Assembly: GCF_021869535.1 (NCBI RefSeq) | Contig: NW_026262723.1 | Span: forward strand, 77,066,001-77,130,000 | DNA length: 64,000 nt | Direction of reading: 5' to 3' | DNA from: Mytilus californianus | Lineage: Eukaryota | Shown: in pieces, positions 1 to 64,000 of the stretch | Numbering within the stretch: position 1 is the first letter of the stretch | Layout: every line of letters starts with the position of its first letter | Translations under genes and position numbers: made by a program | The notes under the pieces: model-generated | What the model was told of the DNA's origin: nothing | Database searches by the model: none | What the model saw: the letters and a program-made list of their open reading frames with translations, nothing else

Positions 1-2961
1 TCTTCATTGATCAACATTCAGCCAATACAAACAACTGCAGGAAAGACTGTCAATCTACCACCACTTAATGGACTTTCACAACAACATAGGTAAGGGTAGA
101 CAATATTGACCCCAGAAAAATTTAGGGCATTTTTCACACACTTGTATTTATTTGAAAATTGTTAAAAGTTTACAGGGTTCATCTGAGTTTGCTTTTGATG
201 GTGATCCTCTACCTGATTTCATGTAAGCTTCTTATAAAGAGGTATTCCAAAATGAAGAACTATAAAAAGAAAGTACAAGAAGAAAAAGAAAGCGAGTATA
301 CAAGAAAAAATATACTTTATCATCATGTTAACGTATAAATAAATCATATAGTTTCTTCTGTGTTTACAAATTAAGCAAAAGAAGTAAACAAATATTGAAA
401 AGCAGTATAAAAATGTATACAATATTTTAAATCAACTGAGGACTATTTATATAAAAACAAAACTTCGACCTTAGTAAGATTTTTTTCATGATAAACCATG
501 GTCCTCTACTAATGAAAATAATTTAAAAAAAACGATTTCTACAACTTTCAAAATATTTGAGTTGTATTATGTCTGATTAGAATGTAATAACAAAAACAAA
601 ACATGATAGCTTGATAAATTTTATGTATCTGATAATCAGTATTGCCCATTTCAGAGCCATTTCTGTGCCATCATCACCAGTGGAAGGAAAGGCTAATATT
701 ACTAGAGCCAAATCCAATCCCTTTTTTATTCCCTCAAAGGAGCCACCGAGATATGATGAAGCTGTTAAAAATATGCATAACCTTGCTCAGGTAAATACAA
801 TTGTGTCAGTATATCTGATAAGTGGCACTTCTAAAAGTAGGTCTTTATATCAGGCATGATTTATTTCCGCTGCAGAGCAAATTTCTGTTCTACCCATCTA
901 GATTTTAACTTTATTATTCCTTTAAAATTAGAGTAAAGTGGCTTACTGTAAAAATTACTCCAACAGAGTTTTGAGGAAGAAGGACTGAAATGGACACTGC
1001 ATAAGTTTTATGGTCACCATCACAAATGAATATTAAATAGTTGTGGTAGCTTGCTCACCTAGAGTAAGGGACATCTTGGGTTTCTTCTCCCCAGCCGGGA
1101 GAAACAAAAGACTTAAGAAATGGTATTTGCTGCTTATCCGCTAAGCATGCAGTATTTAGGAGTTAGAGCACCTTTGAATTTAAACTTATTGTTGATTTTC
1201 AAGGTCATATTGTGACAAAAATGAACCTGAATATACAAATGTCTATATATTCAAAGCTTTTTACCTTTTATTGAATTTCACCTGGTCATATGAGTCTCAA
1301 AAAAAAAGAGGCAGAAGATCCTAAAGGGAGAATCAAACTCTTTAAGTCGAAGAGAGATGAATATCATGGCAAAAAACAAAAAAAAAGAGGAAAAAAGACT
1401 TACAACGATAGCCTACAAAACACCATACTAAATCTTGAGAAAACCCCTTTAAAAACAGGTTCACAACTATATAAAAAATTTAAAAGACGATCTATTGAAG
1501 TAAAGGTAAATTTTTTCATAAAGTTTTTTTCCTAGATTACATGAGCATTGGTAAGTAGTGCCTATTGATTTACCATAAGATCATATGAATGTCCTTTATT
1601 TATTATAGGGTGGACTTGCAATAAAGTCAGAACCTGGTGTTTCCTCTGCCTCTACACAGGCAATGACCAAGAGTATTAGTACACCAATCATAAAGAGTCA
1701 GGCTATGGATGATGTACTAGAAATATTGATCAGACATGGAGGTTTGTTCATACCTGTATCTTATGCAAAAACATTACTATGATGGAAGAGATTTCTGAGA
1801 ATAAGAATGTTAATAGATCTCTCATAAAAAAAAAATCTCACAGTTATTTAAAAGTACTTTTTCAACCATAAAAAAAATCAGTGAGCTTTGTTAGTGCACA
1901 GATATTATTTTCTTTTCATAATGTAAAATACAGGAAATCAGTAATTGTGAATCCTCTGAAAACCAAGAAAAAAATGTGTTTTGGAAAAAAACATAATTTA
2001 CTCTGGCATGATCAGGCATGTGAATGAAACACTGAAAAAATGTAAATAGACCAATCAAGTGATAGTAAAACTATAATATTACTACACATTTAACAGGTAT
2101 AAAACTACACATTTAACAGGTATAAAACTCTTAATTCCAATTCCTATTATTGTTAATCACAAATTATCTTTAACAGAACTACCTCCAAGTGCTGCACAGG
2201 AGCCTCCACCAACACCAAAGACCACAGCTCAAAGTTTGTCTACATCCACAGTAAATAGTGCCACAAGTTCCTACGGAGGACTAACTTCAAGTGCTGCTGG
2301 ACAGTTTCCACAATTCACAATGACACTAGCTTCAACAATGCCAACAACATCAACGACCAGTGTGACTGATGTGGTGTCATCATTATTGAATAGTTCACCA
2401 TCGTTTTCAGTAATAAAAAGTGAACCAATCACACCACCATGTTCGGTTGCTATGACAACTACATCAGACATTTGTACTTCTGATATATTAGACATAAATG
2501 AAATGCTAAATCAGGATCTAAGTTCTATGGATTGGACATCAGAATCACCTTTTACACAGTTAGACTTAAATGAGGGAACATGCCTGCCATCAGAATTAGA
2601 TAAAAATAACCAATCAGAAGACTTTTTACATGTACCTCAAGGAATTAATGGTATGAAACAAGGAACAGTGCATGGTTCTGAACCTGACATAGCTGCCCTT
2701 GGAATCAATGACTTAGAAAATTCTCAGAATATAAACATGCAGATGGATGTTTCTGATTGGTTAGATGTGATCATGCCCAGTACAGGGCTAACCCCTTTGA
2801 GTGCCAATGCACCTGTTGCGTTTCCGTCAGACCCTATACTTACTCCTAAGACACAACAAGAAGTTTTAGACTTGTTTAATTTTGAAGATACAGACTTTAG
2901 CCAAACAGACATGCAGAGTGGAATAAATTGGGAGAAATTGACTGAAACAAATATTAATTAG
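1..2961 (+). CDS. MRTF: Myocardin-related transcription factor (MRTF/MKL family), 3' part; last four coding exons, 5' end outside the window
   Basis: Exons <1-89, 655-790, 1609-1741 and 2177-2961 (stop TAG) are joined by GT-AG introns with consistent phases (2,0,1). The translation contains KEPPRYDEAVK, SQAMDDVLEILIRHGEL and a C-terminal SMDW...DWLD...LTPLSANAPVAF acidic tail. These match the vertebrate MRTF/myocardin motifs PPxYEEA, SQQMDDLFDILIxSGEI and the transactivation domain. Confidence 0.88.
1042..1170 (+). mobile_element. Degenerate tRNA-derived SINE fragment (Meta-SINE-like) in an MRTF intron
   Basis: A tRNA-like head (gtggtagcttgctcacctagagt...gggtt...ccccagccggg) is followed by aaagact...tggtatttgctgcttatccgctaagcatgcagtatttaggagttagagca, recognised from memory as the conserved central domain of mollusc Meta-type SINEs. 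Confidence 0.6.
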
Positions 2962-5900
2962 TGAATTGTGGGGTATTTAATCTCGTTTTGTAGGTTGCAA
3001 TTTAAATTTTTTATTGTTGCTTTTTTTGCAGCTTTGGACCAATTAAGTGCAATGGGAAACATAATGATAAGATTTCCTAAGCTTATCTTGCAGTGCTATG
3101 TTTTGTTGTTGATTTGAATTTTTATTGTATTTATTGTTCAGATTTTATATTTATTCTATTACAGCTCTGAGTTCTCCTTTAGGTCAGAATCCTTGGATTT
3201 ATCATGGGTTAATGTTAGGATACTAATTAAAATTTTGACAAGATATACATTTATATAAAAATTGACAAATTTTGCCTTTTAAAATAATGTATTTTCCTTT
3301 TTACATCAAGTAATCAGTAATACAATTTTGATATCATTTATCATAGTTTCAATATAAAAGACCTTTTTTTTTTTATCATTTTTATCCATAGAATTTGACA
3401 TAAAGGAGACACTGAGAAGCTGTATTCTGTGTGGTCCAATTTGTATATACTATCTTATATTTATGAGTGGGTGTGTCCCGCTAAAATGCTGACAAAAGTT
3501 TTGTTATGTGTTTTGGGTCCATTCTTATCGGATTGTTCATATTGTTGCATTTTGATTTTTACTTTTGTAACAAAACTTTTGTGATCTAGCTTTTTCCCTT
3601 ATCATTAATTTATTCATTGTTTCATCATCAATGTATTTTTCTATGAGCATTCCATCACAGTTATAACAAAAATACCTTAGGTTGATCAGAGTTGATTGTG
3701 TAATGCAGGAATAATTTAACTTCAGCAGGCCTTTTTAAAGATTTTACAGTCATATTGAATGAAAAAGAAAACACATATCTGTTAAATGAAATTACTTTTT
3801 AAATTCAAAAAATGTGGTGAAAAGAGTAATAATGTTGATAAGTATGATCATAAAATTTTTTAATAGACTATAAAATACACATTCAACTCTGTTTAAACTT
3901 ATTTCTTTTTGAGGTTATGGTAACTTTCTTCCATCAGCAAGGTGGCCATACCAGATTTATAAATTAAGTGGGGACCATTAATATAATATAAAAATGTACC
4001 AAAGTAATAATTATGTTGGTCAAGTATTGACCGCATGTTGAGGGCACATAAAATGACCATTCTATAAAGTTTCTAAATTTAGAATAGGAAAGTATGTGTG
4101 AGGGAATGTGAAAGTAGGCAGTTTACTTAGTTATCTGTAAACATATCATACAAGTTCCATAGAGACAAATGTACACACTTTACAGTCCAAAAAATGGGCT
4201 TTTATTACTTTTGAAAATAGTTCTGACAAAAAATTGTTACAACAATACTAAATTCAGATCTGTACTGGTTTGATAAAGAGAACTTTACATGTTTATATTT
4301 GGTGAAATATTCTCGCTTTTATCCTTAAATTTTCTTCAGAATAACTAAATTTTCAAATAAAATTACAATAACTATGAATCATAATTCATTTATAAAGTTG
4401 CATGTATAGGAAATGACTTTGGAAGCATAGATTAACACTACTTTAATACTGTTTTTTCCATTTTTTTGAAACCTTTGAATGAAAGTTGAATTAAGGTAGA
4501 TTTTTTGCCCTATTTTGACCAGATTACAGATAACTAGGTATATAGATTAGAGTAGATTAGTTAATGTATGCGTGGTTGCCTTAGTCAGGAAAACAATGCT
4601 CAGTATAGCTACTAAACATTCCCCAAAACTGGTATCACCACTTTGCCATCAGTCTTCTATGTAGAGTTTCATTCCATTTCGTTTCCTGTTAGATTTAAGT
4701 AGATAGATAGAATGCAGGTTGGATTTTTAAAGGTTTCTTGTCAAAATTGATAAGGTCATTTTCTACTTATATTTTGTTTTTTGGTTTGATTTCCATTAAA
4801 TAGAGATTAGTTATATATAACTATGGAGTGTATGTATTTTATATTTTAGTAATGATATAGTGATTGTTTGATTTTAGGGGCATTATGAGTTTAAGGTCTT
4901 TCAATAAAGCATTCAGGGTTATCTTGGAAACTTTTAACCAGAAGGAAATTATCTGTAGTATATTTCAGTAACTAGAATCAGTCAAGATGTTTGAGAAGCA
5001 CATACAATATAATAATTTAGATGGAAACATTAGTGCTTTTCTTCAGTGTTGATCATTGTGGGAATAGTCTTCCAGATGTTGATGTGCACTTGTTAAAAAC
5101 TTAGTAAAAAGTCACCTCTAAAATTTCCTAAGTATATTGGACAGGTGCAGCTTTTAGATTGGTGTGAAGTATGTAATTGAAAAGTAGCCAAAATTGGTAG
5201 AATTTATTACTTAACTCATAATATCTCAAACAATTTCCGCATGAATTATAAGTAAGAGATTGTAAGACCTATTTTGTACATAGAGAGAATTGCATGATTT
5301 CATGTTAGGATTGTACAGTTTGTATATTGGTTATTGTGAACAAATCAATACAATTGCATAATAATTCAAGTTATTATTTGATAATGAAATTTAAGTTATC
5401 ATGGCAAGGCCTGTAAGATAATTATGATGACCAACTAGTATGGTAGACCATAAAATGTATAAGTTATACAAGTAGATAAGCATATTCCTTTAATGTTAGT
5501 TAATGTAGTAGTGACCTGTAATTAAAATAAAATGCCCAAAATACCAGTGCCATACTTTGATCAAAATCTGAAAAGAGGTTTCAATACAGTTATACTTATA
5601 TCATGTTAATAAAAACAAACATCAGAAAACATTTTTGAGTAGTTTTCCTTCCGATATATACAAAAGATTCTTATACAATACAATACAATACAATAAGCTT
5701 ATTCAGAGTCAGTACATTTTAACATACAAACATAAGCTTTTATCAGTTCTGAATCGGTATACTCAATTCTGCAAACAATTAATTCTGATCTGAGATTAAT
5801 GGACCAGGAGAAAGCTTAATTCATTATCGACCATAGGATTAGTCTATAAGAGAGAACTAACATTTTACTAACTTTTTTAGTTAAGTCACAGATTTTGCTC

Positions 5901-8900
5901 ACACCCCTGTGCACATTGTGCCTTAATTGTTGTTGTCAGTTAAGTTATGATGTTAGTTCATTGTTTTGTCTCAAGAATTTATACATACATTACATTGCTA
6001 ATGAACATTTCTTGTTTTCTCATACTATTTATAAGCAAAACTATACTAGAATCCCTTTAACATGAAACTATACACCAATTAACCCCAGTTGACTTATTGA
6101 TTTCAAGATATTTTGATTGGATGGACTAGTGGGCAAATGAACAATGGTCAGTTTGTCTGATAAAGATATAGTAAATATTGAATCACAAGGTGTTTTACTA
6201 TAATTAATTTTATGTCATAACAGAATCCAAAGCTTTAAGAACAAAATTGTAAAGGGCTATGTTAATGAGTAAAAGAGATGTGTTGATTCTTATTTTCAAA
6301 TAACAAATTGATGACTCTATAATATTTTTTTTTTAAATGATAAATTTGTTAATTACAAGATATTCCCTATTACTGTAAATATAATGCAAAGTGACTTACT
6401 TGGGTTAAAGAATTGACTTTAAAAAGTACTTTAGGATATGATATCAGAATTTGAAAGAGTTTTCGAAAAATAAATCTCCTTTAATTGCATATATATTTAT
6501 CTTTTTTGTCTTCATCCAACGTTTTATATTTGCCTGCAGATATTTGCTAATTATTCCAGTGACATATGTAATGAAATTATACCCCTTAGATATTGAAAGC
6601 TTGCTGCTTGTTGGAGTATTTTGGACACACTTTTTTTAGCTTCCTCTATTGTTATGATTTCAAACATTCATTCAAAATGTTTTGCAATAAATTAGCACCA
6701 TAAAACTTACTAAAATTTAAATATTTGTCAGTCCCTTTTCTAAAAACACCGAATATTTAAAACTGTGGAATCAATGTGTTATTTGGGTTTCGAATTATGA
6801 TTACCAAAAAAGATGTAAAATAAATTCAGCTGGATTACCAAGAGACAAACCTTTGAACTGCTGTACATTTCAGATTGCTTCAGACCTAGCGTAATTAGTA
6901 AAGCATGTTATTGTTAATATGAGTGCATATGTACTTAATATTGTAAAGAAACATATTGTAAACATAGAACTGATAGATAGATAGTTTGTCTTCAAATGTA
7001 CTTATTACTATATGGAAAATTCTTCTAAATTTTTTGGGCTTCTGTGGTCCAATGTTCTAGGAGTTTAGTTACGGAAACAGCACTTTAATTTTTGCAACTG
7101 ACTGCTAATGTAATTTTGTATTCGTTATTTTTCTCAAATCAAAATACAAGCTGTTGTTTAAGCATACATTTTCATTTTATTTATTGTGAATGTTTTAAAA
7201 GTTACAAAAATATGAGATTATTTATAATGATTTCAGGAAATGCTGCTAACAAATTAACAATGCAAGTTTTTATTTCTGCGAAACCTACCCTGTTGCAAAA
7301 GTTTCTTAATCTACAGTATTCAAAAAAATGTGTGTTATTCATTAACTAAATAAATTGTAGACCTTACAAAAAATATTGATGTTTCCTAAATTACAGTTAT
7401 ATCTATCATAAAATACTTTTCATTTAAAAAAAAAATGTGTAATTCATGGGGTATTTTTCTGAGATCAGTAATCAAGTACATTGGATGACACATATACATT
7501 GTCAGAACTGTTTTGTTGTTCCCTCATATAATGTATGTATATTAATGATGTGATTGGATATATTTTCTTACAAAATAATATATTATTTGTTAAGTTAGGT
7601 CTAGATGACATGGATAATGTTATTACTAAGGTTAGTTAGGCCAGTTGATAATTAGGTAGTCTCAAATTTGTGTGCACTGTCCTCCATTTTTTTTTTTTTT
7701 TTTTTTTTTAAACACTTGTAATGTTAATCAAATTTTTAAATCTAATTAACTTTTTTTTAAAACAACTGAAATTATGAAAAGTAATAAATTTGATTAATTA
7801 AACTAGATGTCCTATTTAAATTAGATCAAATTCTAAACTTTGTTACAAACATTGGTATCTGTGGGAGCAGTTCTTAACAGTATTGTGTGATCAATTGATA
7901 AAATGATATCAGATTGTGTTATCCTTACCCATGTTAAATAATGATTTAATTAATTTATATTGTTAGTTCTGTTGTGTTTGCTAGTGATCATGGTTGCAGT
8001 ATGTTGTTAACAGAATGTGTATATTTAATATGAAGTTGAAATTGTACTTTTTCATTATTGAAATTTATTTCAGATAAGTAATTTCTTGTCTTTACTAAAG
8101 AATCTGCTTTGTAATTAATTTGAATTTTTGAGAACAATTTTCCATTGCTCTATTTCATGTCAACAAGTTACTATGTAAAATTTTGTACTTCAGATGGATT
8201 GCCAGAAACTATTCTAAATTGAGATGGCATAATATCGTAATCAAAAAGATAGATATTACTTTTCTTCATTTAACATAGACTTTTCAAATTTATTCATCTT
8301 AACATGATAGCTATATTTAAAGGCATATAAATTCTTTTATGATTTTCATGAAGCTCACCAGAACTTTTACTAGGAATCAACTTTCTAGTCAAACTTGCAT
8401 ATTAATCACAATACTAATATGTTTTTGATACATTTATCTATCAAATTATAGAGTAATTTTAAAGGAGTATACTCATTGAACAAAATAAAAATCATGTATA
8501 CATAAAACAAAACAATTTTTATTTAAAATTATGCACCCTATTAGAATGTAGATATATAATTAGTGATTTTTTTCAGTTTTGCATTCCACAAAAAAATATA
8601 TTTATCCATAATGTAACAAATGGCACACAAAATTGTTCCTTATATAGGCACTGCCTACTCGTCCAAGTTTGAAGGCAGAAAATCATAAAAAAACTTACAT
8701 TTTAATATTCTGAACACATTTTTAGCATAAGAATTTGAGTAATGAAATATTTAGAGTTTATATAGTAGAATGATTCATCCTGTTGGCATGTACCTTAGTC
8801 AGTATTTAATGAACACTTTACCATGTGACAGGTTAAATTTTAGATTTGGTGAATTTTTTTGTATGGCCATCAATAAGATTTAGTGTATTATTAGGGTCAA

Positions 8901-9571
8901 AAACAGTTTAGATTTTTGTATTTATAGAAATTCTTTATTGTAAAAAGTTAGTATTTCTAAGAATGCTATAGCATGCTAAGGACTGAAATTGCAGAATTAT
9001 AGAAAATATAGTTGGCCTTTATGTTGTCACATGGTTAAGTGAATTGTTACAGAATTTTGTTACATTTGTTATTTTGTACATATATCAGTCTTGAAAAGAC
9101 CCACATAGGTGTACATTACCTGGCTCTTTGTAAATGCATTTCACCATGTCATTACTTAGATCCAAATAAAAACAGCTTTGATGTTGATTAGTGGTCTTAG
9201 TTTTATTTATCCATTACTTGGTTGTTTTGAATATTTCTCAGACTACATCAGCTAGATCCAAATGGCTTCCTCTCCAAACAACCAGGAAGTGGAATAGTTT
9301 ATCATTGATCCAAGTGTCATATCTATATCTTAAATTAAAGAAGAGTACACTTGTATGATTTTACATTGAATAATGGTGGATAACATCTTAACTGGTGGAT
9401 ATTAGTATTAGACAATGTACCTGAGAGAATTTACAATTCAACAATATGATTAAGGTGATCTTCTAAACATATTGAACCTCACCACATTGTGTATGTGCCT
9501 TTCCCAAGTCTGGAGCCTGTTATTCAGTGGTTGTTGGTTGTTGCCTGTTACATCTGTTTTTCTTTTATTGT

Positions 9572-11390
9572 TCAGGCTGTTTGATATTTTGTTTGAACTG
9601 ATTCACATTCTATCATGTCAGTGAATATAGTATCTGAGAAGTAGACTAAACCACAAACACTAAACATTGTCCCCTGATCTGTGAAAATGAGGTCAAGCTT
9701 AGATGAAACCTGCCATTTAGACATGAACACCTTACAATCATTCCATACACCAAATATAGAGCCCCTATTGATTATAGTATCAGAGAGGTAGACCAAACCA
9801 CAAAAACTAAACATTGTCCCCTGAACCGTCAAAATGAGGTCAAGGTTAGATGAAACAATCATTCCATACACCAAACAAAGAGCCTCTATTGATTATAGTA
9901 TATGAGAAATAGACAAAACCACAAAACTAAGCATTGTCCACTGAACCATAAAAATGAGGTCAAGGTCAGATGAAACCTGCCAGTCTGACATGTACATCTT
10001 AGAATCAGTCCATACACCAAATATAGCGGTAGTGTCCCTATTGCTTATAGTATCTGACAGTGTTCCAGCTAGGATTTCAAAGGGGCAGGGAGCCAATCAT
10101 GAAAAGGGCACTTTAGCATGATGATTGATATTTCAAAAAGGGCATGTCAAACATTGCCTTATGTTAACTGCAGGGGTTTCAGCTAGGAGTTTTGAGGGGG
10201 TTTAGTAACTTTTACGCTAGATGAAAATCAACCTTATTTTGGGTAACAGTATTTAAGAGACCATGCAAGGACGTATATTACGCAGCGGCGTTTTGTAGAA
10301 TTATTTTTATTTCATTAGTGAAATGAATTGTGCATGTCAGTTAAAATACTACACTAGATCTGCAATACAGTCAGGAACAATACCTTACATTTTCTCCAGG
10401 GCCAACCTGGATCCCAAAACTTTTTTCCAAGGGCCCAGTAGAAATTTTAAGGCCCTACCAGGGTATTTTTACTACATGTACATACTTAGACGCTTTCCTT
10501 AATAGATTTGTAATTTGTAATAATGAAAAGTACAGTCAAGCATTGTTTTTACTTTCTTCTGGATTAAAACTAGTTTAAAAGATCAATTTCATAAAAAAAA
10601 ATCTTTGACATAACAACAGACGATCTACGGATACATCAAACGCAAATTTTCATCTTTTGAGAAATATTGAAATTGAAATGCTGACTGACCGAATTTAATG
10701 AGAAAAATTATTACAATGGTAAATTATGAAGTTTAATTAATGGATAAATGACCCATCCGATGTCGATAAGCGGATTATCTGTAATCACAACTTATTACAC
10801 CTGCTGTAAATGTTAATTAGCTAAGGGTCATAAACTTGTCATAAATATGACGACAGGTAGAATAATTGTATTTTCATCAATATATTACGGCAATAAAGGC
10901 ATGGACTTACGAAAAAGGGCAGGGCATCTTAAAAAGGGCACAGGGCGGCACTCGGGAAAGGGCGGGCGGACCGCCCTGTGAAAACGACCTAGCTGGAACA
11001 CTGTCTGAGACACGGATTTGAACACATAAACTTAACCTTGATCACTGATCCATAAAATGAGATCGAGGTCAGGTGACCCATGTCTGACAGACATGTAGAG
11101 GAAGCCATATACCAAATAAAGTTACCCTATTACACATGAACTCAAAATAATTGAGTATTGCACATGACAAAAAACTATATTTTTTTTCAAGCAGTCACTG
11201 AACCATGAAAATGAGGTCAAGGATAATGGACTTTCGATAGACAGAAACATCTTAACATAAGGTATCTGCATAAAAGGTACGAAGCATCCAGGTCTTCTTT
11301 CTTCTGAAATATAAAGCTTTATACAAATAGTTTAAACCGTCGCTGTGGCCCCCAGATTGTAATTCCTATGTCTCAGGCAAGACAAAAACT
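9572..11390 (-). mobile_element. Helentron/HINE-like non-autonomous element with degenerate internal tandem repeats, interrupted by a TIR element
   Basis: The motif aaacattgtcccctga...aaaatgaggtcaagg recurs several times over 9600-10050 and resumes at 11004-11230. The minus-strand end near 11390 (tttttgtcttgcctg..gagacatagg) matches the start of the element at about 62345. Confidence 0.55.
10058..11003. mobile_element. Non-autonomous TIR DNA transposon (946 bp), CAG...CTG ends, 5-bp TSD (hAT5-like)
   Basis: Perfect 16-bp TIRs: cagtgttccagctagg (10058-10073) and cctagctggaacactg (10988-11003). TCTGA is duplicated on both sides. AAAAGGGCA motifs repeat in both subterminal regions. No transposase ORF. 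Confidence 0.85.
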
Positions 11391-11601
11391 ATAAAGACAT
11401 TTTGGCAGTTGTAGTAGAAAATATTTATTAAATAAATACAATTACAAAAATTTACAAATCACTATGAAAAACAAATTAGGAGTCAATTTTCAAATTTGAT
11501 TTGTTCACATGTGGCAAATTCTGTGTACATTATTGTGGCAAGTGAAAAAAAGTCCATTATATTTCTCTTCAGAGACAGATTGTCCTTTTAACTAATGACT
11601 T

Positions 11602-14600
11602 TTACTGGGCAGATTTCTCCTTTGGAAGCAGCTTATCAGAACTGTAAGCTCTATCCACCATGAAATCTATGACACGTTCTGGTAAAAAACTTCCCAGCCG
11701 AATCAAAAGCTGAAAGTATATACATGTATACAAAAAATTATTTTACTAAGAACATTAAAAAAAATACAATAATCAATCAGTAACATATACAATTATTTAA
11801 AATTAGAGTAAAAAAAATAAATTTCTTCCATCACTTTCTATTTATAGTGATTGTAGGACTGGTTAATACAAAACAATGTCAAACATTTAACCACTATTCA
11901 GATTTTTCAAACTACAAAACTGTTCCGATATCAAAATCCTAAAACTAAATTTAAAATACAAAAATATCAGTCATTAAATCATAACTGTTAAGGCCTAGAA
12001 AACTTAAACTAGACAATTTTGGAGTGGAATAGGTAAAAAGACTACATTAACCATAAATGTAGCTCCATAAAAGGGGGGGCTGGGCACCCTGGACCCCTAA
12101 ATCCGCCTTTTTACTATCTTTGATGGTTTCTATCGAAATTGTTTATGAATTGTCTTGACTTTGACATAATGGTATAGTGATTTGTCAATCATTAAATTCT
12201 TGATGGATGTTTAAGTTTGATTGTTTTACAGGGTTGGTGTCTCATTGAAATATACCCATTATCTTCTTACATTCATTTATTCAACAACATATTAATGTTA
12301 CTAGACCATGATTAAGGAGGAACACAAATTAACTCATAGAAACTGATAAATACTGATGATGATGCAACTGCTTACCAATATCATTGGATCAATATTTGTG
12401 GTACCTTTTAAACTTGACCTAATCACAAAATTTTAACAATTGTTGATACTCAAAATGCAACAAATTCAACATCTATGCTGCTGAAAATGTCAGAGTCAAA
12501 GTGATGCATACAAGTATGAATGGAAGTGGAAATTAAAACAAGCAATATAAAGTTACAATCAAAACATACAATAATATAAACAGATGGACAATAGGATTCC
12601 TACAAATTTGTTTTCAATTTCCATTGGCCAATAAAACAGACATGAATTTTGTTGTATTGTGTATACTGCCTGCAACACATATTTTTTATGAATGAACTAT
12701 TACTTACATTGTCTTGATCTACAAGGCTATTACTTCCATCTACAAGGTATCGTTGATTCGGGTTCTGAGATATAACAGCCATTTCTATAGTATTGACAAC
12801 TGGTGCTATAGAGTTACTGGACTTGGAAGAATAGTCTGCAATAGATTTGATCATCCCATCCATATAACTTCTACCATAAGTCTGTTTCACTGTCTGTGGA
12901 CTACTCTGCCACATCTTTTCTAATTCAGTCTCATATGTTGGAAGCTGTAATTCAAAAGTTTTACAGGATATGAAATGACTTTTCAAAAATATATTTTTAA
13001 TTCATCTAAAGTTTATAATACTGTTGTGATCTGTAAATTTGTATCACACATCTCTTTACATAACGTGGAATTTAAAGTTCATATAATTTTCTTCGGCTTT
13101 TGTTCAATAAACTTATTTTTTCTCTATCAAATTAAGCTCACATTTAAAAAGTTTCAAGTTCTGAGTACCTACAAATATAGCTAATTTGGTCAAATTGTAA
13201 ATGAGGAATTTTCTTCAAAAGTTAATTTCCAATGAGTGACAGAACTGCAGTAGGTATCAGGGGTGAAAATATTTTCCGGCAAACCTAATAATCAGGACTA
13301 TGTCATGATATTCAACCAAGCGGGGACAACCAAGAACCAAGACTAATATCTTAACCCTAAGAAAATTGAAGAAAACAAATTTTATATTTGTAAATTTTGT
13401 TCTTATAAATGTATAAATACATGCTGAGGGGGAAGGAGTATAACTATCCCAAATAGGCTTTAAATATGTGTGCTTGCTTTTCTTACTCATATTTTGTGTA
13501 CTCTCTGGAGGCATAATTGCAGGGCATTTTGTGCTAACTTACATGAAAGTTGCCATTTCTTAAAGTAAAGTAAAACAGAATATGATGCCATGTGCACACT
13601 TTTTCTTATCCAGGTTCAATTGAATTGTGAAATCAGAGTCAAAATCCTAATTTGCCATATTATTCAAAAATTTCACAACATAATGAATAAGTGTACTACT
13701 ATGTTGGTGTGACCACTACTTCATGGTAACCTCTCATAACCTAAAACTTTAACCTGATATGGGACAGATGAACCAATGCACAGACCAGAAAACATTATGC
13801 CCCCTTCTTTTCTAGGACAGAGTAAATTAAAATAGTAAAGAATGCAGGACACAGTAGTTTATGATGAAACTTGCATACAAGATTGAAAATCTTCAGTTCT
13901 ACAGTATAGAGGATTCTCATTTGAATGTCAAATAATTCAGATAAAATTAATGAGCAAAATTTTCCTACATAGAGCAATATTTACAAACCTTATTTTTACT
14001 AAGCATGGCAGTGGATCCTGTAAAATTACCAGGTTCTACAGTTATTACTTTCACACCAAATTTTTTCATCTCCATTCTGAGTGCATCAGTAAATCCTTCT
14101 TGTCCATATTTGGTCATACAGAATGCTGAATTACTGGGTATACCTATCCTTCCTTTATTACTGGTTACATTTACTATTCTACCTTTAAAATACATTTAGG
14201 ATGTATATCAAAAATTCTATTTTATATTGATCACGTTTTAAATATTAAACCATTTAGGGTTTTAGAAGTGTGATGAGTATCCATGAAACTAGGTTATCCT
14301 ATCCAAATGGATTGATTGCTGTTTAATGCCACTTTCAGCACTATTGTGCTATTTTGTGGCATCAGTTATTATTGGTGGAGATAGCCAGAGTGCCAGGAGA
14401 GAACCACGACCTTCGGAAGGAAAACTAACAATCCTAGTCAATTAAGACTGGAGTCCAATGCACCCCTATCCAAATTGATATGTGCTTGTCCTAAGTCTTG
14501 TATTTGTCTGTCAGGAGGTTTTTTTTTCTCTGTTGTCTATCCATCCATATGAGTTAGGAAATCTAATTTTTATACTATACTAATGGCCAACAAATGGTTG

Positions 14601-17600
14601 CATTCTTAGGTTGATATCTCATTGTTTATATTCACTATCAGTATCTCATTTTTATTCATATATTACCATATACCGGTACTAATACCATAATATTTTACAT
14701 AGGCCATGTACATTTATACCTCCATATAATGAAAAATTCATTTAAAAAACTCCATATCATTATATATTACCTTTGGATTTTCTAACCAAGGGTATAAATT
14801 TCTTTGTAACTCTGACTAAACCAAATAAATTAACTTCAGCAAGACGTCTATATTCATCCAGGGGAGAGAACTCAATATCTCCAACACCATACACAGCAGC
14901 ATTGTTTATCAAGGCCCATAATCCTGTAAGAGTACATCAGTCTTTATGTAATATAAATTATGGCACTATAAAATACAAAAGATTGTAGCAAAACATTACA
15001 ACAAAGAGAATTATAACATACTGTGGATTTATTATCATTAGTGGGATTTTGGGAAATGAAGAAATTAAATACATGTCAAATTTTGCTTTTTGTTGAATTT
15101 TATAGGAGAATGTGGTGATTGCATGATAATAAGATACACTAAAAATCACCAATTTTTCTCCAACAACAAAAAATGATACCAATGAAAATGAATTTTTTAT
15201 TTTACATCAAAACTTTAGCAAAATTCCAACTTTAACTTAAAGAAATTTTTTGTGACGAGTGAACCAACACCTTCTAACGGAAAAGCTGGTAGAGTAACCA
15301 AGATGGATACCGAAGTATGCTGCGGTTGTCTTAAAACCTCATGGAAATGTAATATGTAGAGACAACAACATCTGGGTTACCGCAAGGTGATAGTTTTATT
15401 GAGTTTTAAAGTTGTCAAATCAATTATTGTGACGTTACGTCTTGTTAACCTTTGTAACCCCATATGCACTGCATTTCATGTACTTCAGTATTTGTTTTCT
15501 ATGTTTAAATTGTCCTGAAGACGCCACCGTAAGTGGCGAAACATGTAGACTCAATAAAACTATCACCTTGCGGTAACCCAGATGTTGTTGTCTCTACATA
15601 TTACATTTCCATGAGGTTTTAAGACAACCGCAGCATACTTCGGTATCCATCTTGGTTACTCTACCAGCTTTTCCGTTAGAAGGTGTTGGTTCACTCGTCA
15701 CAAATCATTCATTTTTCTGTGAACCCCTGCATCCGCACACGATCCACCTTAGCCGTCCTGCGTTGTAGTTACAACCGTTAGCCTCATGTCTACCGACCAG
15801 TTCCATTCTACCACCAACCTCACTGAAGAAACCGCCCATACCTCGAAGAAAAGGAAAACCCGCGAAAAAGAAGACCACCGCAAAACGTACTGAACCGCAG
15901 AACCGCACGATTATTGTTGAAATAAACTTGCAACATGGATAGTGTACCACAACCGCAAAATGTAACCAATTCACCACAACTTCCACCATGCCCTACATGT
16001 GCGACTACCATACATCTTACAACATTCCCGACGCAATTGGAAGTAGTACCTCTTTCCGAGTGAAGCCTTTTGGAATGGTACGGAATGTCCTGTGAGGTGT
16101 TGTCCATTTTGGAAAAAACACTGACAATGCATTATTAACTTTTACTTTCACTTTCATTTTAAAGTTGTCAAATCAATTATTGTGACGTTACGTCTTGTTA
16201 ACCTTTGTAACCCCATATGCACCGCATTTCATGTACTTCAGTATTTGTTTTCTATGTTTAAATTGTCCTGAAGACGCCACCGTAAGTGGCGAAACATGTA
16301 GACTCAATAAAACTATCACCTTGCGGTAACCCAGATGTTGTTGTCTCTACATATTACATTTCCATGAGGTTTTAAGACAACCGCAGCATACTTCGGTATC
16401 CATCTTGGTTACTCTACCAGCTTTTCCGTTAGAAGGTGTTGGTTCACTCGTCACAAATCATTCATTTTTCTGTGAACCCCTGCATCCGCACACGATCCAC
16501 CTTAGCCGTCCTGCGTTGTAGTTACAACCGTTAGCCTCATGTCTACCGACCAGTTCCATTCTACCACCAACCTCACTGAAGAAACCGCCCATACCTCGAA
16601 GAAAAGGAAAACCCACGAAAAAGAAGACCACCGCAAAACTTACTGAACCGCAGAACCGCACGATTATTGTTGAAATAAACTTGCAACATGGATAGTGTAC
16701 CACAACCGCAAAATGTAACCAATTCACCACAACTTCCACCATGCCCTACATGTGCGACTACCATACATCTTACAACATTCCCGACGCAATTGGAAGTAGT
16801 ACCTCTTTCCGAGTGAAGCCTTTTGGAATGGTACGGAATGTCCTGTGAGGTGTTGTCCATTTTGGAAAAAACACTGACAATGCATTATTAACTTTTACTT
16901 TCACTTTCATTTTAAAGTTGTCAAATCAATTATTGTGACGTTACGTCTTGTTAACCTTTGTAACCCCATATGCACCGCATTTCATGTACTTCAGTATTTG
17001 TTTTCTATGTTTAAATTGTCCTGAAGACGCCACCGTAAGTGGCGAAACATGTAGACTCAATAAAACTATCACCTTGCGGTAACCCAGATGTTGTTGTCTC
17101 TACATATTACATTTCCATGAGGTTTTAAGACAACCGCAGCATACTTCGGTATCCATCTTGGTTACTCTACCAGCTTTTCCGTTAGAAGGTGTTGGTTCAC
17201 TCGTCACAAATCATTCATTTTTCTGTGAACCCCTGCATCCGCACACGATCCACCTTAGCCGTCCTGCGTTGTAGTTACAACCGTTAGCCTCATGTCTACC
17301 GACCAGTTCCATTCTACCACCAACCTCACTGAAGAAACCGCCCATACCTCGAAGAAAAGGAAAACCCACGAAAAAGAAGACCACCGCAAAACTTACTGAA
17401 CCGCAGAACCGCACGATTATTGTTGAAATAAACTTGCAACATGGATAGTGTACCACAACCGCAAAATGTAACCAATTCACCACAACTTCCACCATGCCCT
17501 ACATGTGCGACTACCATACATCTTACAACATTCCCGACGCAATTGGAAGTAGTACCTCTTTCCGAGTGAAGCCTTTTGGAATGGTACGGAATGTCCTGTG

Positions 17601-20062
17601 AGGTGTTGTCCATTTTGGAAAAAACACTGACAATGCATTATTAACTTTTACTTTCACTTTCATTTTAAAGTTGTCAAATCAATTATTGTGACGTTACGTC
17701 TTGTTAACCTTTGTAACCCCATATGCACCGCATTTCATGTACTTCAGTATTTGTTTTCTATGTTTAAATTGTCCTGAAGACGCCACCGTAAGTGGCGAAA
17801 CATGTAGACTCAATAAAACTATCACCTTGCGGTAACCCAGATGTTGTTGTCTCTACATATTACATTAAAGAAATTTTGTATAATTAAAAGAAGACTAAAC
17901 ATGGGATGCAAATTTTGTTAACAATTATTACTCAAGTTAGTTGCTGTTACAATTCCTTGTTCAGTGATATGTTGTAGTAGTCACAATTCCTTTTTTTAGT
18001 AAAAATCAAAATTTACAAAAATACACAAGCAGTAATTAGGCCAAAAAGAATCATGATCCAACCCTTTCCTTGAAGATGATATTATGATGGCTCTCCTGAT
18101 GAAATGTACATTTTCAAAATTAATTCAATATGCACATTTAAAAAATACAATGAAAGTATGTCATTAATTGGTGAAAACTTTGCCTTATTTAATCAGAGAT
18201 ATATAGTAATTTATTGAGACAGTATTAATCCACTTTATATAATACAGGAATTGTCCATTAATTATAACTGTTGGCTTAATAGACTGATTGATTATTATTT
18301 ATCATTGCATCTGAATTTTTTAAGAAATGTACACCAATTTGCTACATAAAATTTATAGTTTGTCAGACCAAAAACAGTTCTTATGTTTTCTTCAGTATTA
18401 AAATTCTGTTCAATTTTTTGTGGCAATGTCTTTCTGCTTCTGTTTATGATGCTGATATCAATTTTTCATATGTATATACCTTTATCTCTGACTTTCTTCT
18501 CTATCTCTGCAAAAGCTAGGTCAACAGAATTGTCATCTGTAATATCTAGCTTTATAATCTGTATACTACTGTACTCTGATCTAAGTTGACTGGCTCCTTT
18601 TCCATCAGGATTATAACATCCAGCAAATACAGACAGTCCTTCTCCTGATAAACGACGAGCCACAGCATTCCCAAACCCTTTTAGAGTAAACAAAAAACAA
18701 ATTTAAAATAACATTTTTCAATACTTAACAACCAAATACTGAAAGTTTTGGTTCTTAAGCAAGACATATTCCTATTCCAGCTGTAATGTTATTGTGATGT
18801 TGATTTAAATATATTACTGTCACATCTCAATGGACAAGGGATGCTAGTGTTAGGAGAGCATTGAGCTCAATTCACATTATAAAAGGCTAACAAAAATATA
18901 AAAAGAGATCTGCTAGGATCTGTTGGACCTATAGATTTCTGACACATACTGTCAAATCAAATGAGTTTTATTCCATCTACAGAATATTGAATACTACTTA
19001 TTAGAGAGGACATCAGTTGTTTATTTGGGTGTCTGCATGTGTGGATGGGGGATATATAGAAGCTATGTGTTTGATGTCTGTTTTGTCTGGAATGTTTAAT
19101 TGATGTAACCTGAAGAACTGTCATACAAATGGCAGATTTGTTGTTCTATGACCAGATATAACCCCCAAATCTCTCATAGAGAAAGTCCCTGTACCATTGC
19201 AAGAAAATGACAGTAATTTTTCAATATAGTTACATAGGTGGTGTGATGATTTGTTTTCCATTTTTATAAGTGATTGATGATTAATTTCATGACTCCACAT
19301 TTGAGTTAGTGTGTGGTAGGCTTATTTTACTAAACATGAAGAGGACAAATACATACAGTAAGTATCCTTTGAGTTTGATATAAATGTTATTTCTTATCAG
19401 TAACAGTTGCCATGTTGATTGGGCACAATATTAAGCCATTGATCATAATTCCATAAGAATTATTCTATTTAAATATGGTTCCAATCTACCTGATGTTTAC
19501 TTCAAATTGAAAAGTCAATAATCAGAGACTATGAATCCTTTATTCTGGCTTTACATGTGTTTTTACTCACTCTGAGTTTATTTTTAAATGCTTGCAATTT
19601 TTTGTCATTTTTAACAAGCATTTTCAAATGGTAAAAAATTAAATGTCACATTACAACATGTACAAAGCGATCCTACTTTCATTTCAGTTCAAAAAATAAA
19701 GGTATTATTTTGGACCTTATCACCACACTTCTCCTCCACATACAGTTGGAATACAAAATATCTTTTACTAATGCTAAATGTGATTCTTTATTTTGTTATA
19801 ATAATGAAAACACATTATCACCTGTATCACAACCAGTTATGAAGACATATTTTTCCTCTGTATTTATTCGTCTGAAGGTAAGTTTCTGATACACTACATT
19901 TAGTATAATGAGAAAAGCTACAAACAGTATAGTTTTGGCGATGAATGGTTGGACTACAATGAATGGGAGCACTGCCAATACTCCAAGATAAGTCAGTTCA
20001 AAAGCCTGGAATCCTATAAACTTCTTGATTCCCATTCCTAGGTAACTTCTTATGCTGTCCAT
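11602..20062 (-). CDS. Short-chain dehydrogenase/reductase of the BDH1 (D-beta-hydroxybutyrate dehydrogenase)/retinol dehydrogenase group, 376 aa, with an N-terminal hydrophobic anchor
   Basis: Exons (minus) 20062-19822, 18677-18480, 14923-14771, 14182-13989, 12944-12708 and 11709-11602 (TAA) total 1131 nt, in frame, all GT-AG. Motifs: TGCDTGFG, GLWALINNAA, EVNLFG, GRIVNVTS, FCMTKYG, VEPGNF. Poly(A) signal on the minus strand at about 11424-11429. An acceptor at 20087/20088 implies an upstream non-coding exon. Confidence 0.92.
14303..14470 (-). mobile_element. 3' part of a SINE-like dispersed repeat
   Basis: The sequence gattgattgctgtttaatgccactttcagcac...ggtggagatagccagagtgccaggagagaaccacgacc resembles the reverse complement of a common bivalve SINE body with a short (CAAT)n tail. 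Recognised from memory, not by search. Confidence 0.5.
15508..15555 (+). ncRNA. Minimal type I hammerhead ribozyme, copy 1 (predicted cleavage after A15547)
   Basis: GUC-CUGAAGA-C-GCCAC(CGUAA)GUGGC-GAAA-CAUGU-A^-GAC. It has the conserved CUGANGA and GAAA boxes, a 5-bp stem II, a palindromic ACAUGU stem III, a GUA cleavage triplet and a GUC/GAC stem I that can extend across a bulge. Confidence 0.85.
16261..16308 (+). ncRNA. Minimal type I hammerhead ribozyme, copy 2 (cleavage after 16300)
   Basis: Identical to copy 1, 753 nt downstream. Confidence 0.85.
17014..17061 (+). ncRNA. Minimal type I hammerhead ribozyme, copy 3 (cleavage after 17053)
   Basis: Identical to copy 1, 1506 nt downstream. 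Confidence 0.85.
17767..17814 (+). ncRNA. Minimal type I hammerhead ribozyme, copy 4 (cleavage after 17806)
   Basis: Identical to copy 1, 2259 nt downstream. The insertion ends 60 nt after this cleavage site. Confidence 0.85.
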
Positions 20063-20216
20063 TCTGATAGCTTGCAGCTATAGCTCTCTGTAATTAAACA
20101 ATACAAATGTTTGACATACATTTTTGTACCTCAGAATGAGTTTTCTTAGAATTGTTGGTGCATTTTTCTAACCTTATCTTGAAAAGTGAAATATATGAAA
20201 AACACATAAACATATA

Positions 20217-20423
20217 CTGTAAATTCAGAAATTATTGCGAGGTTTTTATTAATGCGAATAATGCGACTGGGTGACTATCGCAATAACAAGAACTCGTATT
20301 CTGATGTCTGTTACATATATCTGTATGCAGATTTTCATGATATCGCAATAATTAAACTCGCATTTTTGTCCATTCTTGAAAAATCGCAATAATAAATGCA
20401 CGCAATAATTTCTGAATTTACAG
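20217..20423. mobile_element. Tc1/mariner-type MITE (207 bp, TA TSD)
   Basis: Perfect 23-bp TIRs ctgtaaattcagaaattattgcg / cgcaataatttctgaatttacag, flanked by TA on both sides. Confidence 0.85.
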
Positions 20424-21552
20424 TAATTAAATGTCAAAAGTTAACTTTCAAAAATTCAAAAATAAATCTGATCAAAACACAGAGATAAATACTTTGCTTT
20501 CTATTCAGGGTGTTGTGTCAATTCAACTTATGGATATATATATATAAATGAAGGAAGATATTGATCATGTCAATGAGAGAGAAACTCAACATTAAATGTT
20601 TGCTTCACATTGCTTGATACAAACATCCTCAGTTACAAATATGATCCTAAATGATAGACTCAAACTGTATGACAAGTGTAGATGAGTTGTGAATGAAATC
20701 ATAATCAATTGAACATACAAATTTAAAAATTAAACATCAAAACCAAATTCCTAAACAGGCAAAAAAATCATTAAAAGACTATGACAAGCACAAGTACACT
20801 CTTCTCCTTTTCTAAGCTTTTTAATAACATAAAAATAAGGAGATGTGGTATATATAAAATATATTAAAAACACAATTTTTCACTAAAATAAGTTTTTTTA
20901 TGTGAAGATAAAATGTAAAAAAAACAGTTTCTTTTATATCAAAGTATACAATGTAATCATAAGTAATCCAAAGTTTTCATGATTACTTTAAAGGAAAGTA
21001 ATAATTTAATGTAAACTATTATTGCATTTGAATTTAGATTTAATTGTTATGTGATTGATTACATTAAATTAGCAAAGTATTTATAATTTAAGTTTTAATC
21101 ACTTTTTAAAGTAAAAAGCAACATGAGGTAATCCAAAGATGAAAATCTATGACCCATTGACAAATTAAATCATCACATTTCTATTTATACCTTCACATCA
21201 ATTTTTTGCCTCCTCTTAAGAACTACAAATACATTTTTATCGATTTTAAGGTCTTTTATCACAACAAATGGCTTTGTTTACACCTAGAAAATTACTCTGA
21301 GTACTGACAAACCTGTGCAGTTGGAAAAGTTTTAAGGTCTAAAATCTACTAAACATATAAACGTTAAATGCATTTTGTGTTTCAGAAAGATAAAATCTGT
21401 TTGGGCATTTTTTCCCGTCACTGCATATGATGGTAAGATAAACCAACACCTGAATTACTTTTGATACTGTCCACTCAGTTACACTCTTTAAATCAAATAT
21501 TGCTGTGTAGATATCTATTGTTCTTCTATTGTCCATATCAATCAATTGTTAC

Positions 21553-22155
21553 CTGAGAGGGTGCATATCAACCCAACTTAGTTTATGATCCTTAAACTGA
21601 GCTATTAACAATGCACTTTATGTTTGCATTCCAAATGCAAATAATTATGACGTCTTACAGTATAATGAATGCATAAATCTAAGAACCAAGGAACATTTCG
21701 TTATGCGTGATTAGCAAAGTAGTGTTTTGAAAACTGTGTATTTGATAGTTCAATACTTATTAAATACTTTACATCGTACAAAATAATCAAGTCTGTCGTC
21801 CTCGATATCGAACCATACAAAGTGAAAGTAGCCGGAAATAGCCTAGAGTACCACATCCGGTTCAATCGAAAGTAGAGTTGTCTGGAAGTAGGAGTAAACT
21901 TGAAGTCTATAAAGCCAAAATATGACTTTAATCGAAAATGATATTGATTTTGAAGATTGCTTTTATTGTACCACACACCTGCATTAATTAATGCATGCAT
22001 CTTTTGATGAGAAACAAGAAATTTCCACTTCATGTTGTTGCAACAGTGATAAGTTGTCAAACATTTTTACTAAGCATAGTCATAGACCACCTTGTATACA
22101 ATCTAGCGAACAAGAAATAAAACATAACCGAGCACCAATTAAAAAAAAAAAAAGC
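21553..22155. promoter_or_regulatory. Putative bidirectional promoter region between the SDR (-) and CCZ1 (+)
   Basis: The genes are head-to-head. There is a minus-strand donor CAG|GTAAC at 21553/21552 (likely a non-coding first exon of the SDR), local CpG enrichment, and opposed ETS-type sites CCGGAAAT (21832-21839, +) and ACCGGATGT (21853-21861, -). Confidence 0.5.
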
Positions 22156-25100
22156 ATGGCTGTTAAAGGAGGAATAAGCCTAATTAATTTCTTTGTATTC
22201 AATTCAGAATATGGACCAAGAGAGGGTGATGTAAGTTTATACCACATAGTATAAGATATGATCCCTTGGTTATTTTAGCATAAACATTTACCTATGGAAC
22301 TTCAGAAAGCTAGCACTGTTGTACCTATTTATTTTGCTCTACTTCATCGTCATTATAACTAATTGTTCGTTACTCACTTCTGGATAACATTTCATATTCT
22401 GCCTCAAAATCATATTTTAATATTTGGTTCGCCCAGAAATTATCTGTTGTATTCTTAAATTTGTTAAAAGTTTTTGCTGAAATAACTTCTTCGAGGAGGC
22501 TGTTCCATACACTGTACATGCTGTATGTCAACAACTTTATTGGTTAAAAAAAATACTTCCTGAGATCTAGACGACTTTGTTGTTTCTTCAGTTTCAGTGA
22601 GTGACGTCAAGTTGATTTTCTTGTGTTATGCATACATGTATCTAAATGTCTTTGGCAACTCTATTATCATATAATCCGGTCAGTAGCTTGTAGACTTCTA
22701 TCATATCACCTCACAATCAGTGGTAACAGATGTACATGATGTATCTTGCAATACACTTTTAATTTTCTATTAGCTAAGAAGCCCCAAATCAGTTATCCCT
22801 TTTTATAAAAATAGGAGATGTGTAGAATATATCAATAAGACAGGAACCCAATAACACAACAAATCCTAGAGACAAAACGTCAAAAAAGTTTCACCATGTA
22901 AAACTGTATATCAGGTTTTTTAGCGTGTTTTATTTTCGCTTTGTTCGTGGCAGCTAAAGAAACGCGAAAATTTGACCCTGCAAAAATTTCCCTGCATATT
23001 CCAAGATTTATAGCTTTTTAAAAGTTGCATACATTATACTGTTAATTATCCAGTATACAGGAAATTGATATGTAAACTCTTTTCATCCTAAAGGAGAAAT
23101 AACATTTACCAAAAAAATCAGCCTTTTGTGTTGATCAACAGATCATAAGAATGTGCATATTTTATAAAGATCTCTGTTTTCATAACAATAAGTTTGGTTA
23201 ATTATATATGTATTACCTTTTGACAACACAGCAATCTGACATGTTCCAAAATGTTAATAAGCGACGATCTATTCATTATTACTACATGTATAACCTGAAC
23301 ATGCTGCATTTAATGTAAAAATTAAATTATAATAAATCACATTTACATGGATATTTGCACAAATATGCTTTAGAAGGCTCTGTTATACCATCACAAAAAT
23401 GCTCAAAACTTTTCTCATTCCGCAATGTTTATAATTTACTTTCCTTGAAAGTACTGTGAATTATGTGCATTTCTCATATTTATTTGTAATTGATTATCTG
23501 TCATTCAATCAAATGTTTGTTGTTTACATCTTTAACAATACAATTCAGTAATTTTTTCGTGTGTATTTTCCCATTCACCAAAAATTATACACAGTGAAAA
23601 TTTAACCTGCCAATTTTGTCATCAAATTGCAAAAAAGCAGAAGCAAAAAAAAAAATATTTATGGAAACAGACAATCATGTGCATTAACAATATTCCTGTC
23701 TTGGGACAGACAAATGAACATGTGGAATGGTTTATATAAAAATTAGGAAATATGGTATGATTGCAAATGGAACAATTATCTAACATAGAGTCCAAATGAT
23801 GTAGATGTAAGCAACTTGTTTTATTATATATTATAATATTTCAATGTCCCTTTTAATCACAATAAGGGGAATTTCAAAAAGTTCAAAAAAAGAATGTACA
23901 ATAAAAAAATCAGTGCAGGAAAAGCACTGAACTCTATAATACACAGGTCTGTATAATAGATTTGAAAAAGTACATTAAAATAACTTCAATATATCATTTT
24001 TAATACATGTACATGAATGTGCTAAAGAATTAAAATTATGTAAGAAACAATGATTAATTTAATTGCAGTTAATTTTATTAATTAATATTTTCATATATAT
24101 AAAAATAGTTTAATGTGGTATATTTTGAAATCACTGCAAGACAAGGGAAGTAACTATACATACATTTTGTTTTTGAAATTCAAAGCATACATGTATGTAC
24201 ACAAATTTATATTACTTAGGGCAGTGCTAACAGATGTTAATTTACAGTATGTTTGACACCGAATCTGTTAATGGAAGCTATTCAATGGTTCAAATTAATT
24301 TTGGTTGAATTTAGATTTTCTGATAAACCGGAATTACAAATGTAGATCGATGTTTGAAAGTTGTATTTTTGTTGTAAAATTTTAAGTAAAATGGCAAGGT
24401 GCATATATTTCAAGGTAAAAGGACACAGTATGTCAGATAGAAAGGGTGGGTGCTGCTACCTGTGAAAATGGTCTAGTAGTAAAACTGAATAAAAATGTAT
24501 AAAACCATATCAAAGAAGGCTTTGCGGACTATATTAGCTTACTGTACCTTATGAGTTTTGCTCATTGCTGAAGGCTGTACAGTAACCAATTGTACATCTA
24601 CCTCATTTGGTCTCTGATGGATGGTTGTCCAAATACCAACCATACCACATCTTATTTTTCTATTGCAGTTACTGAAAGTAAAGTCAAGTCCAGTTGTACT
24701 TTACTTGCTAATATGAAACGTTGTCTTACACTGTAATACCTGTGACCATACTTTGGCATGGATTTCTTACAGCAATGTCTTTAACAATACAGGAAAACAA
24801 GATTATGTTCAGAAAAATTTTTGTACAGAATTTCAATACAGAAAAAAACCAACATTTAAGTCTTGTTTCAAACTATGAATTAGCAAATTATTCTTTAAGG
24901 CTGCACTCTACACATTTTACTTTCTCAGTTTCCCACACAAGAACTGAAAATTGACAGTTTTTTGGTGCTGAATTTACAATAAATAACATAAGCTTTGATT
25001 TAGGTAAATAGATGTATCAAAGCAATATATTCCAATTTAAATCAAGCATCAAATATAAGTGTAAATTGGATTTTCCAAAGTACTGCCTGATTCTTATCAA

Positions 25101-28100
25101 GGCAGTCAATAGAAGAACCTTTTATCCTTACACAAATACATGTACCGGTAATCAAAGGGATATCAGCACAAAAAAAGTATAACAGAACTTCAACAAACTT
25201 CAAATATCCTGGCAAACTGGAAACAGCATACATCATTGTACATATGATTATTGCAGATATATAAATTTCAGTAGGATGTCTATATCAGTTTGTCTTAGGA
25301 TAGCAGTTTTTCAACTCTTTATATGTTTTCTGTAATATTATCAGAATTTGAAATATGGATACCTTCAAACATTACTGGTAACAATCTAGTTCTTGCCAGA
25401 AAGCAATTTTTTTATCGTTATTGATTAGCAATTGGATAAAAAAAAAAATTCATTCAATACCCAAAATTGGCTTGTCATTAATCTTTTCCATGTTTTATTT
25501 TAAAATTATGACAATCTGACATTTATTGGATTAAAAATATGATATCAATAATTGCCCATCAGCCAGAACTAATTCCTTAACAGTAAAGACAGAACTTTAG
25601 AATACACTAAAATGTTTTTTCCAGGAAGAGAAAAAGATTATGTACTACTATCCAAAGAATGACCATATAGATACTAAGATCAAACAAATTGGGCTGTGTG
25701 AAGCTATCTGCAAGTTTACTGAGTAAGTATATTTTTACTACCTCTACCTCTAATTAGGTTAAAATATGATGAATTTTGTCCAGACATCAAGGTTTTGATT
25801 ATCAGATAAGAACTTTTGACCCTTATACAATATCTTAGCCAAACTTTTATGTTAATGCCCAATACGACCAATAAGTTCTCTATTGATTTTTTATGTCACT
25901 AGGTCAATGGTTAATGTCTTAGCATTATGTGATAGACTGAAATTGGGGCAAAATTCTGGTTTCCTGAACTATAACTTTATCTGAAAATGACCTTATGAAA
26001 GAACAAGACATCTTGATTGTGGGGGTCTAGATCAAGGTCTTGGTCACATTACCTATAAATAGACTGATGAAATTGGCAAAGGTTTAATTCCAGACAGTAT
26101 CTTCTAAGCCATAAAACAGATCTTTACTAATCTTTAAGTGATTATAAACCTTGGGGGAAAAAGACCCCTTTTGATTTTAGGTTACTAGTCAAGATAAAGA
26201 TCTCAGTAGCAATTAAAAGAATGAACTTGGGACAATTTTTATGCCCCTCCCGTAGTGGAGGGGGCATTAAGGTTTACCCTTGTCCATCTGTACGTCATCC
26301 TGTAATTGGTTTCCGTTCTTCAACTTTAGTTTGCCTCAACCAAATGTTATGAAACTTATGCACAAAGCTTTAATATTACTACAAAACTCAGATCCAAGTT
26401 CGAAATTGGATTGCGTCACTTTTACTTTTCTGGAGTTATGCCCTTTATAACTTTATATGCAAGCAGAGGCATCATCTGTGTTCCATGGACACATATCCTC
26501 CATTTATTTTGTGTAAGCCATTGGATAAACCCTTTTAAACCATACATCCAATCATGAACAAAATATGTTTGGTAATGTCTCCTCAGAAGAGAACAAATCT
26601 GGGTAAAGTTTTGTTTCTTGACAAAATCTTTTAAGCCAGAAATCAGATCTTTATCAAACTTACATGGATTTTAATGCTTCCTCAAGAAAGAAAGACAGTA
26701 ATTGACTTTTGAGGTCAATAAATCAATTTATATATTTAACTTTGTAAAAAAGAAAAATCTTGGGGAAGTTGGGGAGTAGTGACTGACTCCCAAAATTTTA
26801 TAGTTCAGACATAGTCTATACAATTGAATCAATAGTACAAATAAATAGTTTGAAATGGCGGAGGTATTTGATGAAAGAGAAGAAAAGTATATGCGCCCTA
26901 AAATCTATCTAATATATCTTATAATGACTGACTTGTATTATTTCTATATTTGTAGAACGTTTCCGACAGTTCATGTATCATTTTTATATTTGCAGAACGT
27001 TTTCTGATAAACCATGTCAAAGTTTACATACTCAAAAGACAAGACAAACATATTTGGAACCAGAGAAAGATTTCTGGATAATCATGGTAAAAAAGAGAAT
27101 TGTACAGTGTTAAAAAGATATTATAAAATTACTTTTTTCTGTCTGCAGATCACTAAATTTCATCTTTACCCTTTGTAACTTTGAAACTTTTTTGAAACTT
27201 TTGAAACTTTTTATTTCACTAAAGGCCTCACATGAGGCATGAAAGTACAAACAATACAATATAACAAATATAATGCATGAACAAAATTAAACATATATAC
27301 TAATGTACAGAATTATCCAGGAAGGTGAATATCACTTAAATATTGACATTACAATTTTACAGAATTTAGACAATCCAACAAGAGTGAATTTATCATTACT
27401 ATTCATTAGTTCATAGAAACTATCAACATTTTTAACTTTACATATCTCTGCAGGTAAAAACTTTTGTCTCTCAATATTGAAAAAATTGCAGTTAAATATA
27501 TAGTGAAATTCATCACCCAATTCTTCTTTATTACATAAATCACAAACTCTTTCTGACCTATCTATACTAAAAAATCTACCACATTAATGGGTAATCTATG
27601 ACTACCACATTTAAAATTTACATAAGTTGTGTCTTAAATCAAAAGGTAATACAGTTCAATATTTTTCCATGCCAAATTCAGCCTTATACATTCTGTAATT
27701 TAAACATTTAGATGAATTGAATATTTTAGTCTTCCAATTATTTACAAATAAATCATGATAATACTGTTTCACATTCTTAGATAAATTACAATACTTTCCA
27801 ACAAATTGATTATTCCAAGCATCAACATTACCACATTCAATTAAGATATCTTTTACATAATTTAACCATTTAGAATGATAAACATCACCACAATCAAGTC
27901 TATACAACATTTCGTACAGTGTATATGAATTTTTTTCTTTTTTACCCATAACAATACGTTCCCAAAAACCAATCATTCTTGCTTTAATCGACCAGACATA
28001 GGTACTCTACCATGTTCACCATATACAATGCAATTAGGTGTACATTTTTTAACTTTCATAATGTATTTACAGAATTCTAAATGCAGAGATTCAACAATAT

Positions 28101-31100
28101 CATTGTTTTCATACCCCCAAACCTCAGCACCATATAACAGAATAGGTGCAACCATAGCATCAAACAATTGTAGTAAAATAAGTTGATACATTGTAGATGT
28201 TATCTCCCCTTTTCAGCAATCTAGTGATTTTTTTTCAATATCAGCCTAATATATATAATAGCTTTATGTAAGCAAGTGAAGTTGTATTTTTTTTTTATTA
28301 TAAGTATAAAACTGAAATGTTTTGATTTTCTTTTGTCTCAGAATGTGTATAATATTCATCTGTGAATTGATATACGATGTTGATTGAAGGGTTATTGCAT
28401 GAATATTGTCCAGAATAGATTTTTATATTGAAAGGGCTTGCAAGTGAAATATATATATTCTTAGATGAATTATATTCATGCAATAACAATTTGATTGTCA
28501 TGATTGTATAGGAAAAGTTAAAAAAAAATGTTAAAAACATATTTTTGTCACTGATGATGTCACTAATTAGAAGCCAGTTAGTACCATATTTAATGTAAAA
28601 GCAAAAATTTTCTTTTAGGTTTTAATTTCAATGATTTTTTTAATGGACACTATCCACAGATTTAAAACGTAACAAAATTTAAACCTTTAAGAATATCACT
28701 TTCACATACTGTAAACGACGAAAAATTAATTCCAAAGAAATCAAATTTAGAGACAAAACTATCAAATTATAACTCCCTGAAAATTATTTATTCTGCAGTA
28801 ATTAATACATGCCTGTGATTTTATTGCAGACAGTTAGTGTACCCTATACAGAGAAGACAAAGGATGGACAACCCATAGTGGAATACAGAGAAGAAGATGT
28901 ACAAGATTGTGTGTATGAAGCTTTACTTAAACAAGCTTACAGAATGTTTCATGTATGTAGGAGTTTTAAAATTCATGGATAATCTTAATTTAACAAAAAA
29001 AAATTTCTCCCTGCTTTATATGCCCTGCAGTAGGCAATGTGGGCATAATGTGTTACCCTTGACCATCCATCTTTCCGTCCGTCCTTCCGTCTGTTTGAAA
29101 GTTCTGTTTGAAGAAGAAATACAACAAATGTATCTTAAATTTGAGCAGTGGATCTGTTTTTTCTAATTTGTGGTATTCCATAAACTTCTATCCAAAGATA
29201 ATTAATAGTACCAGGTAAACACATAGAAATTTGTAAAGGAACTGAAGAATGATTCTTTCAGAATGAAATACTAATCTTCTTTTGACTATAAAAGATGGAT
29301 ATTGTAGTATGTAAGACAGTATAACAAAAATACCGAACTCCAAGGCAAATTCAAAAAGGGGAAGTCCATAAAAACTGACAAATTTAATGTTTTGAATCAA
29401 CAAAAAAAGTGAAAAACAACTGCCATATACAAATTCAAAAAGGGGAAGTCCATAAAAACTGACAAAATTAAAGGCTACCAATCAACAGAACAAGTGAAAA
29501 ACAAGTGACATATTCCTGACTTGGTACAGACATTTTCCAAAGAAAAAGGTTGGTTAAACCTGGTTTTATAGCTAGCTAAACCTCGAAAAGTATTAGGGAT
29601 TATTATGGTAGGTTTAAAATTAGTATTTCGGATGGTAAAAGGTAAAAAAAAAAATCAGCATTATTTAATATTTAAGATAACCAAATGTGTTATTTTGATG
29701 CCAGTTGCCAAGCAATATATAACCACCAGTTTATTTATATGGTATGGCCTACAAGAAATAAGTGCCGAAACATTTTTTATTTTGCATCTTGTATGCCTAT
29801 TAATATGGATTCTAGGAAATAATTATTTCTAAGGGTTATTTGATTAAAAATAAATAGATTCGTCTGTCCTTGGAAATTGGAAGTAAATCATTGCTAATAG
29901 GAGAATGCCCAATATTTATAAAGCTATGTTTTTATTTCAGCTTTTTAATGGAACATTTGAACATATTTTAGCCAAAAACAACAAAGATGTGCAATGCCTT
30001 AAACAAAGATTAGAACATTTCTACAGTAGGGTAAGTAATGCAGTCAGATTAGGAGGAATCTTTCCATATTAACACCACCAAGTTAAATGTATAGTGTTAT
30101 CACATTTCTTGGAATTAATAAGGCATTACATGTATTACATCGCACCTGTGGAAATTCCTATGTGAAATGACATATTTTAAGAGACAGAAACATGTTTTCC
30201 ATAGGACTTTCTCAAATAACTGAATTTATTATAATCTAACATAGGCATATATCAACAGTATTTCTCCTCTTCAATATCCTTGCTAAGCATAGTACAATTG
30301 CCTCACTTTGGCTTAAAGTTTACACTACAGTGACTTTGTTTATGTTTTAAAATTAGAATAATTTCTCAGACCCCTATTGTAATTTATAACTGTATTTTAT
30401 CTCTGTGGTCTCATTGTAGCAAGCAAAAGGCTGTGGGGTCAAACAAAAGAATAATAAAGAATATGTGTCCATAGAACACCATGCTTCACTCTATTAAATT
30501 TTCATTTTCAGTTTTCTTTGAAATTACAATAAAAACCATAATTTGGCATATATAGTAAAGAGTTTACATCACAATTAATATGTGTACAAAGTTTGATGTT
30601 GAGGTTGCCACCACTTACCATAAATGTACAGGTTATTAAATTGTTTTAACCCTTTGAAAAATGACAAATAGTTGATCATATACTGTGAATTCATTTTATT
30701 TTGTGGGATACCAATTTTCATGGATTTCATAGGTATAGGTAAACAAAGAATTGTAATGTTCAACAAAGTACAAATTTTATATAGGTTTGGATGCAGACTT
30801 TGGCCAAAATCACAAAATTAAATATCCATATAAATACAATTTTTTCCTCAATCCAGGAATATTTGTGTCTTGAAAACGAATGAATCCACAGTAATATTTT
30901 TAACACCTCTCTATTTCAGTATCTACAAACATTGAAACCTCAGTTCTGTGATATACTAGATATATTTTGTGGAATTCATTTCATGCCATTAGACAAGAAC
31001 ACATTCCTTAGAGTCCAGTGTTTTATCAACCTGTTAGAAGCCAAGTTCTCAGCTGTTAAATATACTGCTTTCTTATACAACGATCAGTTAGTCTGGTAAG

Positions 31101-34100
31101 AACAACATATGAAAGAAATTAAACAACAGATATACATTTAATTTAAATTTGATACATGTATATTTAAAAAAATCAATGCAAACATACTGACCAATTCCAG
31201 GAAAAATCTGTTAAAACGATTATTATTTTAACAATTCATAATTGATTATCATATTCCTGACCAGGTACAAGCACTTTGTGATCCAAGCAGTGGGTAGAAC
31301 CAGATTTTACTGCTTGCTTTGACTCCCAGTCTTTTCTGTTCCAAATAACAGAATCATAAAATCAATGCCCCCAGTGGAGATGCCTGTATTTTCATACATC
31401 CCAGTTTTGATATTTCGTTGCTACATCTTCTTATATTGCACAGATGACCATATTTTGTGATGAAAATTGATATATCAGAAAAAATATTAATGTAACATTT
31501 CTTTTTTTCTCCAAAGTTTAAAGGCTGAGGCTGAGCTTTTACTGTTCATTGTTTTAGATCTGCATTTTTTATGCCCCCGCCGTAGCGGAGGGGGCATTAA
31601 GTTTTACCCTTGTCCGTCTGTACGTCCGTACGTACGTCCCAAAATTGGTTTCCGTTCTCTAACTTTAGTTTGCCTCAACCAAATGTTATGAAACTTATAC
31701 ACAATGCTAATTACCACAAAACACAGATCAAGTTTGAATTTTGGTGGCTTCACTTAAACTGTTCTTGAGTTATGCCCCTTTATAAATGGAAAAATTGCTG
31801 AATTTTTCGTTTCCCTTCTTTAATTTTAGTTTGCCTCAACCAAATATTATGAAACTTATACACAATGCTTATAACCACAAAACACAGATCAAGTTTGAAT
31901 TTTGGTGGCGTCACTTTTGCCGTTCTACAGTTATGCCCCTCTACAAATGGAAAAATTGCTGAATTTTTCGTTTCCATTCTCTTACTTTAGTTTGCCTTAA
32001 CCAAATGTTATGAAACTTATACACAATTCTTATTACCACAAAATGCAGATCAAGTTCGAATTTTGGTGGCGTCACTTTTGCTGTTCTAGAGTTATGCCCC
32101 TCTACAAATGGACAAATTGCTGAATTTTTTGTTTCCGTTCTCTTACTTTAGTTTGCCTCAACCAAATGTTATGAAATGTATACACAATGCTTATTACCAC
32201 AAAACTCAGATCAAGTACAAATTTGGGTAGCATCACTTTTACAGTTCTTGAGTTATATCCCTTTATAACATTATATGCAAGCGGGGGCATCATCTGTGTC
32301 CCATGGACACATTCCCCACTTTTTGTTTGTAGAATCAGTTACTGTAAACAGAAATTTTTGTGTGCACTTAGTATTATTGAGAATGTTGAACAGTAGGCAA
32401 AAATGTTATATAAATTACTGTGATTTCAGCAAAAGATTCATACAAATAATGCTGTAGAAGTTTTAAATGTGAGTTTTTATTTTTGGGAAACGTTTCCCAT
32501 CTTTTGGCTTGTTCTTTAATAAATATGATTGACTAGATTTATCATTTTCATTCAGTAGATCCAAAATATTAAAAAGTATTTTATGTACTATGCACTAAAA
32601 AAAAATTAAAAACTTTTCGATGCTACGGCTTAACATATGCTATAAACATTTTCCTATGGTTGAGCATTGACTTCTAATTGTATTTTCTGTTATTGTGTTG
32701 TTGTGTCACTGTCTCAATGACATTTTTACCTATTGTGTCTGTTTGTTTTGTTCACGCATCGTTGTCAATATAATGGAATTTGATGCGACTGTCATACAAG
32801 TGAGAGATTTAGCTAGCTATGAAACCAGGTTCAATCCACCATTTTCTACATAAGAAAATGCCTGTACCAAGTCAGGAATATGACAGTTGTTATCCATTTG
32901 TTTGATGTGTTTGATCTTTTGATTTTGCCATTTGATAAGGGACTTTCCTTTTTGAATTTTCCTCGAAGTTCAGTATTTTTGTGACTTTACTTTTTACCCA
33001 ATATCTACTTTTCTGTAATGATACATTGTGTAAAATATAAAATTTAAAATCAGCAATCTTCTATTGAATAACATGGTCAGCCTTGTGAGGTTTCATCTTT
33101 TGTTGCACAAAAAATTGTAATTGTTGTATTGCAGGAGTGGGTTAGAGCAAGAAGATATGAGGATCATGTACAAATATCTTACTACAAGTCTATTTCCAAC
33201 TCATTTAGAGCAAGAACTCTTAGGTAGTACAACAACTTCACCAGCCAGAGTTCAAGGCAGTGTCCATTATGGCAAGTAAGTAAAGCAGTCAAATGACAGA
33301 AAGTTACCTATATGAACATATGATACCAATTTCAGTATATGAGTTAATTTTAAAGTAAAATTTTAGGTATGCTTGAGACTGCAAATTTGTGACACCAAAT
33401 ATATTAAACATTTGAGAGTATCGAAAGGTTCAAAACAGAACAGCTAAAACAATTACTAAATAGCACTATGTATACTGACAGAATTTTTACTTTTTAAAAA
33501 GTAACAAAGTTTTTGGAGTTGTTTGTTATTGTGAGAGAACTTATATTTGAATGAACTCACAAACTTGATATTTTGTTTGCATGTAATTGAGACTTGTGAA
33601 TCAATACTAATATTTAGACATGAATAATTGCATTTTTTTTGCAAGAAAGGATAGATTTACAATTTTCCCAATCTAAAGTTTTTATTTTTAATCTACATAA
33701 CAAAAAAACAAGAGTTTCAGCATATATTCAAAATAAATGAGTGTAATTATGTGTAGGCATTTTTCTTATTAAAATTTCCAGGTTTATAACAGGTCCTCCA
33801 GATATAAAAGATGATCAAAATATTGGTAAAATACCTCGAGTATACTTGAATACATCAGAGGAGAATGAAGAATGTTATTTACTAGTGTACAGAGCACATA
33901 ATGCAAGTGTTTGTATGTTAATTAATGGTAAGTTTGTTGTTATTTACATTATGAAAAAATTGCTAATTGACAAATGTAAATTGAGAGCATTATATATATT
34001 TGAATAATACATTAAAAAGATAACTGGAAATACCAAACTTATTGGACAATACTGTAGACAATGCCAACCACCATCTCCTGACTCACCTGAAGAAATAGGT

Positions 34101-37100
34101 ATTCAAAGAAAGACAAACAACAACAAACAATACATTGTCCAGATTGCCTAACTTGGTACAGACACTAAATGTGGTGGGGTTAAAAATAAGTTTGATATGT
34201 GTATTAACCTCTCTCTTTGCCTCTCTAGACCATATGTTGTAAAATTAAAACACAATGAAAAATATGCAGTTCAGCGACCAACAGAATGACTACAAACTAC
34301 ATTTTAGATATTTGCGATAAGTCATTTATTTTAGGTATTTGTTAGGTCAGTATTAATGTGTTTCAATTTGAGGCTGAATAAGAATTTGATATTTTGTAAA
34401 GTTCCAAAATGATTGTAATTTTCTGATAAGGCCCATTTAGACAAAAATTCATAAACACGTTATTGCACAATGCTTTGACAGTTGGGACGGCCACAAAGTG
34501 GTTGGGCCATATAGTTTTACCCTTGTCCATCCTGTCATTCTGTCATTCCCCCATTCCATCAGAATCCACAATGAACAGTTATACAGACAAAATGTCGGGG
34601 GCATATTAATTTACCACTGTCCGTCTGTCCGTCCGTCCGTTCGGTATTAGGATTATTGTTTGTCCAGCTATCTCCTCCTACAGTTTTGGTTGTACAGCTT
34701 TAATATTTGTAGGATGTTCAAACACATAATGGAGGTGTGCATGGCCACAGGATTTTGATTTCTTTTAAATATTCTAAAAATGACAGGTTGTTGGACTTAA
34801 TCATTTTTTTGGTACTAGCTGCATAAAGAGATCATGGTTTGTCTGGCTATCTCCTCCTACAGTTTATGAGATACAGCTTTAATATTTTGTAGGATGTTCA
34901 TACACATAATGGAGGTGTGCATGGCCACAGGATTTTGATTTCTTTTAAATATTCTGAAAATGACAGGTTGTTGGACTTAATCATTTTTTTGATACTAGCT
35001 GCATAAAGAGATCATGGTTTGTCCAGCTATCTCCTCCTATAGTTTTGGAGGTACAGCTTTAATATTTGTAGGATGTTCATACACATAATGGAGGTGTGCA
35101 TGGCCACAGGATTTTGATTTCTTTTAAATATTTTGAAAATGACAGGTAGTCGGACTTAGTCATTTTTTTGGTACAAGCTGCATAAAGAGATCATGGTTTG
35201 TTCGTCTATCTCCTCCTACAGTTTTGGAGATACAGCTTTAATATTTTGTAGGATGTTCATACACATAATGGAGGTGTGCATGGCCACAGGATTTTGATTT
35301 TTTTTTTCAAATATTCTGAAAATGACAGTTAGTTGGACTTTTTGTCATTTTTTTGGTACTAGCTGCATAAAGAGATCATGGTTTGTCCGGCTATCTCCTC
35401 CTACAGTTACATCATCATACATAGTGTTAAATTTATAATTTATAATTTCCTATGGTCAGGTGGGGGCATCATTTGTGTCTTACAGACAGCATAACAATTT
35501 CAAGTTGTATGCCAACATCACTGTTTGTCAAATCTAAAATATGTGGAACTATACTCATGCATATGGCAGAGCAGAAAGAGGGGGGGGGGGGGCATTGTCC
35601 ATATTTAGTTTTCTAAATTCCTCCACATATTGAGCTGATTTTTAGTATGTGAGTCTACTATGATGAGTTACAGATTCAGTTAAGGTTTGGTTCTGATCCG
35701 CTGATATTTGTCGAAATTATTGGTTTTGGAATTTGAAAATTTTGTGGAATAACAGTTTTCCTTCTCAAATTTCCACTCCTAGAAATGGCTTCCAAGCTTT
35801 TTGTGTCATTCAAACACATCTAGCTTTTTTTACTTTTGAACAGGTGAGACAATGCATGAAACAATCTGTTTCATCTTAAAATTCTAACTTTAAAGCAGAT
35901 AAGTTAATTCTGTAAATAAATTATCAACTTGTATTCCCCATGTTCCATATCAATTCTAGTGTGACTAGACTGATATAACTGAGATCATATATGAAATGTT
36001 ATCAGTGATGTATAGAGTTTAGTAACTAAGTCAACCAAATAACACCAATATGATGATGTTCATTTTTAGTAATATTGTATCATATTGAACATTTAACTTT
36101 ATATTTTATGTTTTGAATTAGTTTCAACGACATTGAATTTTGACCTCTGTCAGAAGTTAGATGTTTTCTTAGGACCACAGTTAACAAATTTGGCATCAGA
36201 CATTGGTGAACAGTACTCTAAGCGACTATCTGTCAGGTATAATTTTCAAATTAGTTATACAAATTATAATTATATTTTAAGATTTTAATACTGAAAGGAA
36301 TGAGATATAGGAGAAATACATTTGGGAATTTTCTGGATAATATGTGTGTATGCACCATTCTAAATGTGTACACATCATGGAAAGTGTGCATAGATAAGAA
36401 AACATATTAAGAAGGGTTATCATTTTAAATGATATCTTTAAAAAAAAAAAATTTTATTTACAACAATTAAAACATATACTTGACTTACATACAATACAAT
36501 ACATGTAAGATATAAATATCATTTTTGTCCCCAGCGCAACAGGTTGCGGGGGACATGGGGGGACATAGAAATATCTGCCGTCTGTCCTTCAATTTGTCCG
36601 TCCAGTCTTGTTAGCGCTCTCACGAACTTATATCCTATACTTATATCAGCAATGAATTGGACCATTTCGAAAATCAGTGCGGATCAAATATGTTTAAAAG
36701 AGTTATGCCCCTTGGAAACATTAAATATATGGAAAATTGCATCATTAGCGCTCTCATTCGTATAATTCTCGCCTGATTTTTATGAAACTTATATCAGCAA
36801 TGTCTTTAACAAGTTGGAAAATCAGTGACGATCAATTTTTTTTAAAAGAATTATGCCCCTTTGAAATGTTGATTATATGGAAAATTGCATTGTTAGCGCT
36901 CTCATGTGTACAGTTCTTGCCATAATTTTATGAAACTTATATCATAAGTTTATATCAGTAATGTCTTGGACATTTTCGAAAATAAGTGCTCGTCAAATAT
37001 TTTTAACGAGTTATGCCCCTTGGAAATATTAATTATATTGGAAATCGCATTGCATTTGCTCTGAAGCCTTCATTTCTCTTAAGATATTAATAAAAAGCTT

Positions 37101-40100
37101 TAAAGAACAAAAAAAACAGTGTTTTTATACGACAGCAAAAATTTTGCGGTCATATATTGGTATCAAGTCGTCATTGTCCAAAGACACATTGGTTTCCAGA
37201 TAATAACTTTTGTTTAAGTGTATGAATTTCTATGAAATTTTACCATAAGGTTTATGACCACAAAAAGAAGGTTTTGATTGATTTTGGGGGTTATGGTCCT
37301 AACAGTTTAGGAATTAGGGGCCAAAATGGGGCCCAAATAAGCATTTTTCTAGTTTCCAGACAATAACTTGTGAAATGGTGTATGGATCTCTCTGAAATTA
37401 TACCACACGTTACCATATCACAAAGGGATGATAAGAATTTGCTTTGGGGGGTTATACTCAAACTGTTTAGGAATTAGGGGCAAAAAAGGGGGAAAAACAA
37501 GGGTTTCCAGGTTAATGGACAATTACTTAAAGGTACAAAACATGATTTTAAAGCAGTGTAAAGGAGGTAATTCAAACACATATTGTCAAATTACCTCCCT
37601 TACACTGCTCGTAAATTATTTATAAAGAAATGTATTGTCTTTAGGTGATTAGCTGTCAATTTATTTTTAGAAGTTACTATTTTAAATTGTTTAATAAAGG
37701 TAATATAATTATAGCCATGATTATGTATGTGAAGGAATTTTATTTTTAGATATTACTATTTAATGTTGCTGATGGAGGCTTTTTAATTTTAGGCATGATT
37801 ATGATGTCATTTTCTATTTTAAAAATTATTTAATTTTAGCCATGATTATGTATGTGAAGGAATTTTATTTTTAGATATTACTATTTAATGTTGCTGATGA
37901 AAGTGTTTTAATTTTAGGCATGATTATGATGTCATTTTCTATTTTAATACTTTTATGATGTATTTAAATGGGTTTTTATGGTTGCAAAGTCCTAGCTGTC
38001 AATTTATTTTTAGAAGTTACATTTAAATGCTGATGAAGGAATTTTAATTTTAGATATTACTATTAAAAGTTGCTGACTAAGGTTTTTTAATTTTAGCCAT
38101 GACTATGATGTCATTTTCTATTTTAATACTTTTATGATGTATTTAAATGGGCTTTTCCAGACAGCAACTTGTGATTAAGTGTATGGATCTCTCTAAAATT
38201 GTACTACAAGGTTCTATACTACAAAGGAAAGACTGCAATTGAGTTTGATGGTTAATGCTAAAAGGGGATTCAAAAAGTTTGGGGGGAAGGAGGGTTTCCA
38301 ATTTTTTATACCACCGCAAAAAATTTTTGCGGTCGTATATTGGTATGACGTTGGCGTCGTCGTCCGAAGACACATTGGTTTTCGCACTCTAACTTTAGTT
38401 TAAGTGAATGGATCTCTTTGAAATTTTACCATAAGGTTAAATACCACAAAAGGAAGGTTGGGATTGATTTTGGGGGTTATGGTACCAACAGTTAAGGAAT
38501 TAGAGGCCAAAAAGGGGCCAAAAATAAGCATTTTCTAGTTTCCAGACAATAACTGTGGAACAGTGTATGGATGTCTCTGAAATTATACTACAAGTTTCCA
38601 TACCACAAAGGGATGGTTAGGATTTGCTTTGGGGGGTTATGGCTCAAACCGTTTAGGAATTAGGGGCAAAAAAGGGGGAAAAACAAGGTTGTTCTGGTTA
38701 ATGGACAAATACTTTAGTACAAAACATAATTTAAAGCAGTGTAAGGGAGATAAATCAAATACATCATTGAAATTACCTCCCTTACACTGCTTTTAAATTA
38801 TGTATAAAGTAATGATTAATGAACAATTAAGATAATTTAAAACAGTGTAAGGGAGGTAATCCAAATACAACGATTTGGTTACTTCCCTTACACTGCTTTT
38901 AAATTATGTTTAAAGAAATGTATATTTATAAAGGAAGACCAGTAAAAATATATGCAAATGTTCCATCTTTTTTTTAACAAAAAAATCCATATCAAAGATT
39001 TGACAATATATTTTAAATTCTATTATAAAATAGATTAAGTTAGCACTATGGTAAATTTAAATGGGTAATTATGGTTGCAAACTCCATTGGAAATTTGAAT
39101 TGAGATTATGACCATATCTTGAGGGAAAGAATTTTTTTGGGGAAAAAGGGGGGGTGTAAAAAGAAATTGTGGGGGGTCAATTTTTTCTCATATCAGATTT
39201 CAGAAATTAAAAAGAATTATTCTTCAAATATTATTTTTTTTTCAAATTTCTAATATTGAAAAATTTCAAGAAGTAATCTTTAATTGCACAGTATGGCGCA
39301 TTAGATTTGTAAAATCTTTGACCACATTTATTTATTTGTTATGCCGAATCTAACCATGTATTTAGATTTTTAATTTTGGGTCCAGTTTTCAAATTGGTCT
39401 ACATTAAGGTCCAAAGGGTCCAAAATTAAACTTTGTTTGATTTTAACAAAAATTGAATAATGGGGTTCTTTGATATGCTGAATCTAAACATGTATTTAGA
39501 TTTTTGATTTTTGGCCCAGTTTTCAAGTTGGTCCAAATTGGGGTCCAAAATTAAACTTTGTTTGATTGCAACAAAAATTGAATATATGGGGTTCTTTGAT
39601 ATGCTGAATCTAACCATGTATTTAGATTTTTTATTTGTGGACCCTGCTATCAAATTGGTTCATATTGAGGTCAAAAGGGTCCAAAATTAAACTTCATTTG
39701 ATTTCATCAAAAATTGAATTACTGGGGTTCTTTGATATGCCAAATCTAACTGTGTTTTTAGATTTTTAATTTTGGGTCCTGTTTTTTAAATTGTTCTACA
39801 TTAAGGTCCAAAGGGTCCAAAATTAAACTTAGTTTGATTTTAACAAAAGTTGAATATATGGGGATCTTTGATATGCTGAATCTAAACATGTGTTTAGATT
39901 TTTGATTATGGGCCCAGTTTTCAAGTTGGTCAAAGTTGGGGTCCAAAATTAAACTTTGTTTGATTTCAACAAAAATTGAATATATGGGGTTCTTTGATAT
40001 GCTGAATCTAACCATGTATTTAGATTTTTTATTTGTGGACCCTGCTATCAAATTGGTTCATATTGAGGTCAAAAGGGTCCAAAATTAAACTTCGTTTGAT

Positions 40101-43100
40101 TTCATCAAAAATTGAATTATTGGGGTTCTTTGATATGCCAAATCTAACTGTGTTTTTAGATTTTTAATTTTGGGTCCTGTTTTTTAAATTGTTCTACATT
40201 AAGGTCCAAAGGGTCCAAAATTAAACTTAGTTTGATTTTAACAAAAGTTGAATATATGGGGATCTTTGATATGCTGAATCTAAACATGTGTTTAGATTTT
40301 TGATTATGGGCCCAGTTTTCAAGTTGGTCAAAGTTGGGGTCCAAAATTAAACTTTGTTTGATTTCAGCAAAAATTGTATATATGGGTTTTTTTGATATGC
40401 TGAATCTAACCATGTATTTAGATTTTTTATGTGTAGACCCCGCTATCAAATTGGTTCATATTGAGGTCAAAAGGGTCCAAAATTAAACTTTGTTTGATTT
40501 CATCAAAAATTGAATTATTGGGGTTCTTTGATATGCCAAATCTAACTGTGTTTTTAGATTTTTAATTTTGGGTCCTGTTTTTCAAATTGGTCTACATTCA
40601 GGTCCAAAGGGTCCAAAATTAAACTTAGTTTGATTTTAACAAAAATTGAATTCTTGGGGTTCTTTGATATGCTGAATCTAAACATGTGTTTAGAACATGT
40701 TTAGATTTTTGATTATGGGCCCAGTTTTCAAGTTGGTCCAAGTTGGGGTCCAAAATTAAACTTTTTTTTATTTCAACAAAAATTAAATATATGGGGTTCT
40801 TTGATATGCTGAATCTAACAATGTATTTAGATTTTTTATTTGTGGACCCCGCTATCAAATTGGTTCATATTGAGGTCAAAAGGGTCCAAAATTAAACTTC
40901 GTTTGATTTCATCAAAAATTGAATTATTGGGGTTCTTTGATATGCCGAATCTAACTGTGTTTTTAGATTTTTAATTTTGGGTCCTGTTTTTTAAATTGTT
41001 CTACATTAAGGTCCAAAGGGTCCAAAATTAAACTTAGTTTGATTTTAACAAAATTTGAATATATAGGGTTCTTTGATATGCTGAATCTAAACATGTGTTT
41101 AGATTTTTGATTATGGGCCCAGTTTTCAAGTTGGTCCAAGTTGGGGTCCAAAATTAAACTTTGTTTGATTTCAGCAAAAATTGTATATATGGGGTTTTTT
41201 GATATGCTGAATCTAACCATGTATTTAGATTTTTTATTTGTGGACCCCGCTATCAAATTGGTTCATATTGAGGTCAAAAGGGTCCAAAATTAAACTTTGT
41301 TTGATTTCATTAAAAATTGAATTATTGGGGTTTTTTTGATATGCCAAATCTAACTGTGTTTTTAGATTTTTAATTTTGGGTCCTGTTTTTCAAATTGGTC
41401 TACATTAAGGTCCAAGGGGACCAAAATTAAACTTACTTTGAGTTGACAAAAATTGAATTCTTGGGGTTCTTTGATATGCTGAATCTAAACATGTGTTTAG
41501 AACATGTTTAGATTTTTGATTATGGGCCCAGTTTTCAAGTTGGTCCAAGTTGGGGTCCAAAATTAAACTTTTTTTTATTTCAACAAAAATTGAATATATG
41601 GGGTTCTTTGATATGCTGAATCTAACCATGTATTTAGATTTTTTATTTGTGGACCCTGCTATCAAATTGGTTCATATTGAGGTCAAAAGGGTCTAAAATT
41701 AAACTTTGTTAGATTTCATCAAAAATTGAATTATTGGGGTTCTTTGATATTCCAAATCTAACTGTGTATTTAGATTTTTAATTTTGGGTCCTGTTTTTTA
41801 AATTGGTCTACATTAAGGTCCAAAGGGTCCAAAATTAAACTTAGTTTGATTTTAACAAAAATTGAATTCTTGGGGTTCTTTGATATGCTGAATCTAAACA
41901 TGTGTTTAGAACATGTTTAGATTTTTGATTATGGGCCCAGTTTTCAAGTTGGTCCAAGTTGGGGTCCAAAATTAAACTTTTTTTTATTTCAACAAAAATT
42001 GAATATATGGGGTTCTTTGATATGCTGAATCTAACCATGTATTTAGATTTTTTATTTGTGGACCCCGCTATCAAATTGGTTCATATTGAGGTCAAAAGGG
42101 TCTAAAATTAAACTTTGTTTGATTTCATCAAAAATTGAATTATTGGGTTCTTTGATATTCCAAATCTAACCGTGTATTTAGATTTTTAATTTTGGGTCCC
42201 GTTTTTCAAATTGGACTACATTAAGGTCCAAAGGGTCCAAAATTAAACTTACTTTGATTTTAACAAAAATTGAATTCTTGGGGTTCTTTGATATGCTGAA
42301 TCTAAACATGTGTTTAGAACATGTTTAGATTTTTGATTATGGGCCCAGTTTTCAAGTTGGTCCAAGTTGGGGTCCAAAATTAAACTTTTTTTTATTTCAA
42401 CAAAAATTGAATATATGGGGTTCTTTGATATGCTGAATCTAACCATGTATTTAGATTTTTTATTTGTGGACCCCGCTATCAAATTGGTTCATATTGAGGT
42501 CAAAAGGGTCTAAAATTAAACTTTGTTTGATTTCATCAAAAATTGAATTATTGGGGTTCTTTGATATTCCAAATATAACCGTGTATTTAGATTTTTAATT
42601 TTGGGTCCCGTTTTTTAAATTGGTCTACATTAAGGTCCAAAGGGTCCAAAATTAAACTTAGTTTGATTTTAACAAAAATTGAATTCTTGGGGTTCTTTGA
42701 TATGCTGAATCAAAACATGTGTTTAGATTTTTGATTATGGGCCCAGTTTTCAAGTTTGTCCAAGTTGGGGTCCAAAATTAAACTTTGTTTGATTTCAACA
42801 AAAATTGAATATATGGGGTTCTTTGATATGCTGAATCTAACCATGTATTTTGATTTTGGACATTGGACCATAATAGGTAAATTAAAAAAATTCAAGTTCT
42901 TAGACCACATTCTTTCTGTGTCAGAAACCTATGCTGTGTCAAATATTTAATCACAATCCAAATTCAGAGCTGTATCAAGCTTGAATGTTGTGTCCATACT
43001 TGCCCCAACTGTTCAGGGTTCGACCTCTGCGGTGGTATCAAGCTGCGCCCAGCGAAGCATTTTATTTTAAAAGGGTTCATATTTTTTTTTCAAAATTTTC

Positions 43101-46100
43101 AAAATTTCAAATTTTTGAAAAGTTTCACGAAGAAATCTTCAATTGCACAGTATCTCACATTAGATTTGTAAGATCTTTGACCACATTTATTTTGTGTCAG
43201 AAACCTATATTATGTCAAAAATTTGATCACAATCCAAATTCAGATAGTATCAAGCTTGAATATTGTGTCCAAATTTGCCCCAACTGTTCAGGATTTGACC
43301 ACTGCAGTCGTATCAGGCTGCGCTCAGCGAAGCATTTTATTTTGAGTTATTGTCCTTGTACCTTGGATAGATGAAATATGTGCAATGCAGGGGACATTGG
43401 AATTCTGTTCTTTTATTATGAATACATTATAGTTTGAAATATTAGACATTTTCTATAGAACAGATTAATAGAAAAAAATAGAAAAAATATCAAAATAAAT
43501 AAATAAACAATAACAAGTGACAGATTATATAGGAGTGTGAAATAAAAAAGAATAAAAAGAGAGGAGAAAAAGAGAAACAAAATTATCCAGTTGCATCCCT
43601 ATCTATATTTTTAAATGTAACATATTAAAATGTAATTTAAATGATATCTTGCCCAGATTTGGTAACACAGAATTAGTATTGATACTCAAAAGGAAAAGAA
43701 GTGTTTAAAAATACAATCTGCAGTTTCCTATTAAAAGCTCTGAAGTGTGATGGTGGCATTGTGACACTATCTTGTTGATAGCTACACTGAAGTGCGATGA
43801 TGGTATTGCTGAAGTGCAATGGGCTACATAAACTATACTTTCAATGCTTTGCATATCGATGTAGAAGTCAAGTTGTTTGTTAGAAGCAGTTTTTTGATAG
43901 AAGCAGTTATTTTAGTTTTTAGGTTAATAAGGGGCTTATAAACTTTTTAATATTTAGGGAAACGGGGAATGATTGGTGGAGAGGGGTAAGTGAACCTTTT
44001 GTAGCTGATTTTTTTTCGAAATTTACCAAAGGTTTTTTTTTTTATTTATGATGGAGCGTGGCATTCTCTAAATACATGCAGGTTGCAGACAAACTATCTG
44101 TATTATAATATTATGTAAAGATAAAATGTTAACGCAGAATTACGTTCACATGCTGAGGACAATCTCTCACTTAGTATGCAACTGTAACTAAGGACACTCA
44201 TAGAAAATAACGAATGCAAATTTATATACTACAGGTAACTATTAAAAAACACATCGCACATCAGGGAAAGGACCATTGCACTTCAGCGCAGACCATCACA
44301 CTTCAGCCTGACCATCGCATTTCAGCATCCCCATCGCACCTCCAAGTCCTACAAATATACCCTGAATTTTTGTATTTGATTGTTGGAGAGTACATGTTCT
44401 TTCAATACATTCATGAAACATGTCAAAATCTTTTTGGTTTTTTGTTTGGGGGAGGGGTGTTATATGTTATTCATTGGTATTTGCATATTTGTGTTAATTT
44501 AGTAGAACACTAATTTTTATTGTTTCCTATTGCAAACAAAGAGTGGGGGACAATAAAATACTGGCTGTCCGTCCATGTGTCCATCTGTTTTTTCAATCCT
44601 GTCTTGTAAGCACTTTCACTCCTAAGTTTTTTGTCAAATTTTAACAAAACTTTATCAAAAGTTTATATCAGCAATTTGACAAGTTGATAAATCAGCAGCT
44701 ATCAATTGTATGGAAATTTACACTTGAAGCACTTTCAAGCCTACATTAGTGTCAATATTTTTATGAAATTTATATCGGAAGTTTATATCAGCATTGTGTT
44801 CGCTTTGACATGTTAAAAAAATGGTCAGATCAAGTACCGTATAGCGGGTTATTTTCGCGGGTGTTTATTTTCGCTTATTTTGGCGGGTAAGGGAAAATCG
44901 TGAAATTAAATTCCGCGAAAATGTATGCATACGTTCGGTTCTTTCTAATAAGTAAAGCGTTTTGTTAACTATCTATTTTTTTCCCGTTCGTCGGATCAAT
45001 AATGGTTTATGTGAATTTAAACAACTTAATGCAAAATGTCATTGTTCACTGGCTGTCAGGTGGTAATTAGTTAATTGGTTACATAATAAGATAATTAATA
45101 ATATAAGAGTGTAAGGTACTTTGTCAGGTATGTTATCCTTATTAATTAGTGTCAGATTATTTAAGAGTTGCAAGTCACTCTTGGTAATTTTGAATTCTAA
45201 TTAGTACATCAAAGGTCCGGTCAATTTCGTAACTAACCAACCGTTACATTTACAAGAAGTTTGTACAGCTGTTACAAATATCTAATTACCGATATTCTAT
45301 TGAATAACTGTATCAAAATATAATCAATAAATTGGACATTTAACTTGTTTTCAATTTTACAACTTTTTAACTGGAACAATTATAGTATCCGCCAAAATAT
45401 TTAATTGGGATTGAAGAATCCGCCAAAATTTTTCGTATACTTTGTTGCCCCTAAATAGCGAAATTTTACACCCGCGAAAATAACCCGCTATACGGTATTT
45501 TTAATGGAGTTATGTCCCTTAGAAATGTAAATTATATGGAAATTTCTATGTAAGTGCCTACATTTCATGTCAAATTTTTAAATATAAAATAAGAATATAT
45601 TAGCAATGTCTAGGACAAACTTAAAAGTCAGCACCGATCAATTTTTTTCTAAGTGAGTTAAGTCCCTTAAAAATGAAAACTATATGGAAAATTTAACTGT
45701 AAGTGCTCTCACATCCACATTTCTAGTCTGATTTTTATGAAATTCATATGAATGGTTTAGCATAGCTATTTTTCCTTGAAAATGAAAATAATATGGAAAA
45801 TTGCATTGTAAGCACTCTCATGTCTAGATTTCTTGAAGGTTTTACATGAAAAACTTTAGACAGATAAATTATTTGCAGTGGCAGAAAAATTGAAATGCTG
45901 GTCAGATATATTTTTATTGCAGTCTTCGAAACATATTTTTTCTTATGATATGTAAGTGTTCAAAGATTCAGCTTAAGACTAAGCTTGTAGTTGAGGCTCA
46001 CCTTTTCTTTACCCCAGGTGATGAAACTTTCTATAAACAAACTGTTGAGTTCATTCATATTTTATTTTTGAATGCAGACGCAATCAACATATGTATTAAA

Positions 46101-49038
46101 CATACTTTAAATTGTTAAATATTTTGAATTTATTTTTGAATGCAGACGCAATCAACATATGTATTAAACATACTTTAAATTGTTAAATATTTTGAAGACC
46201 TTTAATAAACCAAACAGATTTCCAAAATTGACAATAGTCTTTTTCTGGTGGGTAATTACCTAAAGTGTTAGTTTTAAAAACAAGATTTGGATTAAGGAGA
46301 TTTAATGTGTTTTAAATGGAATGACCTCTAACTTAATAACTAGTCTATTATCTAACATCATAATACACTTCTTTGATCTGTTTGTTTTGTGTATTCTAGT
46401 TATTAATATTAAAAGAAACAAAATGCTTTTTAAAGGTAGTTGCTTCATTTATTGCTGTTAAGTAGATGTCCTATTTGTCATTGACTGGGGTCAAATGGTC
46501 ATTCTACCAGTCTGGTCAAACTAGATTATACTGCCCAACTACTCTGTTACTATGTTAAATATCTTTTACGTTTACGTTTACGTCTTCAAATAATGGGATT
46601 AATGCTACCAATCATGCCAAGGTTAAGTTTTCAGTAGCCGTGTTTCTGTCAGAATTCCAACTGTCACAAATTTATGCAAACATTTTGCACAGGTATTCCC
46701 TAAAAATTCCTTTTAAATGATATCATGTAACCATTTTTATATAAAAACCACATCATTGCAGTGATTGGACCACAATTTCTGCTAAATTGGGCATGTTTTT
46801 GTAAGTGATAAAAAGTAAGAAAGAGGAGAGTTGGTGATTTACTCTTCCTTGCATCTGTCAAAGCCAAACAGATATATGACAGTGGAACAGTCTACAGAGT
46901 GAGTGACATCAGTTTATATGGTACATGAATTTTTCAAGAGCTTCATAGAAGTCCAATACAATCAGTGTCAAGTCGTTGGTCAACTAGTAAAGATCAGTAT
47001 TCATACACTACTCTTTTTTCTCAAAAACTTCATTAAGAAAACATGACGGAGTATATATTTGTATATCATTTATTAATTTGAAAATAAACCAGGCTGTTAG
47101 ATTTCTTGTTTGATTGTTATATACTTTATCATGCTAGAGCCTTTGAAAGCCTGTTTTTTGGGGTACTGGTTTTTACTCAATATTGAAGGCTGTATTGACC
47201 TATAGTTGCTTAAATCTATGACATTTGATCGCTGATTAATAGTTCTCATTGGTAATTATATCACATCTTTTAAATTTTACATTTAGACAAATGACTTTTG
47301 TTTTTCAGTAGTGACCCACCTTACAGATATATATATTTCAACCATATGAACCTAGCTCAGAAAACAACAGTTCATACAGACAATAAGAAAGTTCCAGGTG
47401 TCAACATACCTCAAGATACACTACGCCTCATTAGTGACATCAGTTCTGATATGTCAAGGTATGATATTCATTTGATAGTAAGTACCTAAGTTTCATTGGA
47501 GAATGAAATAAAACTTGCCTGTAGAAAATTTTCCATTCTTTTTCCTGATATTTTGTAGTAAGGGGACATTTAGATGCATTCTATACATTTCTACAATTCT
47601 ACTTCAGTCTTGAAGATATTTGAATAAACTATATCTTAGAAAGTATAAAAGTTAGATATATATATTTTATTTTAAATTCATATCCACTTGCTCTAGTTAA
47701 ATTTTACAAAAATCAACTAGATCAACAATTAAAGAAAATGTAACCTTTAAAATTCAAAAAGCAACGGACAGTTTTTGAATTTGATAAATTTGTCAGCATT
47801 ACCCTGTGGTTTACTAAGGCCAACCACCAATAGGAAATTATACAAAAATGAAGCGTTCTTAACAAAAGAAAAAAAATTAAGACTAGTCAGGTGTTCTTAA
47901 AACAGAGATAATAAAGATAAGAAGATGTGGTATGAGTGCCAATGAGACATCTCTCCATCCAAGTCACAATGTATAAAAAGTTAACAATTATAGGTCAAAG
48001 TACGGCCTTCAACACAGAGCCTTGGCTCACACCAAACAGCAAGCTATAAAGGGCCCCAAAATGACTAGTGTAAAACAATTCAAACAGGAAAACCAACGGT
48101 CTAATTTATATTAAAAATGAGAAACAAGAAACACCTATGAACCACACCAACAAACGACAACCACTGAACAACAGGCTCCTGACTTAAGACAGGTGCATAA
48201 AAATGCAGCGGTTTTAAATGTTTTAAGATTATTTTGTTTTTTTTAATTGAGATACATTTAGAAAAACATTGGATTTCTCAATTAAAAATTGATAGAAATA
48301 AACAATAAATATATTTTGCTGCTTAAAAATTTATTTACTATTTATGAGCAGATAAAAAAGGATGTCAGGGTAAGGAGTGTAGTTTAAAGGCTTTTTTTGT
48401 GGCTTTAAAAAATGTCATACTTTTGTGCCAAAGGAAAAAAAACTAAGTCTAGTAGTTTTAAATTTACAGAAATGCATTTTCTTTTTAAGAAATGGAGAAG
48501 ACGGTGAGACTATTGTAAAGACTGCCTCAGATAACTGGGTTGTTGGAAAACGGTCTGACCAAAGAGAATTTTATGTTGTAATTAACCAGAAAAATGCTAA
48601 CTTAATAGAAATTAATGGTAAGTTTTCTACAGTTTTACAGTTATTATTTTTATTAGGTGTAGACTTTTAAAAAAAAAATAATATGATAATCAATGAAGAT
48701 TATAAAACATATTACTTGCTACAAAAATATTAATAAAAAAGAACTGTTTGTTGGTAATTGCATAACAATATCGTTCATCATTTTCAAAATATGAGAACAT
48801 CTTTTGAAAGTTTTAAAATTTCCTTTTGAAGTAAAATTGATTGGATAAGTAATTGATAGTTTAAATATCATTGTTAAAAAAAGTATTTTAACATTTTTCC
48901 TGTGGCCTCTAAATAACTAGCAATTTGTATTCATATAAGTAGATTAGAACAGTTATAAAGTAATAAGTGTATTTTTTTTCAGAGGAAGTAAAGAGACTAT
49001 GTGCAAGTCATTTTAACAGTATTTTCTTCCTGGACTAA
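22156..49038 (+). CDS. CCZ1: Vacuolar fusion protein CCZ1 homolog (MON1-CCZ1 Rab7 GEF subunit), 462 aa, 12 exons
   Basis: Exons 22156-22230, 25625-25722, 26996-27086, 28830-28952, 29941-30030, 30920-31095, 33135-33275, 33782-33927, 36122-36236, 47309-47458, 48490-48617 and 48983-49038 (TAA) total 1389 nt, in frame, all GT-AG. The translation follows human CCZ1 throughout (FNSEYGPREG, GLCEAI, SLHTQK, LFNGTF, KYTAFLYNDQLVWSGLEQEDMR, YIYFNHMNLA, WVVGKRSDQREFYV, NSIFFLD*). AATAAA near 49113-49122. Confidence 0.97.
26236..26505 (+). mobile_element. HINE/Helentron-like element, short (single-repeat) copy
   Basis: 5' end ttttatgcccc..ggggcat hairpin, GTCC-type microsatellite, one central repeat, 3' end gcatcatctgtgttccatggacacat palindrome. 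Same family as 31565-32323. Confidence 0.7.
27174..28200 (-). mobile_element. 5'-truncated, frameshifted non-LTR retrotransposon (LINE) 3' end; RTE-X/L2-group-like, clade tentative
   Basis: Minus-strand ORF pieces APILLYGAEVWG, FCKYIMKVKKCTPNCIVYGEHGR, MIGFWER, HRLPINVGR and a CxxC..GDEFHYIFNC zinc-knuckle-like tail. These are followed by a GCCTCA-CA-TGAGGC hairpin, AATAAA and a tandem (AAGTTTCAA)n-like tail. Confidence 0.85.
29320..29585 (+). repeat. Dispersed repeat family (aaaataccgaactc...gaagtcc...attcctgacttggtacag), with an internal duplication
   Basis: Similar to the reverse complement of 32722-33000 and to 63860-64000. The block aaattcaaaaaggggaagtccataaaaactgacaaa occurs twice. Confidence 0.7.
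30683..30891. mobile_element. Tc1/mariner-type MITE (about 209 bp, TA TSD)
   Basis: TIRs ctgtgaattcatt / aatgaatccacag (one mismatch), TA on both sides. Confidence 0.7.
31565..32323 (+). mobile_element. HINE/Helentron-like element with four tandem central repeats of about 160 bp
   Basis: 5' end tttttatgcccccgccgtagcggagggggcat, (GTAC/GTCC)n microsatellite, four copies of ttagtttgcctcaaccaaatgttatgaaacttatacacaatg..., 3' end gggggcatcatctgtgtcccatggacacat. Confidence 0.8.
32722..33000 (-). repeat. Dispersed repeat family (reverse copy relative to 29320 and 63860)
   Basis: Contains tgtaccaagtcaggaatatgacagttgtt...gattttgccatttgataagggactttcc, the reverse complement of the sequence at 63900-64000. 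Confidence 0.75.
34590..35490 (+). mobile_element. HINE/Helentron-like element with a tandem array of about 179-bp units (4 full units plus a partial)
   Basis: gggggcat..(GTCC)n head; unit anchor gctatctcctccta at 34667, 34846, 35026, ~35205 and 35390; 3' end ggtgggggcatcatttgtgtcttacagaca. Confidence 0.75.
36525..37075 (+). mobile_element. HINE-like element with degenerate repeats of about 150 bp
   Basis: tttttgtcccc..gggggac head, gtccgtcc microsatellite, recurring gagttatgccccttggaaa...atggaaaattgcat..ttagcgctctc. Confidence 0.6.
37122..43340 (+). mobile_element. Two nested Helentron-like elements of one family (outer 37122-38302 plus 43061-43340; inner 38303-43060)
   Basis: Two 5' ends (tttttatac..gcaaaaa.ttttgcggtc.tatattggtat at 37122 and 38303) and two 3' ends (..gtatca.gctgcgc.cagcgaagcattttatt at 43060 and 43340). 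Confidence 0.75.
39345..42870. repeat. Higher-order tandem array (398-409-bp unit built from three related subrepeats of about 130 bp) inside the inner element
   Basis: The anchor tattgaggtcaaaaggg occurs at 39663, 40061, 40459, 40868, 41266, 41675, 42084 and 42492. Each unit has three gatatgc.gaatctaa-containing subunits. Confidence 0.92.
44520..45990 (+). mobile_element. Degenerate HINE-like element interrupted by a TA-TSD MITE
   Basis: gggggacaat..gtccgtcc head and gagttatgtccctt..atatggaaa repeats related to 36525-37075 lie on both sides of the MITE. Confidence 0.5.
44837..45495. mobile_element. Tc1/mariner-type non-autonomous TIR element (659 bp, TA TSD)
   Basis: Perfect 28-bp TIRs ccgtatagcgggttattttcgcgggtgt / acacccgcgaaaataacccgctatacgg, with TA flanks at 44835-44836 and 45496-45497. 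Confidence 0.9.
46061..46196. repeat. Perfect 68-bp tandem duplication
   Basis: tttatttttgaatgcagacg...aaatattttgaa occurs twice with period 68. Confidence 0.9.
47916..48210 (-). repeat. Abundant dispersed repeat (ataagaagatgtggtatgagtgccaatgagacaactctcc family), probably retroelement 3' ends
   Basis: Further copies at about 50906-51006, 51645-51830, 57920-58253, 60524-60620 and 63552-63840 (same orientation), and 24525-24660, 47086-47275 and 62701-62752 (opposite). Copies share one end and are variably truncated at the other. Confidence 0.75.
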
Positions 49039-49782
49039 TTAATATAAATGAATGGTAATGAACTATGACTACTAATTTATTCAAATTGTATGTGATGTGA
49101 GTTTTGAAAGTGCAATAAATAAAAGACACTGTAACTGTGTGATATTTAAAATAACATCTCCAGGCAGTATATAGTAGTAAAGGTATGAGAAAATTAATTG
49201 TTATATAAGAATATAATTCACAAGGTCTCATGAACTTATGTTTTTCAAACCAATATGAAAGTGTATTTTTAATTTGCTAAATAGTTGTATACAATATTAA
49301 GTATTAAACTAATTTCAGTGCATACAGCACATGTTACTGGAATAAATGTAACCAGGTACTTTCCTTTCCATCCATAAGTCTTCCATTCTCTGCATACCAC
49401 CTCCATTGTATCATCACAGGTCGTCACATACCCTGGAGGACACTACTATATAAAAGCTGAAATTAACAGCATATTGAATTCGCAAATAAAACTCTTCTTG
49501 ACTTTATGTACTGGGTGGTGTTGCTGCAAATTTTAAGGTGTCAAGGGTGTCTACAGTTACACCCATGATTGATAGGGGAAAATGCCTGCTGATTGTAAAG
49601 GAATCTGGAGAAGGGTATCTGATATTAAAGACAGTGACCTCTGGTTGTTGCTGATGTTACTCTTGGTATCATCATTATTATAATATCTTATATGGAAGTG
49701 TTGGTATAACCACAAGTCAGTTAACTTTTCTATTTAACAATGACCAAATGCTTCAGAATCAAAGATATAAAAACCTTTGAAA

Positions 49783-50900
49783 GCATCAAACTAAAAGGGT
49801 ATACAGACAGAACAACCAAAAATGGCTATCAAACTAAAAGGGAATACAGACAGAACAACCAAAAATGGCTATCAAACTATGGCTATCAAACTAAAAGGGA
49901 ATACAGACAAAACAACCAAAAATGGCTATCAAACTATGGCTATCAAACTAAAAGGGAATACAGACAAAACAACCAAAAATGGCTATCAAACTAAAAGGGA
50001 ATACAGACAGAACAACCAAAAATGGCTATCAAACTAAAAGGGAATACAGACAGAACAACCTAAAATGGCTATCAAACTATGGCTATCAAACTAAAAGGGA
50101 ATACAGACAGAACAACCAAAAATGGCTATCAAACTAAGGCTATCAAACTAAAAGGGAATACATGGAACAACAAAAAATGGCTATCAAACTATGGCTCTCA
50201 AACTAGAAGGGAATACACAGGACAACCAAAAATGGCTATCAAACTAAAAGAGAATACAGACAGAACAACCAAAAATGGCTATCAAACTAAAAGGGCTAAA
50301 AAGGAATACATGGAACAACCAAAAATGGCTATCAAACTAAAAGGGAATACACAGAACAACCAAAAATGGCTATCAAACTAAAAGGGAATACAGATAGAAC
50401 AGCCAAAAATGGCTATCAAACTAAAAGGGAATACAGATAGAACAACCAAAAATGGCTATCAAACTAAAAGGGAATACAGATAGAACAACCAAAATTGGCT
50501 ATCAAACTAAAAGGGAATACACGGAACAACCAAAAATGGCTATCAAACTAAAAGGGAATACATGGAACAACCAAAAATGGCTATCAAACTAAAAGAGAAT
50601 ACAGACAGAACAACCAAAAATGGCTATCAAACTAAAAAGGAATACATGGAACAACCAAAAATGGCTATCAAACTAAAAGGGAATACATGGAAAAACCAAA
50701 AATGGCTATCAAACTAAAAGTGAATACGCGGAACAACCAACAATGGCTATCAAACTAAAAGGGAATACACAGAACAACCAAATATGGCTATCAAACTATG
50801 GCTATCAAACTAAAAGGGAATACAAGGGACAACCAAAAATGGCTTTAAAACTATGGCTATCAAACTAAAAGGGAATACACAGAACAACCAAAAATGGCTA
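49783..50900. repeat. Minisatellite with a 41-43-bp unit (aaaaatggctatcaaactaaaagggaatacagacagaacaacc) and sporadic 13-bp sub-duplications
   Basis: About 1.1 kb of contiguous units; the period of 43 was measured between 49981 and 50024. Confidence 0.95.
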
Positions 50901-52974
50901 ATATGAATAAGAAGATGTGGTATGAGTGCCAATGAGACAACTCTCCATCCAAGTCAAAATATATAAAAAGTAAACAATTACAGGTCAAAGTACGGCCTTC
51001 AACACTGCCAGGTTACATTGCTTGGAAAGTTGCAACCTTAGTTATATTAATTCAATGACTTTGAAACGTTTTGCCTGAGTACTGAGGTACTTCTTTAAAC
51101 TGCTGGATTTTAGTCCAAATTATCACAAGTACCAGTTTTGAAACATTATTCATTTTAAAAAAAGGGTAATCATTTTGAAATACCCAATTGATTTTTAATT
51201 GCATCTAAGTTTCCAACTATGAATACAATGGCAATTGTTGTAATTTCATACAGGTTTTGTTTATGTTAATGAGGGTTTTTAGATAATTGAAACATTTTCC
51301 TTTTTTCACTTGCTGATACATTTACATTCAATATAATTGTCAATATAAATATACTGGCCAAGACATAAAGATTACATGTATTAGGTTTCTACACTACCTC
51401 ACATGACATTGACTTGCTATCATTTCATTCATACAAGTTGCACTTGTTTTAGTAGACTTTGAAGGAATGAAAAAGTAAATCTTTCCAAAGGCAGGTTAGA
51501 TATGTTAATTTAAAAATAAATTTCAGGGCTCATACAATAATGTTAATCTTTGTGCATGAAAATTGAAAAACAGTTTGCATGATTAGCAACTGGATGCCCA
51601 ACCTTTAACAATACCACATGGCCTGTATGAAATAAGCTGAAGATAAATAAGGAGATACGGTATAATTGCCAAAGAGACAACTATTCGCCAAAAGATGAAA
51701 GGACAAGAATGTAACAACTACGCCCCATTGTACTACCTTAAACAATGTGTAAAAGCCATACCAAATAGTCAGCTATAAAAGGCCCTGAATTACAAAATGT
51801 GAAATAATACATAATAGAAAACTAACAGCCTTACTTAGCTAGTATACTCTCTTTATAAACATTATGTCTGTGGGAAAAAAGTAAATCATAATGACTGATA
51901 ATAAATATTCATGCGGCTCTCCCTTTGGAGTAACTGACAGACACTTTGAAGTCAGAGTTAAACCACCCTTCCTGGTCAGTATGACCAGGAGATAGACTGA
52001 GTAAGGAATTAACCATTCAAATACTTTATTCAGTATTAAAATCAATACCAGTAGTTTAGTTGGGTTTTTAGGAGCAAGATTGAGGGATCATTGTATATTG
52101 GGAATTTTTATATATGTAACGGAGGTCTTTTTACCAAAAAATTTTACGAGAAAAAAAAGTAAGTCATAAAGACATTTCAGTATAATGATTAATTTTAGTC
52201 AAAAGATATTTCGTGAAAAGAGCCCTAGAACATGAATATCATCAGAGGACTTTTACATATTTGTCTTAAGAAAAAAGAAAATCAAGACTCTTATAATGGA
52301 TGTAAATTTTCAACTTTTGACAGTTGACATGCATTTTTCTAATAAGCGAAAACTGCATTATGAACCAGACATATACATTTAAAGAAACCCAATTTTTTTG
52401 TTTAGTTTTTTTTACAAGTAGTTGACATTTTTTCCCAATCTCATAAATGTGAAAAGCAAAATGTCTCAAAGCTTATAAATAGTTTTTATATGCCTGTTTA
52501 CGGGATGTATTATGGTATATTGTTGTCCGTCCGTCCATCGTCAACATGTCAGTCGATAACTCAAAACTTGTTAACCAGTTTGCATGAAACTTTAGTGAAT
52601 TGCTTATATCTATTGACGATTTTTATAATTTTTAGATTTTACGTTTCCGAGTTGTGGAGTTTTATTCATTAAAATAGGGGTGATTTTCCAGTTTTCAGAC
52701 AATAAATCTAAAGTGTTTTGAGCAGTTTTCATGAAACTTTGGTGAATTGTTTATGTCTATTGATGTTATCTCCCTTTTCGATTTACGCTCATGGGGCAGC
52801 TCTTTATTTTAAATTTTGTAATCACAATATCATTTGCTCTGGTTATACAACATCATGGCTTTTTTATGTGCCAATTTTTCTGAAGACTTTATTGTGCAAT
52901 TATCAGTTATCCCATTTGAGGTTTGGGAAGCAGGTTTGTCTTTCTTGCAACAATGTTGCTCAAGGCAAGACAAA

Positions 52975-53500
52975 GGGATTGTTTTGTTGTTGTATTGTGT
53001 TGTTTCTTTGTTTTGTTGCTGTATTGTTTAATTGGTTTGCTGTTGTCTTATTTCTTTATTTTATTGCTGTATTTGTATTTTGCTCTGTTGCTTTATTGTT
53101 GTGCTGAATCTATGTTTTGTTGCTGTGTTGTTTCTTTGTTTTATTGCTGTGGTCGTTCTTTGTTTTGTTGTTGTTGTGTTGTATCTTTGTCTTATTGCTG
53201 TGTTGTATTTTTGTTTTGTTGCTGTGTGGTTTCTTTGTTTTGTTGATGATGTGTTGTGTTTTTGTTTGTTTGCTGTGTAGTTACTTTGTTTTGAGTTGGT
53301 ATTGTTTCTTTGCTTTGTAGCTATGTTTTATCCTTGTGTTGATGATGAGTTGTATTTTTGTTTTTGTGCTATGTTGAAACTTTGTTTTGTTGCTGTTATT
53401 TTAGTTTCTTTTTATTGTGGCTGTGTTGCTGTGGTTCTTTGTTATTGTGTTTCGTTATTTGTTGATGTGTGTCTCTGTGATGTTGATGTGTTTTTTACGG
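52975..53500. repeat. Degenerate GT-rich minisatellite/low-complexity block (units like tgttttgttgctgtgttgtttctt)
   Basis: Extreme T/G strand skew. It gives Cys/Val/Leu/Phe-rich ORFs in all three plus frames. Confidence 0.85.
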
Positions 53501-53514
53501 TTTTATTGATGTGT

Positions 53515-54310
53515 AAAAACCCATACCGTATAGTCGACTATAAAAGGCCCCGACATGAAAAATATGAAATAATTCAATTGAGAAAACTAACGGCCTAATT
53601 TATAACAAAAGAATGTGGCGGGGTTAAACATGTTTGTGAGCGCTCAACCCTCTCCCTAGCCTGGGACAGTGGTGTAACAGCACAACATAAGAACAAACTA
53701 TAAAAATCAGTTGAAAAAGGCTTAACTCATCAGATTGACACAAAGCAGAAAAACATCAAACAAAAACACAGACCGGACGTGGCAGGGTACTTATCCATCC
53801 CTCATCCCTAACAACAAACAAAGACACAAAGTACAGATCTGAGAGTACTCGCAGTTACTGAAAGATAGTTCAAAGCCAATAACATCTAAAAAAAAAATCA
53901 TGTATCTAAGACTAAAATGTCAATCAGTACACATCCAATGGATTTACTGTAAAGATGTCATTAGCAGTCAGAGAAAAACATGACCTTGTGCAATGTCAAA
54001 ATAAAGGTATCGACAGATTGTAGTACCATTAAAGTGCATATGTGTATAACAATACTATTTAGTATGGTTTAAATTTACTGATAACAAAATCAATATTTAT
54101 ACCAATAAAAACAATATGCAAAAATCGAATTACAGTGATGAATTGGTAGCCTTTTAGAATAAGTTTATTTAAACAATCGATAAGTTTATCGGAATCGTAT
54201 ATTAATTTTCGAGAACGGTAAACAATTTCACCATAAAATTTAAGATGTGCTATTTTGTCTGAAATAAGTTTTTTACAGGTACAGCCAAACTTGCCAACCA
54301 AATCTTTGTA
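53515..54310 (-). mobile_element. Retroelement remnant: C-terminal ORF fragment plus a 3' UTR shared with the abundant dispersed repeat (Penelope-like, tentative)
   Basis: The minus ORF 54301-54059 contains LKFYGEIVYRSRKL...KGY, resembling the FYGDLVYK..GY C-terminal segment of bivalve RT ORFs (from memory). Downstream sequence is near-identical in blocks to 58040-58253. Confidence 0.5.
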
Positions 54311-54334
54311 TTTATGGAAGAATTTAGTAAAGGT

Positions 54335-54960
54335 TTTGTTGCTGTATTGAATCTTTGTTTTGTTGGTGTTTTCTTTTTTTTGTGTGTGTGTTTTTGTTAG
54401 TTGATGTGTCTCATTGTTTGTTGCTGTGTTGTTTCATTGACAGCTGCTTCTTTGTTTGTTAGTGTCTTTGCTGGTGTCTTTGTTATGTTGCTGTGGTGTT
54501 TATTTGTTTGGCTGCTGTTTCTTTGTTTTGTTGTCGTATGTTATATTTGCTTCGTTTTTATTGTTGTTATGTTGTTTATGGTTGTTGCCGTTTTTTCTGT
54601 TCTGTTGATATGATGTGGCTGTGATATATTGCAGTAATGGTTTGTTTTTGTTGCTGTGTTGTTACTTTTTTCTATTGTTGTATTATTTCTTTTAAGCTGT
54701 TGTGTTGTACCTGTTTTATTGCTGTATTTGTTGTTATGTTGTTGTGTGTTATCTTTGTTTTGTTGTTGTGTTATATCTTTGTTATGTTATGGGTTGTTTC
54801 TGTTTTGTTGCTGTGTCGTTTCTTTGATATATTTGTGTGTTGAATGTTTGCTTTGTTCGTGAGTTGAGACTTTGCTTTTTTGAGTGTTATTACTTGACTA
54901 CTTTATTTGTATTGCTAATTTGTAAATCTTTGCTTTGACGCTGTGTCGTTTATTAGCTTT
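54335..54960. repeat. Second degenerate GT-rich low-complexity block
   Basis: Same composition and unit style as 52975-53500. Confidence 0.85.
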
Positions 54961-56122
54961 GTTGTTTTTCGTTTCTTCTCTGTTCGAATATTTCTTTGAA
55001 ATGTTATTTATTTGCAATTTTTTGTTGTTTTATATTTTTTTAATTTTTACACCTTCAAGAGATTGATTGGAATCATGTTATAGCTATCTAAATCTTTGCC
55101 AGGAACTATTTACTCGTGATCTGATGAAGTATAAATCCAAAAAATATTTTTAAAATGTTCGGAAAACAACAGTTTACAATCGATTTTTTTCTTCAAGTAC
55201 TGGCATGTATATCGTGGTGTCCATTGATATAAAGTTTAACACACATACATGAAATACAATACATGAAATAGCTTAAAACTAATTTATGATAGGATGTGTC
55301 TAATTGTTTATTCTTATTCCCGAAATGGTGCCTAGGTCTAGTTTGAAATTGTGTCAAAATAGAATACTAGTATTTAAGGGTACTGGTTTTGTCTGTTTAC
55401 AACTATTTGCTCATTTCTAAAGATTTAATTGAAACTCCGTATATCAAATACACAATATGTTGAACAGATATAGGATGCATGTTATTCCATTTATGTTTTC
55501 TATTTTCTATTTCCTGTCATAAAAATACAAGGAAGAAAAATCATCTCCTGCAGTGCTACATGTCGTGCTTTTCAGTTATTTCTAGGAAGAAAATTGTGCT
55601 ACCTTCATCAATTATTTAAATCGATATAACTTCTAAGAGATTTAATTACTTTAATTTATGTGGACTTTCAAACTAATTAATATCAATAAATGAATGAAGA
55701 GCACATCGATCCGTTACATCATAACTATATGAACACACATTTTAAAATTGACAGAATTTTCATTTGATGCAAATTTTTAAATCTGACTCTTTGCTATTTT
55801 TCTTTTTTTTTCATTTCTATTGACCACACGGAGTTCTATGACTACTGCGGAATATGTACGTTAAGGTAAACATTTCAAGCATTTATTTCTACAGTTGTGT
55901 TTTATTATACTGTATTGTCTATTAGGATAGTCTTGAGGACGATCGAAATGTAAAAACTTCTTAGCAACGTTAATCAGTATGCAAAACGTCGTAACAATAA
56001 ACCATAATGACGTTACATCGGAGGCATAGTTGCAGAAATGTAAAGGAAAATATTGTATTTCGTTGTATTTGAGCTCATAAAATGAAAATGGTCACTTGAG
56101 AGGAACTTATGGGAAAAAGAAT

Positions 56123-57001
56123 ATGTCAGTAAGGGATTCTGCCACCCCCCGAGAATTCCTGAGATTGGCAGATACCTTGGTTGACAAAGGATATCGTCTT
56201 GGACCGAAAATAGGAGAAGGAACATATGCGAAAGTTCGTGTTTGTGAAAGAAATACAGATGGTAAAATTATGGCGGTAAAGATTGTCAACTTAAAGGGAG
56301 CATCTACGGATTATATAAACAAGTTCTTGCCTAGAGAACTCAGCGTAATACAGAGAATGAATCACAAGAATATAATACATACGCATGAAGTCATAAGGAA
56401 TGACGATTTATTGTTTATGGTGACTGATTATGCTGAACGCGGGGATCTTTTATGTCATATCCGAGATCATGGCCCTATTCCTGATGACGAAGCAAAGAGA
56501 ATGTTTACACAAATTGTTGGGGCAGTGCTATATTTACACTGTGATATGAATATTGCTCACCGAGATCTTAAGTGTGAAAATATTCTGATAATGAGGGACA
56601 GATCTGTTGTTCTCAGTGACTTTGGATTTGCCCGACCTTTGGATCAAAGTGATCCGCTGAAAGGAAAATACCTTAGTAAGACATTTTGTGGAAGTCCTTC
56701 ATACTGTTCTCCAGAGGTTTTACGTGGGGTTCCATATGATCCAAAAATGAATGATATTTGGAGTCTTGGTGTTCTTTTGTATGTAATGGTTACCTCTGCC
56801 ATGCCTTTTGATGATAGTAATGTGAGATTGATGGTCAATAAACAAGTGTGTGGAGAAATCAAATTTCCTCCGCGATTGGAAAGCAGGATTCATCCTGACT
56901 GCAAACGTCTTATATCACAGTTGATAGAACCTCATGCATGTAAAAGACCGACTGTGGATTGTATATTGAAGTCAGAGTGGATTTTATCTAATTGTAAATA
57001 G
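56123..57001 (+). CDS. TSSK: Testis-specific serine/threonine kinase (TSSK family), intronless, 292 aa
   Basis: Uninterrupted kinase domain: IGEGTYAKV, MAVK, KFLPREL, HRDLKCENIL, LSDFGF, SKTFCGSPSYCSPEV, DIWSLGVLLY. KFLPREL, HRDLKCEN and TFCGS are TSSK signatures. The first in-frame ATG is at 56123; the ORF track's 56096 start is a TTG. Confidence 0.92.
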   Translation: MSVRDSATPREFLRLADTLVDKGYRLGPKIGEGTYAKVRVCERNTDGKIMAVKIVNLKGASTDYINKFLPRELSVIQRMNHKNIIHTHEVIRNDDLLFMVTDYAERGDLLCHIRDHGPIPDDEAKRMFTQIVGAVLYLHCDMNIAHRDLKCENILIMRDRSVVLSDFGFARPLDQSDPLKGKYLSKTFCGSPSYCSPEVLRGVPYDPKMNDIWSLGVLLYVMVTSAMPFDDSNVRLMVNKQVCGEIKFPPRLESRIHPDCKRLISQLIEPHACKRPTVDCILKSEWILSNCK

Positions 57002-60000
57002 ATTACGAATATTTAACCAGTTTCATAGTTTATTTATAAAAGGAGCGAATATTTTAACCTCCAGTTTTTAAATCATTTCGCATATTAGGATGAGAACTTC
57101 GATTCTCAAAAAATGATTTAACTTTAGTCGGAAGCTTGGGATGTATAAATGCGTATTAAATATGCAGCACAAGAATTGTATTTGTCTGTATTTGTTGTTC
57201 AAATGTTATCAAGAAAAATTATCATGTCCTTTTTGTTAGTTTTCAATGTATATTTAATTGTTTATTAAATGAAATATTTTCTGTTAAAATATGAGATTTG
57301 TCTTGACAAACAATGTTGCAGACTTATGACTTAAAAATTCTTTCCGAGGACACAATGTCATATCTTTACCAGAGACTGTTGATCTTTATACAATTTTTCA
57401 AAATTTTCATGTTGCGTGTTGTGGTTAATCATTCTGTGTCCGGTATACTCATTTGTGTATTGTGTGATTATTGTCGCAGCCTGGGAAGCGAGACCTAGCG
57501 ATTCTAAATTCCACTCCTAAATTCCGTCGCCGTCGACGTTGTCGTCGAAAGTACAACCATAAAGTTGTGATATTTTGAATTGAAAAAACTTAACTAAACT
57601 TGTGTAAAATGAATTCAGGGAAATTGGTATTACTACTTATTTGCCATCATCTTTAGTAAATTTGACCATATTTTAATGTTTTGCAAATGTTCGTATTTTC
57701 ATCATTTGCGGGGATAATTCTACGTTGTCCCTACTTTATATCAATTATGTTGTTTAATTTCTGTTCATTCATCTTTTCGAGAAGCAATTTGATAAATGCT
57801 TTTCACTTTTAAATAATAATGCAATTTACACATCGTTTTTATGACTGTTTTTACGTGTTATATGTTTAAATTCCTTCATTAAGACAAATTAAAAGGTACA
57901 CAATTTGTACATTATAAAAAAAGGGGATGTGGTATGATTGCCAATAAGACAACTATCACAAAAGTTCAAATGAAGTGGAAGTAAGCAATTAAAGGCAACC
58001 GTACGGCCTTCAACAATGAGAAAAAAACCCGGCATACCGTATGGTCGGCCCCGACATGAAAAATATGAAACAATTCAATTGAGGAAACTAACGGCCTAAT
58101 TTATAACAAAACAGTTTACGAAAAGCAAATATGACAGACATAAACCAACGACAACCACTGTACTACAGGCTCCTGACTTGGGACAGGCACATACAAAATG
58201 TGGCGGGGTTAAACATGTTTGTGAGCGCTCAACCCTCCCCTAACCTGGGACATGAACATTTAATACGAATAAATCGAGAATATCGTACGTATATGTAGAA
58301 TAATCAAGACGACCTAAACATATAAGATTTTTTTAATGGATTAAAGATGGTTGTCCTTTTATGCTTTGTATAAAACTGAACAAAGCTTCAAATGATTGTT
58401 TTATTTACAAAGATTGACGAAAGTTTCCATGACGAGGAGTAGAGTGGTAGATTTCTTCAAATGCTTAGGATTATTAATTTAGAAATGACTCTAAAAAGCT
58501 TCTATTTGAAGCTAATATTTTGCGGATATTCCCATCAAAATACAGCAAAGAAAATACAATTCTATGACAGGCTTTTAATGCACTTTTCTTGGTAACAGTT
58601 GAAAGTAAGACAACATAAAAATCTAGACAGTTTTACAGATAATTTCAAAACCTATACAATTATGGTTTCAATATAACTTTTAATAAATAAATTAGGTATT
58701 AATTTTTTCACCATCACAAGAAAAGTTACTATTTCGTTGTCAAGTTATCCCACTTTCGAAGTGCATTTAATATTGTTATTGAAACAAGAAACCGACAATA
58801 TAATACTATACCTCTCATAAATGGCAATGAAGTCGACTTGAACAATATACTTAAGGAATATAAACTTGACTGTGAATCCCTTACCATGGTTGAGTATATA
58901 TGGCTAATGCTACAACAATTTAGACATTCTCTAGGCACAGTGGTATCTTACAGTGCGAAGTCTTGTCCTTTATTTATGCTTTATTGGTACTATACAAAGA
59001 ATTTGAAAAAAATGTATGTTGTTTACAAATACCAATAGTATGATGCTATCAAAATATTTTTAAATAACAATTAATGTACTTGTGATTTCTAACCATAATC
59101 TGTTTTAATCCTACGTCTATATGATTAACATATGTCACTCCTTATGTGTAACATGTCGCTCTAATCAAAACATGACTTGCAGACCATTAATTCACAGCAT
59201 GGAATACTATGTGTACCATAAAAGGTAACCGTAACGTTAATCTGCAGATAAAAGGAAGGATCGACGGTAGAAAAAACTAAAATCGACACTGCCAAAACCC
59301 TTTGACACCTACTTAGAGTATTGAAATTTCGATTCAATGACCTGAATTAATCTCATATTTTCATATATACTTGTAAAAATAGTATGCATGTACATATTAT
59401 CCATGATTAAGTCTGTGTAAATCTGTTTGAATAGGGCGAATTCGATTTTAGAATTATGACTAAAGCCTTAACATTATAAATAATAATTCACCGAAATGAC
59501 CAAGGTATATGAATTTGTCCAAATACTTATTTGAAGTAAATGTGAAATTATAGGGACATACTAAGCAGAGGAAAATGAAGTTAAAAGAGGTGAAGGATTA
59601 TTCAATGGTATTGCAGGTAATATTCTTATACTAGTATTTATATACATTAATCTTGTAAATTGCCAAATAATTGTAAAAATTGCACACATTTCAAATGAAC
59701 TCACGAATAGTTTTCTGATCATTTGCTCCCCCTCCAAACAGAACTGAACTATACTTTTAATTGATCTCGAATAACAGTCAGTGCTGTTGTAACGAATCAA
59801 GTCTGAAAATTATCTCAAGTGGGAAGGATTGGATTTAGGGTACAGATACAAGACGACTTAATGGAGGAATTCAAAAATATGTAGACAAAAAAACCCACTT
59901 CAATGTTCTCAATAATGAGAAAAAAATGATGCACCTGACTGCAAGTTAAATATGATCCCTTTAAATCCCACCACCTGCAAAGAAGCAAACACAGCAGAAC

Positions 60001-61339
60001 ACAATAAAAAATAGAATACACACTAAGCAATCGCTGCTCATAACATTTAGGACACCCTCTCATTCTAATCGGCGGACATAGTGGAGATTTTTTTAAATAC
60101 ACTTACTTTTAACATTTTTTAATTTCATAAGAGTAATGTACCACTTTTATGGTCGCCTAGGCAAATGTGCCAGTGTGGGCTACTTCCATCACTTTGTGTT
60201 TGGAGTCTGTTCGCTGTCCGTCCGTCTGTTAACTGTAACCAAAGGGTTTATTTAGATATTTTAAACCAAGCTATTTCGAAATCATTTTAACGGTGTTTTA
60301 TTTCAAAAATGATATATGTTCCTGCTGTTTCCGCAAATCAACAAACATAACCACTGTTACTAAAAAATAGAGCAAAAGACAAAAAGGAGGGCCAAACAGA
60401 CACCTTATTTAATTTACAGTTGCCTACTTTTACCATAATTGTATAGATGACTTTCGATGTAGATATTAATCTTATTGTTGGTCTATAATTGTATGAAAGT
60501 TAAGGAACATATTTTGTAAATAGATATAAGAAGATGTGGTATGAGTGCCAATGAGACAACTCTCCATCCAAGTCACAGTTTGTAAAAGTAAACCATTATA
60601 GGTCAAAGTAAGACTTTAATTCGGGGTTTTGATACTTTTGATCTGTTTATGGTCATTATATAGGTTACACAATTTCATTTAGATAACAGTTCCCCCTCCG
60701 TGTTTAATCTGTTTATTTTGCAGATTTGAGATTTGGTATATAATTTTATAACGAATAGTTGCAGATCACATGACTTTTGTGCTAATTGACTTGCCTTTGA
60801 GCTGTGGTCATTGGTCTGATTAAAAATATTATTGAGATTATAGTTTACCTCTTCCGTGTTTTCATGCTAGCTCCTTTGCAGATATTGAGATTTTATTTCT
60901 TTTAAAACTGAAACGATAATTCACATATGAGGTTTGTTTTGGTTGACATAATTATGTCCCTTGGGCTTAGAACTTGACATAAAAAACTGTTTTTTTTTCA
61001 TGATTTAAGCCTTCTTTATAGATATTGATCAGAATCTGTGTATAAAATTGTATAATAATTAAGTGCAGGTTTTGTATTAGTTTAATTCGTCCTACTTTTC
61101 ATGTCTGTACTATGACCAATGAAACTATAAAGTTTCTTTTAAAACATAGTTTTCCTATCTATTTTCAGCATGCTATCTGGTTTAAAACTTTACAATTAGT
61201 GTCTCTGGATCACAAATAATTTTTGTGCTGATTAACTAGCTTTTGACCTATGGGCGTATGACATAGAAAATGTCATTAGCATTAATTATTCCTCTCCGTT
61301 TTCTGTCTCCTTGTACAGGTATTGAGCTACTTTTGCACA

Positions 61340-62225
61340 GGACCTGCAGACTCAACTCAATGCCTTCCATGATTATTGTAAGGCTTGGAAATTGAAAGTA
61401 AACGTTGACAAAACTAAAGCCTTAGAGTTTGGTTTTGGACGTTTGCCAAAAAATCTCCGATTTTCTTACAATGACACTAACATTGAGATAGTAAAGCAGT
61501 TTAACTATTTGGGAATTGTTTTTACTAAAACAGGAAATTTTATTAATATGACAAAAAAAGCCATGTACGAAGTCCTGAAAATGGGAAGGATATATGCATA
61601 CATAAAGATTCTGTTTGTCAAAAAAAAATTTCAAAATTGTGGTTTCTCATATAACACAAAATTTCATTGATAAAGATTGGTTAAAAACTGTTAGACCAGT
61701 TTCTTTAGAATTGGAATTCGCTAATCCAAAATTCGTCAAAAGGTATTAACTACAAATTTTTTAAGAACAACTGGGAATTTGAGGAATATTTTAATATTTT
61801 GGACTTTAAAGATGCCGTTGTTCTCTGTCGATTTCGAACGACTAATAACAAATTTCCGATTGAAACAGGAAGGTGGCAAAATGTATTAAGAGAAAACCGT
61901 TTTTGCCATGAATGTAACAATCGACAAATTGGAGACGAATATCATGACTATATATTTGAATGTAATTTTTTCGATCAAAAACTTAAAGAGTATTTATCCT
62001 ATTTTGTACAACGGCATAATACAGTTAAATTCTCTGAACTTATGTCGAGTACACGAAAACCAGTCCTGAAGAAGCTTTGTTCATTTATAAAAAATATTAA
62101 TACTTGTGTTTGTCCTCCTGGCTAGTGACTTTTGTAACCTATCTCCCTTTTTTTGTAAATATTGTAAATAGTTATTGTTGCTATCTCTGTACTGATGTCA
62201 TGCATTGGCTTTATGAGAATAAAGA
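61340..62225 (+). mobile_element. Decayed, internally deleted LINE fragment (RT C-terminal part plus zinc-knuckle tail)
   Basis: DLQTQLNAFHDYCKAWKLKVNVDKTK...FNYLGIVF and LCRFRTTNNKFPIETGRW...CHECNNRQIGDEYH..FEC, ending at AATAAA near 62217. Same broad group as 27174-28200. Confidence 0.8.
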
Positions 62226-62344
62226 TATAGATCAATAGGTAAATACAATGATTAATTACAAATCACATACGAGTTTCGTTCTGAATGAATGTCCTTTTTA
62301 CTCAGAAAATTTCATCAAATAATAAAATAACAGTTTCTTCTCCG

Positions 62345-63200
62345 TTTTTTGTCTTGCCTGCAAAGAAAGTCGCGGAAAGTGAGAAATAGGGATTGCTTTT
62401 CCGTCGACGGCTGCGGCGACGACGGCGTCAACAATTGTAAAGTTTTCTGCTTAAGTTAGTTTGATAGGAACTACTTGTGATAGATCATTGATACCTAATC
62501 TAAAGTTGCATTATTATCAGTACATATCAGTTTGACGACTATTTTTAAGCCTTGTCCCCTAGGTCATGGTCCAGTGACTTTGGATTAATTAGCAAATTTC
62601 AATGTTAAGTTTTCTGCTTAAGTTAGTTCGATAGGATCTACTTGTGAAAGATCAATGATATTTTGTAAGAAGTTGCATTACTTTAAGTACATATAAGTAC
62701 TTGGATGGAGAGTTGTCTCATTGGCACTCATACCACATCTTCTTATATCTATATATCAGTTTGACGACTATTTCGAGGCCCGGCCCCCTAGGTCATGGTC
62801 CAGCCACTTTCAATTAATAAGCATTTTTTAATGTTAAGCTTTCTGCTTAAGTCAGATTGATAGGAACTTCTTATGATAGATCAATGATATTTTGTATAAA
62901 GTTGCATTACTATCAGTACATATCAGTATGATGACTATTTTGAGGCCCTGCCCCCTTGGTTATGGACTTTGTATTAATTAGCAATTTTAAATGCTAAGTT
63001 TTCTGCTTAAGTTAGATTGATAGGAACTACTTGCAACGCTATTTTGTATGAAGTTACATTACTGTCTGTACATCTCAGTGTGTCGACCATTATCAGGCCC
63101 TGCCCACTAGATCATGGTCCAGCGACTGAATTGATAAGCAATGTTGCTGTGCATCAGATTGTCTTTTTTTAAATTTTATGCCGACAGTCGAGACATATCT
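62345..63200 (+). mobile_element. HINE-like element with degenerate repeats of about 170-190 bp, interrupted by a short dispersed-repeat insertion
   Basis: tttttgtcttgcctg..gagaaatagggatt..cgtcgacgg head (a similar head is at about 57470-57545); aagttttctgcttaagttag..tgataggaactacttg repeated four times; insertion at about 62697-62755. Confidence 0.65.
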
Positions 63201-63859
63201 CTGTGTCAACAGTATATTTATTATTTTGCTACGCATCTCACCTGTGGGTGATGTTCTTGTTGACCTAATTTGGCCCACTTATGACCCTTGGACAGAAAAC
63301 GCATGAAAATAACAATGTTCTTCTCCACTAAGAGAGTTCCATGAAGAGAATGAGGTTATTACAGGTGTACAATTACTAGTATGTAATGAGAAATCACCTA
63401 TCATTAATGGGTTGTAATTGTTGACCTTTTTGAAAAAAAAACATTCTGATTTACACTAATTAAGATCCAGTACAAATCAAAATTCCAATATCTACTGGTA
63501 AAAATTGGGATATCCAGATTTGTACTAGGAGGATCCTGGATTCAACTAGATATAAAAAGAAGATGTGGTATGATTGCCAATGAGACAACTCTCCACAAGA
63601 GACCGCATGTCACAGAAATTAACAACTATAGGTCGCCGTACGGCCTTCAATAATGAGCAAAGCCCATACCGCATAGTCAGCTATAAAAGGCCACGAAATG
63701 ACAAATGTAAAACTAACGGCCTAATCTGTGTACAAAATAATGAACAAAAAACAAATATGTTACACAGCAACAAACGACAACCACTGAATTACAGGCTCCT
63801 GACTTTGGACAGACACATACAGTATGTGGCGGGATTAAACTAGATGTTTACTCAAAAAG

Positions 63860-64000
63860 ACAAAATAAAAAGTAAAATAAAAAAAATACCGAACTCAGAG
63901 GAAACTTCAAAACGGAAAGTCCCTTATCAAATGGCAAAATCAAAAGCTCAAACACATCAAACGAATGAAAAACAACTGTCATATTCCTGATTTGGTACAG
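63860..64000 (+). repeat. Dispersed repeat family copy, truncated by the window end
   Basis: aaaaaataccgaactcagaggaaacttcaaaacggaaagtcccttatcaaatggcaaaatcaaaagctcaaacacatcaaacg, matching the reverse complement of 32870-33000. Confidence 0.75.

What the first reader, a model, noticed from the sequence alone, without database searches (positions are those of the whole stretch)
15237..17877. Tandem 753-nt hammerhead-ribozyme retroelement: predicted source of a self-cleaving, possibly circular RNA with cargo
Seen: four identical minimal type I hammerheads spaced exactly 753 nt apart, a 10-13-bp TSD, no poly(A) tail, no RT or endonuclease ORF, and almost no divergence between units. Established: such hammerheads with a palindromic stem III (here ACAUGU) occur in Penelope-like elements and animal retrozymes, can cleave as dimers, and tandem retrozymes yield circular RNAs. 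Inference: a plus-strand transcript would be cut into three 753-nt monomers that could circularise and be re-inserted by a Penelope-type RT in trans. The class is known. The unusual points are the large monomer (retrozymes I know of in animals are generally a few hundred nt), the structured leader and the ORF-bearing cargo, so this may be an undescribed viroid-like mobile RNA family.
Basis: partly seen in the sequence, partly recalled or inferred. Interest (0 to 1): 0.9.

Follow-up and report, generated by a model that had tools for sequence, protein, structure and literature searches.

The report
Ribozyme-bearing tandem Penelope-dependent retroelement
This is a young insertion of a non-coding, 753-base tandem repeat carrying Penelope-type minimal hammerhead ribozymes. 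It is a parasite of a Penelope-like retrotransposon in the same genome, so it is a well-preserved member of an already described class, not a new kind of mobile RNA.

Summary
Four identical hammerhead motifs lie exactly 753 nt apart, with a 13-bp target-site duplication, no poly(A), no RT/EN and near-identical units.

It is one of about 22 dispersed insertions (104 units, 97-100% identical) of a non-autonomous family. An intact Penelope-like element (PLE) in the same genome (3.9 kb, RT plus C-terminal GIY-YIG) has:
- the same ribozyme design, including the unpaired base after A9;
- collinear 64-82% similarity to both unit termini;
- the same two alternative 3' ends, about +60 and +157-165 after the cut site.

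The "structured leader" is the inverted 5'-truncated arm typical of PLE insertions. Of 13 two-armed loci, 12 pair one short with one long ("tail") end.

The "cargo" has no protein match, and its ORFs are not conserved in sister subfamilies. The unit RNA folds no better than shuffled sequence. A 753-nt unit lies inside the published retrozyme range of 51-972 bp.

RNA-seq shows low-level transcripts and unit-to-unit joints, but no pile of ends at the cut site. Self-cleavage and circles therefore remain inferred.

Verdict: a new member of a known kind (non-LTR retrozyme / non-autonomous PLE). First-stage notes on other DNA of this genome flagged similar arrays.

The parts
15237..15249 (.). Left copy of the 13-bp target-site duplication TTAAAGAAATTTT
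   Evidence: (D4). 9 of 10 family loci examined have comparable 9-15 bp duplications.
15250..15404 (-). Inverted, 5'-truncated arm: unit positions 2-157 on the minus strand. Its outer (3') end is the 'long/tail' terminus at about +157. Its inner end lies 1 nt from the ribozyme cut site.
   Evidence: (I1-I3). 100% identical to the unit and carries the locus-specific variant 57C.
15404..15547 (+). 5'-truncated first unit of the plus arm (unit positions 610-753), containing hammerhead 1 (15512-15550)
   Evidence: The junction with the inverted arm shares 1 nt.
15548..16300 (+). Full 753-nt unit 1, cut site to cut site, with hammerhead 2 at 16265-16303
16301..17053 (+). Full 753-nt unit 2, with hammerhead 3 at 17018-17056
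17054..17806 (+). Full 753-nt unit 3, with hammerhead 4 at 17771-17809
17807..17866 (+). Terminal partial unit (positions 1-60), ending at the 'short' 3' terminus. No poly(A). 2-nt microhomology with the target.
   Evidence: The same +56-61 terminus occurs in 15 other arm ends across 15 other loci.
17865..17877 (.). Right copy of the target-site duplication
15733..16139 (+). Non-PLE middle segment ('cargo', unit positions ~186-592), repeated in each unit. It holds only short ORFs, none conserved.
   Evidence: No similarity to PLE ORFs and no Pfam family. The ATGs and frames are lost in subfamilies A and B.

Best explanation
Window 15250-17866 is one retrotransposition event of a non-autonomous derivative of a Penelope-like element (PLE). 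Equivalently, it is a non-LTR 'retrozyme' that carries the PLE-type minimal hammerhead.

Each 753-nt unit keeps only the PLE's terminal, pLTR-like regions: about 190 nt after the ribozyme cut site and about 160 nt before it. About 400 nt of unrelated non-coding sequence replaces the PLE's ORFs.

Proposed mechanism:
1. A more-than-unit RNA is the template. It is either an uncleaved or partly cleaved multimeric transcript, or a circle copied round and round.
2. The RT/GIY-YIG protein of a co-resident autonomous PLE copies it in trans by target-primed reverse transcription at a staggered nick. This step gives the 13-bp duplication.
3. Both exposed DNA 3' ends prime on the RNA, one at about +60 and the other at about +157. 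This gives two head-to-head arms whose inner ends are joined by microhomology.

Shown here: the anatomy, the dispersal with target-site duplications, the shared termini and ribozyme design with the PLE, the absence of coding capacity, and low-level transcription.

Inferred: trans-mobilisation by this particular PLE, ribozyme self-cleavage as a dimer through the palindromic ACAUGU, circularisation, and rolling-circle copying.
For: 1. Family and dispersal. There are 104 ribozyme-plus-junction sites in about 22 loci, all at 753 spacing, and units are 97-100% identical. 9 of 10 loci examined have 9-15 bp target-site duplications at unrelated AT-rich sites.
2. Autonomous relative. A 3927-bp tandem PLE has ORF2 = RVT_1 plus C-terminal GIY-YIG, with many intact copies. 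Its ribozyme is CTGATGA-C-GGTGCC-CTA-GGCACC-GAAAC-ATGT-C, the same design as here. It is collinear with unit positions 31-185 (64%), 593-631 (82%) and 688-752 (69%).
3. Same two 3' termini. The element ends at +56-61 or +156-169. The PLE ends at +57-62 (five copies; a sixth, scored at +68, is not counted) or +159-167 (three copies). 12 of 13 two-armed retrozyme loci, and both PLE head-to-head pairs, combine one short and one long end. With equal use of the two ends, 12 or more of 13 has P = 0.0017.
4. Both arms of a locus share locus-specific variants, so they come from one RNA species.
5. The ribozyme meets the published min-HHR criteria (PMC4209133): an unpaired base between A9 and G10.1, a G10.1-C11.1 pair, palindromic helix III, and genome-wide families with compensatory stem II changes. 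The ribozyme is 100% conserved in subfamilies that are only 79-86% identical overall.
6. The tandem plus inverted plus one-sided 'tail' architecture is the published PLE hallmark (PMC8557442). Derivation of retrozymes from pLTRs has been published for Xenopus.
7. RNA-seq reads and contigs from 4 runs cover the unit and cross the unit boundary.
Against: - The PLE found is only 64-82% similar at the termini, so it may be a cousin of the true mobiliser.
- No experiment or read pile shows cleavage at GUA^G. Multi-unit insertions mean most ribozyme sites in the template were uncut or religated.
- Published PLE min-HHRs cleave poorly in vitro.
- Rfam models do not detect the motif.
- The unit RNA is not more structured than shuffles, unlike described retrozyme circRNAs.
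- Variants shared by only some adjacent units (window units 2 and 3; four other loci) do not fit copying of a single monomeric circle, unless later unequal exchange is added.
Confidence: 0.85

Rival explanations
1. Rolling-circle version. The ribozymes cut the transcript into 753-nt monomers, a host ligase circularises them, and the PLE RT copies the circle many times. This would generate the tandem units directly. It is the first reader's model and the one proposed by Cervera & de la Pena in 2014.
For: - Arrays reach 14 units per arm, and both arms are multi-unit.
- Both arms have variable inner ends, as expected for a template without ends.
- All units of a locus share locus-specific variants.
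- The autonomous PLE itself forms arrays of at least 5 units.
- The model is published and is invoked for retrozymes.
- 'Goes back 753' joints appear in RNA libraries.
Against: - The joints are equally expected from tandem DNA or read-through RNA.
- There is no pile of ends at the cut site, though depth there is only 1-3 reads.
- Variants shared by subsets of adjacent units in 5 of 10 loci, and an 1853-nt higher-order period at C1:50.03 Mb, require multimeric circles or later exchange.
- The unit is not highly self-paired.
- Min-HHRs are weak in vitro.
Confidence: 0.4
2. Linear-multimer version. Read-through transcripts of existing arrays, with the ribozymes largely inactive, are the templates. 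Array length then changes afterwards by unequal crossing-over. In this version the hammerhead is kept for another role, such as RT recognition or 3'-end definition, or is simply hitch-hiking.
For: - Ribozyme sites inside the insertions were evidently intact in the template.
- Some variants are shared only by adjacent units, and there is a higher-order repeat.
- Published in-vitro activity of PLE min-HHRs is low.
- A possible competing helix forms between UAUGUUU upstream and AAACAUG of the core in the MFE fold.
- Only 1 of about 25 inner arm ends lies at the cut site.
Against: - The ribozyme is perfectly conserved across subfamilies that differ by 14-21% elsewhere.
- Stem II changes across families are compensatory, which argues for selection on the RNA fold.
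- Daughters of linear templates should be no longer than their parents, which makes 14-unit arms harder to reach.
Confidence: 0.35
3. The array is only a pLTR or truncated remnant of an ordinary full-length Penelope element.
For: The termini are homologous to the pLTR-like region of a full-length PLE. PLE insertions are often heavily 5'-truncated.
Against: - All 104 sites carrying this ribozyme and junction are 753 nt (or a deletion variant) apart. None flanks an ORF.
- The middle 400 nt match nothing in the PLE at DNA or protein level.
- Identity to the PLE termini is 64-82%, against 97-100% within the family.
Confidence: 0.03
4. An ordinary satellite amplified purely at the DNA level, with a chance hammerhead-like motif.
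For: It is tandem and near-identical, and some arrays reach a combined 26 units across the two arms.
Against: - The loci are dispersed on many chromosomes, each with its own target-site duplication and defined termini.
- The head-to-head architecture is shared with an RT-encoding element.
- The motif occurs 545 times against 6 in the control, with covariation.
Confidence: 0.02

Closest known systems
Metazoan non-LTR retrozymes (Cervera & de la Pena 2020, PMC7229834; Li, Clavereau & Pollet 2026, bioRxiv 10.64898/2026.07.22.740005)
   Same: - Non-coding tandem repeats, each unit with a type I hammerhead.
- Dispersed with target-site duplications, co-resident with PLEs, and related to PLE pLTRs.
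- Unit length inside the reported 51-972 bp range.
   Different: - It carries the PLE-type minimal hammerhead (2-bp palindromic helix III, extra base after A9), not the classical type I motif with loop-loop contacts described for invertebrate retrozymes.
- Invertebrate examples are 170-400 nt.
- The RNA is not predicted to be highly self-paired.
- Abundant circRNA is not shown here.
- The same genome also holds a classical-motif array with a period of about 540 nt.
Penelope-like elements with C-terminal GIY-YIG endonuclease and min-HHR in the pLTR (Cervera & de la Pena 2014, PMC4209133; Craig et al. 2021, PMC8557442)
   Same: - Ribozyme design.
- Tandem plus inverted 5'-truncated insertion architecture, with a one-sided 'tail' extension.
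- Short target-site duplications and no poly(A).
- Termini homologous to a resident PLE, with identical positions of the two 3' ends.
   Different: - No RT/EN and no ORF at all, and only 753 nt per unit.
- The tail here is about 100 nt, against the 30-40 bp usually quoted.
Non-autonomous PLE derivatives such as MRC1 of Chlamydomonas (Chlamys clade; described in PMC8557442)
   Same: Short non-coding elements that share 3' ends with autonomous PLEs and insert as multicopy head-to-tail arrays.
   Different: Different PLE clade and kingdom. Chlamys elements mostly lack canonical hammerheads.
Plant LTR retrozymes (Cervera et al. 2016, PMC4918200)
   Same: Non-autonomous and hammerhead-flanked, with a similar RNA size (600-1000 nt) and non-coding cargo.
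   Different: The plant elements have type III hammerheads in true LTRs and are mobilised by Gypsy LTR retrotransposons. They are not tandem and have no inverted arm.

Membership tests
PLE minimal hammerhead (min-HHR, PMC4209133) | Conserved core boxes CUGANGA ... GAAA, with an H (not G) before the cut | tested here: met
   CUGAAGA ... GAAAC-AUGU-A^G at four sites. The triplet before the cut is GUA.
PLE minimal hammerhead (min-HHR, PMC4209133) | Unpaired nucleotide between A9 and G10.1, and a G10.1-C11.1 pair | tested here: met
   There is an extra C after CUGAAGA. Stem II is GCCAC/GUGGC, opening with a G-C pair. The resident PLE has the same arrangement, and the criteria are quoted.
PLE minimal hammerhead (min-HHR, PMC4209133) | Very short, palindromic helix III/loop 3, allowing a dimeric active form | tested here: met
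   ACAUGU is a 6-nt palindrome, so a monomer would have 2 bp closing a 2-nt loop. The MFE cofold does not itself recover the dimeric hammerhead fold, so dimer formation is inferred.
PLE minimal hammerhead (min-HHR, PMC4209133) | Consensus families with compensatory changes in the helices | tested here: met
   Read by eye from the lists. Stem II variants include GCCAC/GUGGC, GGUGCC/GGCACC, GCCGAU/AUCGGC, ACUGAU/AUCAGU and GCCUGU/GCAGGC. Helix I pair 1.3-2.3 is C-G here and U-A in the PLE. No formal covariation statistic was run.
PLE minimal hammerhead (min-HHR, PMC4209133) | Self-cleavage activity | not testable with these tools
   RNA-seq depth at the site was 1-3 reads and showed no pile of ends.
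Rfam hammerhead families | Match to a curated covariance model | tested here: not met
   cmscan at E<=1 over 14000-19000 gave no hammerhead hit. This is expected for a motif that lacks a closed helix III.
Non-LTR retrozyme (PMC7229834) | Tandem genomic repeats, each with a type I hammerhead and without coding capacity | tested here: met
Non-LTR retrozyme (PMC7229834) | Expressed as linear and circular monomer RNAs | tested here: inconclusive
   47 reads in 10.3 million raw RNA reads. Unit-boundary joints appear in 4 runs, but they cannot distinguish circles from tandem copies. No pile of ends at the cut.
Non-LTR retrozyme (PMC7229834) | Highly self-paired monomer RNA | tested here: not met
   MFE is -146.1 kcal/mol against -150.9 +/- 6.9 for shuffles; z = +0.69. 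The fold was computed on the linear form.
Non-autonomous Penelope-like element | Termini homologous to an autonomous PLE of the same genome | tested here: met
   Collinear 64-82% matches at both ends, and the same two 3'-end positions.
Non-autonomous Penelope-like element | PLE-type insertion: partial tandem, adjacent inverted 5'-truncated copy, one-sided tail, short target-site duplication, no poly(A) | tested here: met
   The architecture is as described in PMC8557442.
Non-autonomous Penelope-like element | Mobilised in trans by PLE RT/EN | not testable with these tools
   Inferred from the shared termini only.

The most novel reading that the evidence does not exclude
The strict pairing of one 'short' (+60) with one 'long' (+157) outer end, shared by the parasite and its PLE, may be the footprint of an integration complex in which the two target DNA ends prime at two fixed sites about 100 nt apart. 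Those sites would flank a conserved hairpin just downstream of the ribozyme. The template would be a circular or ribozyme-dimerised RNA, so the tandem units would be made by rolling-circle reverse transcription of a 753-nt circRNA. If so, this young, low-copy family would be a tractable system for the unsolved PLE integration mechanism and the origin of the 'tail'.
Probability: 0.2. Interest if true: 0.6.

Novelty: new member of a known kind. Interest (0 to 1): 0.3.

Why it matters
This is a clean invertebrate example of a link so far demonstrated only in Xenopus. A tandem hammerhead 'retrozyme' shares its ribozyme design, terminal sequences and both alternative 3' ends with an intact Penelope-like element of the same genome.

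The family is very young (about 22 loci, about 1% divergence), and every insertion still has its target-site duplication and both arm ends. That makes it a convenient natural data set for asking how PLEs build tandem and inverted insertions and the one-sided 'tail', and whether the minimal hammerhead is actually used.

It does not reveal a new class of mobile RNA.

Tried and rejected
1. Tandem Repeats Finder found nothing, because its longest period is 500. The repeat finder gave the 753 period instead.
2. Rfam gave only a weak MIR4372 'hit' (E = 0.046, far below gathering). It is produced by the inverted arm pairing with unit 1 and is an artefact.
3. BLASTN with default scoring found no similarity between the unit and the PLE loci. 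Scoring of 1/-1 against the single PLE unit revealed the collinear terminal matches. The same scoring against all PLE loci at E<=1e-3 listed nothing.
4. 'The inverted arm stops at the ribozyme cut because RT ran off a cleaved RNA.' This is true for this copy (position 2). Among about 25 inner arm ends in 16 loci it is the only one near the cut; the others range from 36 to 678. The chance of one such case is about 0.2, so it is not general evidence for cleavage.
5. A snap-back (hairpin) origin of the inverted arm is rejected. The arms are not mirror images, the long-end arm here is 156 nt against 2463 nt for the short-end arm, and the long end contains sequence absent from the other arm's end.
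6. Cargo as a remnant of PLE ORFs: the unit's first ATG (position 239) sits almost where the PLE ORF1 ATG sits (246). However, tblastn gives nothing better than E = 0.7, and this segment is the least conserved part in the subfamilies (35-58%).
8. RNAcofold of two ribozyme segments did not return the textbook dimeric hammerhead. Energy models do not score the core, so this is uninformative.

Full report
**1. Observation**

- The motif CTGAAGA-C-GCCAC-CGTAA-GTGGC-GAAAC-ATGT-A begins at 15515, 16268, 17021 and 17774, exactly 753 nt apart. The predicted cut falls after 15547, 16300, 17053 and 17806.
- Three complete units (15548-16300, 16301-17053, 17054-17806) differ at only two positions. Units 2 and 3 are identical.
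- The whole block is bracketed by a perfect 13-bp direct repeat, TTAAAGAAATTTT (15237-15249 and 17865-17877).
- There is no poly(A). There is also no similarity to RT or endonuclease.
- Tandem Repeats Finder missed the array only because its period limit is 500.
- Rfam's hammerhead models do not report the motif at E<=1. The single weak miRNA-family hit there is an artefact of the inverted repeat.

**2. Anatomy of the insertion**

The block consists of two arms placed head to head.
- The minus-strand arm (15250-15404) is unit positions 2-157.
- The plus-strand arm (15404-17866) is unit positions 610-753, three full units, and positions 1-60.

Both outer ends are therefore element 3' ends, one at +157 and one at +60 after the cut site. 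Each shares 2-3 nt of microhomology with the target.

**3. The family**

- The assembly is 1.65 Gb with about 31% GC. RNA libraries labelled as mollusc hold the sequence, so the source is probably a mollusc. Organism names are coded.
- The exact ribozyme plus its downstream junction occurs 104 times in about 22 loci on many chromosomes. The spacing is always 753 nt or a deletion variant, and never kb-scale spacing that could hold an ORF.
- Units are 97-100% identical.
- I rebuilt ten loci. Nine have their own 9-15 bp target-site duplication in AT-rich DNA.
- Seven of the ten, and 13 of the 16 loci resolved, have the same two-armed head-to-head form. The inner breakpoints vary (2, 36, 53, 84, 102, 118, 164 ... 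678).
- The outer ends do not vary: they fall at +56-61 or +156-169. In 12 of the 13 two-armed loci one end is short and the other long. With equal use of the two ends, 12 or more of 13 has P = 0.0017.
- Locus-specific substitutions are shared by all units of both arms, for example 320T and an inserted A after 613 at C121:48.0 Mb, 683C at C57, and five variants in the window copy. Each insertion therefore comes from one RNA species.
- Some variants are shared only by adjacent units. One locus has an 1853-nt higher-order period, made of a 347-nt deletion unit plus two full units.

**4. The autonomous relative**

A GIY-YIG scan of the genome found many Penelope-like elements. One family forms 3927-bp tandem units. 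It has three ORFs:
- ORF1, 182 aa.
- ORF2, 749 aa, with RVT_1 plus a C-terminal GIY-YIG domain.
- ORF3, 215 aa, a C2H2 zinc-finger protein.

Three features link this family to the 753-nt unit.
- Its ribozyme, CTGATGA-C-GGTGCC-CTA-GGCACC-GAAAC-ATGT-C^GAT, has the same design as the one here. That includes the extra C after A9, the ACAUGU palindrome and an AAUAAA just after the cut.
- With scoring suited to diverged DNA, the 753-nt unit is collinear with this PLE at unit 31-185 (64%), 593-631 (82%) and 688-752 (69%). Nothing in between matches.
- The PLE's own insertions end at +57-62 (five copies; a sixth, scored at +68, is not counted) or +159-167 (three copies). Its two head-to-head pairs again combine a short with a long end.

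The parasite and the PLE thus share ribozyme type, terminal sequence blocks and both priming sites. This is the strongest evidence available here that a PLE of this lineage mobilises the element. The 64-82% identity means the true partner may be a closer relative.

**5. Is the hammerhead real?**

It fits all four non-imposed criteria that Cervera & de la Pena (2014, PMC4209133) gave for metazoan PLE min-HHRs:
- an unpaired base between positions 9 and 10.1;
- a G10.1-C11.1 pair;
- a palindromic 15.2-16.2/loop 3;
- families with compensatory changes.

Genome-wide, the pattern CTGANGAC-N11-19-GAAACATGT occurs 545 times against 6 for the reversed control. Stem II differs between families by double, pair-preserving changes: GCCAC/GUGGC, GGUGCC/GGCACC, GCCGAU/AUCGGC, ACUGAU/AUCAGU and GCCUGU/GCAGGC (read by eye). 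Helix I pair 1.3-2.3 is C-G here and U-A in the PLE.

Two sister subfamilies are 86% and 79% identical overall. In both, the last 45 nt (the ribozyme) are 100% conserved. The fold is therefore under selection.

Activity is another matter. The same paper reports low in-vitro cleavage for such motifs, and only as dimers or trimers.

**6. The 'cargo'**

- Unit positions ~186-592 match nothing in the PLE at DNA or protein level.
- The plus-strand ORFs are 32-42 aa and the minus-strand ORFs are 94-95 aa. None hits Pfam above noise.
- Positions 200-320, which hold the first ATG, are the least conserved part of the unit (35-58%). The second ORF's ATG is lost in subfamily B.
- Subfamily A is a mosaic: 98-100% identical to this family over 350-753 but 38-85% over 1-350. 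That points to recombination or template switching between families.

I see no evidence that the cargo codes for anything.

**7. RNA**

- The 753-nt RNA is not unusually structured. The MFE is -146.1 kcal/mol against -150.9 +/- 6.9 for shuffles (z = +0.69). Described retrozyme circRNAs, in contrast, are highly self-paired.
- I laid one permuted monomer (15925-16677) on four runs.
- A raw-read RNA-seq run of the coded host organism gave 47 reads out of 10.3 million. Most were in the orientation expected for plus-sense RNA if the library is of the usual stranded type. About half came from a slightly different subfamily.
- Reads or contigs in all four runs cross the unit boundary ('goes back 753').
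- No pile of molecule ends appears at 16300/16301, but depth there is only 1-3 reads.
- Loose ends just past the cut are the downstream sequences of subfamilies A and B, which share the ribozyme.

The family is therefore transcribed at a low level. Cleavage and circularity are neither shown nor excluded.

**8. Mechanism**

Best supported: a more-than-unit RNA is copied by a PLE RT/EN in trans. Both staggered target 3' ends prime, one at about +60 and one at about +157. The two cDNAs are then joined at variable inner points by microhomology. The short site lies at the apex of a hairpin predicted in both the element and the PLE. That hairpin is not statistically distinguished from shuffles.

Whether the template is a circle copied round and round or a linear multimer remains open.

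A snap-back origin of the inverted arm is rejected because the arms are not mirror images. The near-coincidence of the window's inverted arm with the cut site is unique among about 25 arm ends, so it cannot carry the weight placed on it in a sibling note.

**9. Comparison with what is known, and novelty**

- Tandem hammerhead repeats mobilised by PLEs are the 'non-LTR retrozymes' (PMC7229834).
- Their derivation from PLE pLTRs, and consensus lengths of 51-972 bp, have been reported (bioRxiv 10.64898/2026.07.22.740005).
- The tandem, inverted and 'tail' architecture of PLE insertions is textbook for the group (PMC8557442).
- Circular templates for more-than-unit copies were proposed in 2014.

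What this locus adds is a particularly clean, young invertebrate case. The non-autonomous element carries the PLE-type minimal ribozyme rather than the classical type I motif, which also exists in this genome as a ~540-nt array. It also shares both 3' termini with an intact PLE, with a ~100-nt tail and a near-obligate short-plus-long pairing of ends.

That makes it a new member of a known kind, of moderate use to transposon specialists. It is not a new viroid-like family.

First-stage notes on other pieces of this genome (s1-274892, s1-274945) flagged similar arrays. They are unverified, apart from the ~540-nt array I saw myself.

Noticed in passing
L043:4013-4660 (minus strand): The autonomous PLE family carries a third ORF of 215 aa, overlapping the end of the RT-EN ORF. 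It has C2H2/BED-type zinc fingers (Pfam zf-C2H2, E = 1e-6). This is an unusual accessory gene for a Penelope-like element.
   Followed up: partly
L048:472-3710 (plus strand): A separate tandem array with a period of about 540 nt. Each unit carries a classical-looking type I hammerhead (CTGAAGAG-ACATTAATTGTC-GAAAT-CCGG...). The genome therefore holds both classical retrozymes and the min-HHR type studied here. The same motif appears in flanks of L035 and L039.
   Followed up: no
G000:C1:50031489-50035683 (loci L019-L023): A family insertion with an 1853-nt higher-order period: a 347-nt unit lacking positions 142-547 plus two full units, repeated at least twice with its own diagnostic variants. 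This fits a trimeric template or a later segmental duplication.
   Followed up: partly
window 15553-15558, and equivalents in subfamilies A and B (L052-L055) and the PLE (L043): An AAUAAA hexamer 5-12 nt after the predicted ribozyme cut is kept in all four element families, although the surrounding ~30 nt are the most variable part of the terminus. Its role is unknown; it could be a poly(A) signal or part of helix I/loop 1.
   Followed up: no
L052/L053 (G000:C1:37418932-37422721): Subfamily A is a mosaic of this family. Unit positions ~350-753 are 98-100% identical, while positions 1-350 are only 38-85% identical. This suggests recent recombination or RT template switching between retrozyme families.
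   Followed up: partly
window 15499-15546 (and each unit): In MFE folds, UAUGUUU about 30 nt upstream of the ribozyme pairs with AAACAUG of the core and helix III. This possible competing helix would keep a monomer inactive.
   Followed up: no
G000:C13:30174944-30194531 and G000:C91:5956843-5968583: These are the largest arrays of the family, with 14 + 12 and 13 + 3 units. Both are again head-to-head. Neither was fetched.
   Followed up: no
window 15373-15580 (minus strand): A weak Rfam MIR4372 match (29 bits against a gathering score of 100) is caused by the inverted arm pairing with unit 1. It is not a miRNA gene.
   Followed up: yes
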